A program made the position numbers and the translations under genes. A stretch of DNA of 64,000 bases from NCBI RefSeq assembly GCF_003334785.1, contig NZ_QOWV01000002.1; one strand, 5' to 3'. This document shows, piece by piece, positions 1 through 64,000 of this stretch. The stretch comes from Escherichia coli (GTDB lineage: Bacteria > Pseudomonadota > Gammaproteobacteria > Enterobacterales > Enterobacteriaceae). Numbering within the stretch: the first letter of the stretch is position 1; each line of letters opens with the position of its first letter. Below the pieces are notes generated by a model. It had not been told where the DNA came from and ran no database searches. It saw only the letters and a program-made list of their open reading frames with translations.

Positions 1-23175: not shown

Positions 23176-25029
23176 ATGAGACGATTTCTGACGACGCTGA
23201 TGATACTCCTGGTCGTGCTGGTGGCCGGGTTATCTGCGTTAGTGTTGCTGGTGAATCCGAATGATTTCCGCGACTATATGGTCAAGCAAGTTGCTGCACG
23301 TAGCGGTTATCAATTGCAGCTCGACGGGCCACTGCGTTGGCACGTCTGGCCGCAGCTTAGTATCCTCTCCGGGCGAATGTCTCTCACCGCCCAGGGCGCA
23401 AGCCAGCCACTGGTTCGCGCCGACAACATGCGTCTGGACGTGGCGCTTTTACCACTACTGAGTCATCAACTGAGCGTTAAGCAGGTGATGCTAAAAGGGG
23501 CAGTGATCCAACTGACGCCGCAGACGGAAGCGGTGCGCAGTGAAGACGCTCCGGTTGCACCGCGCGACAATACCTTGCCGGATCTGTCAGACGATCGCGG
23601 ATGGTCGTTTGATATATCCAGTCTTAAGGTGGCGGACAGCGTGCTGGTGTTCCAGCATGAAGATGACGAGCAGGTGACAATCCGCAATATTCGCCTGCAA
23701 ATGGAACAAGATCCCCAACATCGTGGTTCATTTGAGTTCTCCGGGCGGGTTAATCGCGATCAGCGCGATCTCACGATATCCCTTAACGGTACGGTAGATG
23801 CTTCTGATTATCCGCATGATTTAACGGCGGCTATTGAACAAATTAACTGGCAGTTGCAGGGTGCCGATTTACCAAAACAAGGTATTCAGGGGCAGGGGAG
23901 TTTCCAGGCCCAGTGGCAGGAGTCACATAAACGCCTTTCATTTAACCAAATTAGTTTGACCGCCAATGATAGTACGCTAAGCGGGCAAGCACAGGTTACG
24001 CTGACAGAGAAACCGGAATGGCAGCTGAGGCTGCAATTCCCGCAACTGAATCTTGACAACCTCATCCCGCTTAATGAAACCGCGAATGGTGAAAACGGTG
24101 CCGCGCAGCAGGGGCAGAGCCAATCAACGTTGCCGCGCCCGGTCATTTCTTCGCGTATTGATGAACCGGCCTATCAGGGACTGCAAGGCTTTACGGCTGA
24201 TATTTTGTTGCAGGCCAGTAACGTGCGCTGGCGCGGAATGAATTTTACAGATGTTGCCACGCAAATGACCAACAAGTCGGGTTTGCTGGAAATTACTCAA
24301 CTGCAGGGCAAACTTAACGGTGGACAGGTTTCACTGCCGGGCACGCTGGACGCGACATCAATTAATCCGCGGATAAACTTCCAGCCACGGCTGGAAAACG
24401 TTGAGATTGGTACCATTCTGAAGGCGTTTAACTATCCGATTTCGTTGACCGGAAAAATGTCACTGGCTGGTGATTTCTCCGGTGCTGACATAGATGCCGA
24501 CGCATTCCGCCACAACTGGCAAGGACAGGCACATGTCGAAATGACCGACACGCGCATGGAAGGGATGAACTTCCAGCAGATGATTCAGCAAGCGGTAGAG
24601 CGTAATGGCGGTGATGTGAAGGCCGCTGAAAACTTTGATAACGTGACGCGGCTTGACCGCTTTACCACCGATTTGACGTTGAAGGATGGCGTCGTGACGT
24701 TAAACGACATGCAAGGTCAATCGCCTGTGCTGGCGCTGACAGGGGAAGGCATGTTGAATCTGGCAGATCAAACCTGCGACACCCAGTTTGATATTCGGGT
24801 CGTGGGTGGCTGGAACGGGGAAAGCAAACTGATTGATTTCCTGAAAGAAACGCCAGTACCGCTGCGGGTTTATGGCAACTGGCAGCAACTCAATTACAGC
24901 CTGCAAGTGGATCAGTTACTGCGCAAACATCTACAGGACGAAGCGAAACGTCGCCTGAATGACTGGGCCGAGCGGAATAAAGATTCCCGTAATGGCAAAG
25001 ATGTGAAGAAGTTGCTGGAGAAGATGTAG
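23176..25029 (+). CDS. asmA: Outer membrane assembly protein AsmA
   Basis: 617 aa with N-terminal signal anchor; K-12 synteny after dcd. Confidence 0.9.
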   Translation: MRRFLTTLMILLVVLVAGLSALVLLVNPNDFRDYMVKQVAARSGYQLQLDGPLRWHVWPQLSILSGRMSLTAQGASQPLVRADNMRLDVALLPLLSHQLSVKQVMLKGAVIQLTPQTEAVRSEDAPVAPRDNTLPDLSDDRGWSFDISSLKVADSVLVFQHEDDEQVTIRNIRLQMEQDPQHRGSFEFSGRVNRDQRDLTISLNGTVDASDYPHDLTAAIEQINWQLQGADLPKQGIQGQGSFQAQWQESHKRLSFNQISLTANDSTLSGQAQVTLTEKPEWQLRLQFPQLNLDNLIPLNETANGENGAAQQGQSQSTLPRPVISSRIDEPAYQGLQGFTADILLQASNVRWRGMNFTDVATQMTNKSGLLEITQLQGKLNGGQVSLPGTLDATSINPRINFQPRLENVEIGTILKAFNYPISLTGKMSLAGDFSGADIDADAFRHNWQGQAHVEMTDTRMEGMNFQQMIQQAVERNGGDVKAAENFDNVTRLDRFTTDLTLKDGVVTLNDMQGQSPVLALTGEGMLNLADQTCDTQFDIRVVGGWNGESKLIDFLKETPVPLRVYGNWQQLNYSLQVDQLLRKHLQDEAKRRLNDWAERNKDSRNGKDVKKLLEKM

Positions 25030-25047
25030 GTTACCAGGTGACCAGTC

Positions 25048-25088
25048 CTGTAGGCCTGATAAGACGCGTAAAGCGTCGCATCAGGCGT
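25048..25088. repeat. REP element
   Basis: cctgtaggcctgataagacgcgtaaagcgtcgcatcaggcg. Confidence 0.8.
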
Positions 25089-25302
25089 TCGTGGCGGCAT
25101 CATTATATTCTGAATATGTAAGATCGAAGGCTGTTCCGTTCACTTGATGTTCCTCGCTACTATGGAACGCTCAAGCCGGTGAACGTGCCAGGGTGGCTCA
25201 ATCTCCACCACCCTGGCAACCCGGGCTCCCGGCGGTAAATCGCCGATGGCGCGGTTCCCTCATCTTATTCCTTTCGGCTATTGGGTAAAATGACCGATAC
25301 CA

Positions 25303-26886
25303 TCACACCTCGTACTCCATCTCGCCATCCTTACGCAGCGGTATAATCTGCACCTTCTGCACGCGATGGCTTTCTACCTGCAACGTTTTAAGCAAATAAT
25401 CCCCCACCTGAACTTCTTCGCCAGGTTTTGGAATACGCTGCAAATACTCCATCAACAGCCCGGCAATGGTGTGATATTCACGTTTTTCATCCAGCGGCAG
25501 CGGCACATATTGCACCAGATCCTCCAGCGGCATATGACCATTCGCCGTCCAGGAACCGTCCGCATTCTTCTGAATATCATGGCGGGCGTCGATCTCTTCC
25601 ACTTCGTTCGGTAAGTTACCGGCAATGGTTTCAGTGACGTCACTTAATGTCACAATCCCTTCCACCGAGCCAAACTCATCCACCACAAAAGCAAAGTGCG
25701 TGCGGGCATTACGGAACTGCTCCAGGGCAGGTAACAACGGCAAGGTTTCCGGGAACACCAGCGGCTGGCGAATCAACACCCGCAGGTTGAGCGGTTCGCC
25801 GCGCAGAGACTGTTGTAGCAGGTCGATAACGTGAACAACACCGAGCAAATCTTCTGCGTCATCACCGTCGGTAACCACCAGCCGCGTATGCTGATTTCGC
25901 TCCAGCAACTGGCGGATTTCTTCTTCCGGCGCGTTGAGATCGATATGCTCAATATCGTGGCGCGACGTCATAATGCTGCTGACGGTACGCTGGTTAAGAT
26001 TAAGTACCCGCTCAATCATCCGCCGTTCCTGCGGATTAAAGATCTGCTGGTTACCATGATCCACCAGCATGGACGCGGTTTCGGCGTCCAGTTCCGCATC
26101 TTCTTTTTGCCCGCTAAGCAGGCGCATTACCGCTTCGGTAGTCCGCTGGCGCAGCGTCTGGTTAGCGGAAAGAAAACGTCGCCGGTTAAAGATAGCCAAC
26201 TGATTGAGCGCCTCGATCATCACCGAGAAACCAATGGCAGCGTACAGGTAGCCTTTCGGAATGACGAAGCCGAAACCTTCTGCCACCAGGCTAAAGCCAA
26301 TCATCAACAGGAAGCTTAAGCAGAGAATAACGATCGTCGGGTGACTGTTAACAAATTGCGTTAACGGCTTGCTGGCCATCAACATCAGGCTGATAGCGAT
26401 AACCACGGCGGCCATCATGACCAGTAAATGGTCGACCATCCCGACGGCGGTAATCACTGAGTCGAGTGAGAAAATGGCGTCCAGTACCACAATTTGCGTC
26501 ACCACGCCCCAGAACTTCGCACCTTTGCGTTGTGTGGGATTATTGCTGTCTTTCCCTTCCAGCCGTTCGTTCAGCTCCATCGTGGCTTTGAACAACAGGA
26601 AGAAACCACCAAACAGCATGATTAAGTCGCGGGCGCTAAAGGTAAACGAGCGGAAGCTGAACAGCGGTTGAGTCAGGGTGACCAGCCAGGAGATTGACGC
26701 CAGCAGTAACAGGCGCATTAACATCGCCAGCAGCAGCCCGGTAACCCGTGCGCGGTCGCGCTGCTTCGGCGGTAGTTTTTCGGCGAGGATGGCAATAAAG
26801 ACCAGGTTATCAATGCCGAGGACCAGTTCGATCACAATCAGCGTGATTAACCCGGCCCAGATAGACGGATCGGCAATCCATTCCAT
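25303..26886 (-). CDS. yegH: TerC-family inner membrane protein with CBS and CorC_HlyC domains
   Basis: ORF track 25303..26952 trimmed to the ATG at 26886 ([18 protein letters not shown]); 527 aa. Confidence 0.85.
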
Positions 26887-27333
26887 AGTAAGTACAAAAC
26901 CTATTCGTTGTATGACAAATGTCACAATTCGATCATGGATAAATCGGGGCAAAAATGCAATGTTGCAGCACTATTTATCTCATATTATTTGAGGGTAATA
27001 ACCTCACATTATCCCTGAATTAAAAGTGGTAATAATAAAACATTATTTAAGAAATATCGCATGTGGAGGCGCAATATTAAATATTGTCAACCTAAAGAAA
27101 CTCCTAAAAACCATATTGAATGACACTTAATATAATTCTTAAAAATAGCCAATTACCGAATTGTTATCTTGCCTGCTATTCCGTTAGCTGTAACACTTCC
27201 TCCTGCATTATTGGAAAGCCAATATTCAATTACCATAATGTCACCTTATATTCGGAAGTTAATTTCCGTAATAACCCTTTCTCATCAACGACTGCATGCT
27301 GAGAGGGTGTGAAAAATTAAACTAAATCAGTGT

Positions 27334-27372
27334 ATTGGTAGCTAAAAAGCCAGGGGCGGTAGCGTGTCTGGA
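27334..27372 (+). promoter_or_regulatory. JUMPstart element with ops (GGCGGTAGCGTG at 27355-27366), RfaH-dependent antitermination site
   Basis: agccaggggcggtagcgtg motif about 190 bp upstream of wza; the same motif recurs at 51845-51864. Confidence 0.8.
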
Positions 27373-27544
27373 TGCCTGAAAGACCAGTCTGAATTATTCT
27401 GTCAATAGCCTGCGGATGAAATCAATTTTTTTAGGACTGATGCCAGTTAAATTTTTATTCAATTAACTGCAAGGTAAATGTGCATGGCGACATTGCTATT
27501 AATAGTGCACAGGATAATTACTCTGCCAAAGTGATAAATAAACA

Positions 27545-28684
27545 ATGATGAAATCCAAAATGAAATTGATGCCATTATTGGTGTCAGTAACCTTGATAAG
27601 CGGTTGCACAGTACTTCCGGGCAGCAATATGTCGACGATGGGCAAAGACGTCATCAAACAGCAGGACGCTGATTTCGATCTCGACAAAATGGTGAATGTT
27701 TATCCGCTGACCCCGCGCCTGATTGACCAATTACGCCCACGCCCGAATGTAGCGCGCCCCAATATGACGCTGGAAAGTGAGATCGCGAATTACCAGTATC
27801 GCGTCGGGCCGGGGGACGTTCTTAATGTCACCGTCTGGGATCACCCGGAACTCACCACGCCAGCCGGTCAGTACCGCAGCTCCAGCGACACCGGCAACTG
27901 GGTACAGCCTGACGGCACTATGTTTTACCCGTATATCGGCAAGGTCCACGTAGTCGGGAAAACGCTCGCTGAAATCCGCAGTGATATTACCGGGCGCTTA
28001 GCGACGTACATCGCTGACCCGCAGGTGGACGTTAATATCGCCGCCTTCCGCTCACAAAAGGCCTATATCTCCGGTCAGGTGAATAAATCCGGTCAACAGG
28101 CGATCACCAACGTGCCACTGACTATTCTCGACGCCATCAACGCCGCAGGTGGCCTGACCGACACCGCTGACTGGCGCAACGTGGTGCTAACACACAATGG
28201 TCGTGAAGAGCGCATTTCTTTGCAGGCGCTGATGCAAAACGGCGACCTCAACCAGAATCGCCTGCTTTACCCCGGCGATATTCTCTACGTGCCACGTAAT
28301 GATGATCTGAAAGTATTTGTGATGGGTGAAGTGAAGAAACAGAGCACCCTGAAAATGGACTTTAGCGGCATGACCCTGACTGAAGCCCTGGGCAATGCTG
28401 AAGGCATCGACATGACCACCTCCAACGCCAGCGGCATCTTTGTCATTCGTCCGCTGAAAGGCGAGGGCGGGCGTAACGGCAAGATTGCCAATATCTACCA
28501 GCTGGATATGTCCGATGCCACGTCGCTGGTGATGGCGACAGAATTCCGCCTGCAACCTTATGACGTGGTGTATGTCACCACCGCCCCGGTTTCCCGCTGG
28601 AACCGTCTGATCAATCAGTTGCTGCCAACTATTAGCGGTGTCCGTTACATGACGGATACAGCCAGCGACATTCATAACTGGTAA
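27545..28684 (+). CDS. wza: Outer membrane polysaccharide export lipoprotein Wza
   Basis: 379 aa; lipoprotein signal (LISGC). Confidence 0.95.
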
Positions 28685-28689
28685 TCGTC

Positions 28690-29133
28690 ATGTTTAACAA
28701 CATCTTAGTTGTCTGTGTCGGCAATATTTGCCGTTCCCCGACGGCGGAACGCTTACTGCAACGTTATCACCCGGAGCTGAAAGTGGAGTCCGCTGGACTC
28801 GGCGCGCTGGTCGGTAAGGGCGCTGATCCTACCGCTATCAGCGTCGCCGCAGAACATCAACTGTCTCTGGAAGGTCACTGTGCCCGTCAAATCAGCCGCC
28901 GTCTGTGTCGCAACTACGACCTGATTTTGACCATGGAAAAGCGCCATATCGAACGCTTATGCGAGATGGCACCGGAGATGCGCGGCAAAGTGATGCTGTT
29001 TGGTCACTGGGATAACGAATGTGAAATCCCCGATCCGTATCGCAAAAGCCGGGAAACGTTTGCAGCGGTGTACACATTACTTGAACGGTCTGCCCGCCAG
29101 TGGGCGCAGGCATTGAACGCAGAGCAGGTATAA
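28690..29133 (+). CDS. wzb: Low molecular weight protein-tyrosine phosphatase Wzb
   Basis: 147 aa; CVGNICRSP active-site motif. Confidence 0.95.
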   Translation: MFNNILVVCVGNICRSPTAERLLQRYHPELKVESAGLGALVGKGADPTAISVAAEHQLSLEGHCARQISRRLCRNYDLILTMEKRHIERLCEMAPEMRGKVMLFGHWDNECEIPDPYRKSRETFAAVYTLLERSARQWAQALNAEQV

Positions 29134-29135
29134 GA

Positions 29136-31298
29136 ATGACAGAAAAAGTAAAACAACATGCCGCTCCGGTAACGGGCAGTGATGAAATCGATATTGGTCG
29201 CCTGGTCGGCACCGTCATTGAAGCGCGCTGGTGGGTGATTGGCATCACCGCTGTATTTGCCCTCTGTGCCGTGGTTTACACCTTCTTCGCCACGCCGATT
29301 TATAGTGCCGACGCACTGGTACAAATCGAGCAAAACAGCGGCAATTCGTTAGTGCAGGACATTGGTTCGGCATTAGCCAACAAACCGCCTGCATCGGACG
29401 CCGAGATCCAGTTGATTCGTTCGCGTCTGGTGCTTGGTAAAACGGTGGACGATCTCGACCTCGATATTGCGGTGAGCAAAAACACGTTCCCGATTTTCGG
29501 TGCGGGCTGGGATCGTTTGATGGGACGTCAGAACGAGACGGTGAAAGTGACCACCTTTAACCGCCCGAAAGAGATGGCGGATCAGGTGTTTACGCTTAAT
29601 GTGCTGGACGATAAAAACTACACCCTGAGCAGTGATGGCGGCTTTAGCGCCCGTGGACAAGCGGGCCAGATGCTGAAAAAAGAAGGCGTCACGCTGATGG
29701 TTGAAGCCATTCACGCCCGCCCGGGCAGTGAGTTTACCGTCACCAAATACTCCACGCTGGGGATGATCAATCAACTGCAAAACAGCCTGACGGTAACGGA
29801 GAACGGCAAAGACGCAGGCGTACTGAGCCTGACTTATACCGGTGAAGATCGCGAACAGATCCGCGACATTCTTAATAGCATCGCCCGTAACTATCAGGAA
29901 CAAAATATTGAGCGCAAATCGGCGGAAGCGTCGAAAAGCCTCGCTTTCCTCGCGCAACAGTTACCGGAAGTACGTAGCCGCCTTGATGTTGCCGAAAACA
30001 AACTGAATGCCTTCCGTCAGGATAAAGATTCTGTTGATCTGCCGCTGGAAGCGAAAGCGGTGCTCGATTCGATGGTGAACATCGACGCGCAGTTGAACGA
30101 ACTGACCTTTAAAGAGGCGGAAATCTCCAAGCTGTACACCAAAGTTCACCCGGCGTACCGCACGCTGCTGGAGAAACGTCAGGCGCTGGAAGACGAAAAA
30201 GCCAAACTTAACGGTCGCGTAACGGCGATGCCGAAAACCCAGCAGGAGATTGTCCGTCTGACCCGCGATGTCGAGTCTGGTCAGCAGGTCTATATGCAAC
30301 TGCTGAATAAAGAGCAGGAGCTGAAAATCACCGAAGCCAGCACCGTCGGCGATGTGCGCATTGTTGACCCGGCAATCACTCAGCCTGGTGTGCTAAAACC
30401 GAAGAAAGGGCTGATTATCCTTGGGGCGATTATTCTTGGCCTGATGCTCTCTATCGTGGGTGTGCTGCTGCGCTCGTTGTTTAATCGCGGCATCGAAAGC
30501 CCGCAGGTGCTGGAAGAACACGGTATCAGCGTCTATGCCAGCATCCCGTTGTCGGAATGGCAGAAAGCGCGCGATAGCGTCAAAACCATCAAAGGGATTA
30601 AACGCTATAAACAGAGCCAGCTACTGGCGGTGGGGAATCCAACCGATCTGGCGATTGAAGCCATCCGCAGTCTGCGTACCAGTCTGCACTTCGCGATGAT
30701 GCAGGCGCAGAACAATGTGTTGATGATGACCGGGGTTAGCCCGTCAATCGGTAAAACCTTTGTCTGCGCCAACCTGGCGGCGGTGATCAGCCAGACCAAT
30801 AAACGCGTGTTGTTGATCGACTGCGATATGCGCAAAGGCTACACCCACGAGCTGTTGGGCACCAATAACGTCAATGGCCTGTCGGAAATTCTGATTGGTC
30901 AGGGCGATATTACTACCGCAGCTAAACCGACCTCTATTGCCAAATTTGACCTGATCCCGCGCGGTCAGGTGCCGCCAAATCCTTCTGAACTGTTGATGAG
31001 CGAACGCTTTGCCGAACTGGTGAACTGGGCGAGTAAAAACTATGACCTGGTGTTGATTGATACGCCGCCGATTCTGGCAGTGACCGATGCGGCAATTGTT
31101 GGTCGTCATGTCGGAACCACATTAATGGTGGCGCGTTATGCGGTCAACACATTGAAAGAAGTGGAAACCAGTCTGAGCCGCTTTGAGCAAAACGGTATTC
31201 CGGTGAAAGGGGTGATTCTGAACTCCATCTTCCGCCGCGCCAGCGCGTATCAGGATTATGGCTATTACGAATACGAATATAAGTCGGATGCGAAATAA
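29136..31298 (+). CDS. wzc: Tyrosine autokinase Wzc
   Basis: ORF track start 29100 trimmed to the ATG at 29136 (MTEKVKQHAAP); 720 aa; Walker A (SPSIGKT) and C-terminal Tyr-rich tail YQDYGYYEYEYKSD. Confidence 0.9.
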   Translation: MTEKVKQHAAPVTGSDEIDIGRLVGTVIEARWWVIGITAVFALCAVVYTFFATPIYSADALVQIEQNSGNSLVQDIGSALANKPPASDAEIQLIRSRLVLGKTVDDLDLDIAVSKNTFPIFGAGWDRLMGRQNETVKVTTFNRPKEMADQVFTLNVLDDKNYTLSSDGGFSARGQAGQMLKKEGVTLMVEAIHARPGSEFTVTKYSTLGMINQLQNSLTVTENGKDAGVLSLTYTGEDREQIRDILNSIARNYQEQNIERKSAEASKSLAFLAQQLPEVRSRLDVAENKLNAFRQDKDSVDLPLEAKAVLDSMVNIDAQLNELTFKEAEISKLYTKVHPAYRTLLEKRQALEDEKAKLNGRVTAMPKTQQEIVRLTRDVESGQQVYMQLLNKEQELKITEASTVGDVRIVDPAITQPGVLKPKKGLIILGAIILGLMLSIVGVLLRSLFNRGIESPQVLEEHGISVYASIPLSEWQKARDSVKTIKGIKRYKQSQLLAVGNPTDLAIEAIRSLRTSLHFAMMQAQNNVLMMTGVSPSIGKTFVCANLAAVISQTNKRVLLIDCDMRKGYTHELLGTNNVNGLSEILIGQGDITTAAKPTSIAKFDLIPRGQVPPNPSELLMSERFAELVNWASKNYDLVLIDTPPILAVTDAAIVGRHVGTTLMVARYAVNTLKEVETSLSRFEQNGIPVKGVILNSIFRRASAYQDYGYYEYEYKSDAK

Positions 31299-31299
31299 C

Positions 31300-31360
31300 G
31301 ACGCCTGCATTCGCACCGCCCCGTAGGCCGGATAAGGCGTTCACGCCGCATCCGGCAAGC
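31300..31360. repeat. REP element
   Basis: gccggataaggcgttcacgccgcatccggc palindrome. Confidence 0.75.
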
Positions 31361-31390
31361 AAACCAGCTCATAAGCCGGGAGAACAACCT

Positions 31391-32230
31391 ATGAAAGACA
31401 ATCCGCTGATCTCAATCTATATGCCGACCTGGAACCGCCAACAACTGGCGATTCGGGCGATAAAATCGGTCCTGCGCCAGGACTACAGTAACTGGGAGAT
31501 GATCATCGTGGATGATTGCTCCACCTCCTGGGAACAACTGCAACAGTACGTCAGCGCCCTCAACGATCCGCGTATCACCTACATTCACAACGACATTAAC
31601 AGCGGGGCGTGCGCGGTACGTAACCAGGCGATTATGCTGGCGCAAGGGGAATACATTACCGGGATCGATGACGATGATGAATGGACGCCCAACCGTCTGA
31701 GCGTCTTCCTCGCCCATAAACAGCAACTGGTCACACACGCCTTTTTGTACGCTAACGACTACGTTTGCCAGGGCGAAGTCTATTCCCAACCGGCAAGCTT
31801 GCCGCTGTATCCCAAATCGCCGTATTCACGCCGCCTGTTCTACAAACGCAATATCATTGGCAATCAGGTCTTTACCTGGGCATGGCGTTTCAAAGATTGT
31901 TTGTTCGATACCGAACTAAAAGCGGCACAGGATTACGACATCTTCCTGCGGATGGTGGTGGAGTATGGCGAACCGTGGAAAGTGGAAGAGGCGACGCAGA
32001 TCCTGCATATCAATCACGGTGAAATGCAGATCACCTCGTCACCGAAAAAATTCTCCGGATACTTCCACTTTTACCGCAAGCACAAAGACAAATTTGACCG
32101 TGCCAGTAAAAAATATCAGCTGTTTACCCTCTACCAGATCCGCAATAAACGTATGACCTGGCGCACTTTGCTGACGCTGCTGTCGGTGCGTAACGGCAAA
32201 CGTCTGGCTGATGGTATTCGGGGGCGCTAA
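31391..32230 (+). CDS. wcaA: Colanic acid glycosyltransferase (GT2)
   Basis: 279 aa; cluster position. Confidence 0.9.
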   Translation: MKDNPLISIYMPTWNRQQLAIRAIKSVLRQDYSNWEMIIVDDCSTSWEQLQQYVSALNDPRITYIHNDINSGACAVRNQAIMLAQGEYITGIDDDDEWTPNRLSVFLAHKQQLVTHAFLYANDYVCQGEVYSQPASLPLYPKSPYSRRLFYKRNIIGNQVFTWAWRFKDCLFDTELKAAQDYDIFLRMVVEYGEPWKVEEATQILHINHGEMQITSSPKKFSGYFHFYRKHKDKFDRASKKYQLFTLYQIRNKRMTWRTLLTLLSVRNGKRLADGIRGR

Positions 32231-32232
32231 AG

Positions 32233-32721
32233 ATGCTGGAAGATCTGCGCGCCAACAGCTGGAGTTTACGTCCGTGCTGCATGGTTCTAGCGTATCGCGT
32301 CGCTCATTTTTGTTCGGTGTGGCGCAAAAAGAACGTCCTCAACAATATTTGGGCGGCCCCTCTGCTGGTGCTGTATCGCATTATCACCGAATGCTTTTTC
32401 GGTTATGAAATCCAGGCTGCCGCGACCATTGGCCGCCGCTTTACTATCCATCACGGTTACGCCGTAGTGATCAATAAAAACGTGGTGGCGGGGGATGATT
32501 TCACCATTCGCCACGGCGTCACTATCGGCAATCGTGGTGCCGATAACATGGCATGTCCACATATTGGCAACGGCGTCGAACTCGGTGCCAACGTTATTAT
32601 TCTTGGTGATATCACGCTTGGTAACAACGTCACCGTGGGTGCGGGCAGCGTGGTGCTCGACTCTGTCCCGGACAACGCGCTGGTGGTGGGAGAAAAAGCG
32701 CGAGTGAAGGTAATTAAATGA
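32233..32721 (+). CDS. wcaB: Colanic acid acetyltransferase (hexapeptide repeat)
   Basis: 162 aa. Confidence 0.9.
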   Translation: MLEDLRANSWSLRPCCMVLAYRVAHFCSVWRKKNVLNNIWAAPLLVLYRIITECFFGYEIQAAATIGRRFTIHHGYAVVINKNVVAGDDFTIRHGVTIGNRGADNMACPHIGNGVELGANVIILGDITLGNNVTVGAGSVVLDSVPDNALVVGEKARVKVIK

Positions 32722-33935
32722 ATATTTTGCAATTTAATGTGCGACTGGCGGAAGGCGGGGCAGCAGGTGTGGCGTTAGATCTCCACCAGCGTGCGCTGCA
32801 ACAGGGGCTAGCGTCACATTTTGTCTACGGTTACGGCAAAGGCGGCAAAGAGAGCGTCAGCCATCAAAACTATCCGCAGGTCATCAAACATACGCCGCGG
32901 ATGACTGCAATGGCGAATATTGTCCTGTTTCGTCTGTTTAATCGCGATCTGTTTGGCAATTTCAATGAGTTATATCGCACCATTACTCGTACACCGGGTC
33001 CGGTGGTCCTGCATTTTCATGTGCTGCACAGCTACTGGCTAAATCTTAAGAGCGTGGTGCGCTTTTGCGAAAAGGTGAAAAACCATAAACCGGACGTCAC
33101 TCTGGTCTGGACGCTGCACGACCACTGGAGCGTTACCGGACGCTGCGCCTTTACCGACGGTTGTGAAGGCTGGAAAACGGGCTGCCAGAAATGCCCGACC
33201 TTAAATAACTATCCGCCGGTGAAGATTGATCGGGCGCACCAGCTGGTGGCGGGCAAACGCCAGTTATTCCGTGAGATGCTGGCGCTGGGCTGTCAGTTTA
33301 TTTCCCCCAGCCAGCATGTGGCTGACGCTTTCAATAGCCTGTACGGTCCAGGGCGTTGCCGGATTATCAATAATGGTATTGATATGGCAACCGAAGCGAT
33401 TCTGGCGGATCTGCCTCCGGTGCGCGAAACCCAGGGCAAGCCGAAAATCGCTGTGGTGGCGCATGACCTGCGTTACGACGGCAAGACTAACCAGCAACTG
33501 GTGCGTGAGATGATGGCGCTGGGCGACAAAATTGAACTGCATACCTTTGGTAAGTTCTCGCCGTTCACCGCTGGCAACGTGGTTAATCACGGCTTTGAAA
33601 CTGACAAGCGCAAGTTGATGAGCGCGCTCAATCAGATGGATGCGCTGGTGTTCAGTTCTCGCGTCGATAACTACCCGCTGATTTTGTGTGAGGCGCTATC
33701 GATTGGCGTGCCGGTGATTGCCACCCATAGCGACGCGGCGCGGGAAGTGTTGCAAAAATCCGGCGGTAAAACCGTCAGCGAAGAAGAGGTGCTGCAACTG
33801 GTGCAATTAAGCAAACCGGAAATCGCGCAGGCGATATTTGGTACCACGCTGGCTGAGTTCAGCAAACGCAGCCGTGCCGCTTACAGTGGACAACAGATGC
33901 TGGAGGAGTATGTCAACTTCTATCAGAATCTGTAG
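32718..33935 (+). CDS. wcaC: Colanic acid glycosyltransferase
   Basis: 405 aa. Confidence 0.9.
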   Translation: MNILQFNVRLAEGGAAGVALDLHQRALQQGLASHFVYGYGKGGKESVSHQNYPQVIKHTPRMTAMANIVLFRLFNRDLFGNFNELYRTITRTPGPVVLHFHVLHSYWLNLKSVVRFCEKVKNHKPDVTLVWTLHDHWSVTGRCAFTDGCEGWKTGCQKCPTLNNYPPVKIDRAHQLVAGKRQLFREMLALGCQFISPSQHVADAFNSLYGPGRCRIINNGIDMATEAILADLPPVRETQGKPKIAVVAHDLRYDGKTNQQLVREMMALGDKIELHTFGKFSPFTAGNVVNHGFETDKRKLMSALNQMDALVFSSRVDNYPLILCEALSIGVPVIATHSDAAREVLQKSGGKTVSEEEVLQLVQLSKPEIAQAIFGTTLAEFSKRSRAAYSGQQMLEEYVNFYQNL

Positions 33936-35127
33936 CTACCTGCTGCTGCCGCTGATCTACCTGCTGGTTAACGTCAAAATCGCCCAGCTTGGTGAAAGTT
34001 TCCCCATCACTATCGTCACTTTTTTACCTGTCTTGTTACTGCTGTTTTTAGAACGCATCAGCGTTAAAAAATTGATGATTGCCTTAGGGATTGGTGCGGG
34101 ACTCACGGCGTTTAACTACCTGTTTGGTCAGTCGTTGGATGCCAGTAAATACGTCACTTCAACCATGCTGTTTGTCTATATTGTGATCATTATTGGCATG
34201 GTGTGGAGTATTCGCTTTAAAACGATTTCGCCACACAACCATCGCAAGATATTACGTTTCTTTTATCTGGTGGTCGGGCTGGTGGTGGCGCTGGCGGCGG
34301 TGGAGATGGCGCAAATTATCCTCACCGGCGGCAGCAGTATTATGGAGTCGATATCGAAATATCTGATTTACAGCAACAGCTATGTACTGAATTTCATTAA
34401 ATTCGGCGGCAAGCGCACGACAGCACTTTATTTCGAACCGGCATTTTTCGCTCTGGCATTAATCTCAATTTGGCTCAGCATCAAACAGTTTGGTATCAAA
34501 ACGCCTAAAACCGATGCTATGATTCTCGCAGGGATAATATTATCCGGATCGTTTTCAGGGGTTATGACCTTTATCCTGTTTTATTTGCTGGAGTGGGCAT
34601 TTCAATATCTGAATAAAGAGGCGATTAAGAAAAAGTTACCGTTAGCATTGATTTCTCTGGCTGTATTCCTGGTTGGTGTGGTAATCGCGTTTCCTTATAT
34701 TTCCACCCGTCTGGGCGATTTAGGTACGGAAGGATCGTCATCGTATTATCGTATTGTCGGTCCGCTGGTGATGGTCGGTTATTCTTTGACCCATATTGAC
34801 GGTGTAGTCAGATTTGGCTCACTTTATGAATATGTCGCATCATTCGGAATATTTAACGGTGCGGATGTCGGAAAAACCATAGACAATGGTTTGTATCTGC
34901 TGATTATTTATTTTTCCTGGTTCGCGGTGTTTTTATCGCTGTGGTACATGGGGAAAGTGATAAAAATGATGATCAACGCTTTTGGTGATAACCGCAATTT
35001 TCGCGTGCAATTATATCTTTTTACTCCGGTTTCGCTGTTTTTTACCGGTTCGATATTTAGCCCGGAATATGCATTTTTAATCGTCTGTCCGTTTATTTTG
35101 CGAAAAGCGTTAAATATTACGAGGTAA
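33910..35127 (+). CDS. wcaD: Colanic acid polymerase WcaD
   Basis: ORF track start 33838 trimmed to the ATG at 33910 ([15 protein letters not shown]); 405 aa, multi-TM. Confidence 0.85.
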
Positions 35128-35137
35128 GAATAAGAAC

Positions 35138-35884
35138 ATGTTGCTTAGCATAATCACTGTCGCGTTTCGTAACCTCGAAGGGATAGTCAAAACACATGCC
35201 TCGCTGGCGCATCTGGCGCAGGCGGACGATATCAGCTTCGAATGGATTGTTGTCGATGGCGGTTCCAACGACGGTACCCGTGAGTATCTGGAGAATCTCA
35301 ATAGTATCTATAACCTACGCTTTGTCAGCGAGCCAGATAACGGTATCTACGACGCCATGAACAAGGGCATTGCGATGGCACAAGGCAAGTTCGCGTTGTT
35401 TCTCAACTCGGGCGATATTTTTCATCAGGATGCCGCAAATTTTGTTCGTAAGTTAAAAATGCAAAAAGATAACGTGATGATCACCGGCGATGCGCTGCTG
35501 GATTTTGGCGACGGGCATAAAATTAAGCGTAGTGCTAAACCGGGTTGGTATATTTATCACAGCCTGCCCGCCAGCCATCAGGCGATATTTTTCCCGGTAT
35601 CCTGTTTGAAAAAATGGCGTTATGACCTGGAATATAAAGTTTCTTCTGATTACGCGCTGGCAGCTAAAATGTATAAAGCAGGTTATGCATTTAAAAAACT
35701 CAATGGCCTGGTGTCTGAATTTTCCATGGGTGGGGTATCAACCACCAATAATATGGAATTGTGTGCTGACGCCAAAAAAGTCCAACGGCAGATATTACAT
35801 GTGCCTGGCTTCTGGGCAGAATTATCCTGGCATTTACGCCAGCGTACTACCTCAAAGACGAAAGCCTTATATAACAAAAGCTGA
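35138..35884 (+). CDS. wcaE: Colanic acid glycosyltransferase (GT2)
   Basis: 248 aa. Confidence 0.9.
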
Positions 35885-36024
35885 ATATACTCGTCATACT
35901 TCAAGTTGCATGTGCTGCGGATGCGTTCGTTCACCCCAGTCACTTACTTATGTAAGCTCCTGGGGATTCACTCTCTTGCCGCCTTCCTGCAACTCGAATT
36001 ATTTAGAGTACATAAGGAAGACCA

Positions 36025-36573
36025 ATGCAAGATTTAAGCGGTTTCTCGGTGCCGAAAGGGTTCCGGGGCGGCAACGCTATTAAAGTGCAATTATGGTGGG
36101 CAGTACAGGCAACAATATTTGCCTGGTCGCCACAAGTATTGTATCGCTGGCGGGCATTTTTATTACGTTTATTCGGCGCAAAAATAGGAAAAAACGTAGT
36201 TATTCGTCCGTCAGTAAAAATTACCTATCCGTGGAAATTAACCTTAGGTGATTACGCGTGGGTCGGCGATGACGTCAATTTATATACCCTCGGTGAAATA
36301 ACCATTGGCGCACATTCGGTGATATCGCAAAAAAGTTATTTATGCACCGGTAGCCACGACCATGCAAGTCAACATTTCACCATTAACGCCACGCCTATTG
36401 TGATTGGCGAGAAATGCTGGCTGGCAACCGATGTCTTTGTTGCCCCAGGCGTCACAATCGGCGACGGCACCGTCGTGGGTGCACGAAGCAGTGTTTTTAA
36501 ATCGCTTCCGGCAAATGTGGTTTGCCGGGGGAATCCCGCAGTGGTGATACGCGAACGCGTTGAAACTGAATAA
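36025..36573 (+). CDS. wcaF: Colanic acid acetyltransferase (hexapeptide repeat)
   Basis: 182 aa. Confidence 0.9.
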   Translation: MQDLSGFSVPKGFRGGNAIKVQLWWAVQATIFAWSPQVLYRWRAFLLRLFGAKIGKNVVIRPSVKITYPWKLTLGDYAWVGDDVNLYTLGEITIGAHSVISQKSYLCTGSHDHASQHFTINATPIVIGEKCWLATDVFVAPGVTIGDGTVVGARSSVFKSLPANVVCRGNPAVVIRERVETE

Positions 36574-36598
36574 ATTCAAAAATACAGAGGAATAAGAC

Positions 36599-37720
36599 AT
36601 GTCAAAAGTTGCTCTCATCACCGGTGTAACCGGACAAGACGGTTCTTACCTGGCAGAGTTTCTGCTGGAAAAAGGTTACGAGGTGCATGGTATTAAGCGT
36701 CGCGCATCGTCATTCAACACCGAGCGCGTGGATCACATTTATCAGGATCCGCACACCTGCAACCCGAAATTCCATCTGCATTATGGCGACCTGAGTGATA
36801 CCTCTAACCTGACGCGCATTTTGCGTGAAGTACAGCCGGATGAAGTGTACAACCTGGGCGCAATGAGCCACGTTGCGGTCTCTTTTGAGTCACCAGAATA
36901 TACCGCTGACGTCGACGCGATGGGTACGCTGCGCCTGCTGGAGGCGATCCGCTTCCTCGGTCTGGAAAAGAAAACTCGTTTCTATCAGGCTTCCACCTCT
37001 GAACTGTATGGTCTGGTGCAGGAAATTCCGCAGAAAGAAACCACGCCGTTCTACCCGCGATCTCCGTATGCGGTCGCCAAACTGTACGCCTACTGGATCA
37101 CCGTTAACTACCGCGAATCCTACGGCATGTACGCTTGTAACGGTATTCTCTTCAACCATGAATCCCCGCGCCGCGGCGAAACCTTCGTTACCCGCAAAAT
37201 CACCCGCGCAATCGCCAACATCGCCCAGGGGCTGGAGTCGTGCCTGTACCTCGGCAATATGGATTCCCTGCGTGACTGGGGCCACGCCAAAGACTACGTA
37301 AAAATGCAGTGGATGATGCTGCAACAGGAACAGCCGGAAGATTTCGTTATCGCGACCGGCGTTCAGTACTCCGTACGTCAGTTCGTGGAAATGGCAGCGG
37401 CACAGCTGGGCATCAAACTGCGCTTTGAAGGCACGGGTGTTGAAGAGAAGGGCATTGTGGTTTCCGTCACCGGGCATGACGCGCCGGGCGTTAAACCGGG
37501 TGATGTGATTATCGCCGTTGATCCGCGTTACTTCCGTCCGGCAGAAGTTGAAACGCTGCTCGGCGACCCGACCAAAGCGCACGAAAAACTGGGCTGGAAA
37601 CCGGAAATCACCCTCAGAGAGATGGTGTCTGAAATGGTGGCTAATGACCTCGAAGCGGCGAAAAAACACTCTCTGCTGAAATCTCACGGCTACGACGTGG
37701 CGATCGCGCTGGAGTCATAA
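36599..37720 (+). CDS. gmd: GDP-mannose 4,6-dehydratase
   Basis: 373 aa; [23 protein letters not shown] Rossmann N-terminus. Confidence 0.95.
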
Positions 37721-37722
37721 GC

Positions 37723-38688
37723 ATGAGTAGACAACGCATTTTTATCGCTGGCCATCGCGGAATGGTCGGTTCCGCCATCACGCGGCAGCTCGAACAGCGC
37801 GGTGATGTGGAACTGGTATTACGCATCCGCGACGAGCTGAACCTGCTGGACAGCCGCGCGGTGCATGATTTCTTTGCCAGCGAACGTATTGACCAGGTCT
37901 ATCTGGCGGCGGCGAAAGTGGGCGGCATTGTTGCCAACAACACGTATCCGGCGGATTTCATCTACCAGAACATGATGATTGAGAGCAACATCATTCACGC
38001 CGCGCATCAGAACGACGTGAACAAACTGCTGTTTCTCGGATCGTCCTGTATCTACCCGAAACTGGCAAAACAGCCGATGGCAGAAAGCGAGTTGTTGCAG
38101 GGTACGCTGGAGCCGACCAACGAGCCTTATGCCATTGCCAAAATCGCCGGGATCAAACTGTGCGAATCATACAACCGCCAGTATGGACGCGATTACCGCT
38201 CTGTCATGCCGACCAACCTGTACGGGCCGCATGACAACTTCCACCCGAGTAATTCGCATGTGATCCCTGCATTGCTGCGTCGCTTCCACGAGGCGACGGC
38301 ACAGAATGCACCGGACGTGGTGGTATGGGGCAGCGGTACACCGATGCGTGAATTCCTGCACGTCGATGATATGGCGGCGGCGAGCATTCATGTCATGGAG
38401 CTGGCGCACGAAGTCTGGCTGGAGAACACCCAGCCGATGCTGTCGCACATTAACGTCGGTACGGGCGTTGACTGCACTATCCGCGAGCTGGCGCAAACCA
38501 TCGCCAAAGTGGTGGGTTACAAAGGTCGGGTGGTTTTTGATGCCAGCAAACCGGATGGTACGCCGCGCAAACTGCTTGATGTGACGCGCCTGCATCAGCT
38601 TGGCTGGTATCACGAAATCTCACTGGAAGCGGGGCTTGCCAGCACTTACCAGTGGTTCCTTGAGAATCAAGACCGCTTTCGGGGGTAA
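37723..38688 (+). CDS. fcl: GDP-L-fucose synthase
   Basis: 321 aa; [19 protein letters not shown]. Confidence 0.95.
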
Positions 38689-38690
38689 TG

Positions 38691-39170
38691 ATGTTTTTAC
38701 GTCAGGAAGACTTTGCCACGGTAGTGCGCTCCACCCCGCTTGTCTCTCTCGACTTTATTGTCGAGAACAGTCGCGGCGAGTTTCTGCTTGGCAAAAGAAC
38801 CAACCGCCCGGCGCAGGGTTACTGGTTTGTGCCGGGAGGGCGCGTGCAGAAAGACGAAACGCTGGAAGCCGCATTTGAGCGGCTGACGATGGCGGAACTG
38901 GGGCTGCGTCTGCCGATAACAGCAGGCCAGTTTTACGGTGTCTGGCAGCACTTTTATGACGATAACTTCTCCGGCACGGATTTCACCACTCACTATGTGG
39001 TGCTCGGTTTTCGCTTCAGAGTAGCGGAAGAAGAACTGTTACTGCCGGATGAGCAGCATGACGATTACCGCTGGCTGACGCCGGACGCACTGCTCGCCAG
39101 TGACAATGTTCACGCTAACAGCCGCGCCTATTTTCTCGCTGAGAAGCGTGCCGGAGTACCCGGATTATGA
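38691..39170 (+). CDS. gmm: GDP-mannose mannosyl hydrolase (Nudix)
   Basis: 159 aa from the second ATG (MFLRQ); an alternative ATG lies at 38688. Confidence 0.85.
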
Positions 39171-40390
39171 AAATACTGGTCTACGGCATTAACTACTCGC
39201 CGGAGTTAACCGGCATCGGCAAATACACTGGCGAGATGGTGGAATGGCTGGTAGCACAAGGTCATGAGGTGCGGGTCATTACCGCACCGCCTTACTACCC
39301 GCAGTGGCAGGTGGGCGAGAACTATTCCGCCTGGCGCTACAAACGAGAAGAGGGGGCCGCCACGGTGTGGCGCTGCCCGCTGTACGTGCCAAAACAGCCG
39401 AGCACCCTGAAACGCCTGTTACATCTCGGCAGTTTTGCCGTCAGCAGTTTCTTTCCTCTGATGGCGCAACGTCGCTGGAAGCCGGATCGCATTATCGGCG
39501 TGGTGCCAACGCTGTTTTGCACGCCGGGAATGCGCCTGCTGGCGAAACTCTCTGGTGCGCGTACCGTGCTGCATATTCAGGATTACGAAGTGGACGCCAT
39601 GCTGGGGCTGGGCCTTGCCGGAAAAGGCAAAGGCGGCAAAGTTGCACAGCTGGCAACGGCGTTCGAACGTAGCGGACTGCATAACGTCGATAACGTCTCC
39701 ACGATTTCGCGCTCAATGATGAATAAAGCCATCGAAAAAGGCGTGGCGGCGGAAAACGTCATCTTCTTCCCCAACTGGTCGGAAATTGCCCGTTTTCAGC
39801 ATATTGCAGATGCCGATGTTGATGCCCTTCGTAACCAGCTTGGCCTGCCGGATAACAAAAAAATCATTCTTTACTCCGGCAATATTGGTGAAAAGCAGGG
39901 GCTGGAAAACGTTATTGAAGCTGCCGATCTCCTGCGCGATGAACCGCTGATTTTTGCCATTGTCGGGCAGGGCGGCGGCAAAGCGCGGCTGGAAAAAATG
40001 GCGCAACAGCGTGGTCTGCGCAACATGCAATTTTTTCCGCTGCAATCGTATGACGCTTTACCCGCACTGCTGAAGATGGGCGATTGCCATCTGGTGGTGC
40101 AAAAACGCGGCGCGGCAGATGCCGTATTGCCGTCGAAACTGACCAATATTCTGGCGGTAGGCGGTAACGCGGTGATTACTGCAGAAGCCCACACAGAACT
40201 GGGACAGCTTTGCGAAACCTTTCCGGGCATTGCGGTTTGCGTTGAACCGGAATCGGTCGAGGCGCTGGTGGCGGGGATTCGTCAGGCGCTCCTGCTGCCC
40301 AAACACAACACGGTGGCACGTGAATATGCCGAACGCACGCTCGATAAAGAGAACGTGTTACGTCAATTTATAAATGATATTCGGGGATAA
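39167..40390 (+). CDS. wcaI: Colanic acid glycosyltransferase (GT4)
   Basis: 407 aa. Confidence 0.9.
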
Positions 40391-40392
40391 TT

Positions 40393-41829
40393 ATGGCGCA
40401 GTCGAAACTCTATCCAGTTGTGATGGCAGGTGGCTCCGGTAGCCGCTTATGGCCGCTTTCCCGCGTACTTTACCCCAAGCAGTTTTTATGCCTGAAAGGC
40501 GATCTCACCATGCTGCAAACCACCATCTGCCGCCTGAAAGGCGTAGAGTGCGAAAGCCCGGTGGTGATTTGCAATGAGCAGCACCGCTTTATTGTCGCGG
40601 AACAGCTGCGCCAACTGAACAAACTCACCGAGAACATTATTCTCGAACCGGCAGGGCGTAACACTGCACCAGCCATTGCGCTGGCGGCGCTGGCGGCAAC
40701 ACGTCATAGTCCGGAGAGCGACCCGTTAATGCTGGTGCTGGCGGCGGATCATGTGATTGCCGATGAAGACGCGTTCCGTGCCGCCGTGCGTAATGCCATG
40801 CCGTATGCCGAAGCGGGCAAGCTGGTGACCTTTGGCATTGTGCCGGATCTACCAGAAACCGGTTATGGCTATATTCTTCGCGGTGAAGTATCTGCGGGCG
40901 AGCAGGATACGGTGGCCTTTGAAGTGGCGCAGTTTGTCGAAAAACCGAATCTGGAAACCGCCCAGGCCTATGTGGCAAGCGGCGAATATTACTGGAACAG
41001 CGGCATGTTCCTGTTCCGTGCCGGACGCTATCTCGAAGAACTGAAAAAATATCGTCCGGATATTCTCGATGCCTGCGAAAAAGCGATGAGCGCCGTCGAT
41101 CCGGATCTCGATTTTATTCGCGTGGATGAAGAAGCGTTTCTCGCCTGCCCGGAAGAGTCGGTGGATTACGCGGTCATGGAACGTACGGCAGATGCCGTTG
41201 TGGTGCCGATGGATGCGGGCTGGAGCGATGTCGGTTCCTGGTCCTCTTTATGGGAGATCAGCGCCCACACCGCGGAAGGCAACGTTTGCCACGGCGATGT
41301 GATTAATCACAAAACTGAAAACAGCTATGTGTACGCCGAATCTGGCCTGGTCACCACCGTCGGGGTGAAAGATCTGGTGGTGGTGCAGACCAAAGATGCG
41401 GTGCTGATTGCCGACCGTAACGCGGTGCAGGATGTGAAAAAAGTGGTCGAGCAGATCAAAGCCGATGGTCGCCATGAGCATCGGGTGCATCGCGAAGTCT
41501 ATCGCCCGTGGGGCAAATATGACTCTATCGACGCGGGCGACCGCTACCAGGTGAAACGCATCACCGTGAAACCGGGCGAAGGCTTGTCGGTACAGATGCA
41601 CCATCACCGCGCGGAACACTGGGTGGTGGTCGCGGGAACGGCAAAAGTCACTATCGACGGTGATATCAAACTGCTTGGTGAAAACGAGTCCATTTATATT
41701 CCGCTGGGGGCGACGCATTGCCTGGAAAACCCGGGGAAAATTCCGCTCGATTTAATTGAAGTGCGCTCCGGCTCTTATCTCGAAGAGGATGATGTGGTGC
41801 GCTTCGCGGATCGCTACGGACGGGTGTAA
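40393..41829 (+). CDS. cpsB: Mannose-1-phosphate guanylyltransferase (colanic acid copy)
   Basis: 478 aa; [13 protein letters not shown] motif; C-terminal cupin. Confidence 0.95.
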
Positions 41830-41830
41830 A

Positions 41831-41935
<105 letters not shown>

Positions 41936-42021
41936 AATGCGAAACCGAGATGTAAATAACGACAAAAACAAAATTGGCCGTTTCGGTCAGGGCCAACTAT
42001 TGCCTGAAAAAGGGTAACGAC

Positions 42022-43392
42022 ATGAAAAAATTAACCTGCTTTAAAGCCTATGATATTCGCGGGAAATTAGGCGAAGAACTGAATGAAGATATCGCCTGGC
42101 GCATTGGTCGCGCCTATGGCGAATTTCTCAAACCGAAAACCATTGTGTTAGGCGGTGATGTCCGTCTCACCAGCGAAACCTTAAAACTGGCGCTGGCAAA
42201 AGGTTTACAGGATGCGGGCGTTGACGTGTTGGATATTGGTATGTCCGGCACCGAAGAGATCTATTTCGCCACGTTCCATCTCGGCGTGGATGGCGGCATT
42301 GAAGTTACCGCCAGCCATAATCCGATGGATTATAACGGCATGAAACTGGTGCGCGAAGGGGCTCGCCCAATCAGCGGTGATACCGGACTGCGCGACGTCC
42401 AGCGTCTGGCAGAAGCCAACGACTTTCCTCCCGTCGATGAAACCAAACGCGGTCGCTATCAGCAAATCAACCTGCGTGACGCTTACGTTGATCACCTGTT
42501 CGGTTATATCAATGTCAAAAACCTCACGCCGCTCAAGCTGGTGATCAACTCCGGGAACGGCGCAGCGGGTCCGGTGGTGGACGCTATCGAAGCCCGCTTT
42601 AAAGCCCTCGGCGCACCTGTGGAATTGATCAAAGTGCACAACACGCCGGACGGCAATTTCCCCAACGGTATTCCTAACCCGCTGCTGCCGGAATGTCGCG
42701 ACGACACCCGCAATGCGGTCATCAAACACGGCGCGGATATGGGCATTGCCTTTGATGGCGATTTTGACCGCTGTTTTCTGTTTGACGAAAAAGGGCAGTT
42801 TATCGAGGGCTACTACATTGTCGGCCTGCTGGCAGAAGCGTTCCTCGAAAAAAATCCCGGCGCGAAGATCATCCACGATCCACGTCTCTCCTGGAACACC
42901 GTTGATGTGGTGACTGCCGCAGGTGGCACGCCGGTAATGTCGAAAACCGGACACGCCTTTATTAAAGAACGTATGCGCAAGGAGGACGCCATCTACGGTG
43001 GCGAAATGAGCGCCCACCATTACTTCCGTGATTTCGCTTACTGCGACAGCGGCATGATCCCGTGGCTGCTGGTCGCCGAACTGGTGTGCCTGAAAGGAAA
43101 AACGCTGGGCGAACTGGTGCGCGACCGGATGGCTGCGTTTCCGGCAAGCGGTGAGATCAACAGCAAACTGGCGCAACCCGTTGAGGCGATTAATCGCGTC
43201 GAACAGCATTTTAGCCGTGAGGCGCTGGCGGTGGATCGTACCGATGGCATCAGCATGACCTTTGCCGACTGGCGCTTTAACCTGCGCACCTCCAACACCG
43301 AACCGGTGGTGCGCCTGAATGTGGAATCGCGCGGTGATGTGCCGCTGATGGAAGCGCGAACGCGAACTCTGCTGACGTTGCTGAACGAGTAA
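42022..43392 (+). CDS. cpsG: Phosphomannomutase (colanic acid copy)
   Basis: ORF track start 41974 trimmed to the ATG at 42022 ([15 protein letters not shown]); 456 aa; TASHNP active site. Confidence 0.9.
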
Positions 43393-43446
43393 TGTCGGAT
43401 CTTCCCTTACCCCATTGCGGGTAAGGGGCTATTAACAGGAACAACG

Positions 43447-44841
43447 ATGACAAATCTAAAAAAGCGCGAGCGAGCGAAAACCAATGCATCGTTAATCTCT
43501 ATGGTGCAACGCTTTTCAGATATCACCATCATGTTTGCCGGACTATGGCTGGTTTGCGAAGTGAGCGGCCTGTCATTCCTCTACATGCACCTGTTGGTGG
43601 CACTGATTACGCTGGTGGTGTTCCAGATGTTGGGCGGCATCACCGATTTTTATCGCTCATGGCGCGGTGTTCGGGCAGCGACAGAATTTGCTCTGTTGCT
43701 ACAAAACTGGACGTTAAGCGTGATTTTCAGCGCCGGACTGGTGGCGTTCAACAATGATTTCGACACGCAACTGAAAATCTGGCTGGCGTGGTATGGGCTG
43801 ACCAGCATCGGACTGGTGGTTTGCCGTTCATGTATTCGCATTGGGGCGGGCTGGCTGCGTAATCATGGCTATAACAAGCGCATGGTCGCGGTGGCGGGGG
43901 ATTTAGCCGCCGGGCAAATGCTGATGGAGAGCTTCCGTAACCAGCCGTGGTTAGGGTTTGAAGTGGTGGGCGTTTACCACGACCCGAAACCGGGCGGCGT
44001 TTCTAACGACTGGGCGGGTAACCTGCAACAGCTGGTCGAGGATGCTAAAGCAGGCAAGATTCATAATGTCTATATCGCGATGCAAATGTGCGACGGCGCG
44101 CGAGTGAAAAAACTGGTCCATCAATTGGCGGACACCACCTGTTCGGTGCTGCTGATCCCCGACGTCTTTACCTTCAATATTCTTCATTCCCGTATCGAAG
44201 AGATGAACGGCGTTCCGGTGGTGCCGCTGTATGACACGCCGCTTTCCGGGGTTAACCGCCTGATAAAACGTGCGGAAGACATTGTGCTGGCGACGCTTAT
44301 TCTGCTGCTGATCTCCCCGGTGCTGTGCTGTATTGCGCTGGCGGTGAAACTCAGTTCACCAGGGCCGGTTATTTTCCGCCAGACTCGCTATGGCATGGAT
44401 GGCAAGCCGATCAAAGTGTGGAAGTTTCGTTCCATGAAAGTGATGGAGAACGACAAAGTGGTGACCCAGGCGACGCAGAACGATCCGCGCGTCACCAAAG
44501 TGGGGAACTTTCTGCGCCGCACCTCGCTGGATGAATTGCCGCAGTTTATCAATGTGCTGACCGGCGGGATGTCGATTGTGGGGCCACGTCCGCACGCAGT
44601 AGCGCATAACGAACAGTATCGACAGCTCATTGAAGGCTACATGCTGCGCCATAAGGTGAAACCGGGCATTACCGGCTGGGCGCAGATTAACGGCTGGCGC
44701 GGCGAAACCGACACGCTGGAGAAAATGGAAAAACGCGTCGAGTTCGACCTTGAGTACATCCGCGAATGGAGCGTCTGGTTCGATATCAAAATCGTTTTCC
44801 TGACGGTATTCAAAGGCTTCGTTAACAAAGCGGCATATTGA
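43447..44841 (+). CDS. wcaJ: UDP-glucose:undecaprenyl-phosphate glucose-1-phosphate transferase
   Basis: 464 aa; polyprenyl-phosphate sugar transferase C-terminus. Confidence 0.9.
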   Translation: MTNLKKRERAKTNASLISMVQRFSDITIMFAGLWLVCEVSGLSFLYMHLLVALITLVVFQMLGGITDFYRSWRGVRAATEFALLLQNWTLSVIFSAGLVAFNNDFDTQLKIWLAWYGLTSIGLVVCRSCIRIGAGWLRNHGYNKRMVAVAGDLAAGQMLMESFRNQPWLGFEVVGVYHDPKPGGVSNDWAGNLQQLVEDAKAGKIHNVYIAMQMCDGARVKKLVHQLADTTCSVLLIPDVFTFNILHSRIEEMNGVPVVPLYDTPLSGVNRLIKRAEDIVLATLILLLISPVLCCIALAVKLSSPGPVIFRQTRYGMDGKPIKVWKFRSMKVMENDKVVTQATQNDPRVTKVGNFLRRTSLDELPQFINVLTGGMSIVGPRPHAVAHNEQYRQLIEGYMLRHKVKPGITGWAQINGWRGETDTLEKMEKRVEFDLEYIREWSVWFDIKIVFLTVFKGFVNKAAY

Positions 44842-44842
44842 T

Positions 44843-46321
44843 ATGAGCTTACGTGAAAAAACCATCAGCGGCGCGAAGTGGTCGGCGATTGCCACGGTGA
44901 TCATCATCGGTCTCGGGCTGGTGCAGATGACCGTGCTGGCGCGGATCATCGACAACCACCAGTTCGGTTTGCTGACTGTGTCGCTGGTGATTATCGCGCT
45001 GGCAGATACGCTTTCTGACTTCGGTATCGCTAACTCGATTATTCAGCGAAAAGAAATCAGCCACCTTGAACTCACCACGTTGTACTGGCTGAACGTCGGG
45101 CTGGGGCTTGTGGTGTGCGTGGCGGTGTTTTTGTTGAGTGATCTCATCGGCGACGTGCTGAACAACCCGGACCTGGCACCGTTGATTAAAACATTGTCGC
45201 TGGCGTTTGTGGTGATCCCCCACGGGCAACAGTTCCGCGCGTTGATGCAAAAAGAGCTGGAGTTCAACAAAATCGGCATGATCGAAACCAGCGCGGTGCT
45301 GGCGGGCTTCACTTTTACGGTGGTTAGCGCCCATTTCTGGCCGCTGGCGATGACCGCGATCCTCGGTTATCTGGTCAATAGTGCGGTAAGAACGCTGCTG
45401 TTTGGCTACTTTGGTCGAAAAATTTATCGCCCCGGTCTGCATTTCTCGCTGGCGTCGGTGGCACCAAACTTACGCTTTGGTGCCTGGCTGACGGCGGACA
45501 GCATCATCAACTATCTCAATACCAACCTTTCAACGCTGGTGCTGGCGCGTATTCTCGGCGCGGGCGTGGCAGGGGGATACAACCTGGCGTACAACGTGGC
45601 CGTTGTGCCGCCGATGAAGCTGAACCCGATCATCACCCGCGTGTTGTTTCCGGCGTTTGCCAAAATTCAGGACGACACCGAAAAGCTGCGCGTCAACTTC
45701 TACAAGCTGCTGTCGGTGGTGGGGATTATCAACTTTCCGGCGCTGCTCGGGCTGATGGTGGTGTCGAATAATTTTGTACCGCTGGTCTTTGGTGAGAAGT
45801 GGAACAGCATTATTCCGGTGCTGCAATTGCTGTGTGTGGTGGGTCTGCTGCGCTCCGTAGGTAACCCGATTGGCTCGCTGCTGATGGCGAAAGCGCGGGT
45901 CGATATCAGCTTTAAATTCAACGTATTCAAAACATTTCTGTTTATTCCGGCGATTGTTATTGGTGGGCAGATGGCGGGCGCAATCGGTGTCACGCTTGGC
46001 TTCCTGCTGGTGCAGATTATCAACACCATTCTGAGTTACTTCGTGATGATTAAACCGGTTCTTGGTTCCAGTTATCGCCAGTACATCCTGAGTTTGTGGC
46101 TGCCGTTTTATCTCTCGCTGCCGACGCTGGTGGTCAGTTATGCGCTGGGCATTGTGCTGAAAGGGCAACTGGCACTGGGGATGCTGCTGGCGGTGCAAAT
46201 AGCCGCGGGCGTGCTGGCGTTTGTGGTGATGATTGTGCTGTCGCGCCATCCGCTGGTGGTGGAAGTGAAGCGTCAGTTTTGTCGCAGCGAAAAAATGAAA
46301 ATGCTTTTACGGGCGGGGTGA
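44843..46321 (+). CDS. wzxC: Colanic acid flippase
   Basis: 492 aa, multi-TM. Confidence 0.9.
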   Translation: MSLREKTISGAKWSAIATVIIIGLGLVQMTVLARIIDNHQFGLLTVSLVIIALADTLSDFGIANSIIQRKEISHLELTTLYWLNVGLGLVVCVAVFLLSDLIGDVLNNPDLAPLIKTLSLAFVVIPHGQQFRALMQKELEFNKIGMIETSAVLAGFTFTVVSAHFWPLAMTAILGYLVNSAVRTLLFGYFGRKIYRPGLHFSLASVAPNLRFGAWLTADSIINYLNTNLSTLVLARILGAGVAGGYNLAYNVAVVPPMKLNPIITRVLFPAFAKIQDDTEKLRVNFYKLLSVVGIINFPALLGLMVVSNNFVPLVFGEKWNSIIPVLQLLCVVGLLRSVGNPIGSLLMAKARVDISFKFNVFKTFLFIPAIVIGGQMAGAIGVTLGFLLVQIINTILSYFVMIKPVLGSSYRQYILSLWLPFYLSLPTLVVSYALGIVLKGQLALGMLLAVQIAAGVLAFVVMIVLSRHPLVVEVKRQFCRSEKMKMLLRAG

Positions 46322-46334
46322 GTTGCTGTTTTCG

Positions 46335-46550
46335 GTTCCGACAACGGTTGCCGGATGCGGCGTAAAACGCCTTATCCGTCCTACGGTTCTGTGCTCGGGA
46401 CCTGTAGGCCTGATAAGACGCGTCAGCGTCGCATCAGGCACTGAATGCCGGATGCGGCGTGAACGCCTTATCCGGCCTACGGTTCTGTGCTCGGGTCTTG
46501 TAGGCCTGATAAGACGCGTCAGCGTCGCATCAGGCAAAAAGCGGCAACGA
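46335..46550. repeat. Tandem REP/BIME cluster (two ~100-bp near-identical units)
   Basis: Unit gccggatgcggcgt..cgccttatccg..cctacggttctgtgctcggg..cttgtaggcctgataagacgcgtcagcgtcgcatcaggca appears twice. Confidence 0.85.
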
Positions 46551-46596
46551 ACAAAACAAACGCAGCCTCACCTGGCATCAAATTTATGAGGAAAAA

Positions 46597-47877
46597 ATGA
46601 AATTACTTATTCTGGGCAACCACACTTGCGGCAATCGTGGCGACAGCGCCATCCTGCGCGGCTTACTTGATGCCATCAACATTCTCAATCCACACGCCGA
46701 AGTGGATGTGATGAGCCGCTATCCGGTCAGTTCTTCCTGGCTGCTCAACCGCCCGGTAATGGGCGATCCGCTGTTCCTGCAAATGAAACAACACAATAGC
46801 GCGGCGGGCGTTGTCGGGCGCGTTAAAAAAGTCCTCCGTCGCCGCTACCAGCATCAGGTATTGCTCTCACGCGTCACCGACACTGGCAAGCTGCGCAATA
46901 TCGCCATCGCCCAGGGATTCACCGACTTCGTGCGCCTGCTGTCAGGTTACGACGCCATTATTCAGGTCGGCGGATCGTTTTTTGTCGATCTCTATGGCGT
47001 GCCGCAGTTTGAACATGCGCTTTGCTCATTTATGGCGAAAAAGCCGCTGTTTATGATTGGTCACAGTGTTGGTCCCTTCCAGGATGAGCAATTTAACCAA
47101 CTGGCGAACTATGTCTTTGGTCATTGCGACGCGCTGATCATGCGCGAATCGGTCAGCCTTGATCTGATGAAACGCAGCAATATCACTACCGCAAAAGTGG
47201 AACATGGCGTCGATACCGCGTGGCTGGTCGATCACCACACCGAAGATTTCACCGCCAGCTATGCCGTCCAACACTGGCTGGACGTTGCCGCACAACAGAA
47301 AACGGTGGCAATTACCCTGCGCGAACTGGCACCGTTCGACAAACGTCTCGGCACCACTCAACATGCGTATGAAAAAGCCTTTGCCGGGGTGGTCAATCGC
47401 ATTCTCGACGAAGGGTATCAGGTGATTGCGCTCTCCACCTGTACGGGCATCGACAGCTATAACAAAGACGACCGCATGGTGGCGCTCAATCTTCGCCAGC
47501 ACATCAGCGATCCTGCCCGTTACCATGTGGTGATGGATGAACTCAACGATCTGGAAATGGGCAAAATTCTGGGTGCCTGTAAACTCACCGTTGGTACGCG
47601 TCTGCACTCAGCCATTATCTCAATGAATTTTGCCACTCCGGCAATTGCCATCAACTACGAACATAAATCCGCCGGGATTATGCAACAACTGGGGCTGCCA
47701 GAGATGGCGATTGATATCCGTCATTTATTAGATGGCAGCCTGCAAGCGATGGTTGCGGATACCTTAGGCCAGCTTCCGGTGCTGAACGCACGACTTAGCG
47801 AAGCCGTCAGTCGTGAGCGTCAGATAGGAATGCAGATGGTGCAATCTGTGCTTGAGCGCATCGGGGAGGTGAAATGA
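46597..47877 (+). CDS. wcaK: Colanic acid pyruvyl transferase
   Basis: 426 aa. Confidence 0.9.
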   Translation: MKLLILGNHTCGNRGDSAILRGLLDAINILNPHAEVDVMSRYPVSSSWLLNRPVMGDPLFLQMKQHNSAAGVVGRVKKVLRRRYQHQVLLSRVTDTGKLRNIAIAQGFTDFVRLLSGYDAIIQVGGSFFVDLYGVPQFEHALCSFMAKKPLFMIGHSVGPFQDEQFNQLANYVFGHCDALIMRESVSLDLMKRSNITTAKVEHGVDTAWLVDHHTEDFTASYAVQHWLDVAAQQKTVAITLRELAPFDKRLGTTQHAYEKAFAGVVNRILDEGYQVIALSTCTGIDSYNKDDRMVALNLRQHISDPARYHVVMDELNDLEMGKILGACKLTVGTRLHSAIISMNFATPAIAINYEHKSAGIMQQLGLPEMAIDIRHLLDGSLQAMVADTLGQLPVLNARLSEAVSRERQIGMQMVQSVLERIGEVK

Positions 47878-49094
47878 AGGTCGGCTTCTTTTTACTGAAA
47901 TTCCCGCTGTCTTCGGAAACCTTCGTCCTCAACCAAATCACTGCGTTTATTGATATGGGCTTTGAGGTGGAGATTGTCGCGCTGCAAAAAGGCGATACAG
48001 AGAACACCCACGCGGCATGGACGAAATACAACCTTGCCGCCAGAACCCGCTGGTTACAGGACGAACCTACGGGCAAAGTGGCGAAACTGCGCCACCGCGC
48101 CAGCCAGACCTTACGCGGCATTCATCGTAAAAATACCTGGCAGGCGCTCAACCTCAAACGCTATGGCGCAGAGTCGCGGAACCTGATTTTGTCTGCCATT
48201 TGCGGTCAGGTCGCAACACCATTTCATGCCGATGTCTTTATCGCTCATTTTGGTCCAGCGGGGGTAACAGCAGCAAAACTCCGCGAACTGGGTGTCATTC
48301 GCGGCAAAATTGCTACTATCTTCCACGGCATTGATATCTCAAGTCGGGAAGTGCTCAACCACTACACTCCCGAATATCAGCAACTGTTCCGCCGTGGCGA
48401 CCTGATGCTACCGATAAGCGATCTGTGGGCCGGAAGGCTGCAAAAAATGGGCTGCCCGAGGGAAAAAATCGCCGTATCGCGCATGGGCGTGGACATGACG
48501 CGCTTTAGCCCGCGTCCGGTGAAAGCGCCTGCAACGCCGCTGGAAATCATTTCCGTCGCACGCTTAACCGAGAAAAAAGGCCTGCATGTGGCGATTGAAG
48601 CCTGTCGGCAGTTGAAAGAGCAGGGCGTGGCATTTCGCTATCGCATCCTCGGCATTGGCCCGTGGGAACGACGCCTGCGCACCCTCATCGAACAATATCA
48701 ACTGGAAGATGTGGTGGAGATGCCGGGCTTTAAACCGAGCCATGAAGTGAAAGCGATGCTCGACGACGCGGATGTCTTCCTGTTGCCATCGGTAACGGGT
48801 GCGGATGGCGATATGGAAGGCATTCCGGTAGCGCTGATGGAAGCGATGGCGGTCGGCATTCCGGTGGTTTCTACTCTGCATAGCGGAATACCGGAATTGG
48901 TGGAGGCCGATAAATCCGGCTGGCTGGTGCCTGAGAACGATGCTCGCGCACTGGCGCAACGACTGGCTGCGTTTAGCCAACTGGACACCGACGAACTGGC
49001 TCCGGTTGTCAAACGTGCGCGCGAAAAAGTCGAACACGATTTTAACCAGCAGGTGATTAATCGAGAACTCGCCAGCTTGCTGCAGGCTTTATAG
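47874..49094 (+). CDS. wcaL: Colanic acid glycosyltransferase (GT4)
   Basis: 406 aa. Confidence 0.9.
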
Positions 49095-49104
49095 AGGAGA
49101 ACGC

Positions 49105-50499
49105 ATGCCATTTAAAAAACTCTCCCGACGCACCTTCCTGGCGGCAAGCTCGGCGCTTGCCTTCCTCCATACCCCTTTCGCTCGCGCACTTCCCGCCCGA
49201 CAAAGCGTTAACATTAACGACTACAACCCACACGACTGGATCGCCTCATTTAAACAAGCCTTCAGCGAAGGGCAAACGGTCGTCGTGCCTGCCGGATTGG
49301 TTTGTGACAATATCAACACCGGCATCTTCATTCCTGCAGGTAAAACGTTACACATCTTGGGAAGCCTGCGCGGCAACGGCAGAGGGCGATTTATCTTACA
49401 GGACGGCAGCCAGGTGACAGGGGAGGAGGGCGGCAGTATGCATAACATCACCCTGGATGTGCGTGGCTCTGACTGCACCATCAAAGGGCTGGCGATGAGC
49501 GGCTTTGGCCCGGTAACGCAGATTTATATCGGCGGCAAAAACAAACGGGTCATGCGCAACCTGACCATCGATAATCTCACCGTTAACCACGCTAATTACG
49601 CTATTTTGCGCCAGGGATTTCATAACCAGATAATCGGTGCCAACATCACCAATTGTAAGTTCAGTGACTTACAAGGCGACGCCATTGAATGGAACGTGGC
49701 AATTAACGACAGTGATATTTTGATATCTGACCATGTCATCGAGCGCATCAACTGTACTAACGGCAAAATCAACTGGGGCATTGGCATAGGTCTTGCGGGA
49801 AGTACCTACGATAACAACTACCCGGAAGACCAGGCAGTGAAAAACTTTGTCGTGGCGAATATCACGGGATCGGATTGTCGGCAGTTGATCCATGTTGAAA
49901 ATGGCAAACATTTTGTTATTAGTAATATCAAAGCCCGCAATATCACGCCGGATTTCAGTAAGAAAGCGGGCATTGATAACGCCACGGTCGCTATTTACGG
50001 TTGTGACAATTTCGTGATTGATAATATTGAAATGATTAATAGCGCCGGGATGTTAATCGGCTATGGGGTAATTAAAGGCAAATATCTCTCGATACCGCAA
50101 AATTTCCGAGTGAATAATATTCAACTGGATAATACCCACCTTGCTTATAAATTGCGCGGTATCCAAATCTCCGCCGGGAATGCCGTCTCCTTTGTGTCGC
50201 TAACTAATATTGAGATGAAGCGTGCCTCGCTGGAGTTACACAACAAGCCGCAACATCTTTTTATGCGTAATATCAATGTGATGCAGGAATCCTCTGTTGG
50301 ACCCGCATTGATCATGAACTTCGACATGCGCAAAGACGTTCGAGGCGTCTTTATGGCGAAAGAAGAAACACTGCTGTCTCTTGCAAATGTTCATGCGGTG
50401 AATGAAAGAGGGCAAAGCTCCGTCGATATCGACAGGATTAATCACCATATTGTTAATGTGGAAAAGATTAACTTTAGATTGCCGGAACGGAGGGAGTAG
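49105..50499 (+). CDS. wcaM: Colanic acid biosynthesis protein WcaM
   Basis: 464 aa; Tat-like signal ([15 protein letters not shown]). Confidence 0.9.
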
Positions 50500-50673
50500 A
50501 TTTGCGACCATTCCTGGAAAAATGGAGCCATACTTAGGAACAATGCTACTGCAATCCACAACGAAGCGGCGTAACATCACAAGTAATTCAGTAATCAATT
50601 CAGGGTAATTGATGCTGGCGAAAAAAATCGAACAAGCTATAATTCAGCAACCATTTTACAGGTGGATGAAATA

Positions 50674-51567
50674 ATGACGAATTTAAAAGCAGTTATTCCT
50701 GTAGCGGGTCTTGGGATGCATATGTTGCCTGCCACTAAGGCGATTCCCAAAGAGATGCTACCGATCGTCGACAAGCCAATGATTCAGTACATTGTTGACG
50801 AGATTGTGGCTGCAGGGATCAAAGAAATCCTCCTGGTAACTCATGCGTCCAAGAACGCGGTCGAAAACCACTTCGACACCTCTTATGAATTAGAATCTCT
50901 TCTTGAACTGCGCGTGAAGCGTCAACTACTGGCGGAAGTTCAGTCCATCTGCCCGCCGGGCGTGACCATTATGAACGTACGTCAGGGCGAACCTTTAGGT
51001 TTAGGTCACTCCATTTTGTGTGCACGACCCGCCATTGGTGACAACCCATTTGTCGTGGTGCTGCCAGACGTTGTGATCGACGACGCCAGTGCCGACCCGC
51101 TGCGCTACAACCTTGCAGCCATGATTGCGCGCTTCAACGAAACGGGCCGCAGCCAGGTGCTGGCAAAACGTATGCCGGGTGACCTCTCTGAATACTCCGT
51201 CATTCAGACCAAAGAACCACTGGATCGTGAAGGTAAAGTCAGCCGCATTGTTGAATTTATCGAAAAACCGGATCAGCCGCAGACGCTGGATTCAGACATC
51301 ATGGCCGTTGGTCGCTATGTGCTTTCTGCAGATATTTGGCCGGAACTTGAACGCACTCAGCCTGGTGCATGGGGGCGTATTCAGCTGACTGATGCCATCG
51401 CTGAACTGGCGAAAAAACAGTCTGTTGATGCCATGCTGATGACAGGTGACAGCTACGACTGCGGTAAAAAAATGGGTTATATGCAGGCATTTGTGAAGTA
51501 TGGACTACGCAACCTGAAAGAAGGGGCGAAGTTCCGTAAAGGTATTGAGAAGCTGTTAAGCGAATAA
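50674..51567 (+). CDS. galF: UTP-glucose-1-phosphate uridylyltransferase-like regulatory subunit GalF
   Basis: ORF track start 50662 trimmed to the ATG at 50674 ([14 protein letters not shown]); 297 aa. Confidence 0.9.
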
Positions 51568-51831
51568 TGAAAATCTGACCGAATGTAACGGTTGATAAGA
51601 AAATTATAACGGCAGTGAAGATTCGTGGCGAAAGTAATTTGCTGCGAATATTCCTGCCGTTGTTTTATATAAACAATCAGAATAACAACGAGTTAGCAAT
51701 AGGATTTTAGTCAAAGATTTCCAGGATTTTCCTTGTTTCCAGAGCGGATTGGTAAGACAATTAGCGTTTGAATTTTTCGGGTTTAGCGCGAGTGGGTAAC
51801 GCTCGTCACATCGTAGACATGCATGCAGTGC

Positions 51832-51870
51832 TCTGGTAGCTGTAAAGCCAGGGGCGGTAGCGTGCTGAAA
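51832..51870 (+). promoter_or_regulatory. JUMPstart element with ops (GGCGGTAGCGTG at 51853-51864) upstream of the O-antigen operon
   Basis: aagccaggggcggtagcgtg about 60 bp upstream of wzx. Confidence 0.8.
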
Positions 51871-51923
51871 TTATAAAGTCATTCTTATAGAACATCGCAT
51901 TTCAATAATATAATTACACCTAA

Positions 51924-53180
51924 ATGAATAGGATACAACGTGTGCATAATTATTTAAGGCTTAAAGATAAAATAAAAAACGTATTTTTAGGGTTATATAT
52001 ATTGCAGTTATTTAATTATATCGCGCCATTGGTAATTATCCCTATCCTGATAAAATATATTGGGTTGGGGGAATATGGGGAATTAGTCTATATTACATCT
52101 ATTTATCAAATAGTGGCTTTGTTTATTGATTTTGGCTTTACTTACACAGGACCTGTGGTTGCTGCGAGACATAAATGTGAGATCCAAAATTTACAGCGCT
52201 ATTACTCAATAGTTGTTCTTTTAAAATCATTGCTTTTTATAATTGCATTAACATGTGTATTTTTATTGTGCAGATTAAATATAGTCCACTTGTCATTTTT
52301 GGGGTTTTTGTCAATTTTTCTATGCTCTATTGGTAATATAGTATCGCCCAATTGGTTTTTGCAGGGGATTGGTGATTTTAAAAAACTTTCATACTCTCAA
52401 GTAATAGTGAGAATAACATTGTTTATCATGCTTCTTGTTTATGTCTGTAGTGGCGGAGATAATGTTTTTATCTTAAGTTTTTTACAAAATGCAACATTAC
52501 TCATATGCTGTATATACTTATGGCCAAATATTCATATTAGCCATGTTGTTCATCTTAAACCTAATGAATGCATTGTGGAATTTAAGAAGGCAGGAAATGT
52601 TTTTATTGGCGTAATAGGTACGATTGGTTACAATGGTCTAATTCCTGTGTTAATTGGAAACCTTTGCGGTAATACGAGTCTTGGTGTTTTTTCAATCGTT
52701 CAAAAAATGACAACAGCATGTCAAAGCCTAATTAATCCAATATCACAGTATATGTTATCACAAGTTTCAGAAATTAAACCTCAAGATGAACTGTTTTATT
52801 ATAGAATTAAAAAAAGTTTTTTTGTGCATTTAACAATTAGCATAATTGCATGTTTATGTTATATGGGGTTAGGGCAATATGTGGCGACTTTTATAGGTAA
52901 AGTTGACGTTTCATTTGTTATTATTTTATATGCGTCAGTAATTACAATTTTTTCATCTTTAAATAATGTCCTTGGTATACAGTTTCTTATACCGACAGAT
53001 AATGTAAAAATACTGCGAAGTATAAATGTTATAGCGGGAATTATTGTTGTTAGTTTGTCCTGGCTGTTAATATCACGCTTTGACATTCTGGGGGGGGTTT
53101 TATTAAATCTAATTGGTGAGTTTCTTGTATTCAGTATGCTAGCTTTTATTGCCCATCGTAAGTGGGGAGCGAGAGTATAA
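51924..53180 (+). CDS. wzx: O-antigen flippase Wzx
   Basis: 418 aa multi-TM protein in a low-GC region; Wzx-like N-terminus and W-F-x-Q-G motif (NWFLQG). Confidence 0.75.
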   Translation: MNRIQRVHNYLRLKDKIKNVFLGLYILQLFNYIAPLVIIPILIKYIGLGEYGELVYITSIYQIVALFIDFGFTYTGPVVAARHKCEIQNLQRYYSIVVLLKSLLFIIALTCVFLLCRLNIVHLSFLGFLSIFLCSIGNIVSPNWFLQGIGDFKKLSYSQVIVRITLFIMLLVYVCSGGDNVFILSFLQNATLLICCIYLWPNIHISHVVHLKPNECIVEFKKAGNVFIGVIGTIGYNGLIPVLIGNLCGNTSLGVFSIVQKMTTACQSLINPISQYMLSQVSEIKPQDELFYYRIKKSFFVHLTISIIACLCYMGLGQYVATFIGKVDVSFVIILYASVITIFSSLNNVLGIQFLIPTDNVKILRSINVIAGIIVVSLSWLLISRFDILGGVLLNLIGEFLVFSMLAFIAHRKWGARV

Positions 53181-54523
53181 TGAAAGTGAAGGCGGTTCCT
53201 GCTATTACATTCTATTTAAGTTTAATGCTGACAATTTTAGTGTTACTGTTTGGTAATGAACCAAATAAATCACAATATATTCTTGTTATAGCAACGATAA
53301 CAGTTTTTTATATCGCGTATATCACTAATAAAATAACTTCTCCGGCCAGCCTTCTCGTTATATCATCTTTTGTGTTTTTAGGTTGTCGACCTTTATTATC
53401 TTTGTTTGCAAACTATGATTACAGGATTGCCGATTGGTTTATTGAAGGATATATGGATGACGATGTGATTATGGCTAACTATGCTATAACATTAATGTAT
53501 TATGGTTATACATTGGGACTAATTCTATGCAGAAATACTGAAAAAATTTATCCGCATGGATCATATCCAGAGAAACAATTGCTAAAAATAAAGTTTCTTT
53601 TGACTTTATTTTTTCTGGGTTCGATAGGTATGGTTGTGAAAGGGATATTCTTTTTTAACTTTATAGAATCTAATAGTTATGTTGATATATATCAATCAAA
53701 TATAACAACGCCAATAGGTTATGATTTTCTGTCTTATTTGTTTTATTGTTCTTTTTTCCTTATATGTGCGTTTCATATACAGTTCAGAACAAATAAAAAA
53801 TTTCTTTTTATTGCGATATGCATTGCTGCATTTAGCACCTTGAAGGGTAGTCGTAGTGAAGCTATAACGTTTCTTTTAACGGTTACATGTATATATTTTA
53901 ATGAAGTAAAGACAAGAAACTTACGTTTGCTGATTACAATGATTTTTGTTTTTAGCGTCATTTTTGTGATTAGTGAATTTATCTCAATGTGGCGCACTGG
54001 AGGGAGTTTTATTCAATTAATGCAGGGTAATAATCCTGTTATAAACTTTGTATACGGCATGGGAGTATCATATCTTTCCATTTATCAATCAGTAAAACTA
54101 CAACTATTGTCAGGGGGGTATAATGTTACCTATCTATTCAGCCAGTTAATAATAACTTGCTCGTCAATATTTAATGTTAAATTGAGCTTGCCGGAAATAA
54201 GCTATAGCCATTTGGCCTCATACACAGCAAACCCAGAACTATATAATCTTGGGTTCGGACTTGGGGGAAGTTATTTAGCAGAATCGTTTTTAGCATTTGG
54301 TCTTATTGGGTGTTTCATAATACCCTTTTTACTTTTACTTAATTTAAATGTATTGGAAAAATACACAAAAAACAAACCAATCATATATTTTGTTTATTAT
54401 AGTGTGTTGCCACCTATATTATTCACACCAAGAGAGACTTTGTTCTATTTCTTCCCCTATCTTGTCAAAAGTATATTTGTTGCTTTTTTAGTTACATTAT
54501 ACATCCAGTATAAAAAGGATTGA
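53180..54523 (+). CDS. wzy: Putative O-antigen polymerase Wzy
   Basis: Multi-TM low-GC protein second in the cluster; ATG at 53180 overlaps the wzx stop (ORF track starts at the GTG at 53162); assigned by exclusion and topology. Confidence 0.6.
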   Translation: MKVKAVPAITFYLSLMLTILVLLFGNEPNKSQYILVIATITVFYIAYITNKITSPASLLVISSFVFLGCRPLLSLFANYDYRIADWFIEGYMDDDVIMANYAITLMYYGYTLGLILCRNTEKIYPHGSYPEKQLLKIKFLLTLFFLGSIGMVVKGIFFFNFIESNSYVDIYQSNITTPIGYDFLSYLFYCSFFLICAFHIQFRTNKKFLFIAICIAAFSTLKGSRSEAITFLLTVTCIYFNEVKTRNLRLLITMIFVFSVIFVISEFISMWRTGGSFIQLMQGNNPVINFVYGMGVSYLSIYQSVKLQLLSGGYNVTYLFSQLIITCSSIFNVKLSLPEISYSHLASYTANPELYNLGFGLGGSYLAESFLAFGLIGCFIIPFLLLLNLNVLEKYTKNKPIIYFVYYSVLPPILFTPRETLFYFFPYLVKSIFVAFLVTLYIQYKKD

Positions 54524-54528
54524 CGAAA

Positions 54529-55389
54529 ATGTCAGAAAAAAATGTCAGCATAATAATCCCAAGTTATAACAGGGCTCATATTCTTAAGGAGGTCATACCA
54601 AGTTATTTTCAGGATGAGACTTTAGAGGTAATAGTTATCAATGATGGATCAACAGATAATACAAATAGTGTATTAGCTGAACTGAAGGAAAAATATTCTC
54701 AATTAGTTATTTTAGAAAATGATACGAACAAAAAACAGATGTATTCTAAAAACCGAGGGATTGAAATAGCCAAAGGGAAATATATTTTTTTTGGTGATGA
54801 TGACTCTTACCTCTTACCCGGTGTTATATCTCGGTTATTGGCTACAAAATATGAGACAGGCGCTGATGTAATCGGCGCAAGAATACTCTATATGAATAAT
54901 AACGAGAAAACAATTGAAGATTGCATAAATCGACATAAAACAGAGGGGCGTTTTGTTAGTGATTTAAATAGATTGGATTTTAGTTATACATGTGATTTGG
55001 ACCATCCGATTGAATGTTTTTATGCACAGTCTATTATTCTAGCTGAAAGGGAACTAATATCGAAATATCGATTTGATATATCTTATACGGGAAACTGCTA
55101 TCGTGAGGAAACTGATTTCATGTTATCTCTTTTTATAAAAAATAAAAAATTTATATATGATTCAAAGGCTCTGTTAATAAATTTACCTCCACGAAAAGCG
55201 ACGGGAGGGGCAAGAACAGCTAATCGATTAAAATATCATTATGAAAGTTGCATAAATAATTATAGATTTTTAAAAAAATATAATGATAATTTGAATCTTC
55301 TTTCAGGACAAAAGCATGCTATATTTTACCGACAGTGTCAATTCGTTCTGCTAAAAATTAAGTCGTTTATCGGGAAGTTTTTAAAATGA
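54529..55389 (+). CDS. Glycosyltransferase family 2
   Basis: SIIIPSYNRAHIL and INDGSTDNT (GT2 DxD region); start could instead be the TTG at 54520. Confidence 0.75.
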   Translation: MSEKNVSIIIPSYNRAHILKEVIPSYFQDETLEVIVINDGSTDNTNSVLAELKEKYSQLVILENDTNKKQMYSKNRGIEIAKGKYIFFGDDDSYLLPGVISRLLATKYETGADVIGARILYMNNNEKTIEDCINRHKTEGRFVSDLNRLDFSYTCDLDHPIECFYAQSIILAERELISKYRFDISYTGNCYREETDFMLSLFIKNKKFIYDSKALLINLPPRKATGGARTANRLKYHYESCINNYRFLKKYNDNLNLLSGQKHAIFYRQCQFVLLKIKSFIGKFLK

Positions 55390-56417
55390 TTGTATATATT
55401 GCCGCGTATAATGGTTCAGGAGGGCAAGGTGGGGTGGAAAGGGTTGTTGCCCAACAATGTAACATTCTTAAAAATTTGGGGGTTAAAGTCATTATACTTG
55501 ATAAAGCATACTTCAAAATTTCTAACAAAATTCGTAACAAAAAAATACAAGTAGCACTTTATCCAATATTAGTTTCTCTTTATTTAACCTTACAAAAATT
55601 ACGTGGCGTGACGTTTAAAGTTATTGCGCATGGCTATTGTTCTCCTTTTTATAGGAATGACATCTTAATAGCTCATGGCAATATGAAATGTTATTTTCAA
55701 ACAGTCATGAAAAAAAAACCTAATCGATTGTCCGGCAGTGGTCTTTTATCTTTCTATGAGCGTTTGGCTGGATCATTCTCAAAAAATATCTGGGCTGTTT
55801 CAAATAAGGTTAAAAGTGAATGGAATGAGCTTTACAATATTAATTCACATAAAATTAAAGTTGTTCGAAATTTTATAAATCTTGAACAATTTGATTGCAC
55901 TGATGTTAATGAAGCACAATATGTGACATTTGTCGGGCGATTGGAAAAAGGAAAAGGAATAGATGATCTGTATTACATATGTAAAAATCTGCCAGATACT
56001 TCCTTCCATTTAGTTTCAAGTATTCCCGCCCCACAAAATTTTGCTTCGCTAAATAATGTTCTGACCAGCATTGCTGTCCCCTATGCGAAAATGCCAGAAA
56101 TATTTAAGAAATCCAGAGTACTTATTTTACCGTCCTATTATGAAGGATATGAGCTGGTTACTATTGAAGCGCTATGCTGTGGTTGCCCTGTGATAGGCTA
56201 TAACGTTGGTGCAATTAGAGAGTTGTATGCTGAAAGTTTTCCTGGCGTGTTTATTGCCAATAATAAAGAAGATTTAGCACAAGTAGCCTACGAACTAATT
56301 AGTCTTGATAATGAAAAATATTATCATTTGAGACAAACTATTTATAGCAAGCGTGAGCTTTTTTCTGAAGAGAGATATGCGGAAATTTTAACGGCGGCAT
56401 TTAATGAAAAAAAATAA
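55386..56417 (+). CDS. Glycosyltransferase group 1 (GT4)
   Basis: 343 aa; C-terminal E-x7-E-like region (EGYELVTIEALCCGCPVIG). Confidence 0.7.
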   Translation: MIVYIAAYNGSGGQGGVERVVAQQCNILKNLGVKVIILDKAYFKISNKIRNKKIQVALYPILVSLYLTLQKLRGVTFKVIAHGYCSPFYRNDILIAHGNMKCYFQTVMKKKPNRLSGSGLLSFYERLAGSFSKNIWAVSNKVKSEWNELYNINSHKIKVVRNFINLEQFDCTDVNEAQYVTFVGRLEKGKGIDDLYYICKNLPDTSFHLVSSIPAPQNFASLNNVLTSIAVPYAKMPEIFKKSRVLILPSYYEGYELVTIEALCCGCPVIGYNVGAIRELYAESFPGVFIANNKEDLAQVAYELISLDNEKYYHLRQTIYSKRELFSEERYAEILTAAFNEKK

Positions 56418-57549
56418 GAAACTATGTCTCATTTCAATTAACTCATATAATGAACTTACCGGAGGAGGAGTATATTTACGTACGCTTGTTAGTTTTCTAC
56501 AAAAACAGAATGTTAATTTAACACTTATTGATAAAAAATCTTCAGGTAAACTATTCGAAGACAATACTTTTCAACATATATCATTTATTAAAGGTAAACG
56601 TCAGGATATTATATCCAGGCTTTTTTTTATACCATCATTTTATGTCCCTTATATTTTCTCAATAATTAAAATTTTACGGAAGCAAGATATTCTAGCTTTT
56701 CACAACTCTCGACTTGGATTGTTATGTCTGCTTTTTAGAATACTCATGCCCCATAAAAAGATCATATTGTTTACGGATAACTTCGAATATGACTTAATAA
56801 GACAAAAAGATAAAAACATAACTACTTTTGTTGAAAAAATAATTGTTTATCTCAATGAATTTATCGGGCTTAAGAATTCACATTTAGTTAGCTATATTAC
56901 CCGGCAAGATAAAAATGCAATGGATAAATTTTATGGGGTTAAAAAAAGCAGAAATTTAATTCTCCCTGTGATATTTAGTAGAGAAAAGCCAACTGATGTA
57001 TTATCAGCTCACTTTATTAATGAGTATAATCGATTGAATAATGATAATAGGAAAAAAGTAGTATTTACTGCATCTTTTGATTTTTTTCCAAATATAGATG
57101 CTGCCAACTATGTTTTAAATGCAGCAAAGTCGAATAATGATTATTGCTATATTTTGGCAGGTAGGAAAAGTACTACTTTGAATCTTCCTGATTTGGATAA
57201 TTTATTTTTTTTCGATAATCTATCTAATAGTGAAATGTCATATTTATTATCTGCTTGTGATATTTTTTATTCTCCTATAGTTTTAGGAAGTGGAATGAAA
57301 ACAAAAATTGCAGAAGCGCTATCATATGGATTATATATTTATGCGACAGAGCATTCCTTAATCGGCTATGATGAAATTATAAACAACAAGGAGTGTGTTA
57401 AAAAAATCTCACATTTGGATGAGGAATTTCCTAAAGATTTCAAGGTGAAAAGTATCAATAAACAGCTAATAATGTCTTATCAGCAAAAATATTATTCACA
57501 TTATCGGTTTAATGGCCATGAACTTGACATGATAAATATTGACGATTAG
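56404..57549 (+). CDS. Glycosyltransferase group 1 (GT4)
   Basis: 381 aa; GT-B-like layout. Confidence 0.65.
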   Translation: MKKNKKLCLISINSYNELTGGGVYLRTLVSFLQKQNVNLTLIDKKSSGKLFEDNTFQHISFIKGKRQDIISRLFFIPSFYVPYIFSIIKILRKQDILAFHNSRLGLLCLLFRILMPHKKIILFTDNFEYDLIRQKDKNITTFVEKIIVYLNEFIGLKNSHLVSYITRQDKNAMDKFYGVKKSRNLILPVIFSREKPTDVLSAHFINEYNRLNNDNRKKVVFTASFDFFPNIDAANYVLNAAKSNNDYCYILAGRKSTTLNLPDLDNLFFFDNLSNSEMSYLLSACDIFYSPIVLGSGMKTKIAEALSYGLYIYATEHSLIGYDEIINNKECVKKISHLDEEFPKDFKVKSINKQLIMSYQQKYYSHYRFNGHELDMINIDD

Positions 57550-57565
57550 TTAGTGGAGATATAAT

Positions 57566-58573
57566 ATGAACATATTAGTAACTGGTGGTGCTGGATATAT
57601 CGGATCTCATACGGCTATTGAATTACTAAATGCAGGTCATGAGATTATCGTTCTGGACAATTTCAGTAATGCTTCATACAAGTGTATCGAAAAAATAAAA
57701 GAAATTACTCGACGTGATTTTATAACAATTACAGGAGATGCTGGGTGTAGGAAGACACTCTCCGCTATTTTCGAGAAACACGCCATAGATATAGTTATTC
57801 ATTTTGCTGGCTTTAAATCTGTTTCAGAGTCTAAAAGTGAACCCTTAAAGTATTACCAAAATAATGTTGGAGTGACCATTACTTTATTACAGGTAATGGA
57901 AGAGTACAAAATTAAAAAATTTATCTTTAGTTCATCTGCGACAGTCTATGGTGAACCAGAGATAATTCCAATTTCAGAAACAGCTAAAATTGGAGGAACT
58001 ACGAATCCATATGGCACATCGAAATATTTTGTTGAAAAAATTCTAGAGGATGTTAGTTCCACGGGAAAACTGGATATAATTTGCTTGAGATATTTTAATC
58101 CTGTCGGTGCTCATTCTAGTGGTAAAATAGGTGAAGCTCCATCTGGTATCCCTAATAATCTTGTCCCTTATTTATTGGATGTTGCAAGTGGTAAACGTGA
58201 TAAATTATTTATTTATGGCAATGATTATCCTACTAATGATGGAACAGGTGTAAGAGATTTTATTCATGTTGTTGACTTAGCGAAAGGTCATTTGGCTGCA
58301 ATGAATTATTTAAGTATCAATTCGGGATATAATATCTTTAATCTTGGTACAGGAAAAGGTTATTCAGTGCTTGAATTAATCACTACATTTGAAAAATTAA
58401 CAAACATTAAGGTCAATAAATCTTTTATAGAGAGAAGGGCAGGGGATGTTGCGTCTTGTTGGGCTGATGCAGATAAAGCTAATTCTTTATTGGACTGGAA
58501 AGCCGAACAAACTCTAGAACAGATGTTATTGGACTCGTGGCGTTGGAAAAAAAATTATCCAGACGGATTCTGA
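57566..58573 (+). CDS. gne: UDP-hexose (Glc/GlcNAc) 4-epimerase, Gne/GalE family
   Basis: 335 aa; MNILVTGGAGYIGSH Rossmann motif, YGTSK catalytic Y-x3-K. Confidence 0.85.
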   Translation: MNILVTGGAGYIGSHTAIELLNAGHEIIVLDNFSNASYKCIEKIKEITRRDFITITGDAGCRKTLSAIFEKHAIDIVIHFAGFKSVSESKSEPLKYYQNNVGVTITLLQVMEEYKIKKFIFSSSATVYGEPEIIPISETAKIGGTTNPYGTSKYFVEKILEDVSSTGKLDIICLRYFNPVGAHSSGKIGEAPSGIPNNLVPYLLDVASGKRDKLFIYGNDYPTNDGTGVRDFIHVVDLAKGHLAAMNYLSINSGYNIFNLGTGKGYSVLELITTFEKLTNIKVNKSFIERRAGDVASCWADADKANSLLDWKAEQTLEQMLLDSWRWKKNYPDGF

Positions 58574-58593
58574 ATAAAAAAGGTTTCAGTTTT

Positions 58594-64000: not shown

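Follow-up and report, generated by a model that had tools for sequence, protein, structure and literature searches.

Between the convergent ends of asmA and yegH in Escherichia coli lies a spacer that can fold into strong hairpins, which raises the question of what this sequence is, where it came from and whether it still does anything. An earlier note, made from the sequence alone, had suggested that it could be a 3′-UTR element or an unannotated small RNA. We examined the spacer within a 64,000-nt stretch of E. coli DNA, hereafter the window, using folding, homology searches, comparison across genomes and published data on transcripts and replication.

Results

The asmA–yegH spacer contains two hairpins

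The window covers the udk-dcd-asmA / yegH-wza region of E. coli. Open reading frames and RefSeq annotation place the hairpins between the convergent ends of asmA and yegH, where the earlier note had put them, in an intergenic region of 273 nt (Table 1). This region is identical to positions 2,139,486-2,139,758 of K-12 MG1655, and the identity between the window and K-12 covers window positions 25000-25332. The second reference used here, a RefSeq strain called identical, was tested for identity over the intergenic query and 600-nt gene ends. Neither K-12 nor this strain has any RefSeq feature in the stretch. A single REP palindrome lies 24 nt past the asmA stop codon and is absent from the K-12 features returned. 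It gave a naRNA4/REP-type Rfam match of 31.6 bits, below the gathering score of 59.5. The Rfam check proposed in the earlier note returned this adjacent, sub-threshold match and nothing on the hairpins themselves. Several strains carry an annotated 49-aa 'hypothetical protein' between yegH and wza (L003:4352-4501, L004:4577-4726, L005:4736-4885), which is not annotated in K-12 or in the intergenic-identical strain.

The perfect 11-bp hairpin, here called H3, is present in the inverted-repeat check exactly as claimed. Its arms, TGCCAGGGTGG (25186-25196) and CCACCCTGGCA (25208-25218), are complementary at 11 of 11 positions around an 11-nt loop, and on the minus strand an extra G·U pair gives a 12-bp stem. 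The neighbouring imperfect inverted repeat, H4, could also be located: cgttcac (25137-25143) and gtgaacg (25179-25185) form its outer stem and more pairs lie within, and the minimum-free-energy fold reproduced it. Perfect hairpins of at least 11 bp with a loop of 3-15 nt occur three times in the 64-kb window, compared with a mean of 0.37 in 30 dinucleotide-preserving shuffles. The other two, at 13087-13116 and 53584-53613, have 8-nt loops and the arms TGGCGGTTGAA...TTCAACCGCCA and, in the A/T-rich case, AAAAATAAAGT...ACTTTATTTTT. The fold of a 185-nt stretch gave z = −4.4 on the minus strand and −4.6 on the plus strand, and the folding energy of the relic defined below is −75 kcal/mol.

Table 1. 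Features of the asmA–yegH spacer and its surroundings (window coordinates), with the family copies that have no G-quadruplex (G4) motif
Feature	Position or copies	Strand	Basis
asmA CDS	23176-25029	+	617-aa ORF; RefSeq asmA in identical strain
REP	25054-25086		inverted repeat I1; adjacent to relic, outside the repeat-family element
RRS/TRIP1-family relic	25123-25287	-	nhmmer profile match; folding (G-rich) strand is window minus
Helix H4 (imperfect repeat and inner stem gttcc/ggaac)	25137-25185	-	A4 columns 234-240 with 279-285
Helix H3 (11-bp hairpin)	25186-25218	-	inverted repeat I5; A4 columns 198-233
Orphaned 3′ strands of P1-P4 and small junction hairpin	25229-25287	-	comparison with full-length THO-003 allele; nhmmer alignment
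Deletion junction	25280-25287		retained ATTGGGTA repeat, alignment A1
yegH (TerC-family) CDS	25303-26886	-	RefSeq annotation, identical strain and K-12
Rho-dependent termination region, asmA-sense	25312	+	Adams et al. 2021, Supplementary file 2, K-12 2139476(-)
G4-less copies	L013, L015-L016, L018, L020, L023-L024, L037-L041, L049-L051, L053		A4 columns 185-233

The hairpins belong to a truncated member of a repeat family

Homology of the spacer to other intergenic loci was visible in alignments A1-A3. A family profile was built from alignment A4, which holds 54 copies, both K-12 Replication Risk Sequences (RRS) included. With nhmmer it gave one match in the 64-kb window, at 25286-25123 on the minus strand (E=6.1e-28, 92.5 bits). 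The match spans profile positions 122-286 of 291, the 3′ 57% of the profile, and the same match was obtained in K-12; the K-12 sequences RRS-lysO and RRS-dusC scored 280 and 279 bits, respectively, with this profile. The latter two, at lysO and dusC, are the 222-bp elements described by Pham et al. (NAR 2023, 2024; PMC10287960, PMC11194060). TRIP1 (Rudd 1999), as it is cited in PMC11194060, consists of these two RRS and 'a third partial repeat' in K-12. The RRS papers themselves (PMC10287960, PMC11194060) make no mention of yegH, asmA or putP.

The matched segment is significantly similar to RRS-lysO and RRS-dusC, and it retains H3 and H4, which fold as they do in the family. It is without the 5′ partners of helices P1-P4, and part of the stretch orphaned in this way, at 25229-25246, refolds in the relic as a local hairpin. 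Its sequence reads GGAGAUUG at a place where GGCGA stands in the other copies examined, the long allele of the same locus among them. The region is thus securely identified as a truncated and diverged paralogue of the RRS/TRIP1 family, a roughly 280-nt structured intergenic repeat of the Enterobacteriaceae. We refer to it as the relic; it lies directly 3′ of yegH, on the same strand.

The relic arose by deletion from a full-length copy

The asmA–yegH spacer exists in alleles of different length: a 451-nt long form (THO-003), the 273-nt form of K-12 and the window, a 292-nt form in which another internal stretch is deleted (GPEC1209) and a 67-nt form with the REP only (UPEC-455U). The long allele reads ATCGGGTA ...178 bp... 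ATTGGGTA, and the K-12 and window alleles retain one copy of the repeat (alignment A1). In these alleles 178 bp has been deleted between 8-bp ATYGGGTA direct repeats, and both AYGGAY hairpins have been lost with it. Full-length copies are also found between asmA and yegH in E. whittamii, in two further Escherichia species and in a divergent 'E. coli' species representative. This finding indicates that the long form is ancestral and the window form a deletion derivative. Three independent deletion alleles, namely the K-12 type, the GPEC1209 type and the K-12 copy at putP-efeU, keep H3 and H4 and lose the core.

Allele frequencies were estimated from 60 evenly spaced rows of 5421 genomes, classed by the distance between the gene ends. 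Approximately 43% of this sample were of the K-12 type, ~28% long, ~5% of the GPEC1209 type and ~5% REP-only, and in ~17% the gene ends were too distant to be joined as one match. A direct count found the full-length asmA–yegH copy in 1425 of 5426 complete E. coli genomes (~26%). O157:H7, the one strain of the ~17% class that was inspected, has a RelE/ParE-family toxin and an HTH antitoxin in the spacer (L065:2257-3001) and neither the REP nor the RRS relic, and a figure of ~17% for the toxin–antitoxin pair is accordingly an extrapolation from the sample. The asmA–yegH spacer is a hot spot of gain and loss.

Other members of the family

The central ~210 nt of the long form show 82-86% identity to other intergenic loci in virtually every E. 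coli genome, with a median of three matching places per genome, and matches occur in Klebsiella and Citrobacter as well. The other E. coli loci are putP-efeU, aqpZ-lysO and dusC-yohP. A degenerate core-pattern scan of one genome per species yielded 50 loci in Escherichia, Citrobacter, Klebsiella, Kluyvera, Raoultella, Enterobacter and Pseudocitrobacter. The partial copy at putP-efeU in K-12 (L009:3845-4001) has profile positions 69-192 deleted, with H3 and H4 kept and the core lost; strain 23CRST050 (L006) has a full copy at this locus.

At dusC-yohP, the RRS was found in both orientations with respect to the flanking genes, within unrelated flanking spacers (K-12, L011:3067-3438; FDAARGOS_1258, L008:1880-2266). 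The K-12 arrangement is present in 3309 of 5426 complete genomes and the inverted one in 2000 of 5426 (~37%); other matches suggest O157:H7 to be among the inverted genomes. The inverted RRS-dusC appears to be at odds with the published conserved positioning and with the lagging-strand orientation in K-12. In Raoultella terrigena two core matches lie 151 nt from each other (L056:185-625), which points to a tandem or partial duplication. Metagenome-assembled genomes (MAGs) labelled Desulfacinum, Sporobacter and 'Proteobacteria' (L019, L021, L052) also gave core matches. The Sporobacter and 'Proteobacteria' matches look enterobacterial and probably reflect contamination or mis-binning. An origin from a mobile element was considered and rejected: there were no phage matches, and the 'plasmid' matches inspected were either chromosomal records under a wrong label or sequences with chromosomal housekeeping genes on them. 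The element ends showed neither terminal inverted repeats nor clear target duplications.

The family fold is conserved by compensatory changes

Alignment A4 comprises 54 non-identical copies with the window minus strand taken as sense, and the consensus fold with a hand-added closing stem has 61 pairs in 12 helices. Intact members are GC-rich and ~280 nt long, with a long closing stem, a two-hairpin arm bearing A-Y/N-GGA-Y loops, a small junction hairpin, and H3 and H4. Over the 61 pairs and 54 copies, 98.1% of the cells were paired, compared with 88.1% in column shuffles and 34-45% when the columns were slid by 1-3. Both sides had changed in 24 pairs, compared with 4-8 in the slid controls, and the covariation score was 0.342, compared with 0.05-0.08. 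Loop 1 (CAUGGAUG) and parts of the core were set by the search pattern, which makes them invariant by design; the pattern placed no constraint on the stems, the second loop, H3 or H4. In full-length copies loop 1 is accordingly AUGGAU as fixed by the pattern, and the unconstrained loop 2 is A-N-GGA-Y. The alignment contains 91 G·U cells versus 18 A·C cells. This excess indicates that the folding strand is the G-rich one; it corresponds to the minus strand of the window and to what was published as the 'sense' strand of the RRS.

Both helices seen in the window take part in this pattern. In H3 (columns 198-233), 7 of the 10 pairs have changed at both positions, with compensatory examples such as GCAGGGGG/CCCCCUGC, GUUAAGGG/CCCUUAAC, GCCAGGG/CCCUGGC and ACAGGGGG/CCCCCUGU. 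In H4 (columns 234-240/279-285), three pairs changed on both sides, as in GCGCUCC/GGAGCGC to CGUUCAC/GUGAACG. The recurrence of both helices with compensatory changes in 54 copies from several genera is the decisive evidence, and it confirms that the structure goes beyond chance. Together with the blank RefSeq annotation and the shuffles, the covariation bears out the earlier description of the region as an unannotated, noncoding and structured element that did not arise by accident.

The published 222-bp boundary of the RRS leaves out H4, which is conserved with covariation ~50 nt further 3′ (A4 columns 234-300). In RRS-type copies AAGGAG stands in the 3′ strand of H4, with AUGAUG after it, an arrangement that resembles a ribosome-binding site (L007:1929-1975, L008:1922-1970). 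No conserved ORF follows it. We rejected a leader with a small ORF, or a type I toxin, as a reading of this AAGGAG-N9-AUGAUG end, because the 'Shine-Dalgarno' is the covarying 3′ strand of H4 (GGAGCGC changing to GUGAACG) and because the downstream ORFs differ by locus (9 aa versus 27 aa).

The relic differs from active RRS in length, motif, orientation and position

In K-12 the RRS lie ~650 kb on either side of dif, with the G4 motif GGGGGTGCAGGGGGCGGCGG on the lagging-strand template (PMC10287960, PMC11194060). They stall DNA polymerases, which results in RecA/SSB-covered post-replication gaps, and this activity, as replication gap formation, has been demonstrated experimentally at the DNA level; the two RRS cannot be deleted together without compensating amplification (PMC10287960, PMC11194060). 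The motif has no further genomic copy (PMC11194060). In ssGap-seq of MG1655, the two prominent RecA/SSB peaks are those at lysO and dusC, and no peak at the yegH locus is reported. According to a 2026 preprint on the RRS, lagging-strand synthesis in vitro is blocked in ~66% of its encounters even with the C-rich strand of a full RRS.

Compared with the ~222-bp RRS, the relic is incomplete: the 5′ half is deleted and the sequence begins at profile position 122. H3 is homologous to the RRS segment that bears the motif GGGGGTGCAGGGGGCGGCGG; in its place the relic has GGGUUGCCAGGGUGGUGGAG, without the G4 motif. The corresponding stretch in the window is GGGTTGCCAGGGTGGTGGAG, with a G4Hunter-like score of 1.0, compared with 1.84 in RRS-lysO and in RRS-dusC. 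Fork directions were assigned from the positions of oriC and dif. On this basis the relic has its G-rich strand, the plus strand of K-12 at 2.1395 Mb, on the leading-strand template of the counter-clockwise fork and not on the lagging-strand template. The same reasoning recovers the published lagging-strand orientation of RRS-dusC and RRS-lysO, and RRS-dusC lies on the opposite strand to the relic. The position of the relic differs as well: the locus (2,139,5xx) is closer to dif than RRS-dusC (2.229 Mb) by 90 kb, and not ~650 kb from dif.

The G4 motif is also absent from all 17 Citrobacter copies and, among the five aligned copies of the yegH locus, from four (A4 columns 185-233); the remaining yegH-locus copy, L025, has retained its G-runs. 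The copies without the motif have G4Hunter-like scores of ~0.9-1.3, compared with 1.8-1.9, and have kept the hairpin through compensatory substitutions. These compensatory changes indicate that the hairpin, and not the quadruplex, is the conserved feature of the family.

Full-length copies resemble the TwoAYGGAY motif

For every full-length copy with a match in targeted scans, the best Rfam family apart from REP-type families was TwoAYGGAY (RF01731), always on the G-rich strand. The scores were 30.6 bits for RRS-lysO, 30.9 for RRS-dusC, 31.5 for the long yegH allele, 36.9 for an E. albertii copy, 28.6 for the yegH-locus copy of Escherichia sp. E1V33 (a partial match) and 26.8-28.9 for Citrobacter copies. 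Most matches span all 168 model positions, and all score below the gathering score of 43. RRS-lysO (L010:3037-3176(+)) and RRS-dusC (L011:3230-3381(-)) match the full-length model on the G4/sense strand. A match was missing in two of seven loci in one targeted scan, and a larger scan of three loci found nothing at E up to 0.1. The relic in the window has no RF01731 match, and both of the hairpins that would supply the two loops of the motif are deleted from it.

The RRS loops UUACAGGGAUGU and CCACAUGGAUGU resemble the SELEX consensus of CsrA, RUACARGGAUGU. The RMfam study linked TwoAYGGAY loops to a CsrA-binding motif, and in the alignment of Weinberg et al. 2010 the gamma-proteobacterial TwoAYGGAY sequences are multi-copy intergenic repeats in Psychromonas. 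In gene-level tables of E. coli CsrA CLIP, which are uninformative for intergenic RNA, dusC and ybjE are not flagged. We found no literature connecting the RRS with TwoAYGGAY. As a tentative proposal, which we hold to be possible though doubtful, the RRS family may be an ancient folded single-strand element related to TwoAYGGAY, in which the covarying ~280-nt fold with two CsrA-type ACA-N-GGA-UGU loops, and not the G4, is what has been selected. If this were true, at least part of the action of the RRS would go through a partner specific for the structure, either as RNA or as single-stranded DNA, and full-length copies without a G4 would be functional, for example the asmA–yegH copy carried by roughly one in four E. 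coli strains, ST131 among them.

Transcription across the relic

Scans for promoter-like and terminator-like sites were negative on either strand of the window locus, and negative also for RRS-lysO, for RRS-dusC and for the long allele; a search for a sigma-70-like site at the window locus likewise found none. The statement of the earlier note that there is no U-tract was upheld, as the stem is not followed by a T run. In the data of Adams et al. (eLife 2021), Rho-dependent termination was mapped to a region at K-12 2139476(-) and put in the antisense class with respect to yegH, with a Rho score of 7.69 (p=1.1e-18) and counts of 123/22 without and 128/176 with bicyclomycin (BCM). The window position given for it in Table 1 is our own coordinate conversion through the identity between window and K-12. 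From this mapped region, it follows that asmA-sense RNA runs through the REP and then the complement of the relic before Rho terminates it just beyond. Termination by Rho is consistent with the missing U-tract. A Rho loading site within the relic was rejected: the excess of C over G is modest there and strongest beyond it. The text-form supplementary files of Adams et al. on 3′ ends and Rho have no entry for yegH-sense or intergenic RNA. The relic presumably also lies in the yegH 3′ UTR.

The GC-rich stem of 11-12 bp between convergent genes might be taken for an intrinsic (Rho-independent) terminator common to yegH and asmA. However, the stem lacks a T/U run on either strand, the scan returned no terminator-like site, and termination of asmA-sense RNA at this place is Rho-dependent; an intrinsic terminator is therefore extremely unlikely. 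For a small RNA, either independent or derived from a 3′ UTR, one could cite the strong fold, its conservation on one strand and the resemblance of the parent-family core to an RNA motif. However, this RNA-motif-like part is exactly the part deleted here, Rfam is blank on the relic, promoter-like and terminator-like sites were not found, the 3′-end and Rho files have no yegH-sense or intergenic entry, and the locus is missing or replaced in >20% of strains. We consider a small RNA very improbable. A paper that seemed to link yegH to a small RNA concerned a claim about host miRNA and was set aside as irrelevant. Of the two possibilities raised by the earlier note, the 3′-UTR element is partly supported, in the form of passive read-through of the asmA 3′ UTR up to the Rho region, and no discrete small RNA is evidenced.

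A small protein is hardly credible. A 21-aa ORF (25198-25263(-); MREPRHRRFTAGSPGCQGGGD) does exist with AGGA upstream, but its ATG occurs only in yegH-locus copies, the aligned paralogues having UCG, CUG, CCG or CGG instead. Moreover, the stretch is made up of covarying helix strands, and the end of the ORF falls in the H3 loop.

Discussion

We consider it likely that the asmA–yegH spacer holds a decayed RRS/TRIP1 copy that is now a relic without RRS activity and is passively transcribed. The ~165 nt of the relic are the 3′ end of a paralogue from which the 178-bp deletion has removed the 5′ P1-P4 strands and both GGA-loop hairpins. H3 represents the segment that in a canonical RRS holds the lagging-strand-stalling G-quadruplex, and H4 is the imperfect repeat. 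The surviving half has weak G4 potential, a substitution at a loop position that does not vary in the other copies examined and its G-rich strand on the leading-strand template. RNA from the asmA side would cross it passively before Rho terminates transcription just past it, and in either transcript the hairpins of the relic may act at most as generic exonuclease barriers.

We infer the loss of RRS activity from the incompleteness of the relic, the lack of a G4, the wrong orientation and the mutated invariant loop position, and further from the >20% of strains that lack the relic and from the report of only two prominent ssGap-seq peaks in MG1655. Two observations run counter to a wholly inert relic. 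H3 and H4 could have been retained in the three deletion alleles by selection rather than by chance, and, by analogy with the block imposed by the C-rich strand of the RRS, the hairpins might have some residual effect on replication.

The main rival to an inert relic is that the retained H3-H4 module works alone, as a structure that blocks exonucleases at the 3′ end, as a pause element that assists Rho, or as a weak obstacle to replication on single-stranded DNA. Three independent deletion derivatives have kept this module, it is very stable on either strand by folding energy and z score, asmA-sense transcription crosses it with Rho-dependent termination ~25 nt past, and the RRS-C strand somewhat blocks polymerases. 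However, the module is dispensable, as ~5% of genomes are REP-only and ~17% have a toxin–antitoxin pair and no relic. The relic is mutated at the loop position where the other examined copies do not vary, the C>G skew that usually marks Rho loading is strongest beyond the relic, and no ssDNA peak has been reported at the locus. We regard an independent function of H3-H4 as unlikely and favour the inert relic.

The relic itself is of minor importance: an unannotated structured stretch of K-12 would be explained as a dead copy of a recently recognised element of genome architecture. The family is of wider interest. E. coli has more RRS-family loci than the two that have been studied, with a full-length, G4-poor and reverse-oriented copy at asmA–yegH and, in K-12, partial ones at both yegH and putP. 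The published description of the RRS is extended by a fold that covaries while the G4 is not conserved, by the likeness to TwoAYGGAY, by the extra full-length copy and by the inverted RRS-dusC. These observations bear on whether the functional determinant of the RRS is the G4, the fold or a bound factor.

Among known systems, the relic shares with REP/BIME elements that it is an extragenic palindromic repeat between convergent genes, and a REP lies 37 nt away from it. The two are nevertheless unrelated sequence families. REP are ~35 nt long and present in hundreds of copies, whereas an E. coli genome has 1-8 places that match the ~280-nt RRS family, with partial copies counted. An assignment of the relic to REP/BIME was rejected, as it has no similarity to REP and the REP of this spacer is a separate element. 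The window locus resembles TRIP1 in being a partial repeat of that family. It differs in that K-12 holds two partial copies, at putP-efeU and yegH-asmA, where TRIP1, in the description cited above, counts one. The copy at yegH is probably the undescribed partial repeat, since the putP-efeU copy is much closer in sequence. To TwoAYGGAY the likeness is that of the parent family only: full-length members have a long closing stem and two (A)YGGAY-loop hairpins and are multi-copy and intergenic, as TwoAYGGAY is in Psychromonas, whereas the family scores are sub-threshold and the relic is without the core. With the RRS themselves the relic shares the sequence family and is, like them, GC-rich, intergenic and highly structured; it differs in belonging to a diverged subfamily with the CGUUCAC-type H4, which is common to the Citrobacter copies.

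Follow-up and report, generated by a model that had tools for sequence, protein, structure and literature searches.

The yegH-wza divergent spacer

The window analyzed here, a 64-kb stretch of Escherichia coli DNA, contains the divergent genes yegH and wza, which are separated by a spacer of 658 bp with a G+C content of 34.7%. The features considered in and around this spacer are as follows.

25303-26886, minus strand: yegH, the divergent upstream neighbor of wza, with its start codon at 26886 according to the MG1655 annotation
27048-27061, plus strand: site A, an RcsAB-type box, TAAGAAATATCGCA, delineated by sequence, uniqueness, and conservation
27084-27090, plus strand: TTGTCAA, a conserved element used as positional anchor (MAFFT conservation of at least 90%)
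27093-27106, plus strand: site C, TAAAGAAACTCCTA, equal to the RcsAB consensus at 10 of 14 positions and without G4
27126-27145, plus strand: site B, CTTAATATAATTCTTAAAAA, of which about 19 bp are nearly invariant among 60 distinct sequences
27169-27197, plus strand: predicted sigma-70 core cps promoter, from the block CTTGCCTG-N-TTAGCTGCAACAAT conserved across genera
27328-27366, plus strand: JUMPstart element of the 5' untranslated region (Rfam RF01707, 57.3 bits, E = 2.5e-12)
27355-27366, plus strand: ops, GGCGGTAGCGTG, within JUMPstart, kept at an equal distance from wza in about 74 of 80 loci
27545-28684, plus strand: wza, first gene of the colanic acid (cps) operon, from the list of open reading frames (MG1655 b2062, annotated as Wza)

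Three bases at 27069-27073 (GGCGCAA versus GACACTA) are the only differences between this spacer and that of K-12 MG1655. They lie outside site A and all other elements, between site A and TTGTCAA, where the sequence is not conserved, and site A itself is identical in MG1655. Thus, features mapped in K-12 apply directly to the window, MG1655 coordinates being obtained as 2164788 minus the window position; site A corresponds to 2137727-2137740 (complement) of MG1655. The RefSeq record of MG1655 holds no regulatory features in the yegH-wza spacer.

JUMPstart scores above the RF01707 gathering score of 35, and its location at 27328-27366 requires that the transcript starts upstream of 27328. In this upstream part, the block conserved across genera (27168-27197) reads CTTGCCTG-N-TTAGCTG(C/T)AACA(A/C)T. 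It comprises a candidate -35 element, TTGCCT (27169-27174), which a 17-bp spacer separates from an extended -10 element, TGtAACACT, with the TG at 27189-27190 and the hexamer at 27192-27197. From its sequence, the block would be a weak sigma-70 promoter conserved across genera, and we infer a transcription start near 27204 ± 3 (about 2137584 in MG1655), about 340 nt before the wza ATG. Relative to this predicted start, the centers of sites A, C, and B are located at about -150, -105, and -70, respectively, and site A lies about 115 bp upstream of the candidate -35 element.

A promoter scan returned TTGGAA-17-CATAAT (27211-27239) as its single match. It was rejected as the main promoter since it is confined to Escherichia; it is possibly a secondary, lineage-specific promoter or a chance match. 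The ‘wza promoter’ fragment of the LsrR paper is uninformative here, as it starts at ops and does not include the real promoter.

Sequence and position of site A

The RcsAB box is defined by the consensus TaAGaatatTCctA (PMC3950696; PMC4325325), in which capitals denote conserved nucleotides, and a functional box has been accepted at 9 of 14 matches if the conserved capitals match (PMC4325325). Site A equals this consensus at 9 of 14 positions and contains all six capitals (T1, A3, G4, T10, C11, and A14). On both strands of the 658-bp spacer, it is the only 14-mer to do so. Three other 14-mers of the spacer score 10 of 14, each at the expense of one capital: 27128-27141 on the plus strand, the same interval on the minus strand, and 27093-27106 on the plus strand. 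Site A is placed 497-484 bp upstream of the wza ATG (27545) and 162 bp from the start codon of yegH, with which wza shares the divergent spacer.

A preliminary description of this DNA had noted the same 14-mer at 27047-27060, in an AT-rich leader about 500 bp from wza. The 14-mer is real but lies one base further to the right, at 27048-27061, and both the 9 of 14 matches and the distance to wza were reproduced on recounting. The surroundings are indeed AT-rich, whereas the term leader does not hold in the sense of transcribed DNA, as site A is located upstream of the predicted transcription start.

Taken alone, the match of site A to the consensus is no better than chance. When the spacer is shuffled under a first-order Markov model, 11.9% of the shuffled sequences contain an all-six-capital site scoring at least 9 of 14 (p ~0.12), which bears out the original caution about a weak match in AT-rich DNA. 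The spacer contains no site with three or fewer mismatches to the RcsAB consensus, and the four such sites in the 64-kb window equal the shuffle expectation. Likewise, the window holds four all-capital sites of at least 9 of 14, site A included.

Conservation of site A across Enterobacteriaceae

A scan with one genome per species yields 80 wza loci from Enterobacteriaceae, sampled from Escherichia, Citrobacter, Salmonella, Enterobacter, Lelliottia, Kosakonia, Phytobacter, Atlantibacter, Franconibacter, Cedecea, Buttiauxella, Trabulsiella, and other genera. The 480 nt upstream of ops, representing 75 distinct sequences, were aligned with MAFFT. The spacer is mostly unalignable and contains a few sharp conserved islands, one of which is site A. 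An equivalent of site A is kept in 61 of 73 species, in most of them 28-30 bp upstream of the conserved GTCAA within TTGTCAA. In Atlantibacter, one Citrobacter freundii, Cedecea, and Buttiauxella, the box is found at 39-40 bp, one helical turn further. The positional equivalent in Atlantibacter, TGAGGATATTCCTA, matches the consensus at 12 of 14 positions, that of the Citrobacter freundii, TGAGGATAATCCTA, at 11 of 14, and in one locus (L080) the sequence TGAGGATAATCTTA is displaced by about 80 bp upstream. As far as these sequences indicate, the variants that differ from the E. coli form move towards the RcsAB consensus. Superficieibacter, Trabulsiella, and Siccibacter are without site A at the canonical place and possess sites B and C.

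The 59 distinct 30-mers give the profile T-A-R-G-A-W-A-T-W-T-C-G-C-A, with G4 and C11 present in all 59, T1 in 58, A5 in 57, T10 in 56, and A14 in 54, while position 3 is only A or G; position 12 is G in 50 of the 59. Downstream of the box, the flank is random; upstream, a short T-rich T-A-T-T is kept and the sequence is random beyond it. In 49 of 73 species, the plus strand carries the pattern T.RGA....TC..A within 120 nt upstream of GTCAA, compared with 1.0 expected from shuffles, and all of these occurrences are found at 28-30 bp. In a control region within the 5' UTR, the same pattern is present in 1 of 73.

The distance between the yegH start and the wza-side elements ranges from 198 to 376 bp across species, whereas that between site A and GTCAA is steady at 28-30 bp. 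Site A is therefore locked to the wza-side elements, which argues against a role specific for yegH.

Some loci deviate from this arrangement. In Kosakonia oryziphila, a second wza copy (L071), which shares its genome with L062, has no yegH neighbor and is without the array of sites A, C, and B; presumably, it belongs to a different capsule locus. In L004, L034, L035, and L038, yegH is present and the exact GGCGGTAG is absent from its usual place.

Two further conserved boxes between site A and the predicted promoter

Between site A and the candidate -35 element, TTGTCAA is followed by site C (27084-27109; TTGTCAA, then TAAAGAAACTCCTAAAA). The right half of site C, (A/T)TCCTAAAA, is of RcsB type and nearly invariant across genera, with T, C, C, T, A, A, A, and A each found in 64-69 of 69 distinct sequences, while its left half is variable. 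Site B is nearly invariant over some 70 species of Enterobacteriaceae and thereby exceeds site A in conservation. It contains the 14-mer TAATATAATTCTTA/TAAGAATTATATTA (27128-27141), which scores 10 of 14 against the RcsAB consensus whichever strand is read. The missing capital is G4 in site C and on the plus strand of site B, and C11 on the minus strand of site B. Both sites share the orientation of site A and have a good RcsB-type right half, TC(C/T)TA, without a TaAG left half. At a distance of 48-51 bp from site B, 73 of the 75 sequences contain GTCAA, though the invariance of its columns is partly built in by its use as anchor. Part of the invariance of sites B and C likewise results from anchoring; an unanchored MAFFT alignment also gives at least 90%.

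Site B includes a 12-mer, TTAATATAATTC (27127-27138), that recurs exactly in the upstream region of K-12 rcsA (L083, 371-382), a coincidence expected in about 8% of shuffles. Its presence in both site B and the box1 region of rcsA is only suggestive. Sites B and C may be secondary Rcs sites, or they may be bound by something else.

Comparison with known Rcs sites

An RcsAB box was reportedly described for the wza, galF, tviA, and rcsA promoters by Wehland and Bernhard in 2000, and the consensus is said to have been compiled from sites including that of wza. Site A resembles such a box in its length of 14 bp, its six capitals, and its position upstream of an Rcs-dependent exopolysaccharide operon in a K-12-like region, and it is most probably the very wza site of that study. 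It departs from the consensus by matching only 9 of 14 positions and by having G-C instead of c-t at positions 12-13, a departure that is itself conserved.

A further comparison is provided by rcsA. Upstream of K-12 rcsA, TAAGGATTATCCGA matches the consensus at 10 of 14 positions including the six capitals and is the better of two all-capital sites in that region; with site A, it has 10 of 14 positions in common, among them all capitals. The Salmonella rcsA promoter contains TAAGGTTTATCCGA (PMC7913699). Two RcsA/B boxes have been assigned to rcsA, box1 overlapping TGAATTGCCATTAATATA, and the RcsA-RcsB recognition sites are located about 170 bp upstream of the rcsA start (PMC11879457). Consequently, a place around -150, as found for site A, is normal for an RcsA/RcsB activator. 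The order of the box and TTAATATAATTC is reversed between the two promoters: In rcsA, the 12-mer lies about 34 bp upstream of the box, whereas at wza it lies 80 bp downstream.

For the RcsB homodimer, the structure-derived box is TN(G/A)GAN4TC(T/C)NA, exemplified by TAGGAAAAATCTTA of flhDC and TGAGACGAATCTGA of rprA (Huesa et al, 2021, PMC7913699). Site A fits this box at 7 of 8 specified positions, and the positions constrained across genera coincide with those of the box. It fails at position 12, which is G and not C or T. Further, RcsB-only boxes sit just upstream of the -35 element according to quoted literature, unlike site A with its distance of about 115 bp.

The overall layout of the wza region is reminiscent of the BvgA-activated promoters of Bordetella. 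BvgA and the Rcs regulators belong to the same FixJ/NarL family, and the RcsAB box is said, in the abstract of Wehland and Bernhard, to be part of BvgA sites. At fha and ptx, a far-upstream primary site is combined with cooperative secondary sites that reach to the -35 element. Similarly, wza has a full inverted-repeat site at about -150 and weaker half-sites of the same orientation at about -105 and -70. By analogy only, Rcs proteins may occupy sites C and B in a BvgA-like manner, oligomerizing along the DNA.

Site A as the probable operator of the cps promoter

Taken together, we consider it likely that site A is the RcsAB operator of the colanic acid cps/wza promoter. This assignment is based on three lines of evidence. 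First, site A is the only site in the K-12-like spacer that fits the capitals of the consensus. Second, selection acts on it at the contact positions of the RcsB family. Third, it sits upstream of a weak, activator-dependent promoter that is followed by JUMPstart/ops. The six capitals, the location upstream of the promoter of an Rcs-dependent exopolysaccharide operon, and the constraint at RcsB-family positions are properties of an RcsAB box that site A shows; its local match is not better than chance (11.9% of shuffles). The tentative reading of the preliminary description as an RcsAB box of the cps promoter thus gains support from its conservation in 61 of 73 species, its fixed spacing, the recurrence of the pattern in 49 of 73 species against 1.0 expected, and the RcsB-type constraint. 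By the same sequence evidence, RcsA/RcsB would be the protein that binds site A.

There is also a good chance that site A is identical to the published wza RcsAB site. A full-text literature search, with the primary mapping papers outside its scope, found no paper that gives the position or sequence of the wza RcsAB site or prints sites A, B, or C. Site A is almost certainly an already known textbook output element and, as such, nothing new biologically.

In the Rcs system in general, binding of RcsA and phosphorylated RcsB to the box turns on transcription, and read-through is brought about by RfaH acting at ops. In the mechanism we propose for wza, phosphorylated RcsB and the unstable co-activator RcsA would bind site A as a heterodimer and switch on the intrinsically weak sigma-70 promoter about 150 bp downstream (-35 TTGCCT, 17-bp spacer, extended -10 TGnAACACT). 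JUMPstart/ops in the transcript would recruit RfaH, allowing transcription to reach the end of the ~20-kb operon. Sites C and B, placed between site A and the -35 element, may help to relay activation, possibly as secondary cooperative sites. In a more specific and tentative version of this model, to which we give rather less than even credence, the wza control region is a conserved, phased three-element array. Here, RcsA/RcsB would nucleate at site A and spread cooperatively in a BvgA-like manner to site B, which, rather than site A, would contact RNA polymerase; or sites B and C might bind an as yet unassigned factor that the rcsA and cps promoters have in common.

Several observations speak against site A as the operator. 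At position 12, 50 of 59 sequences keep G, in contrast to the C or T of the RcsB box. Sites B and C exceed site A in conservation and persist in lineages without it at the canonical place, and site B is placed at a classical activator distance of about -70 and shares its 12-mer with the rcsA region. In an alternative reading, site B (27128-27141), possibly with site C (27093-27106), is the principal RcsA/RcsB operator, and site A is an auxiliary, lower-order, or other-partner site. Sites B and C, at 10 of 14, exceed site A in raw matches, hardly any variation is seen in their right halves, TCTTA and TCCTA, in any genus, even where site A is absent, the center of site B is typical of a class I activator, and TTAATATAATTC also occurs in the K-12 rcsA region at box1 (PMC11879457). 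However, site B on either strand and site C each miss one capital, and none of them would fit a consensus whose compiled sites all keep these positions. Moreover, their left halves are unlike TaAGaa, with that of site C not being conserved, the shared 12-mer arises in about 8% of shuffles, and the invariance of both sites is due in part to anchoring, even if the unanchored MAFFT alignment retains at least 90%. On balance, we regard a principal operator at site B as rather unlikely.

Still less probable is that site A serves another regulator as a conserved operator or belongs to the divergent yegH promoter, with an accidental likeness to the RcsAB box. Its distance of 162 bp from the yegH start codon within a shared spacer and the conserved G12-C13, which breaks the rules of the RcsB box, would be in keeping with such a role. 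Yet it is the spacing to the wza-side elements that is fixed (28-30 bp), while that to yegH varies (198-376 bp), constraint falls on the positions that define RcsB-family boxes, and equivalents in other genera are nearer to the RcsAB consensus, reaching 12 of 14. Finally, a functionless chance match in AT-rich DNA might be suggested by the equal match in about 12% of random spacers of the same composition and by the three further sites of this kind in the window, of which at least that at 57420-57433 falls within coding sequence. This reading is very improbable and in effect refuted by the conservation data: With 1.0 expected, 49 of 73 species have the pattern at the same position, and conservation falls to background outside the 14-mer, save for the short upstream T-A-T-T.

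With site A as the probable operator, the analysis provides a clean map of the cps control region, in which the operator is followed by two more conserved boxes, the core promoter, and JUMPstart. In textbooks, the RcsAB box of the cps promoter stands for the output of the Rcs phosphorelay, which responds to envelope stress. The present case illustrates that phylogenetic footprinting can validate or reject a 9 of 14 match at chance level. Only the pair of more strongly conserved boxes that separates operator and promoter is modestly new.

Additional observations in the window

A conserved block, 26911-26965, is located just upstream of the yegH start codon (26886, minus strand). A search against Rfam found no RNA families in this block, and its first part, 26911-26926, forms a CRP-like palindrome, TATGA-N6-TCACA.

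An open reading frame of 60 codons, 27120-27302, spans the conserved wza promoter. It is probably the ‘hypothetical protein’ annotated at this place in many RefSeq genomes of E. coli; if so, the annotation is probably spurious, since the frame runs across the promoter and other genera do not conserve it.

Elsewhere in the window, TGAGGAATTTCCTA at 57420-57433 shares 10 of 14 positions, all six capitals among them, with the RcsAB consensus. This 14-mer falls within a glycosyltransferase open reading frame of low G+C content (56404-57549) in the O-antigen region. Owing to its location within coding sequence, it was set aside as an Rcs-related site and is probably a chance match.

Follow-up and report, generated by a model that had tools for sequence, protein, structure and literature searches.

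The colanic acid operon of E. coli runs for some 23 kb behind a long AT-rich leader, and this locus raises the question of whether that leader carries the site at which RNA polymerase acquires the NusG paralog RfaH. A first-pass annotation had placed a JUMPstart/ops antitermination element there, and we followed up this assignment in the 64-kb stretch of DNA that contains the locus (the window). The genes in the window are ordered mdtB to yegH, wza to wcaM, galF, the O6 O-antigen cluster and gnd, and a 681-bp query taken from the window matches E. coli VE-F10 at every position. Our analysis leaves little doubt that the element in the wza leader is the JUMPstart/ops of the colanic acid operon and a loading site for RfaH. 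The sequence, position and conservation of the element were observed here, and the RfaH occupancy of the site and its loss upon rfaH deletion come from published ChIP-seq data on E. coli CFT073.

A full-length JUMPstart with an exact ops site precedes wza

We scanned the window for the ops 12-mer, GGCGGTAGCGTG, and obtained an exact match on the plus strand at 27355–27366, which are the coordinates that the first-pass annotation had given for ops. When one mismatch is tolerated, the 64 kb contain two matches, this one and 51853–51864, both on the plus strand; shuffled sequences gave a mean of 0.35 matches and two or more in 5 of 100 shuffles. The first-pass annotation had proposed a JUMPstart scan as its own check, and the Rfam JUMPstart model RF01707 matches the leader along its full length (model positions 1–38) with 57.3 bits and E=1.6e-10, against a curated threshold of 35 bits. 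The 39-nt box drawn at first, 27334–27372, must be moved, however: it lies 6 nt too far downstream because RF01707 places the 39-nt element at 27328–27366.

27328–27366, plus strand: JUMPstart of the wza (colanic acid) leader, 39 nt; RF01707 57.3 bits, 5' half 83% conserved in 14 non-redundant leaders
27355–27366, plus strand (non-template strand of wza): ops 12-mer GGCGGTAGCGTG, RfaH recruitment and pause site; exact match, the same as ops12 of PMC5995543
27545–50499, plus strand: wza-wcaM colanic acid operon, 20 genes, ~23 kb; from the RefSeq annotation of the identical strain VE-F10

An ops site is defined by GGCGGTAGnnTG, in which G5 and T6 are contacted by RfaH, C3 and G8 form the hairpin pair and T11 and G12 belong to the pause, and GGCGGTAGCGTG has each of these bases. 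The element lies upstream of, and in the same orientation as, a polysaccharide cluster: the end of ops is 178 nt from the ATG of wza (ORF 27545–28684, 379 aa), the first of the 20 co-oriented genes. Counted from the start of ops the distance to the ATG at 27545 is 190 nt, the approximate value given at first. RefSeq annotates no feature at this JUMPstart (the entry under the match reads 'none' in 4818 genomes).

Candidate promoter and operator sequences lie upstream of the element

The spacer between yegH and wza, described at first as an AT-rich region of about 660 bp, measures 658 bp and has a G+C content of 34.7%, compared to 49.6% for the whole window. Its upstream part contains the following features.

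27048–27061, plus strand: RcsAB-box-like sequence TAAGAAATATCGCA, candidate activator site; fits 6 of the 6 strongly conserved positions of the consensus TaAGaatatTCctA
27085–27199, plus strand: three cross-genus blocks, likely promoter/operator region; phylogenetic footprint of 14 non-redundant leaders
27085–27109, plus strand: block A, TTGTCAAC..TCCTAAAA
27127–27144, plus strand: block B, with a perfect TATAAT at 27131–27136 and no -35 hexamer
27168–27199, plus strand: block C, with TTGCCT, 17 nt and TGtAACACT (arrangement 27169–27197)

The RcsAB box consensus is quoted in PMC4325325, and the box-like sequence is kept as TTAGGAAATATCGCA in Salmonella and Citrobacter. In the 14 leaders column conservation reaches 83–85% in blocks A to C compared to 45–51% in the spacers and flanks, and a variable stretch of 130 nt (50% conserved) separates block C from the JUMPstart. 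The hexamers in these blocks are candidates for those used by the wza promoter. The single match of a sigma-70 consensus scan, TTGGAA-17-CATAAT at 27211–27239, was rejected as the promoter because it is located in a stretch that is not conserved across genera. The ops site is intergenic, and the candidate promoters, both the 27085–27199 blocks and the 27211–27239 match, are all upstream of it; whichever is used, the wza promoter would lie upstream of ops. With ops downstream of every candidate promoter and of the cross-genus blocks, the original assignment to the leader of the colanic acid operon stands. The position of the conserved promoter blocks, together with the RfaH ChIP signal described below, suggests that ops is transcribed.

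A 49-aa 'hypothetical protein' at 27087–27236 on the minus strand is annotated in many RefSeq E. coli genomes, such as O157:H7 F8092B (WP_162829205.1). This ORF overlaps the conserved promoter/operator blocks on the opposite strand, is unannotated in the strain that is identical to the window, and can be regarded as a probable spurious gene prediction in AT-rich sequence.

The element is kept at a fixed distance from wza across genera

To survey wza leaders, species-representative genomes were scanned with an exact 18-mer, GCCAGGGGCGGTAGCGTG, which includes ops, and at least 120 loci were retrieved. A close Wza homologue follows the element in at least 23 of them, from about 10 enterobacterial genera (Escherichia, Salmonella, Citrobacter, Enterobacter, Cedecea, Superficieibacter, Atlantibacter and others). 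The invariance of ops in this survey is by construction, because ops is part of the 18-mer used for retrieval, and leaders without ops are invisible to the survey; the 5' half of the JUMPstart, the position of the element and the flanking blocks are not fixed by the search pattern. The 5' half is 83% conserved in the 14 non-redundant leaders, and the distance from the end of ops to the wza ATG is 176–187 nt in 23 of 23 leaders among the matches listed. Rfam JUMPstart matches of 41–58 bits were obtained in 8 of the surveyed wza loci.

Within E. coli, 91 nt around the element are kept at 95% identity or more in 4818 of 5426 complete genomes; about 600 of the 5426 are without the wza-leader copy, and four sampled variants differ only outside ops. 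The same 18-mer was also found in several metagenome-assembled genomes (L060, L118, L026 and L062) that carry the labels Erysipelotrichia, Peptococcaceae, Opitutales and Spirochaetaceae. In L060 and L118 the JUMPstart is followed by an ORF of 361–374 aa at distances like those of enterobacterial O-antigen loci, and these genomes probably contain misbinned enterobacterial contigs.

A second, co-oriented JUMPstart precedes the O6 O-antigen cluster

The other ops match in the window belongs to a second JUMPstart.

51826–51864, plus strand: second JUMPstart/ops (ops 51853–51864), between galF and the O6 O-antigen cluster; RF01707 60 bits

The gene that follows is annotated in RefSeq as an O6-family wzx flippase (ATG 51924), which begins 71 nt from the start and 59 nt from the end of this ops. 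A distance of 24,498 bp separates the two ops copies, both of which are on the plus strand, in agreement with the first-pass annotation, which had noticed a near-identical motif upstream of the O-antigen wzx, 24.5 kb away and in one orientation. The JUMPstart copies are identical at 34 of 39 positions, and outside the element the likeness ceases abruptly. They have in common a perfect direct repeat of 21 nt, AAAGCCAGGGGCGGTAGCGTG (27346–27366 and 51844–51864), which at a spacing of 24.5 kb could in principle be a substrate for deletion of the colanic acid cluster and galF.

In the species-representative scan, co-oriented JUMPstart pairs 24.0–25.3 kb apart on one contig were found in at least 10 Enterobacteriaceae species, and among the matches listed the pairs of Erwiniaceae are 17–21 kb apart. 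The pair is the standard enterobacterial layout and not a peculiarity of the strain. The layout is ancestral, with an exopolysaccharide cluster followed by galF and an O-antigen or capsule cluster.

RfaH has been localized to the same site in CFT073

The RfaH ChIP-seq study of Hustmyer et al. 2022 (PMC9765446) was performed in E. coli CFT073, which is also an O6 strain. Its Dataset S2 places GGCGGTAGCGTG at -190 of wza and -71 of wzx, both distances being the same as in our window (PMC9765446). At wzx, transcription starts 67 nt upstream of ops and the RfaH signal is constitutive; the wza ops is listed as a UTR site with RfaH signal, in an entry without a transcription start site (PMC9765446). 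Wild-type CFT073 in rich medium keeps the wza locus silent, and RfaH gives no signal there. The signal at wza-wcaM appears once hns and stpA are deleted, when sigma-70 peaks are also seen upstream of wza, and both the wza and the wzx signals are lost in the rfaH deletion (PMC9765446). The proposal that this ops recruits RfaH is thus borne out by a ChIP signal at the corresponding CFT073 site, 190 nt before wza.

Other work agrees with this picture. The wca operon is described as subject to the JUMPStart-RfaH mechanism, with Stout 1996 and Hobbs & Reeves 1994 as sources (PMC9976346), colanic acid production is counted among RfaH-regulated processes (PMC3101779), and another paper states that the genes downstream of wzc require RfaH, adding 'presumably' for cps (PMC3673037). 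The ops12 oligonucleotide used in structural work on RfaH is the same 12-mer, GGCGGTAGCGTG; in its non-template strand C3 pairs with G8 to give a hairpin, from which T6 is flipped into a pocket of RfaH (PMC5995543). RfaH target genes typically lack a Shine-Dalgarno sequence (PMC5995543), and when we looked for one before the ATG of wza and that of wzx it was absent at both. According to the cited literature, both E. coli K-12 and CFT073 encode RfaH; the rfaH gene is outside the 64-kb window.

The 8-mer GGCGGTAG occurs 8 times in the window, compared to 1.2 copies expected from shuffles. The six extra copies, at 2282, 7582, 8092, 15889, 26768 and 40153, are all within genes; four are on the non-template strand and one is in wcaI. 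We rejected them as RfaH sites: they are in coding regions, 0 of 6 have the full 12-mer, and such sites are unbound in CFT073. Of 42 ops-like sites in that genome RfaH was found at 8 only, which are those in leaders, and the coding-region sites were unbound (PMC9765446).

Conserved blocks between ops and wza

Conservation in the leader continues downstream of ops.

27426–27544, plus strand: conserved leader blocks downstream of ops; 88% and 95% conserved in 14 leaders, against 67% between them
27426–27450, plus strand: block TTTTTAGGAcTGATGCCAGTTA with AGGA and a mini-ORF ATG; 88% conserved in 14 leaders
27440–27466, plus strand: mini-ORF of 8 codons, MPVKFLFN, with its ATG within the block at 27426–27450
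27507–27544, plus strand: 38-nt block directly before the wza ATG, without a Shine-Dalgarno sequence; 95% conserved in 14 leaders

Among the matches listed, the ATG of the mini-ORF lies 70–73 nt after ops in 22 of 23 leaders. The mini-ORF has 8 codons in 14 of 21 distinct leader sequences and 12–33 codons in the rest, the longer forms being those of Cedecea, Superficieibacter and Atlantibacter. Its region overlaps an inverted repeat, TGCCAGTTAA..TTAACTGCA, which is missing from the Cedecea group and folds with z = 0.36. RNAalifold applied to 17 leaders gave 14 pairs, none with a compensatory change, and the single-sequence fold of 27328–27566 was no better than that of shuffled sequence (z = 0.19). 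With no covariation and with z values of 0.19 and 0.36, RNA structure was rejected as the cause of the conservation. CsrA binding at the conserved GGA blocks was likewise rejected, since the wza 5' UTR gave a negative result in a published gel-shift. We also rejected the idea that the mini-ORF is a 'rescue' made necessary by an exceptionally large separation of ops and wza; 178 nt is no outlier because 76 other JUMPstart loci among the matches listed have ops-to-first-gene distances of 20 to ~500 nt. We raise as a tentative and rather unlikely suggestion that the stretch between ops and wza is more than a spacer and serves as a platform for ribosome hand-over from RfaH-modified polymerase, or as a site for a regulator (small RNA or protein) of colanic acid export.

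Other readings of the wza-leader element

Three other readings of the element were weighed. The copy before wza might be a conserved relic of minor function, with output set by RcsAB at initiation and RfaH adding little under natural conditions. The silent, RfaH-free locus of wild-type CFT073 in rich medium (PMC9765446) fits such a relic, as does the word 'presumably' attached to the need of cps for RfaH (PMC3673037). A relic fits poorly, however, with a position fixed at 176–187 nt before wza in about 10 genera and with the invariance of ops within E. coli. Moreover, RfaH is present as soon as the promoter is de-silenced (PMC9765446), colanic acid is described as RfaH-regulated (PMC3101779) and RfaH as required for the genes after wzc (PMC3673037), and we consider this reading very unlikely. 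To a reading in which the JUMPstart acts mainly as an RNA element, through a transcript hairpin UGGUA..GCCAG that does not depend on RfaH and acts, for instance, on RNA stability or processing, we would give an even smaller chance. Rfam does list the family among cis-regulatory RNAs, with a stem of 5 bp, and the 5' half of the element is conserved even though it is outside the 12-nt ops. In the 17 leaders, however, the columns of the stem do not covary, being invariant or changed on one side only, and the leader does not fold better than shuffled sequence (z = 0.19). Recognition of ops by RfaH is established to proceed via the non-template DNA (PMC5995543), and RfaH has been found at the wza ops by ChIP (PMC9765446).

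The co-oriented pair might instead consist chiefly of short direct repeats that serve as recombination junctions for the swap or deletion of polysaccharide clusters and not as transcription signals. That the two copies share the perfect 21-nt run AAAGCCAGGGGCGGTAGCGTG and lose their likeness at the element borders would suit such junctions, and so would the roughly 600 E. coli genomes without the wza-leader copy. The spacing of about 24 kb and the orientation are nevertheless stable in at least 10 Enterobacteriaceae species, and therefore frequent deletion between the repeats is unlikely; the role in transcription has been directly shown by ChIP (PMC9765446). We see almost no prospect that recombination is the chief role of the pair, and a part in recombination is compatible with the element being a loading site for RfaH, the explanation that we favour.

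Other features of the operon and the window

The gap between wzc and wcaA (about 92–97 nt) has a predicted fold of -30.5 kcal/mol (z = -1.8) and contains one feature of potential relevance to elongation.

31327–31356, plus strand: REP-type G+C-rich hairpin GCCGGATAAGGCGTTCACGCCGCATCCGGC in the wzc-wcaA gap, candidate internal attenuator; from sequence and fold

This hairpin sits where the need for RfaH reportedly begins, after wzc, and it is possibly an internal attenuator that is passed by RfaH-modified polymerase. Rahn and Whitfield are said to have found in 2003 that the K30 capsule is RfaH-dependent and has a stem-loop attenuator after wzc. Intrinsic-terminator-like sites inside the operon are not enriched over shuffles (14 versus 14.3; 11 versus 14.5).

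Rfam searches returned further RNA matches in the window. Inside the colanic acid operon, the algC RNA motif RF02929 matches the cpsB-cpsG gap at 41968–42017 (plus strand, 78 bits), and naRNA4, a REP-derived, nucleoid-associated RNA, matches the wzxC-wcaK gap at 46407–46477 (minus strand, 79.7 bits). Two SIB antitoxin RNAs (RF00113) are found at 11037–11179 and 11366–11514 on the minus strand (142 and 149.5 bits, respectively), opposite ibs toxin genes between mdtA and yegL. The O6 cluster has its own manC/manB pair at ~59789–62681, and the window therefore holds two copies, ~19 kb apart; RefSeq names the second pair cpsB and 'colanic acid ... CpsG', and this product name is misleading.

Comparison with known systems

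Neither the element nor its binding factor nor the mechanism is new, and RfaH binding at exactly this site has been published. Compared to the colanic acid JUMPstart/ops described for E. coli (Hobbs & Reeves 1994; Stout 1996; PMC9765446), ours is the same element with the same 12-mer, at -190 of wza and -71 of the O6 wzx. The CFT073 colanic acid locus has the same yegH and wza flanks; the strain alone differs, and nothing of substance does.

The GGCGGTAG core is common to the other RfaH operons, which are the rfb/wzx O-antigen, waaQ/rfaQ LPS core, hlyCABD, kps region 3 and F tra operons. Shared with them too are a non-template ops in the 5' leader before a long operon for an envelope or secreted product, dependence on RfaH, and first genes without a Shine-Dalgarno sequence. 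Unlike in these operons, the promoter of wza requires activation by RcsAB, and under laboratory conditions H-NS keeps it silent, so that the wza ops is 'cryptic' in the wild type (PMC9765446). The two copies in the window differ in the distance from the end of ops to the ATG, 178 nt at wza compared to 59 nt at wzx.

Group 1 capsule clusters (E. coli K30, Klebsiella cps) have the same 39-nt JUMPstart ahead of wza-wzb-wzc (PMC6128206). In group 1 capsule strains it lies between galF and wzi and serves the capsule, and wzi precedes wza (PMC6128206), whereas in our window a separate JUMPstart after yegH serves the colanic acid cluster and the copy that follows galF serves the O antigen. The N/nut and Q/qut systems of phage lambda likewise rely on a processive modification of RNA polymerase that is acquired close to the promoter and carried through a long operon. 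Lambda N uses an RNA site (nut) and lambda Q a promoter-proximal, sigma-dependent pause; RfaH, in contrast, reads a non-template DNA hairpin at an elongation pause and replaces NusG (PMC5995543).

Proposed mechanism and implications

In the mechanism that we propose, transcription would start within the AT-rich spacer from a promoter that Rcs activates and H-NS silences, at a point predicted to lie upstream of 27328, and RNA polymerase would pause at ops (27355–27366). Within the transcription bubble the non-template GGCGGTAGCGTG would form a small hairpin, with C3 paired to G8 and T6 flipped out, to be recognised by RfaH. RfaH would then be kept on the polymerase through the rest of the operon, with NusG excluded, and would suppress pausing, Rho/NusG-dependent termination and H-NS roadblocks over 23 kb, among them possibly the REP hairpin after wzc. 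The refolded KOW domain of RfaH would probably aid ribosome loading on wza, a step that the lack of a Shine-Dalgarno sequence before this gene fits.

For colanic acid production engineering, the element means that promoter replacements should retain the JUMPstart. The leader blocks downstream of ops offer a modest lead on how RfaH couples transcription and translation. For the annotation of the genome, the JUMPstart/ops of the wza leader explains how a 23-kb operon of 20 genes that is silenced by H-NS is transcribed to its full length after it has been switched on by Rcs.

Follow-up and report, generated by a model that had tools for sequence, protein, structure and literature searches.

How does a stable stem-loop come to lie between wcaE and wcaF, two genes of the otherwise tightly packed colanic acid operon? 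In the window analyzed here, a 64,000-nt stretch of Escherichia coli DNA (NCBI RefSeq assembly GCF_003334785.1, contig NZ_QOWV01000002.1), the two genes, whose identities are confirmed by the RefSeq annotation of the identical region in E. coli ATCC 8739, are separated by 140 nt. A preliminary description of the locus had noted a nested hairpin at 35934-35965 in this gap and had read it as a processing or stabilizing structure, or an attenuator, rather than an intrinsic terminator. The coordinates bear out that this gap is among the few large ones of the operon, and the element of which the hairpin forms a part explains it. The operon's other large gap, between wzxC and wcaK (46322-46596, 275 nt), holds a BIME-like array of four REP palindromes, one of which is matched by the Rfam family naRNA4/CssrE (46407-46477, minus strand, 79.7 bits).

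When the window was read directly, the hairpin at 35934-35965 was found exactly as described, with an outer stem (ccccag/ctgggg) and an inner stem (cttac/gtaag) separated by tca on the left and ctc on the right and closed by the loop ttat, the complete 32-nt sequence being CCCCAGTCACTTACTTATGTAAGCTCCTGGGG. As RNA it folds into ((((((...(((((....)))))...)))))) at -15.1 kcal/mol (z -4.27), a value equaled by 0 of 200 dinucleotide shuffles. The 32-mer had no second match within the window at ≤3 mismatches, and none in 100 shuffles. A stem-loop containing GC might be an intrinsic terminator or a palindrome arisen by chance, but the terminator scan of 35600-36300 returned 0 terminator-like sites, there is no T-run 3' of the hairpin, where AUUCACUCUC comes next, and no shuffle equaled either the fold or the 32-mer. 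We therefore regard this reading as extremely improbable, in agreement with the earlier remark that the hairpin lacks a U-tract.

Folding of the entire wcaE-wcaF gap likewise gave a stable structure, a single extended stem-loop, and an inverted-repeat search showed that the hairpin caps a longer palindrome, which is imperfect and has its arms at 35885-35910 and 35988-36013. Both this larger structure and its nature as a known dispersed repeat had escaped the preliminary description. For the 127-nt element at 35886-36012, the predicted energy is -40.0 kcal/mol (z -4.6) for RNA of the wca sense strand and -52.6 kcal/mol (z -8.0) for RNA of the opposite (minus) strand, the sense strand thus being the weaker folder; the difference is attributed to G-U pairs that become C-A mismatches. 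Given so strong a strand asymmetry in predicted stability, orientation should matter for any effect at the RNA level. In silico, the apical hairpin survived once the outer stem had been melted. An alternative pairing of 35943-35954, in the loop region of the hairpin, with 36009-36020, in the Shine-Dalgarno (SD) region, lay outside both the minimum free energy (MFE) and the ensemble-dominant structures and was set aside as probably due to chance.

The core of the hairpin resembles the ERIC-PCR primers. ERICs (enterobacterial repetitive intergenic consensus elements, other names for which are IRU and RU-1) are 127-bp non-autonomous, MITE-like imperfect palindromes of enterobacteria, and no transposase is known for them. 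The family has been in the literature since 1990-91 (Sharples & Lloyd 1990; Hulton et al. 1991; Wilson & Sharp 2006). The primer ERIC1R (ATGTAAGCTCCTGGGGATTCAC) matches 35950-35971 (plus strand) with 0 mismatches and ERIC2 matches 35928-35949 (minus strand) at 21 of 22 positions, both primer sequences having been confirmed against a published paper and occurring together in 246 papers. Delihas 2007 (PMC2759123, Table 1a) gives a 127-nt E. coli ERIC/RU-1 consensus as well as a copy from Salmonella, SeRU-1; the element agrees with the former at 112 of 127 positions and with the latter at 117 of 127, both without gaps. All the characters tested here by which an ERIC is recognized are found in it: a length of ~127 bp, the central inverted repeat with the primer sites, similarity to the consensus, the imperfect palindrome, multiple dispersed intergenic copies, a position inside a transcribed region, and TA termini with a TA duplication, of which the right copy is CA here. 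TA termini and duplication of a TA target are features of the family (reviews; Delihas 2007, PMC2759123). In the hairpin we recognize the family's conserved central inverted repeat, within a typical ERIC copy. The parts of the element and its surroundings are as follows.

35886..36012, plus strand: full-length ERIC/IRU/RU-1 element of 127 bp, with the terminal TA and CA dinucleotides counted, in the orientation TATACTCGTCAT...TTTAGAGTA, 5'->3' on the wca sense strand
35934..35965, plus strand: two-tier hairpin, the central inverted repeat of the ERIC and the family's most conserved part (from the fold and the alignment of copies)
35950..35971, plus strand: ERIC1R primer site, 22/22 match
35928..35949, minus strand: ERIC2 primer site, 21/22 match, the mismatch being T at 35930
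35886..35887, no strand: left TA copy of the target-site duplication (from the alignment of filled and empty sites)
36011..36012, no strand: right-hand copy of the duplicated target site, altered to CA by T->C at 36011 (from the filled/empty and paralog alignments)
35888..35910, plus strand: left terminal inverted repeat arm (inverted repeat, basal stem in the MFE fold, compensatory pairs)
35988..36010, plus strand: right terminal inverted repeat arm (inverted repeat, fold)
35996-36008, plus strand: AU-rich box GAAUUAUUUAGAG in the right arm, putatively an RNase E site, on analogy alone
35882..35884, plus strand: wcaE stop codon TGA, with the element beginning 1 nt downstream
36014..36027, plus strand: wcaF SD sequence AAGGAAG (36014-36020) and ATG (36025-36027), both undamaged by the insertion
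35865..35872, plus strand: CCTTATAT, which belongs to the 3' end of wcaE and forms the 5' arm of a small hairpin of the ancestral allele (inverted repeat), able to pair with 36012-36017 in the filled allele

The element lies 1 nt past the wcaE stop, and the wcaF SD follows 2 nt downstream of it; the motif GAATTAT in the element's right arm is invariant in 8 of 8 aligned ERIC copies. A spurious 153-aa open reading frame (35622-36083, plus strand) crosses the element and encodes YTRHTSSCMCCGCVRSPQSLTYVSSWGFTLLPPSCNSNYLEY, a stretch that equals the 42-aa "RU-1 peptide" reading frame of Delihas 2007 (PMC2759123); gene callers could mis-annotate it.

Elsewhere in the species the repeat is ubiquitous, being present in 5426/5426 complete E. 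coli genomes at 2-20 places each (median 11). Four other E. coli copies, in the psuT-yeiL, pgk-fbaA, yeiS-preT, and ybhI-ybhJ intergenic regions, are 95-97.6% identical to the window copy. Their termini are of the TATACTC...GAGTATA type, with GAGTATA at the right end of three of the four and GAGTATG in the pgk-fbaA copy; the window copy ends in GAGTACA. The ybhI-ybhJ ERIC (L090:1003-1129, L093:1001-1127) has the same geometry, and the same orientation relative to transcription, reading TAA-A-TATTCTC against TGA-A-TATACTC in the window. The two-tier hairpin is invariant in five E. coli ERIC copies, diverged copies from Phytobacter and Kosakonia retain both of its tiers via compensatory changes, and the consensus fold of the ERIC family alignment holds compensatory changes in 8 of 26 pairs, in what is a small sample. 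Metagenome contigs also contained longer ERIC variants (L097:5148-5343, L106:643-838, L107:3898-4093, L110:2166-2361, L115:9093-9290), 196-198 bp in size, in which ~70 bp are inserted internally, following consensus position 83; they look like the "long" ERIC forms of the literature.

RefSeq places no annotation on the element in the wcaE-wcaF gap, and ERIC is not represented among the Rfam families. The one Rfam match of note was RF02818, V_AS5 (Vibrio RNA AS5), full-length on the minus strand at 43.3 bits (E 6.7e-8), the other match, isrH, being negligible. Together with the stronger minus-strand fold given above, this match could point to a gene of its own on the minus strand, for a small or antisense RNA akin to V_AS5, but the score falls far below the family's gathering threshold of 96 bits, which leaves the element outside the family, and there is no minus-strand promoter-like site in or adjoining the element, the sole match (35775-35748) lying downstream and reading away from it. 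Such a gene is most improbable here. A review mentions ERIC-like repeats of Vibrionaceae, and the match probably reflects those repeats, or a V_AS5 family modeled on one of them. Among other structured elements of the window are an algC RNA motif (Rfam, 41968-42017, 78.2 bits, above threshold), which also lies within the operon, in a 144-nt gap upstream of an ORF at 41974-43392 (presumably cpsG/manB), and a tandem pair of Sib antitoxin RNAs (11037-11179 and 11366-11514, minus strand; Rfam SIB_RNA, 142 and 149.5 bits) that represents an ibs/sib type I toxin-antitoxin pair.

We then compared the wcaE-wcaF site across E. coli. A 381-nt query spanning both junctions was fully covered in 92 of 5,426 complete genomes (~1.7%), and a query for the left junction returned the same 92. 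Nearly all non-carriers match the 381-nt query in two pieces that lie 125 bp closer together, and a few match only unrelated ERIC copies. In K-12 MG1655 the gap is 15 nt (ATATAAGGnnnnnnn, the commonest class); gaps of 15 nt are also found in O157:H7 OK1, UM146, 2013C-4538, and E. coli W, and the uninterrupted junction without the element reads GCTGAATATAAGG. Alignment of the empty site (GCTGAA-TA-TAAGG) with the filled site (GCTGAA-TA-[TACTC...GAGTA, 123 nt]-CA-TAAGG) shows an insertion of 125 bp, i.e., 123 bp plus a 2-bp duplication, which takes the gap from 15 to 140 nt.

These comparisons bear directly on whether the hairpin is a dedicated processing, stabilizing, or attenuating structure that evolved within the colanic acid operon. 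Its stability, its lack of a U-tract, and its position inside the operon in an unusually large gap would all suit such a role. However, the sequence is repeated at ~11 unrelated loci per genome, the large gap was itself made by the insertion, and the element is missing from the site in 98.3% of E. coli (5,334 of 5,426 genomes) and from the orthologous gap of ~70 other enterobacterial species. We accordingly give this origin very little credence. The suggestion of an attenuator finds no support, there being no leader peptide or leader ORF and no alternative terminator/antiterminator pair. That of a processing or stabilizing structure stands in part: it overlaps the effects that reviews report for co-transcribed ERICs of Yersinia, but the structure is the core of an ERIC and not the operon's own.

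The carriers span serotypes and sources, including ATCC 8739, TW11681, O166:H15 strains, and O6-family strains such as VE-F10 and PEC399. Across six carriers (ATCC 8739 and five divergent strains), the element shows just two changes, a 1-nt deletion and a substitution, and the right copy of the duplication is CA in all six, whereas the 254 nt of flanking wcaE and wcaF sequence differ at up to 11 sites. An element that hardly varies between variable flanks fits one origin with later recombination, and the allele apparently goes back to a single insertion event followed by recombination in the region. The window itself carries an O6-family O-antigen cluster at 52000-56000 (wzx/wzy are annotated as O6 family in matching genomes), and E. 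coli W (NC_017635.1 2265500-2268000) has a 99.9% identical O-antigen stretch yet an empty wcaE-wcaF site. The ERIC allele is therefore not just a companion of the O-antigen type, from which recombination can separate it.

As for the source of the insertion, the closest E. coli paralog was the psuT-yeiL copy at 97.6% (best place per genome record), and the source copy itself was not found. A window-specific 23-mer (GCGGATGCGTTCGTTCACCCCAG) had 0 matches in metagenome contigs, and a relaxed 25-mer found 22 metagenome loci, none in a wca context and all ≤96% identical. In the literature searched, no paper named an ERIC alongside wcaF, and the polymorphism seems to be unreported.

Presence and absence inside E. 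coli alone give no polarity, and the same pattern might arise if the element were ancestral at the site and had been precisely lost in most lineages. To assign polarity, we used wcaF loci from 80 species representatives. A 15-nt spacer, ATATAAGG, occurs in 30 of the 80, including E. whittamii, Citrobacter, Lelliottia, and Enterobacter, and most of the others have spacers of 9-23 nt. The 127 bp are repeated elsewhere, and the outgroup species do not carry the element at this site. Ancestry of the element would demand many independent and perfectly precise excisions, and its near-invariance among carriers points to a young allele; we consider this history highly improbable. Since the spacer is common across genera, we infer that the empty state is ancestral and the filled site a rare derived insertion.

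The same spacer has been filled in other genera. In Phytobacter diazotrophicus, Kosakonia sp. S29, and Phytobacter ursingii (L059:1354-1500, L064:1355-1500, L068:1355-1500), it holds an ERIC-family element that has diverged from the window copy (70-73% identity, with an alignment possible along the entire length), lies just upstream of the conserved TATAAGG, and has the orientation opposite to wca transcription. This insertion is independent of the one in E. coli. In Phytobacter massiliensis (L027), the wcaE-wcaF gap is only 22 nt. Buttiauxella, Cedecea, and Dryocola have gaps of 53-93 nt with REP/PU-like palindromes, GTAGGTCGGATAAGCG...CATCCGAC (L073:908-960, L080:1447-1500, L082:1413-1500, L085:1408-1500, L086:1434-1500). 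With ERIC and REP-like repeats present in the same spacer in several genera, the spacer has been struck repeatedly by different repeat families, which suggests that it is a preferred landing site.

In the empty allele, the spacer contributes to a small structure of its own. In K-12 and in most genera whose spacer is 15-16 nt long, an 8-bp hairpin (CCUUAUAU/AUAUAAGG; K-12 L002:401-428) is predicted that spans the wcaE stop and covers the SD of wcaF over its 5' half. Both arms of this hairpin are invariant in this comparison, so that no covariation was seen. In the window, its halves lie at 35865-35872 and 36010-36017, the ERIC insertion having fallen within the 3' arm (ATATAAGG) and split it. 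The two halves can still pair in silico in the filled allele, where they extend the ERIC stem. Judged from this modeled structure, the ancestral hairpin may act as a translational-coupling device for wcaE-wcaF. The wcaF SD reads AAGGAAG in all carriers examined, AAGGAAA in K-12, and AAGGGAA in other empty-site strains; the carrier-specific G at position 36020 may be simple hitch-hiking.

We next considered how the element would be expressed. A promoter and terminator scan found no promoter-like or terminator-like site in the gap, and a JUMPstart element lies upstream of wza, at 27328-27366 before the first colanic acid gene (ORF from 27545). With neither promoter nor terminator in the gap and a JUMPstart/RfaH-type leader ahead of the operon, the element should be co-transcribed in the wca mRNA. 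A second JUMPstart of the same ops/RfaH type, at 51826-51864, lies upstream of the O-antigen cluster (ORF from 51924).

Our preferred reading, which we hold with high confidence, is that an ERIC copy inserted at a TA in the ancestral 15-nt spacer, with the origin proposed here and a likely near-neutral effect. The copy entered at the TA dinucleotide 1 nt past the wcaE stop and just upstream of the wcaF SD, duplicating the TA, in what was apparently one insertion in an E. coli lineage, the allele now lying on mosaic flanking haplotypes; nothing in the data speaks against its identity or its insertion. Once transcribed within the wca mRNA, the element is predicted to form a long hairpin with imperfect pairing. 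In ~98% of E. coli and in other genera the operon does without it, so the element is not needed, and the insertion is most likely a neutral or near-neutral one.

If the insertion does have an effect, the likeliest is the one proposed for Yersinia. According to reviews of the work by De Gregorio et al. (2005, J Bacteriol 187:7945), ERICs of Yersinia that are co-transcribed with flanking genes cause an orientation-dependent, ribosome- and RNase E-linked drop in the upstream transcript. By the same route, ribosomes terminating at the wcaE stop would keep the left arm from pairing, the AU-rich right arm would thereby be exposed to RNase E at the candidate site, and the upstream (wza-wcaE) mRNA would be lowered relative to the downstream (wcaF onward) mRNA; the insertion may also break the tight translational coupling of wcaE and wcaF. 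By analogy, then, we infer a possible effect on mRNA decay or on wcaE-wcaF translational coupling. The window copy shares the adjacency to a stop codon that marks the ERICs of De Gregorio 2005, beginning 1 nt past the wcaE TGA, and it has the AU-rich box in the 3' arm together with the weaker-folding sense strand (-40.0 versus -52.6 kcal/mol). When a ribosome mask was applied in silico up to 35897, the outer stem collapsed, the apical hairpin persisted, and the unpaired probability of the AU-rich box went from 0.53 to 0.65, a small modeled rise. At six loci, a number too low to support a trend, orientation could be set against distance from the stop: the three loci at ≤5 nt were all "+" and the three at 9-15 nt all "-".

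A stronger claim would be that the ERIC copy has been co-opted in carrier strains as a post-transcriptional element that alters the ratio of wza-wcaE to wcaF-onward expression and is kept by selection, whether because RNase E cuts in the right arm or because the wcaF SD is masked differently. Several observations would fit this. The element is almost invariant across carriers while flanking coding sequence is not; it is placed 1 nt past a stop codon, like the ybhI-ybhJ copy, a geometry that reviews tie to mRNA destabilization in Yersinia; the conserved small hairpin that masks the wcaF SD is split by the insertion; and in the masked model the SD AGGAAG (36015-36020) pairs with CUUCCU in the right arm (35983-35988), with the carrier G at 36020 adding one pair. 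However, only 1.7% of E. coli carry the element and the operon functions without it, the invariance is equally expected of a young allele spread by recombination, and the RNA effects are all predictions with small modeled differences. We judge co-option unlikely. A more specific version, which we hold to be more doubtful still, would make the insertion a natural "switch" allele, in which the coupling hairpin is replaced by a ribosome-sensitive 127-nt structure that combines an RNase E-type site, rich in A and U, with an anti-SD of its own (CUUCCU), changing gene stoichiometry. If this were true, export and polymerase genes would be rebalanced against the downstream acetyltransferase and GDP-fucose genes in carriers such as ATCC 8739.

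Under the preferred reading of a near-neutral ERIC insertion, the chief consequence is a correction: what seemed to be a regulatory hairpin of the operon is a textbook repeat copy and is not to be reported as a new cis-regulatory RNA. At the same time, an unannotated ERIC polymorphism (92/5,426) inside a long RfaH-dependent operon provides natural pairs of filled and empty sites, e.g., ATCC 8739 versus K-12 or W, which suit testing whether ERICs of E. coli affect mRNA decay as proposed for Yersinia. With its clean alleles, its single-origin signature, and recurrent repeat insertions, the site could serve as a model for ERIC movement and target choice. The ancestral spacer hairpin over the wcaF ribosome-binding site, for its part, may mediate translational coupling.

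Among known systems, the Yersinia ERICs next to stop codons, as reviews portray them, resemble the window copy in being co-transcribed within an operon, in lying directly after a stop codon, and in having an AU-rich 3' arm, and ribosome-sensitive folding is likewise what modeling would lead one to expect of the window copy; they differ in belonging to another species and another ERIC subfamily. V_AS5 aligns over 129 model positions and has the same hairpin architecture, but the match is sub-threshold and on the strand opposite to wca transcription. REP/BIME elements are likewise short palindromic intergenic repeats that fill operon gaps, with possible effects on mRNA stability, but at ~35 bp they are GC-rich, unrelated, and RAYT-mobilized, whereas an ERIC is 127 bp with a TA duplication. 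The Correia/NEMIS elements of Neisseria are also MITE-like, with a TA duplication and long hairpin transcripts that are processed by ribonuclease within mRNAs; they differ in their unrelated sequence, in cleavage by RNase III, in their restriction to Neisseria, and in carrying IHF sites and promoters. From the ERIC/IRU/RU-1 family, by contrast, nothing structural sets the window element apart, and only its location is particular, as a minority insertion allele in the wcaE-wcaF spacer.

Follow-up and report, generated by a model that had tools for sequence, protein, structure and literature searches.

The spacer between wzxC and wcaK in the colanic-acid (wca) operon of this Escherichia coli genome contains, as judged by its sequence, an ordinary BIME-2 of the Y/Z2 class, the same element as that in E. 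coli K-12. Taken together, the evidence is best explained by a dispensable K-12-type BIME-2 with putative roles as an mRNA barrier, an attenuator and a gyrase site, a reading to which we assign a probability of about 85%. Both the element and its copy-number variation are already known, for the BIME-2 class in general and for the wzxC-wcaK locus in particular, and the tandem duplication seen here is the normal, defining architecture of BIME-2 rather than an unusual event in this genome. Positions given below are those of the window, that is, the whole stretch of 64,000 nucleotides that was analysed.

Structure and Class of the Array

The array lies within a 275-bp spacer (46322-46596) that includes four REP hairpins. 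As the first-pass annotation had proposed, it separates two genes of a single plus-strand operon: the flanking ORFs are WzxC and WcaK by profile match, and the profile search places WcaJ upstream and WcaL downstream of this pair. In the ORF list wcaJ and wzxC are 1 nt apart, and wcaK and wcaL overlap by 4 nt. The features of the spacer and its borders are as follows:

44843-46321, plus strand: wzxC, colanic-acid repeat-unit flippase (NCBIfam NF007773, 834 bits, full length; ORF list; RefSeq annotation)
46319-46321, plus strand: stop codon of wzxC, 28 nt before the first REP stem at 46350
46339-46346, plus strand: left 8-nt flanking direct repeat, CGACAACG (from the sequence)
46350-46384, plus strand: REP 1, a Y REP ending in CTAC, with stem CCGTCC instead of CCGGCC and an A-rich loop (REP325 Y-motif scan)
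46385-46403, plus strand: tail-to-tail linker 1, 19 nt, GGTTCTGTGCTCGGGACCT, in the S-linker position
46404-46439, plus strand: REP 2, a Z2 REP inverted relative to REP 1 and starting with GTAG (exact consensus match; comparison with REP325 Z2)
46440-46446, plus strand: head-to-head linker, 7 nt, ACTGAAT, short and 's'-like
46447-46480, plus strand: REP 3, a canonical Y REP (sequence, motif scan)
46481-46499, plus strand: tail-to-tail linker 2, 19 nt, GGTTCTGTGCTCGGGTCTT
46500-46535, plus strand: REP 4, a Z2 REP identical to REP 2 (consensus match, motif scan)
46542-46549, plus strand: right 8-nt flanking direct repeat, CGGCAACG (from the sequence)
46588-46592, plus strand: Shine-Dalgarno sequence of wcaK, GAGGA, 52 nt past the array (from the sequence; unpaired in the predicted MFE fold)
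46597-47877, plus strand: wcaK, colanic-acid pyruvyl transferase (TIGR04006, 926 bits)
46323-46589, plus strand: spurious ORF of 88 aa with a TTG start, translated REPs
46307-46537, minus strand: spurious ORF of 76 aa with a TTG start, translated REPs

Tandem Repeats Finder resolved 46349-46536 as a single tandem array with a period of 96, 1.9 copies, 94% matches, 1% indels and a score of 341, and a repeat search found a 75-nt direct repeat (46366-46440 and 46462-46536) with 96% identity at a spacing of 96 nt, as well as internal palindromes. Two near-identical units of paired REPs in tandem, as first described, are thus confirmed. The unit had been put at about 100 bp; it is indeed tandem, with a period of 96 or 97 nt instead of that length. 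The interval first assigned to the duplication, 46335-46550, does contain the array but is too wide, the array proper extending from 46350 to 46535 and the remainder being flanking sequence. Each unit is made up of a Y REP, a 19-nt linker and an inverted Z2 REP, and 7 nt separate the two units, so that in the sense of the operon the order is Y, 19 nt, inverted Z2, 7 nt, Y, 19 nt, inverted Z2.

BIME-2, in the Gilson/Bachellier nomenclature as given in PMC3333891, combines y with z2 REPs; a short S linker separates REP and iREP, s, l or r linkers flank them, and the tandem copies vary in number among strains. Its linkers vary in both length and sequence (PMC3333891). The motif scan read the array as Y(iREP), Z2(REP), Y(iREP), Z2(REP), an alternation of inverted Y and Z2 elements, and outside the loops each Y or Z2 copy has the reverse-complement sequence of the corresponding motif in K-12 REP325. 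The four REPs are imperfect palindromes of 34-36 nt whose stems contain internal mismatches, with the feet CTAC at 46381-46384 and 46477-46480 and GTAG at 46404-46407 and 46500-46503, as is typical of REP/PU sequences. They are also wholly extragenic, lying within the wzxC-wcaK spacer, and a query with the array region matched a median of at least 34 places per E. coli genome, a high copy number such as REPs have; the same query gave contiguous matches of 188-190 nt, with 85-88% identity, at unrelated E. coli loci. A REP consensus pattern matched four times in the 64-kb window, against 0.00 matches expected by chance, and two of these matches are the Z2 copies of the array. By position and length, the 19-nt tail-to-tail and 7-nt head-to-head linkers would suit the S and s/l/r linkers of BIME-2. 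The alignment of the array to an Rfam Y-Z2 model is consistent with its Y/Z2 composition, and there are two tandem units here and 0-6 across E. coli. The array is assigned to BIME-2 because this composition, the inverted alternation and the variable number of tandem units fit the published definition.

BIME-1 (RIP) was considered and rejected as an identity. It has Z1 rather than Z2 and carries a long L linker with an IHF site, and according to PMC3333891 it occurs as single copies; the wca array has Z2, no long L linker and tandem units, and its spacer has no match to the IHF consensus WATCAANNNNTTR, the only two matches in the window being at 14794 and 61226.

Other elements of these kinds occur elsewhere in the window. 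A single Z2 REP lies on the minus strand at 41896-41931 in the cpsB-cpsG spacer, directly followed by an Rfam algC RNA motif (41968-42017, plus strand, 78.2 bits) upstream of cpsG/manB, and a further Z2-type REP with one mismatch to the consensus lies at 18153-18188 on the minus strand. Two tandem Sib RNA genes, which are Sib/Ibs type I toxin-antitoxin loci, are found on the minus strand at 11037-11179 and 11366-11514 (Rfam RF00113, 142 and 149.5 bits).

Relation to K-12 and to Earlier Descriptions of the Locus

The spacer of K-12 MG1655 has the same length of 275 bp and is identical at 274 of the 275 positions, the one difference being at 46475. With only one base different, K-12 shares the duplication, which is therefore not peculiar to this genome. 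The CCGTCC stem variant is found in both Y copies in K-12 and only in the first Y in this genome. A 901-nt query around the array matched strain AST198 at 100% and a K-12 derivative at 99.2% identity, and RefSeq annotates wzxC and wcaK at every locus that it matched. In the RefSeq record of MG1655, the region 2112000-2124000 has only CDS rows and no repeat features.

REPs at this locus were described by Iguchi et al. in 2011, who reported two or four of them at wcaK-wzxC as well as REPs at cpsG-cpsB and wcaA-wzc (PMC3158064). For O157 and other E. coli the paper also noted indels that contain REPs, and a shift in sequence similarity at the spacer of wcaK-wzxC (PMC3158064).

Over 41750-51865 of the window the similarity to K-12 varies in a mosaic fashion. 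Per 250 bp, cpsG-wzxC has about 4-8 differences, the stretch 46250-47000, made up of the array and the beginning of wcaK, has only 0-2, and wcaK-wcaM-galF has 8-19. This mosaic pattern therefore points to a recombination junction near the array, at about 47000, which echoes the similarity break at the wcaK-wzxC spacer in PMC3158064.

Variation in Unit Number among E. coli Genomes

A REP-free query, whose matched span gives the length of the array, was compared with 5,426 complete E. coli genomes and matched 4,669 of them. Units were counted in 59 genomes, which form a ranked spread sample and not a random one, so the following proportions are rough:

0 units: 10 of 59 genomes
0.5 unit: 2 of 59
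1 unit: 7 of 59
2 units: 20 of 59
3 units: 3 of 59
4 units: 6 of 59
5 units: 3 of 59
6 units: 4 of 59
non-REP spacer: 4 of 59

The alleles referred to in the text are:

L004: 72-bp spacer, no REP
L003 (NZ_CP074904.1): 145-bp spacer, Y and a truncated Z2, 0.5 unit
L002: 179-bp spacer, 1 unit
the window: 275-bp spacer, 2 units
L008: 371-bp spacer, 3 units
L006 and L007: 564- and 565-bp spacers, 5 units

Within clones the unit number seems to be constant: one unit was found in every sampled O157:H7 genome and two in K-12 derivatives. Strain IHE3034 is an example with 6 units. Multi-unit alleles are mosaics of unit variants, in which the Y loop is either GTAAAAC or GTGAAC and the S linker takes one of three forms, a pattern that fits unequal exchange between units. 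In the half-unit allele L003, found also in the O26 strain RM10386, the first Y REP is kept and, owing to an internal deletion, the S linker is followed at once by the last 9 nt of Z2 (...GTGCTCG/CATCAGGCA, the slash marking the junction), apparently a microhomology deletion. The array is bordered on both sides by an 8-nt direct repeat, CG(A/G)CAACG, of which the REP-free allele L004 keeps exactly one copy, TTCCGGCAACGAAC; the repeat may be either a footprint resembling a target duplication or a microhomology used for precise deletion.

The range of 0-6 units provides a natural allelic series for testing, inside an RfaH-antiterminated operon, the dual role as attenuator and stabiliser that has lately been proposed for BIME-2 arrays, and the unit number could be used as a lineage marker beside the recombination-prone O-antigen region.

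About 4 of the 59 sampled E. coli have a different spacer of 161 bp without any REP, as in L005 (NZ_CM129914.1, spacer at 622-782). It carries a CCCTCACCCTAACCCTCTCCCC...GGGGGCGAGGGG palindrome, which we take to be boxC-like, together with a different ribosome-binding region for wcaK. It resembles the inserts of Enterobacter and Lelliottia, which suggests replacement by recombination. Among the 5,426 complete genomes, 717 gave no wcaK match in a sensitive blastn search and 757 lack the wzxC/wcaK junction; in these genomes the colanic-acid cluster has presumably been replaced or lost, e.g., by group 1 capsule loci.

The Junction in Other Enterobacteriaceae

With a degenerate pattern for the start of wcaK and one genome per species, 119 loci were found, 113 of which have a measurable wzxC-wcaK spacer. 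In 73 of these 113 species the spacer is 10-39 bp long and contains no repeat, for which reason the short spacer is regarded as the ancestral state. In about 30% of the approximately 113 Enterobacteriaceae species it has been expanded to at least 60 bp by palindromes of either the REP type or the CCCTCTCCC/GGGAGAGGG type. REP-type inserts are present in the E. coli representative (one unit), in E. whittamii and in Salmonella enterica subsp. arizonae (one REP), and inserts with two REPs each are present in several Citrobacter and in one further Enterobacteriaceae genome. The CCCTCTCCC/GGGAGAGGG-type palindromes, which are unrelated to REPs, occupy the same junction in Enterobacter, Lelliottia, Pluralibacter, Buttiauxella and Pseudenterobacter. 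The insert of E. whittamii (L105) is a single Z2, and its right-hand junction is that of E. coli. Because this junction is common to both, the insertion would predate E. coli, and the empty alleles would then be secondary deletions.

Comparison of these sequences thus shows repeated, independent colonisation of the wzxC-wcaK junction. Most simply, this can be put down to permissiveness, since few junctions of the operon are free of overlap and this is one of them. One could go further and regard it as a recurrently colonised landing pad at which a structured insert has been selected, the 0-6 units acting as a heritable dial on the dosage of wcaK-wcaL-wcaM. If this were true, the unit number would tune pyruvylation and the completion of the colanic-acid repeat unit relative to the upstream genes; we regard it as speculative and improbable.

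Possible Roles of the Array in the wca Operon

In the predicted folds, REP 1 to REP 4 form RNA hairpins of -15.6, -21.9, -21.3 and -21.9 kcal/mol, and the RNA of the whole spacer reaches -136 kcal/mol (z = -9.7); alternatively, the inverted neighbours Z2-1 and Y-2 can form one long pairing with each other. Following the model of the intra-operon REP325, the most likely role of the array is a dual one as stabiliser and attenuator. The REP hairpins on the wca mRNA would stand in the way of 3'-5' exonucleases, thereby protecting the wza...wzxC message. The array would also attenuate read-through into wcaK-wcaL-wcaM partially and, at least in part, through Rho, and the attenuation would scale with the number of units. 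This number in turn may shift when units recombine with each other, by slippage or unequally, or through strand exchange mediated by TnpA_REP. On DNA the array is probably a gyrase-binding site, like other BIME-2.

These roles are taken from other REP loci, and it seems reasonable to transfer that of mRNA stabiliser or partial terminator by analogy. REP325, whose composition of Y and Z2 units has been described and which is the source of naRNA1-6 (PMC4550694), lies between yjdM and yjdN; on its deletion the downstream yjdN rises about 8- to 10-fold and the upstream yjdM falls about 3-fold, with partial dependence on Rho (preprint 10.64898/2026.03.23.713779). Genome-wide, tandem gene pairs with a REP between them have a higher ratio of upstream to downstream expression, the effects of REPs show a large context-dependent variance, and half-lives are not uniformly affected (preprint 10.64898/2026.03.23.713779). 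Neither wcaK nor wzxC nor the word 'colanic' is mentioned in this preprint (10.64898/2026.03.23.713779).

The array is dispensable, as REP-free alleles are common. With 10 of the 59 genomes of the spread sample REP-free and a spacer of 10-39 bp in 73 of 113 species, any function must be non-essential and any effect modulatory. In addition, the operon begins with wza, which is preceded by a JUMPstart element (27328-27366, plus strand, 60 bits); a link between JUMPStart and RfaH is stated in PMC9976346, and RfaH has been found by ChIP at wza-wcaM (PMC9765446). Attenuation at the array may thus be weak, because the wca operon is RfaH-modified and RfaH-modified polymerase resists Rho. A second JUMPstart (51826-51864, plus strand, 57 bits) follows galF at the head of the O-antigen cluster.

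Two further routes to an effect on translation may be mentioned. Liang, Rudd and Deutscher in 2015 reportedly found that translational down-regulation needs a REP no further than about 15 nt from the stop codon of the preceding gene; from the wzxC stop codon to the first REP stem the distance is 28 nt, so that this mechanism would not apply. Sequestration of the wcaK ribosome-binding site by the array was rejected, the Shine-Dalgarno sequence at 46588-46592 being unpaired in the predicted fold.

Alternative Readings

That the array does nothing to wca expression deserves serious thought, even if we find it rather unlikely. It would then be a neutral passenger, a selfish, slippage-prone repeat dispersed by RAYT (TnpA_REP), the unit number of which simply drifts. 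The occurrence of 0-6 units, of a partial deletion (L003) and of complete absence (L004) beside intact flanking genes agrees with this, as do the many Enterobacteriaceae, a majority, without a repeat at the junction and the report that REPs do not uniformly affect half-lives (preprint 10.64898/2026.03.23.713779). However, four mRNA hairpins of -16 to -22 kcal/mol are of the kind linked to the blocking of exonucleases, and REP325, of the same class, has effects of about 10-fold, both of which argue for a role on the mRNA. A role on the DNA should also be considered. BIME-2 elements hold an excess of gyrase cleavage sites, with y REPs favoured over z2, and the gyrase signal at BIME-2 rises when transcription is blocked (PMC6379681). 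Whether gyrase binding is the main role of the array is another matter: it would have to be a strong gyrase (or cruciform/HU) site that acts independently of transcription to relieve supercoiling near the 3' part of the wca operon of about 24 kb. The preference for y REPs and the stronger signal under blocked transcription speak for such a site, but only a subset of BIME-2 elements is cleaved by gyrase (PMC6379681), and wcaK, wzxC and 'colanic' are absent from the Topo-seq supplement text of that paper that was searched. Moreover, 0-unit alleles are common, and neither REP325 nor REP-REP pairs had an effect on the nucleoid or in Hi-C (preprint 10.64898/2026.03.23.713779), so that as the main role it appears distinctly unlikely.

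The remaining candidates would make the array a discrete genetic element, and each has one conspicuous point in its favour. An Rfam search gives a match to naRNA4 (RF02564) at 46407-46477 on the minus strand, with 79.7 bits against a gathering score of 59.5, which might be taken for a gene, transcribed from 46477 to 46407, of a nucleoid-associated sRNA resembling naRNA4. The match spans the central head-to-head Z2/Y pair and is antisense to the operon, whereas the operon-sense strand scores 55.4 bits, below the threshold. naRNA4 is one Y-l-Z2 unit of REP325 (PMC4550694), so the model is essentially Y-linker-Z2, and a match is to be expected because a well-preserved head-to-head Y/Z2 pair is present; its antisense direction and a 6-nt alignment gap follow from the array being opposite to REP325, with a linker of 7 instead of 13 nt. 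A scan of 46000-46900 found no promoter-like site on either strand, and the same laboratories have reported no compaction of the nucleoid by either REP325 or naRNA4 (preprint 10.64898/2026.03.23.713779). We thus reject the gene call, an antisense match without a promoter-like site in the scanned region to what is a generic Y-Z2 pair, and hold the existence of such a gene to be very improbable. An intrinsic (Rho-independent) terminator ending the wza-wzxC transcript might be suspected from GC-rich hairpins directly after a gene. The scan of 46000-46900 gave no terminator-like site on either strand, though; none of the hairpins has a T-run after it, and on the plus strand the last Z2 is followed by AAAAAG, so that this reading is scarcely credible and is effectively refuted by the sequence. 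Finally, the two ORFs that the first-pass annotation had marked as spurious do exist, and their open frames of 88 and 76 aa are all that would favour a small protein encoded by 46323-46589 (plus) or 46307-46537 (minus). Both start with TTG and are translated REPs; the open stretch lengthens with the number of units, the alternation of 96- and 97-nt units breaks the frame in 5-unit alleles, and the 0-unit allele has no comparable ORF. In the eight RefSeq genomes fetched for the locus, only wzxC and wcaK are annotated and no gene is placed in the spacer. The chance of a small protein is practically negligible.

The main value of this analysis lies in annotation hygiene: the two repeat ORFs should not be called as genes, and the Rfam match to naRNA4 should be taken to indicate a Y/Z2 REP pair, not an sRNA gene.

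Comparison with Known Systems

With BIME-2 in general the array has in common the alternation of inverted Y and Z2 REPs, the GTAG and CTAC feet, short linkers, the tandem arrangement, the extragenic location and the variation among strains, and there is no difference of substance, its first Y being slightly degenerate. With BIME-1 (RIP-RIB), which consists of Y and Z1 with an L linker containing an IHF site, it shares paired inverted REPs. The REPs described by Iguchi et al. at wcaK-wzxC represent the same element at the same locus; they were said to be 'inserted in the same orientation' and were given no BIME-2 class, whereas the four REPs here alternate in orientation, and the range of alleles is extended here to 0-6 units from two or four REPs (PMC3158064).

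Other intra-operon REPs are known from outside the wca operon. The intercistronic REPs of malE-malF and hisJ-hisQ were reportedly tested experimentally by Newbury et al. in 1987 and by Stern et al. in 1988, both cited in PMC3158064; they are likewise intra-operon hairpins, proposed to stabilise the upstream mRNA against 3'-5' decay. REP325 of K-12 has 6 units with a period of 100, a 13-nt 'l' linker head-to-head and 17 nt tail-to-tail, and reads [GTAG]Y-l-Z2[CTAC] relative to transcription, while the wca array has 2 units with a period of 96 or 97, 7 nt head-to-head and 19 nt tail-to-tail, in the opposite orientation. Because the orientation is opposite and the head-to-head linker is 7 nt long instead of 13 nt, the sizes of the REP325 effects are not simply transferable. 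REP325 is also a BIME-2 of Y and Z2 located between two co-oriented genes of one operon, yjdM and yjdN, and it is the closest and best experimental model for a dual role of the wca array as attenuator and stabiliser.

Follow-up and report, generated by a model that had tools for sequence, protein, structure and literature searches.

The 39-bp JUMPstart sequence was reportedly described by Hobbs and Reeves in 1994. RfaH, once bound, excludes NusG and suppresses both pausing and termination. All E. coli O-antigen clusters have JUMPstart as their conserved left flank (PMC4732683). RNA polymerase pauses at U11 of the ops element (position 51863 in the sequence analysed here), and in the paused bubble the non-template DNA adopts a hairpin in which C3 pairs with G8 (51855:51860 here) and T6 (51858 here) is flipped out. 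G5 and T6 are read by the N-terminal domain of RfaH, and recruitment is abolished by the ops substitutions G4C, G5A, A7T, and G8C (PMC5995543). The refolded C-terminal domain of RfaH binds S10, which makes up for a missing Shine-Dalgarno sequence (PMC6391919). The ops sites of the RfaH regulon, at rfaQ/waaQ, hlyCABD, kps region 3, and the F tra operon, share with the site described below the core GGCGGTAGnnTG, a location in the leader, the non-template strand, and the same trans factor, but they differ in upstream context, with leader lengths of 88 to 846 nt.

For one O6 operon, that of UPEC strain CFT073 (O6:K2:H1), Hustmyer et al. (2022) mapped RfaH, RNA polymerase (RNAP), sigma70, H-NS, and StpA (PMC9765446). 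The wzx ops at 2400402–2400391 on the minus strand is one of eight RfaH-binding sites in that genome (PMC9765446, Data set S2). The wild-type RfaH ChIP-seq peak (2385330–2400704, 30.6-fold) starts at this ops and is gone in the ΔrfaH strain; it covers wzx through wzzB, and RfaH remains on the polymerase that far (PMC9765446). RNA-seq together with a sigma70 peak places the start of the transcription unit at 2400469, 67 nt upstream of ops, giving a 138-nt untranslated region (PMC9765446). The RNAP travelling ratio in ΔrfaH is 0.34 of that in the wild type (PMC9765446, Data sets S2 and S3); with RfaH, polymerase occupancy in the distal part of the operon is about 3-fold higher. The operon is coated by H-NS-StpA. 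At the wza ops of the same strain, RfaH was bound only in Δhns ΔstpA cells (PMC9765446), because the wza promoter is silenced.

The sequence analysed here, referred to as the window, is a 64,000-nt stretch of E. coli DNA that spans the colanic acid, galF, O6 O-antigen, and gnd region. The colanic acid genes wza to wcaM are followed by galF, with the O6 cluster downstream. Between galF and wzx a JUMPstart sequence was identified, and another copy lies at the head of the colanic acid operon.

51826–51864, plus strand: JUMPstart, 39 bp (Rfam RF01707, model positions 1–38 of 38)
51853–51864, plus strand (the non-template strand, same as wzx): ops (operon polarity suppressor), GGCGGTAGCGTG, exact consensus match
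27328–27366, plus strand: first JUMPstart copy (RF01707, 57.3 bits), at the head of the colanic acid operon
27355–27366, plus strand: ops of the first JUMPstart, exact; no third match in the window when one mismatch is allowed

The copy upstream of wzx scores 60.0 bits against a gathering score of 35 for RF01707, with an E-value of 2.6e-11 for the whole window. Its ops forms the 3′ end of JUMPstart inside aagccaggggcggtagcgtg (51845–51864) and agrees with the consensus GGCGGTAGnnTG, including the T11-G12 pause dinucleotide. The exact 12-mer is expected about 0.008 times by chance in 64 kb on both strands (2 × 64,000 / 4^12), so chance does not account for ops; with up to one mismatch allowed, 0.35 matches were obtained in dinucleotide shuffles. 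The end of ops is separated from the wzx ATG at 51924 by 59 nt, and the galF-wzx spacer is untranslated; the open reading frames that overlap it are all 36 codons or shorter. Compared with the Rfam family, the element is a full-length match with the conserved stem-loop, the same orientation, and the same placement just 5′ of a polysaccharide cluster; it carries one additional loop base and shows no other difference of substance. The two copies in the window agree at 33 of 39 positions, with no difference in the stem, the spacer G, or ops, but the first lies 178 nt upstream of wza (27545).

A sequence-only reading of this stretch had placed GGCGGTAGCGTG at 51853–51864, called it part of a second JUMPstart/ops element about 60 bp before wzx, and recognised an O-antigen operon behind it. 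The motif search, the single other match, the measured gap, the RF01707 score, and the Polysacc_synt domain of the downstream gene all bear this out. The extent given, 51832–51870, is offset from the element: the canonical JUMPstart begins 6 nt earlier and occupies 51826–51864. We are highly confident that this interval is a JUMPstart sequence with its ops, situated in the 5′ untranslated leader of the O6 O-antigen operon, where it loads RfaH. It is a well-known regulatory site that was already known, and an identical copy has been characterised experimentally in CFT073.

Against an expectation of 1.2, the window contains eight copies of the 8-mer GGCGGTAG. The six extra copies, at 2282, 7582, 8092, 15889, 26768, and 40153, fall in mdtD, mdtB (twice), yegD, yegH, and wcaI; all six are intragenic and have no T11G12, and two are on the template strand. 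Intragenic sites of the GGCGGTAG type in CFT073 did not bind RfaH (PMC9765446). An upstream GGTAGC was considered as a second RfaH site and rejected, as other genera show GGTAAC, GGCAGC, GGTTGC, or GGTGAC in its place and these changes hit positions that are essential in ops.

The genes on either side of the element identify the locus.

50674–51567, plus strand: galF, housekeeping gene, left flank of the O-antigen locus (NCBIfam TIGR01105 equivalog, 685 bits; RefSeq annotation of a genome whose galF-wzx spacer is identical)
51924–62681, plus strand: O6 O-antigen operon (RefSeq annotation of genomes 99.8–100% identical over the cluster)
51924–53180, plus strand: wzx (Pfam Polysacc_synt, 2.7e-19; RefSeq "O6 family O-antigen flippase")
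53180–54523, plus strand: wzy (TIGR04370; RefSeq "O6 family" polymerase)
54529–55389, plus strand: GT2
55386–56417, plus strand: first GT4
56404–57549, plus strand: GT
57566–58573, plus strand: gne/galE (TIGR01179)
58594–59799, plus strand: second GT4
59789–61228, plus strand: manC
61311–62681, plus strand: manB
from 62845, extending beyond the end of the window: gnd

The operon is about 10.8 kb long and contains three to four glycosyltransferases. NCBIfam held no model matching the O6 Wzx, but the Pfam model did match. VE-F10, LR-64-2, and PEC399 match the window at every position between 51800 and 62700 (100% identity), and E. coli W is 99.8% identical to it there. Two RefSeq records labelled DH5alpha (NZ_CP026085.1 and NZ_CM135829.1) carry an O6, E. 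coli W-like O-antigen locus and not the K-12 O16 rfb cluster, and the strains are probably mislabelled.

Several other features of the window were recorded. The O6 manB shares 96.4% identity with cpsG of the colanic acid operon (42022–43392), and the central ~600 bp are 100% identical; the GC content of manB is 55% against 31% in the remainder of the O6 cluster, and manC and cpsB share only 66% identity. The manB/cpsG similarity suggests that these two genes, both for phosphomannomutase, have undergone gene conversion. Two Sib antitoxin RNAs (Rfam RF00113) are present on the minus strand in the mdtA-yegL interval, at 11037–11179 (142 bits) and 11366–11514 (149.5 bits), opposite annotated ibs type I toxin open reading frames. 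An "algC RNA" motif (RF02929, 78 bits) lies at 41968–42017 on the plus strand, immediately 5′ of cpsG in the colanic acid operon. A naRNA4/REP-type element (RF02564, 79.7 bits) occupies 46407–46477 on the minus strand in the gap between wzxC and wcaK.

The same serogroup cluster in CFT073 is 98.2% identical over 10.9 kb. The galF-wzx spacer (356 nt) matches that of CFT073 at 350 of 356 positions, and the identity is 100% from JUMPstart to the ATG, with ops at the same distance from wzx (−71 from the ops start). The six substitutions all precede JUMPstart. Two fall in the putative galF terminator hairpin, a third lies in the stretch from this hairpin to the −35 hexamer, and the other three are in the interval from the promoter to JUMPstart. 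The RfaH dependence claimed from sequence alone has been demonstrated, through the 30.6-fold peak and the travelling ratio of 0.34, for CFT073 DNA that does not differ from the window between JUMPstart and the ATG (PMC9765446). Absence of a transcript start between galF and wzx, or of polarity in an rfaH mutant, had been named as findings that would speak against this dependence; in CFT073 the sigma70 peak and the transcription-unit start are present, and polarity appears when rfaH is missing. An rfaH gene was found at 80% coverage or more in all 5426 complete E. coli genomes, including the carriers of the O6 locus at 99.8–100% identity, and although it lies outside the window it is very likely present in the genome from which the window comes.

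Nine galF-distal spacers were aligned (O6 twice, O16, O2, O7, O111, O157, and two untyped). Three conserved islands stand out, namely a putative terminator hairpin, a predicted promoter block, and JUMPstart, and the remainder diverges.

51606–51663, plus strand, with a T-rich tract at 51660–51668: putative galF terminator hairpin, GC-rich base CGGCAG/CUGCCG (fold −39.7 kcal/mol, z = −5.2 versus shuffles)
51733–51761, plus strand: predicted sigma70 promoter, −35 TTGTTT (51733–51738), 17-nt spacer, −10 GACAAT (51756–51761)
51788–51806, plus strand: small leader hairpin between promoter and JUMPstart, 7-bp stem, loop GGUAA (MFE and centroid folds)
51865–51923, plus strand: remainder of the 5′ UTR, serogroup-specific, 23.7% GC

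The terminator hairpin is kept in eight serogroup variants, with four pairs that show changes on both sides, and 51606–51668 is probably the intrinsic terminator of galF. It was found by folding and comparative alignment; a simple promoter and terminator scan did not flag it. Weak matches to miRNA families at 51594–51669 are artefacts of this hairpin.

The promoter hexamers are kept in O16, O2, O7, O111, and O157 (GATAAT in the last) while their flanks diverge. The comparison was extended to 11 loci, mostly from other species and genera of Enterobacterales, with two on contigs labelled as non-enterobacterial. There all loci but one (L063, with TTGTCT) keep the hexamers, the 17-nt spacer varies in sequence and is constant in length, and the block sits 90–96 nt 5′ of JUMPstart. 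Kept hexamers around a variable spacer of constant length are the signature of a sigma70 promoter. This promoter-like block, TTGTTT-17-GACAAT, also occurs at a fixed distance from JUMPstart in other Escherichia species, Salmonella arizonae, and Citrobacter. The simple promoter scan of the window missed 51733–51761 because its −35 hexamer matches at only three of six positions. The promoter and leader of the O7 operon are said to have been mapped by Marolda and Valvano in 1998.

Transcription of the operon is predicted to start at about 51766–51770, ~87 nt upstream of ops. The CFT073 start projects to window position 51786; the projection is approximate and compatible with this prediction. These data also bear on whether the element might itself be the promoter or transcription start of the operon. 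Its position between galF and wzx, near the first gene, would suit such a role. However, the promoter scan found no −35/−10 pair overlapping the element, a conserved promoter lies ~90 nt upstream, ops acts only once it has been transcribed (PMC5995543), and this role has already been refuted for the identical sequence of CFT073, where the sigma70 peak and the start of the transcription unit lie 67 nt ahead of ops (PMC9765446); we give it practically no chance of being correct. The sequence-only reading had similarly taken ops to mark the start of the operon, which does not hold: ops is a pause and loading site 67–87 nt inside the leader, downstream of the conserved promoter.

The small hairpin at 51788–51806 is not conserved in the Z226-1, O111, O157, and G8 spacers and is therefore probably dispensable. 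The whole leader folds no better than shuffled sequence (z = −0.24), and accordingly no global leader structure is claimed. A 23-codon open reading frame with a TTG start is present in the leader at 51768–51839 on the plus strand; its stop codon is the TAG in the GGTAGC of the JUMPstart 5′ half, 14 nt short of ops. No Shine-Dalgarno sequence precedes this frame, which starts near the predicted transcription start, and for these reasons it is probably a chance occurrence.

The base composition changes in steps across the locus. The GC content is 50.6% in galF, 39.1% in the spacer between galF and JUMPstart, 61.5% in JUMPstart, 23.7% in 51865–51923, and 31.2% in wzx; over 51924–59799 it is 31.4%, compared with 49.6% for the whole window. 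The proposal that the element marks the boundary where GC content drops is correct for the sharpest step, from 61% to 24% right after ops, but the fall already begins at the galF stop codon and JUMPstart itself is a GC-rich island.

Similarity between serogroups ends at 51864/51865, directly 3′ of ops. In an evenly spaced sample of 25 alignments from 4024 matching genomes, 18 stop at query position 296–298, which corresponds to 51863–51865 of the window, and in the spacer alignment the sequences 3′ of ops cluster according to the first gene. As judged from these alignments, the 3′ end of ops is the left edge of horizontally exchanged, serogroup-specific DNA. Because serogroup homology stops exactly at this point and the element serves as a universal PCR anchor, it could be imagined as an inert relic or recombination landmark at the edge of the O-antigen cassette, with no regulatory activity in this strain. 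We regard this as very improbable. The same class of 39-mer is found 5′ of wza, kpsM, and rfaQ, away from the cassette junction, and the element is invariant across genera while the adjacent spacer diverges. Moreover, rfaH is universal in E. coli, and the identical CFT073 copy is occupied by RfaH and required for processive transcription (PMC9765446).

Every one of the 5426 complete E. coli genomes has a match to the 39-mer, the median being three copies per genome. When one genome per species was scanned for exact occurrences of AGCCAGGGGCGGTAGCGTG, at least 120 loci were returned. Among the matches listed, most belong to Enterobacterales (Citrobacter, Enterobacter, Salmonella, Pantoea, Erwinia, Serratia, Rahnella, Pectobacterium, and others), with one from Aeromonas and a few on contigs with non-enterobacterial labels. 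A covariance model built from the AGCCAGGGGCGGTAGCGTG matches was run against the window and 0.89 Mb of fetched loci and detected no further, divergent copies.

The 5′ half of JUMPstart contains a hairpin, which is supported by the Rfam consensus structure and by the centroid fold.

51833–51851, plus strand: JUMPstart hairpin, CUGGU (51833–51837), 9-nt loop, GCCAG (51847–51851)

The last base of the hairpin is 12 nt upstream of the pause nucleotide, so that the stem end would be located at the opening of the RNA exit channel while the polymerase is paused. A spacing of 12 nt is close to that of exit-channel pause hairpins. Among the AGCCAGGGGCGGTAGCGTG matches listed, there are 104 Enterobacterales copies with distinct upstream contexts; all five stem pairs are kept in 98 of these, the loops measure 7–10 nt, and the 5′ arm varies solely as C/U opposite G. 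In a subset of 50 sequences, 98.4% of cells are paired, compared with 17–58% when the partner is slid. No double changes were seen in the stem of this subset, where the search pattern had fixed the 3′ arm and shuffles are uninformative. As the pattern included the 3′ arm, the counts of stem conservation do not amount to a covariation test.

The RfaH-binding sites of CFT073 show a range of upstream structures. The rfaQ JUMPstart has the stem CAGGU...GCCUG, a compensatory U:A to A:U change, and the kpsM JUMPstart has the standard stem. The ops sites of hly and c4518 are preceded by a longer hairpin, TTCTGGT(A/C)CCGG...CCGGAA, which is unrelated to the JUMPstart stem and ends 2 nt before ops. For the RfaH-binding sites of tssH and c1882, no clear equivalent hairpin was seen.

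These observations raise the question of whether structured RNA could be the main agent, with the JUMPstart hairpin, or a longer hairpin that pairs with ops, acting as an antitermination signal of the put/EAR type and DNA recognition by RfaH being secondary. Rfam does class JUMPstart as a cis-regulatory RNA with a conserved stem-loop. The stem survives in 98 of 104 distinct copies, where the only changes are C/U opposite G and preserve the pairing; the rfaQ stem carries a compensatory change; and hly and c4518 have a different hairpin whose end is nearly as far from ops. All of this points in the same direction. In addition, the centroid fold extends the hairpin, with ops RNA pairing with 51821–51832. 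We nevertheless consider this explanation improbable. RfaH recruitment has been reconstituted on minimal scaffolds and is abolished by single-base changes in ops positions 3–8, and in the crystal structure RfaH is bound to the hairpin of the non-template DNA (PMC5995543). The complex paused at ops is pre-translocated and biochemically distinct from pauses stabilised by an RNA hairpin (PMC11001881). Furthermore, tssH and c1882 bind RfaH without an obvious equivalent hairpin, and with the 3′ arm fixed in the scan, double changes could not have appeared.

Within the preferred reading, in which RfaH is loaded at the ops DNA, a lesser role for the hairpin can be envisaged. The nascent-RNA hairpin at 51833–51851 and the ops DNA may together form a two-part, RNA-plus-DNA loading signal, although we hold this idea only tentatively and think it rather unlikely. 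The hairpin could lengthen the ops pause, limit backtracking, or hold off NusG, Rho, or the ribosome until RfaH loads. The conserved pairing, the compensated rfaQ stem, and the analogous hly and c4518 hairpins are compatible with such a signal. Minimal ops suffices for RfaH recruitment in vitro (PMC5995543).

The following sequence of events is proposed for the O6 operon. Transcription would begin at the sigma70 promoter ~90 nt upstream, after galF transcription has terminated at its own hairpin, both steps being suggested by conservation. Having transcribed ops, RNA polymerase would pause at U11 (51863), as established in vitro, and the non-template GGCGGTAGCG in the open bubble would form a tiny hairpin (C3:G8) with T6 flipped out. 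Auto-inhibited RfaH would recognise this DNA hairpin and replace NusG on the polymerase, with release and refolding of its C-terminal domain, as established by structural work. RfaH would then ride the polymerase across the operon, with its GC content of 31%, and beyond it through gnd, ugd, and wzzB; for the identical CFT073 sequence, ChIP-seq has shown both the occupancy and the polarity. The travelling RfaH would suppress pausing, backtracking, and premature termination that depends on Rho and H-NS.

RfaH probably also recruits the ribosome to wzx. No Shine-Dalgarno sequence was found upstream of the wzx ATG at 51924, whereas such sequences are present before the internal genes wzy, GT2, and gne, a pattern in line with compensation through RfaH and S10. 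An in-frame GTG occurs at 51940, with AGGA at 51931–51934 at suitable spacing, and the true wzx start could lie five to six codons after 51924.

Apart from a possible contribution of the hairpin, which is a modest point, the element adds nothing new to the biology: its sequence has been studied directly in CFT073, and the mechanism is known at atomic resolution. The value of the element for annotation is that it sets the left boundary of the serogroup-specific O-antigen cassette, that it is the point where RfaH takes over transcription, and that it is the reason why an H-NS-prone operon of 31% GC is expressed.
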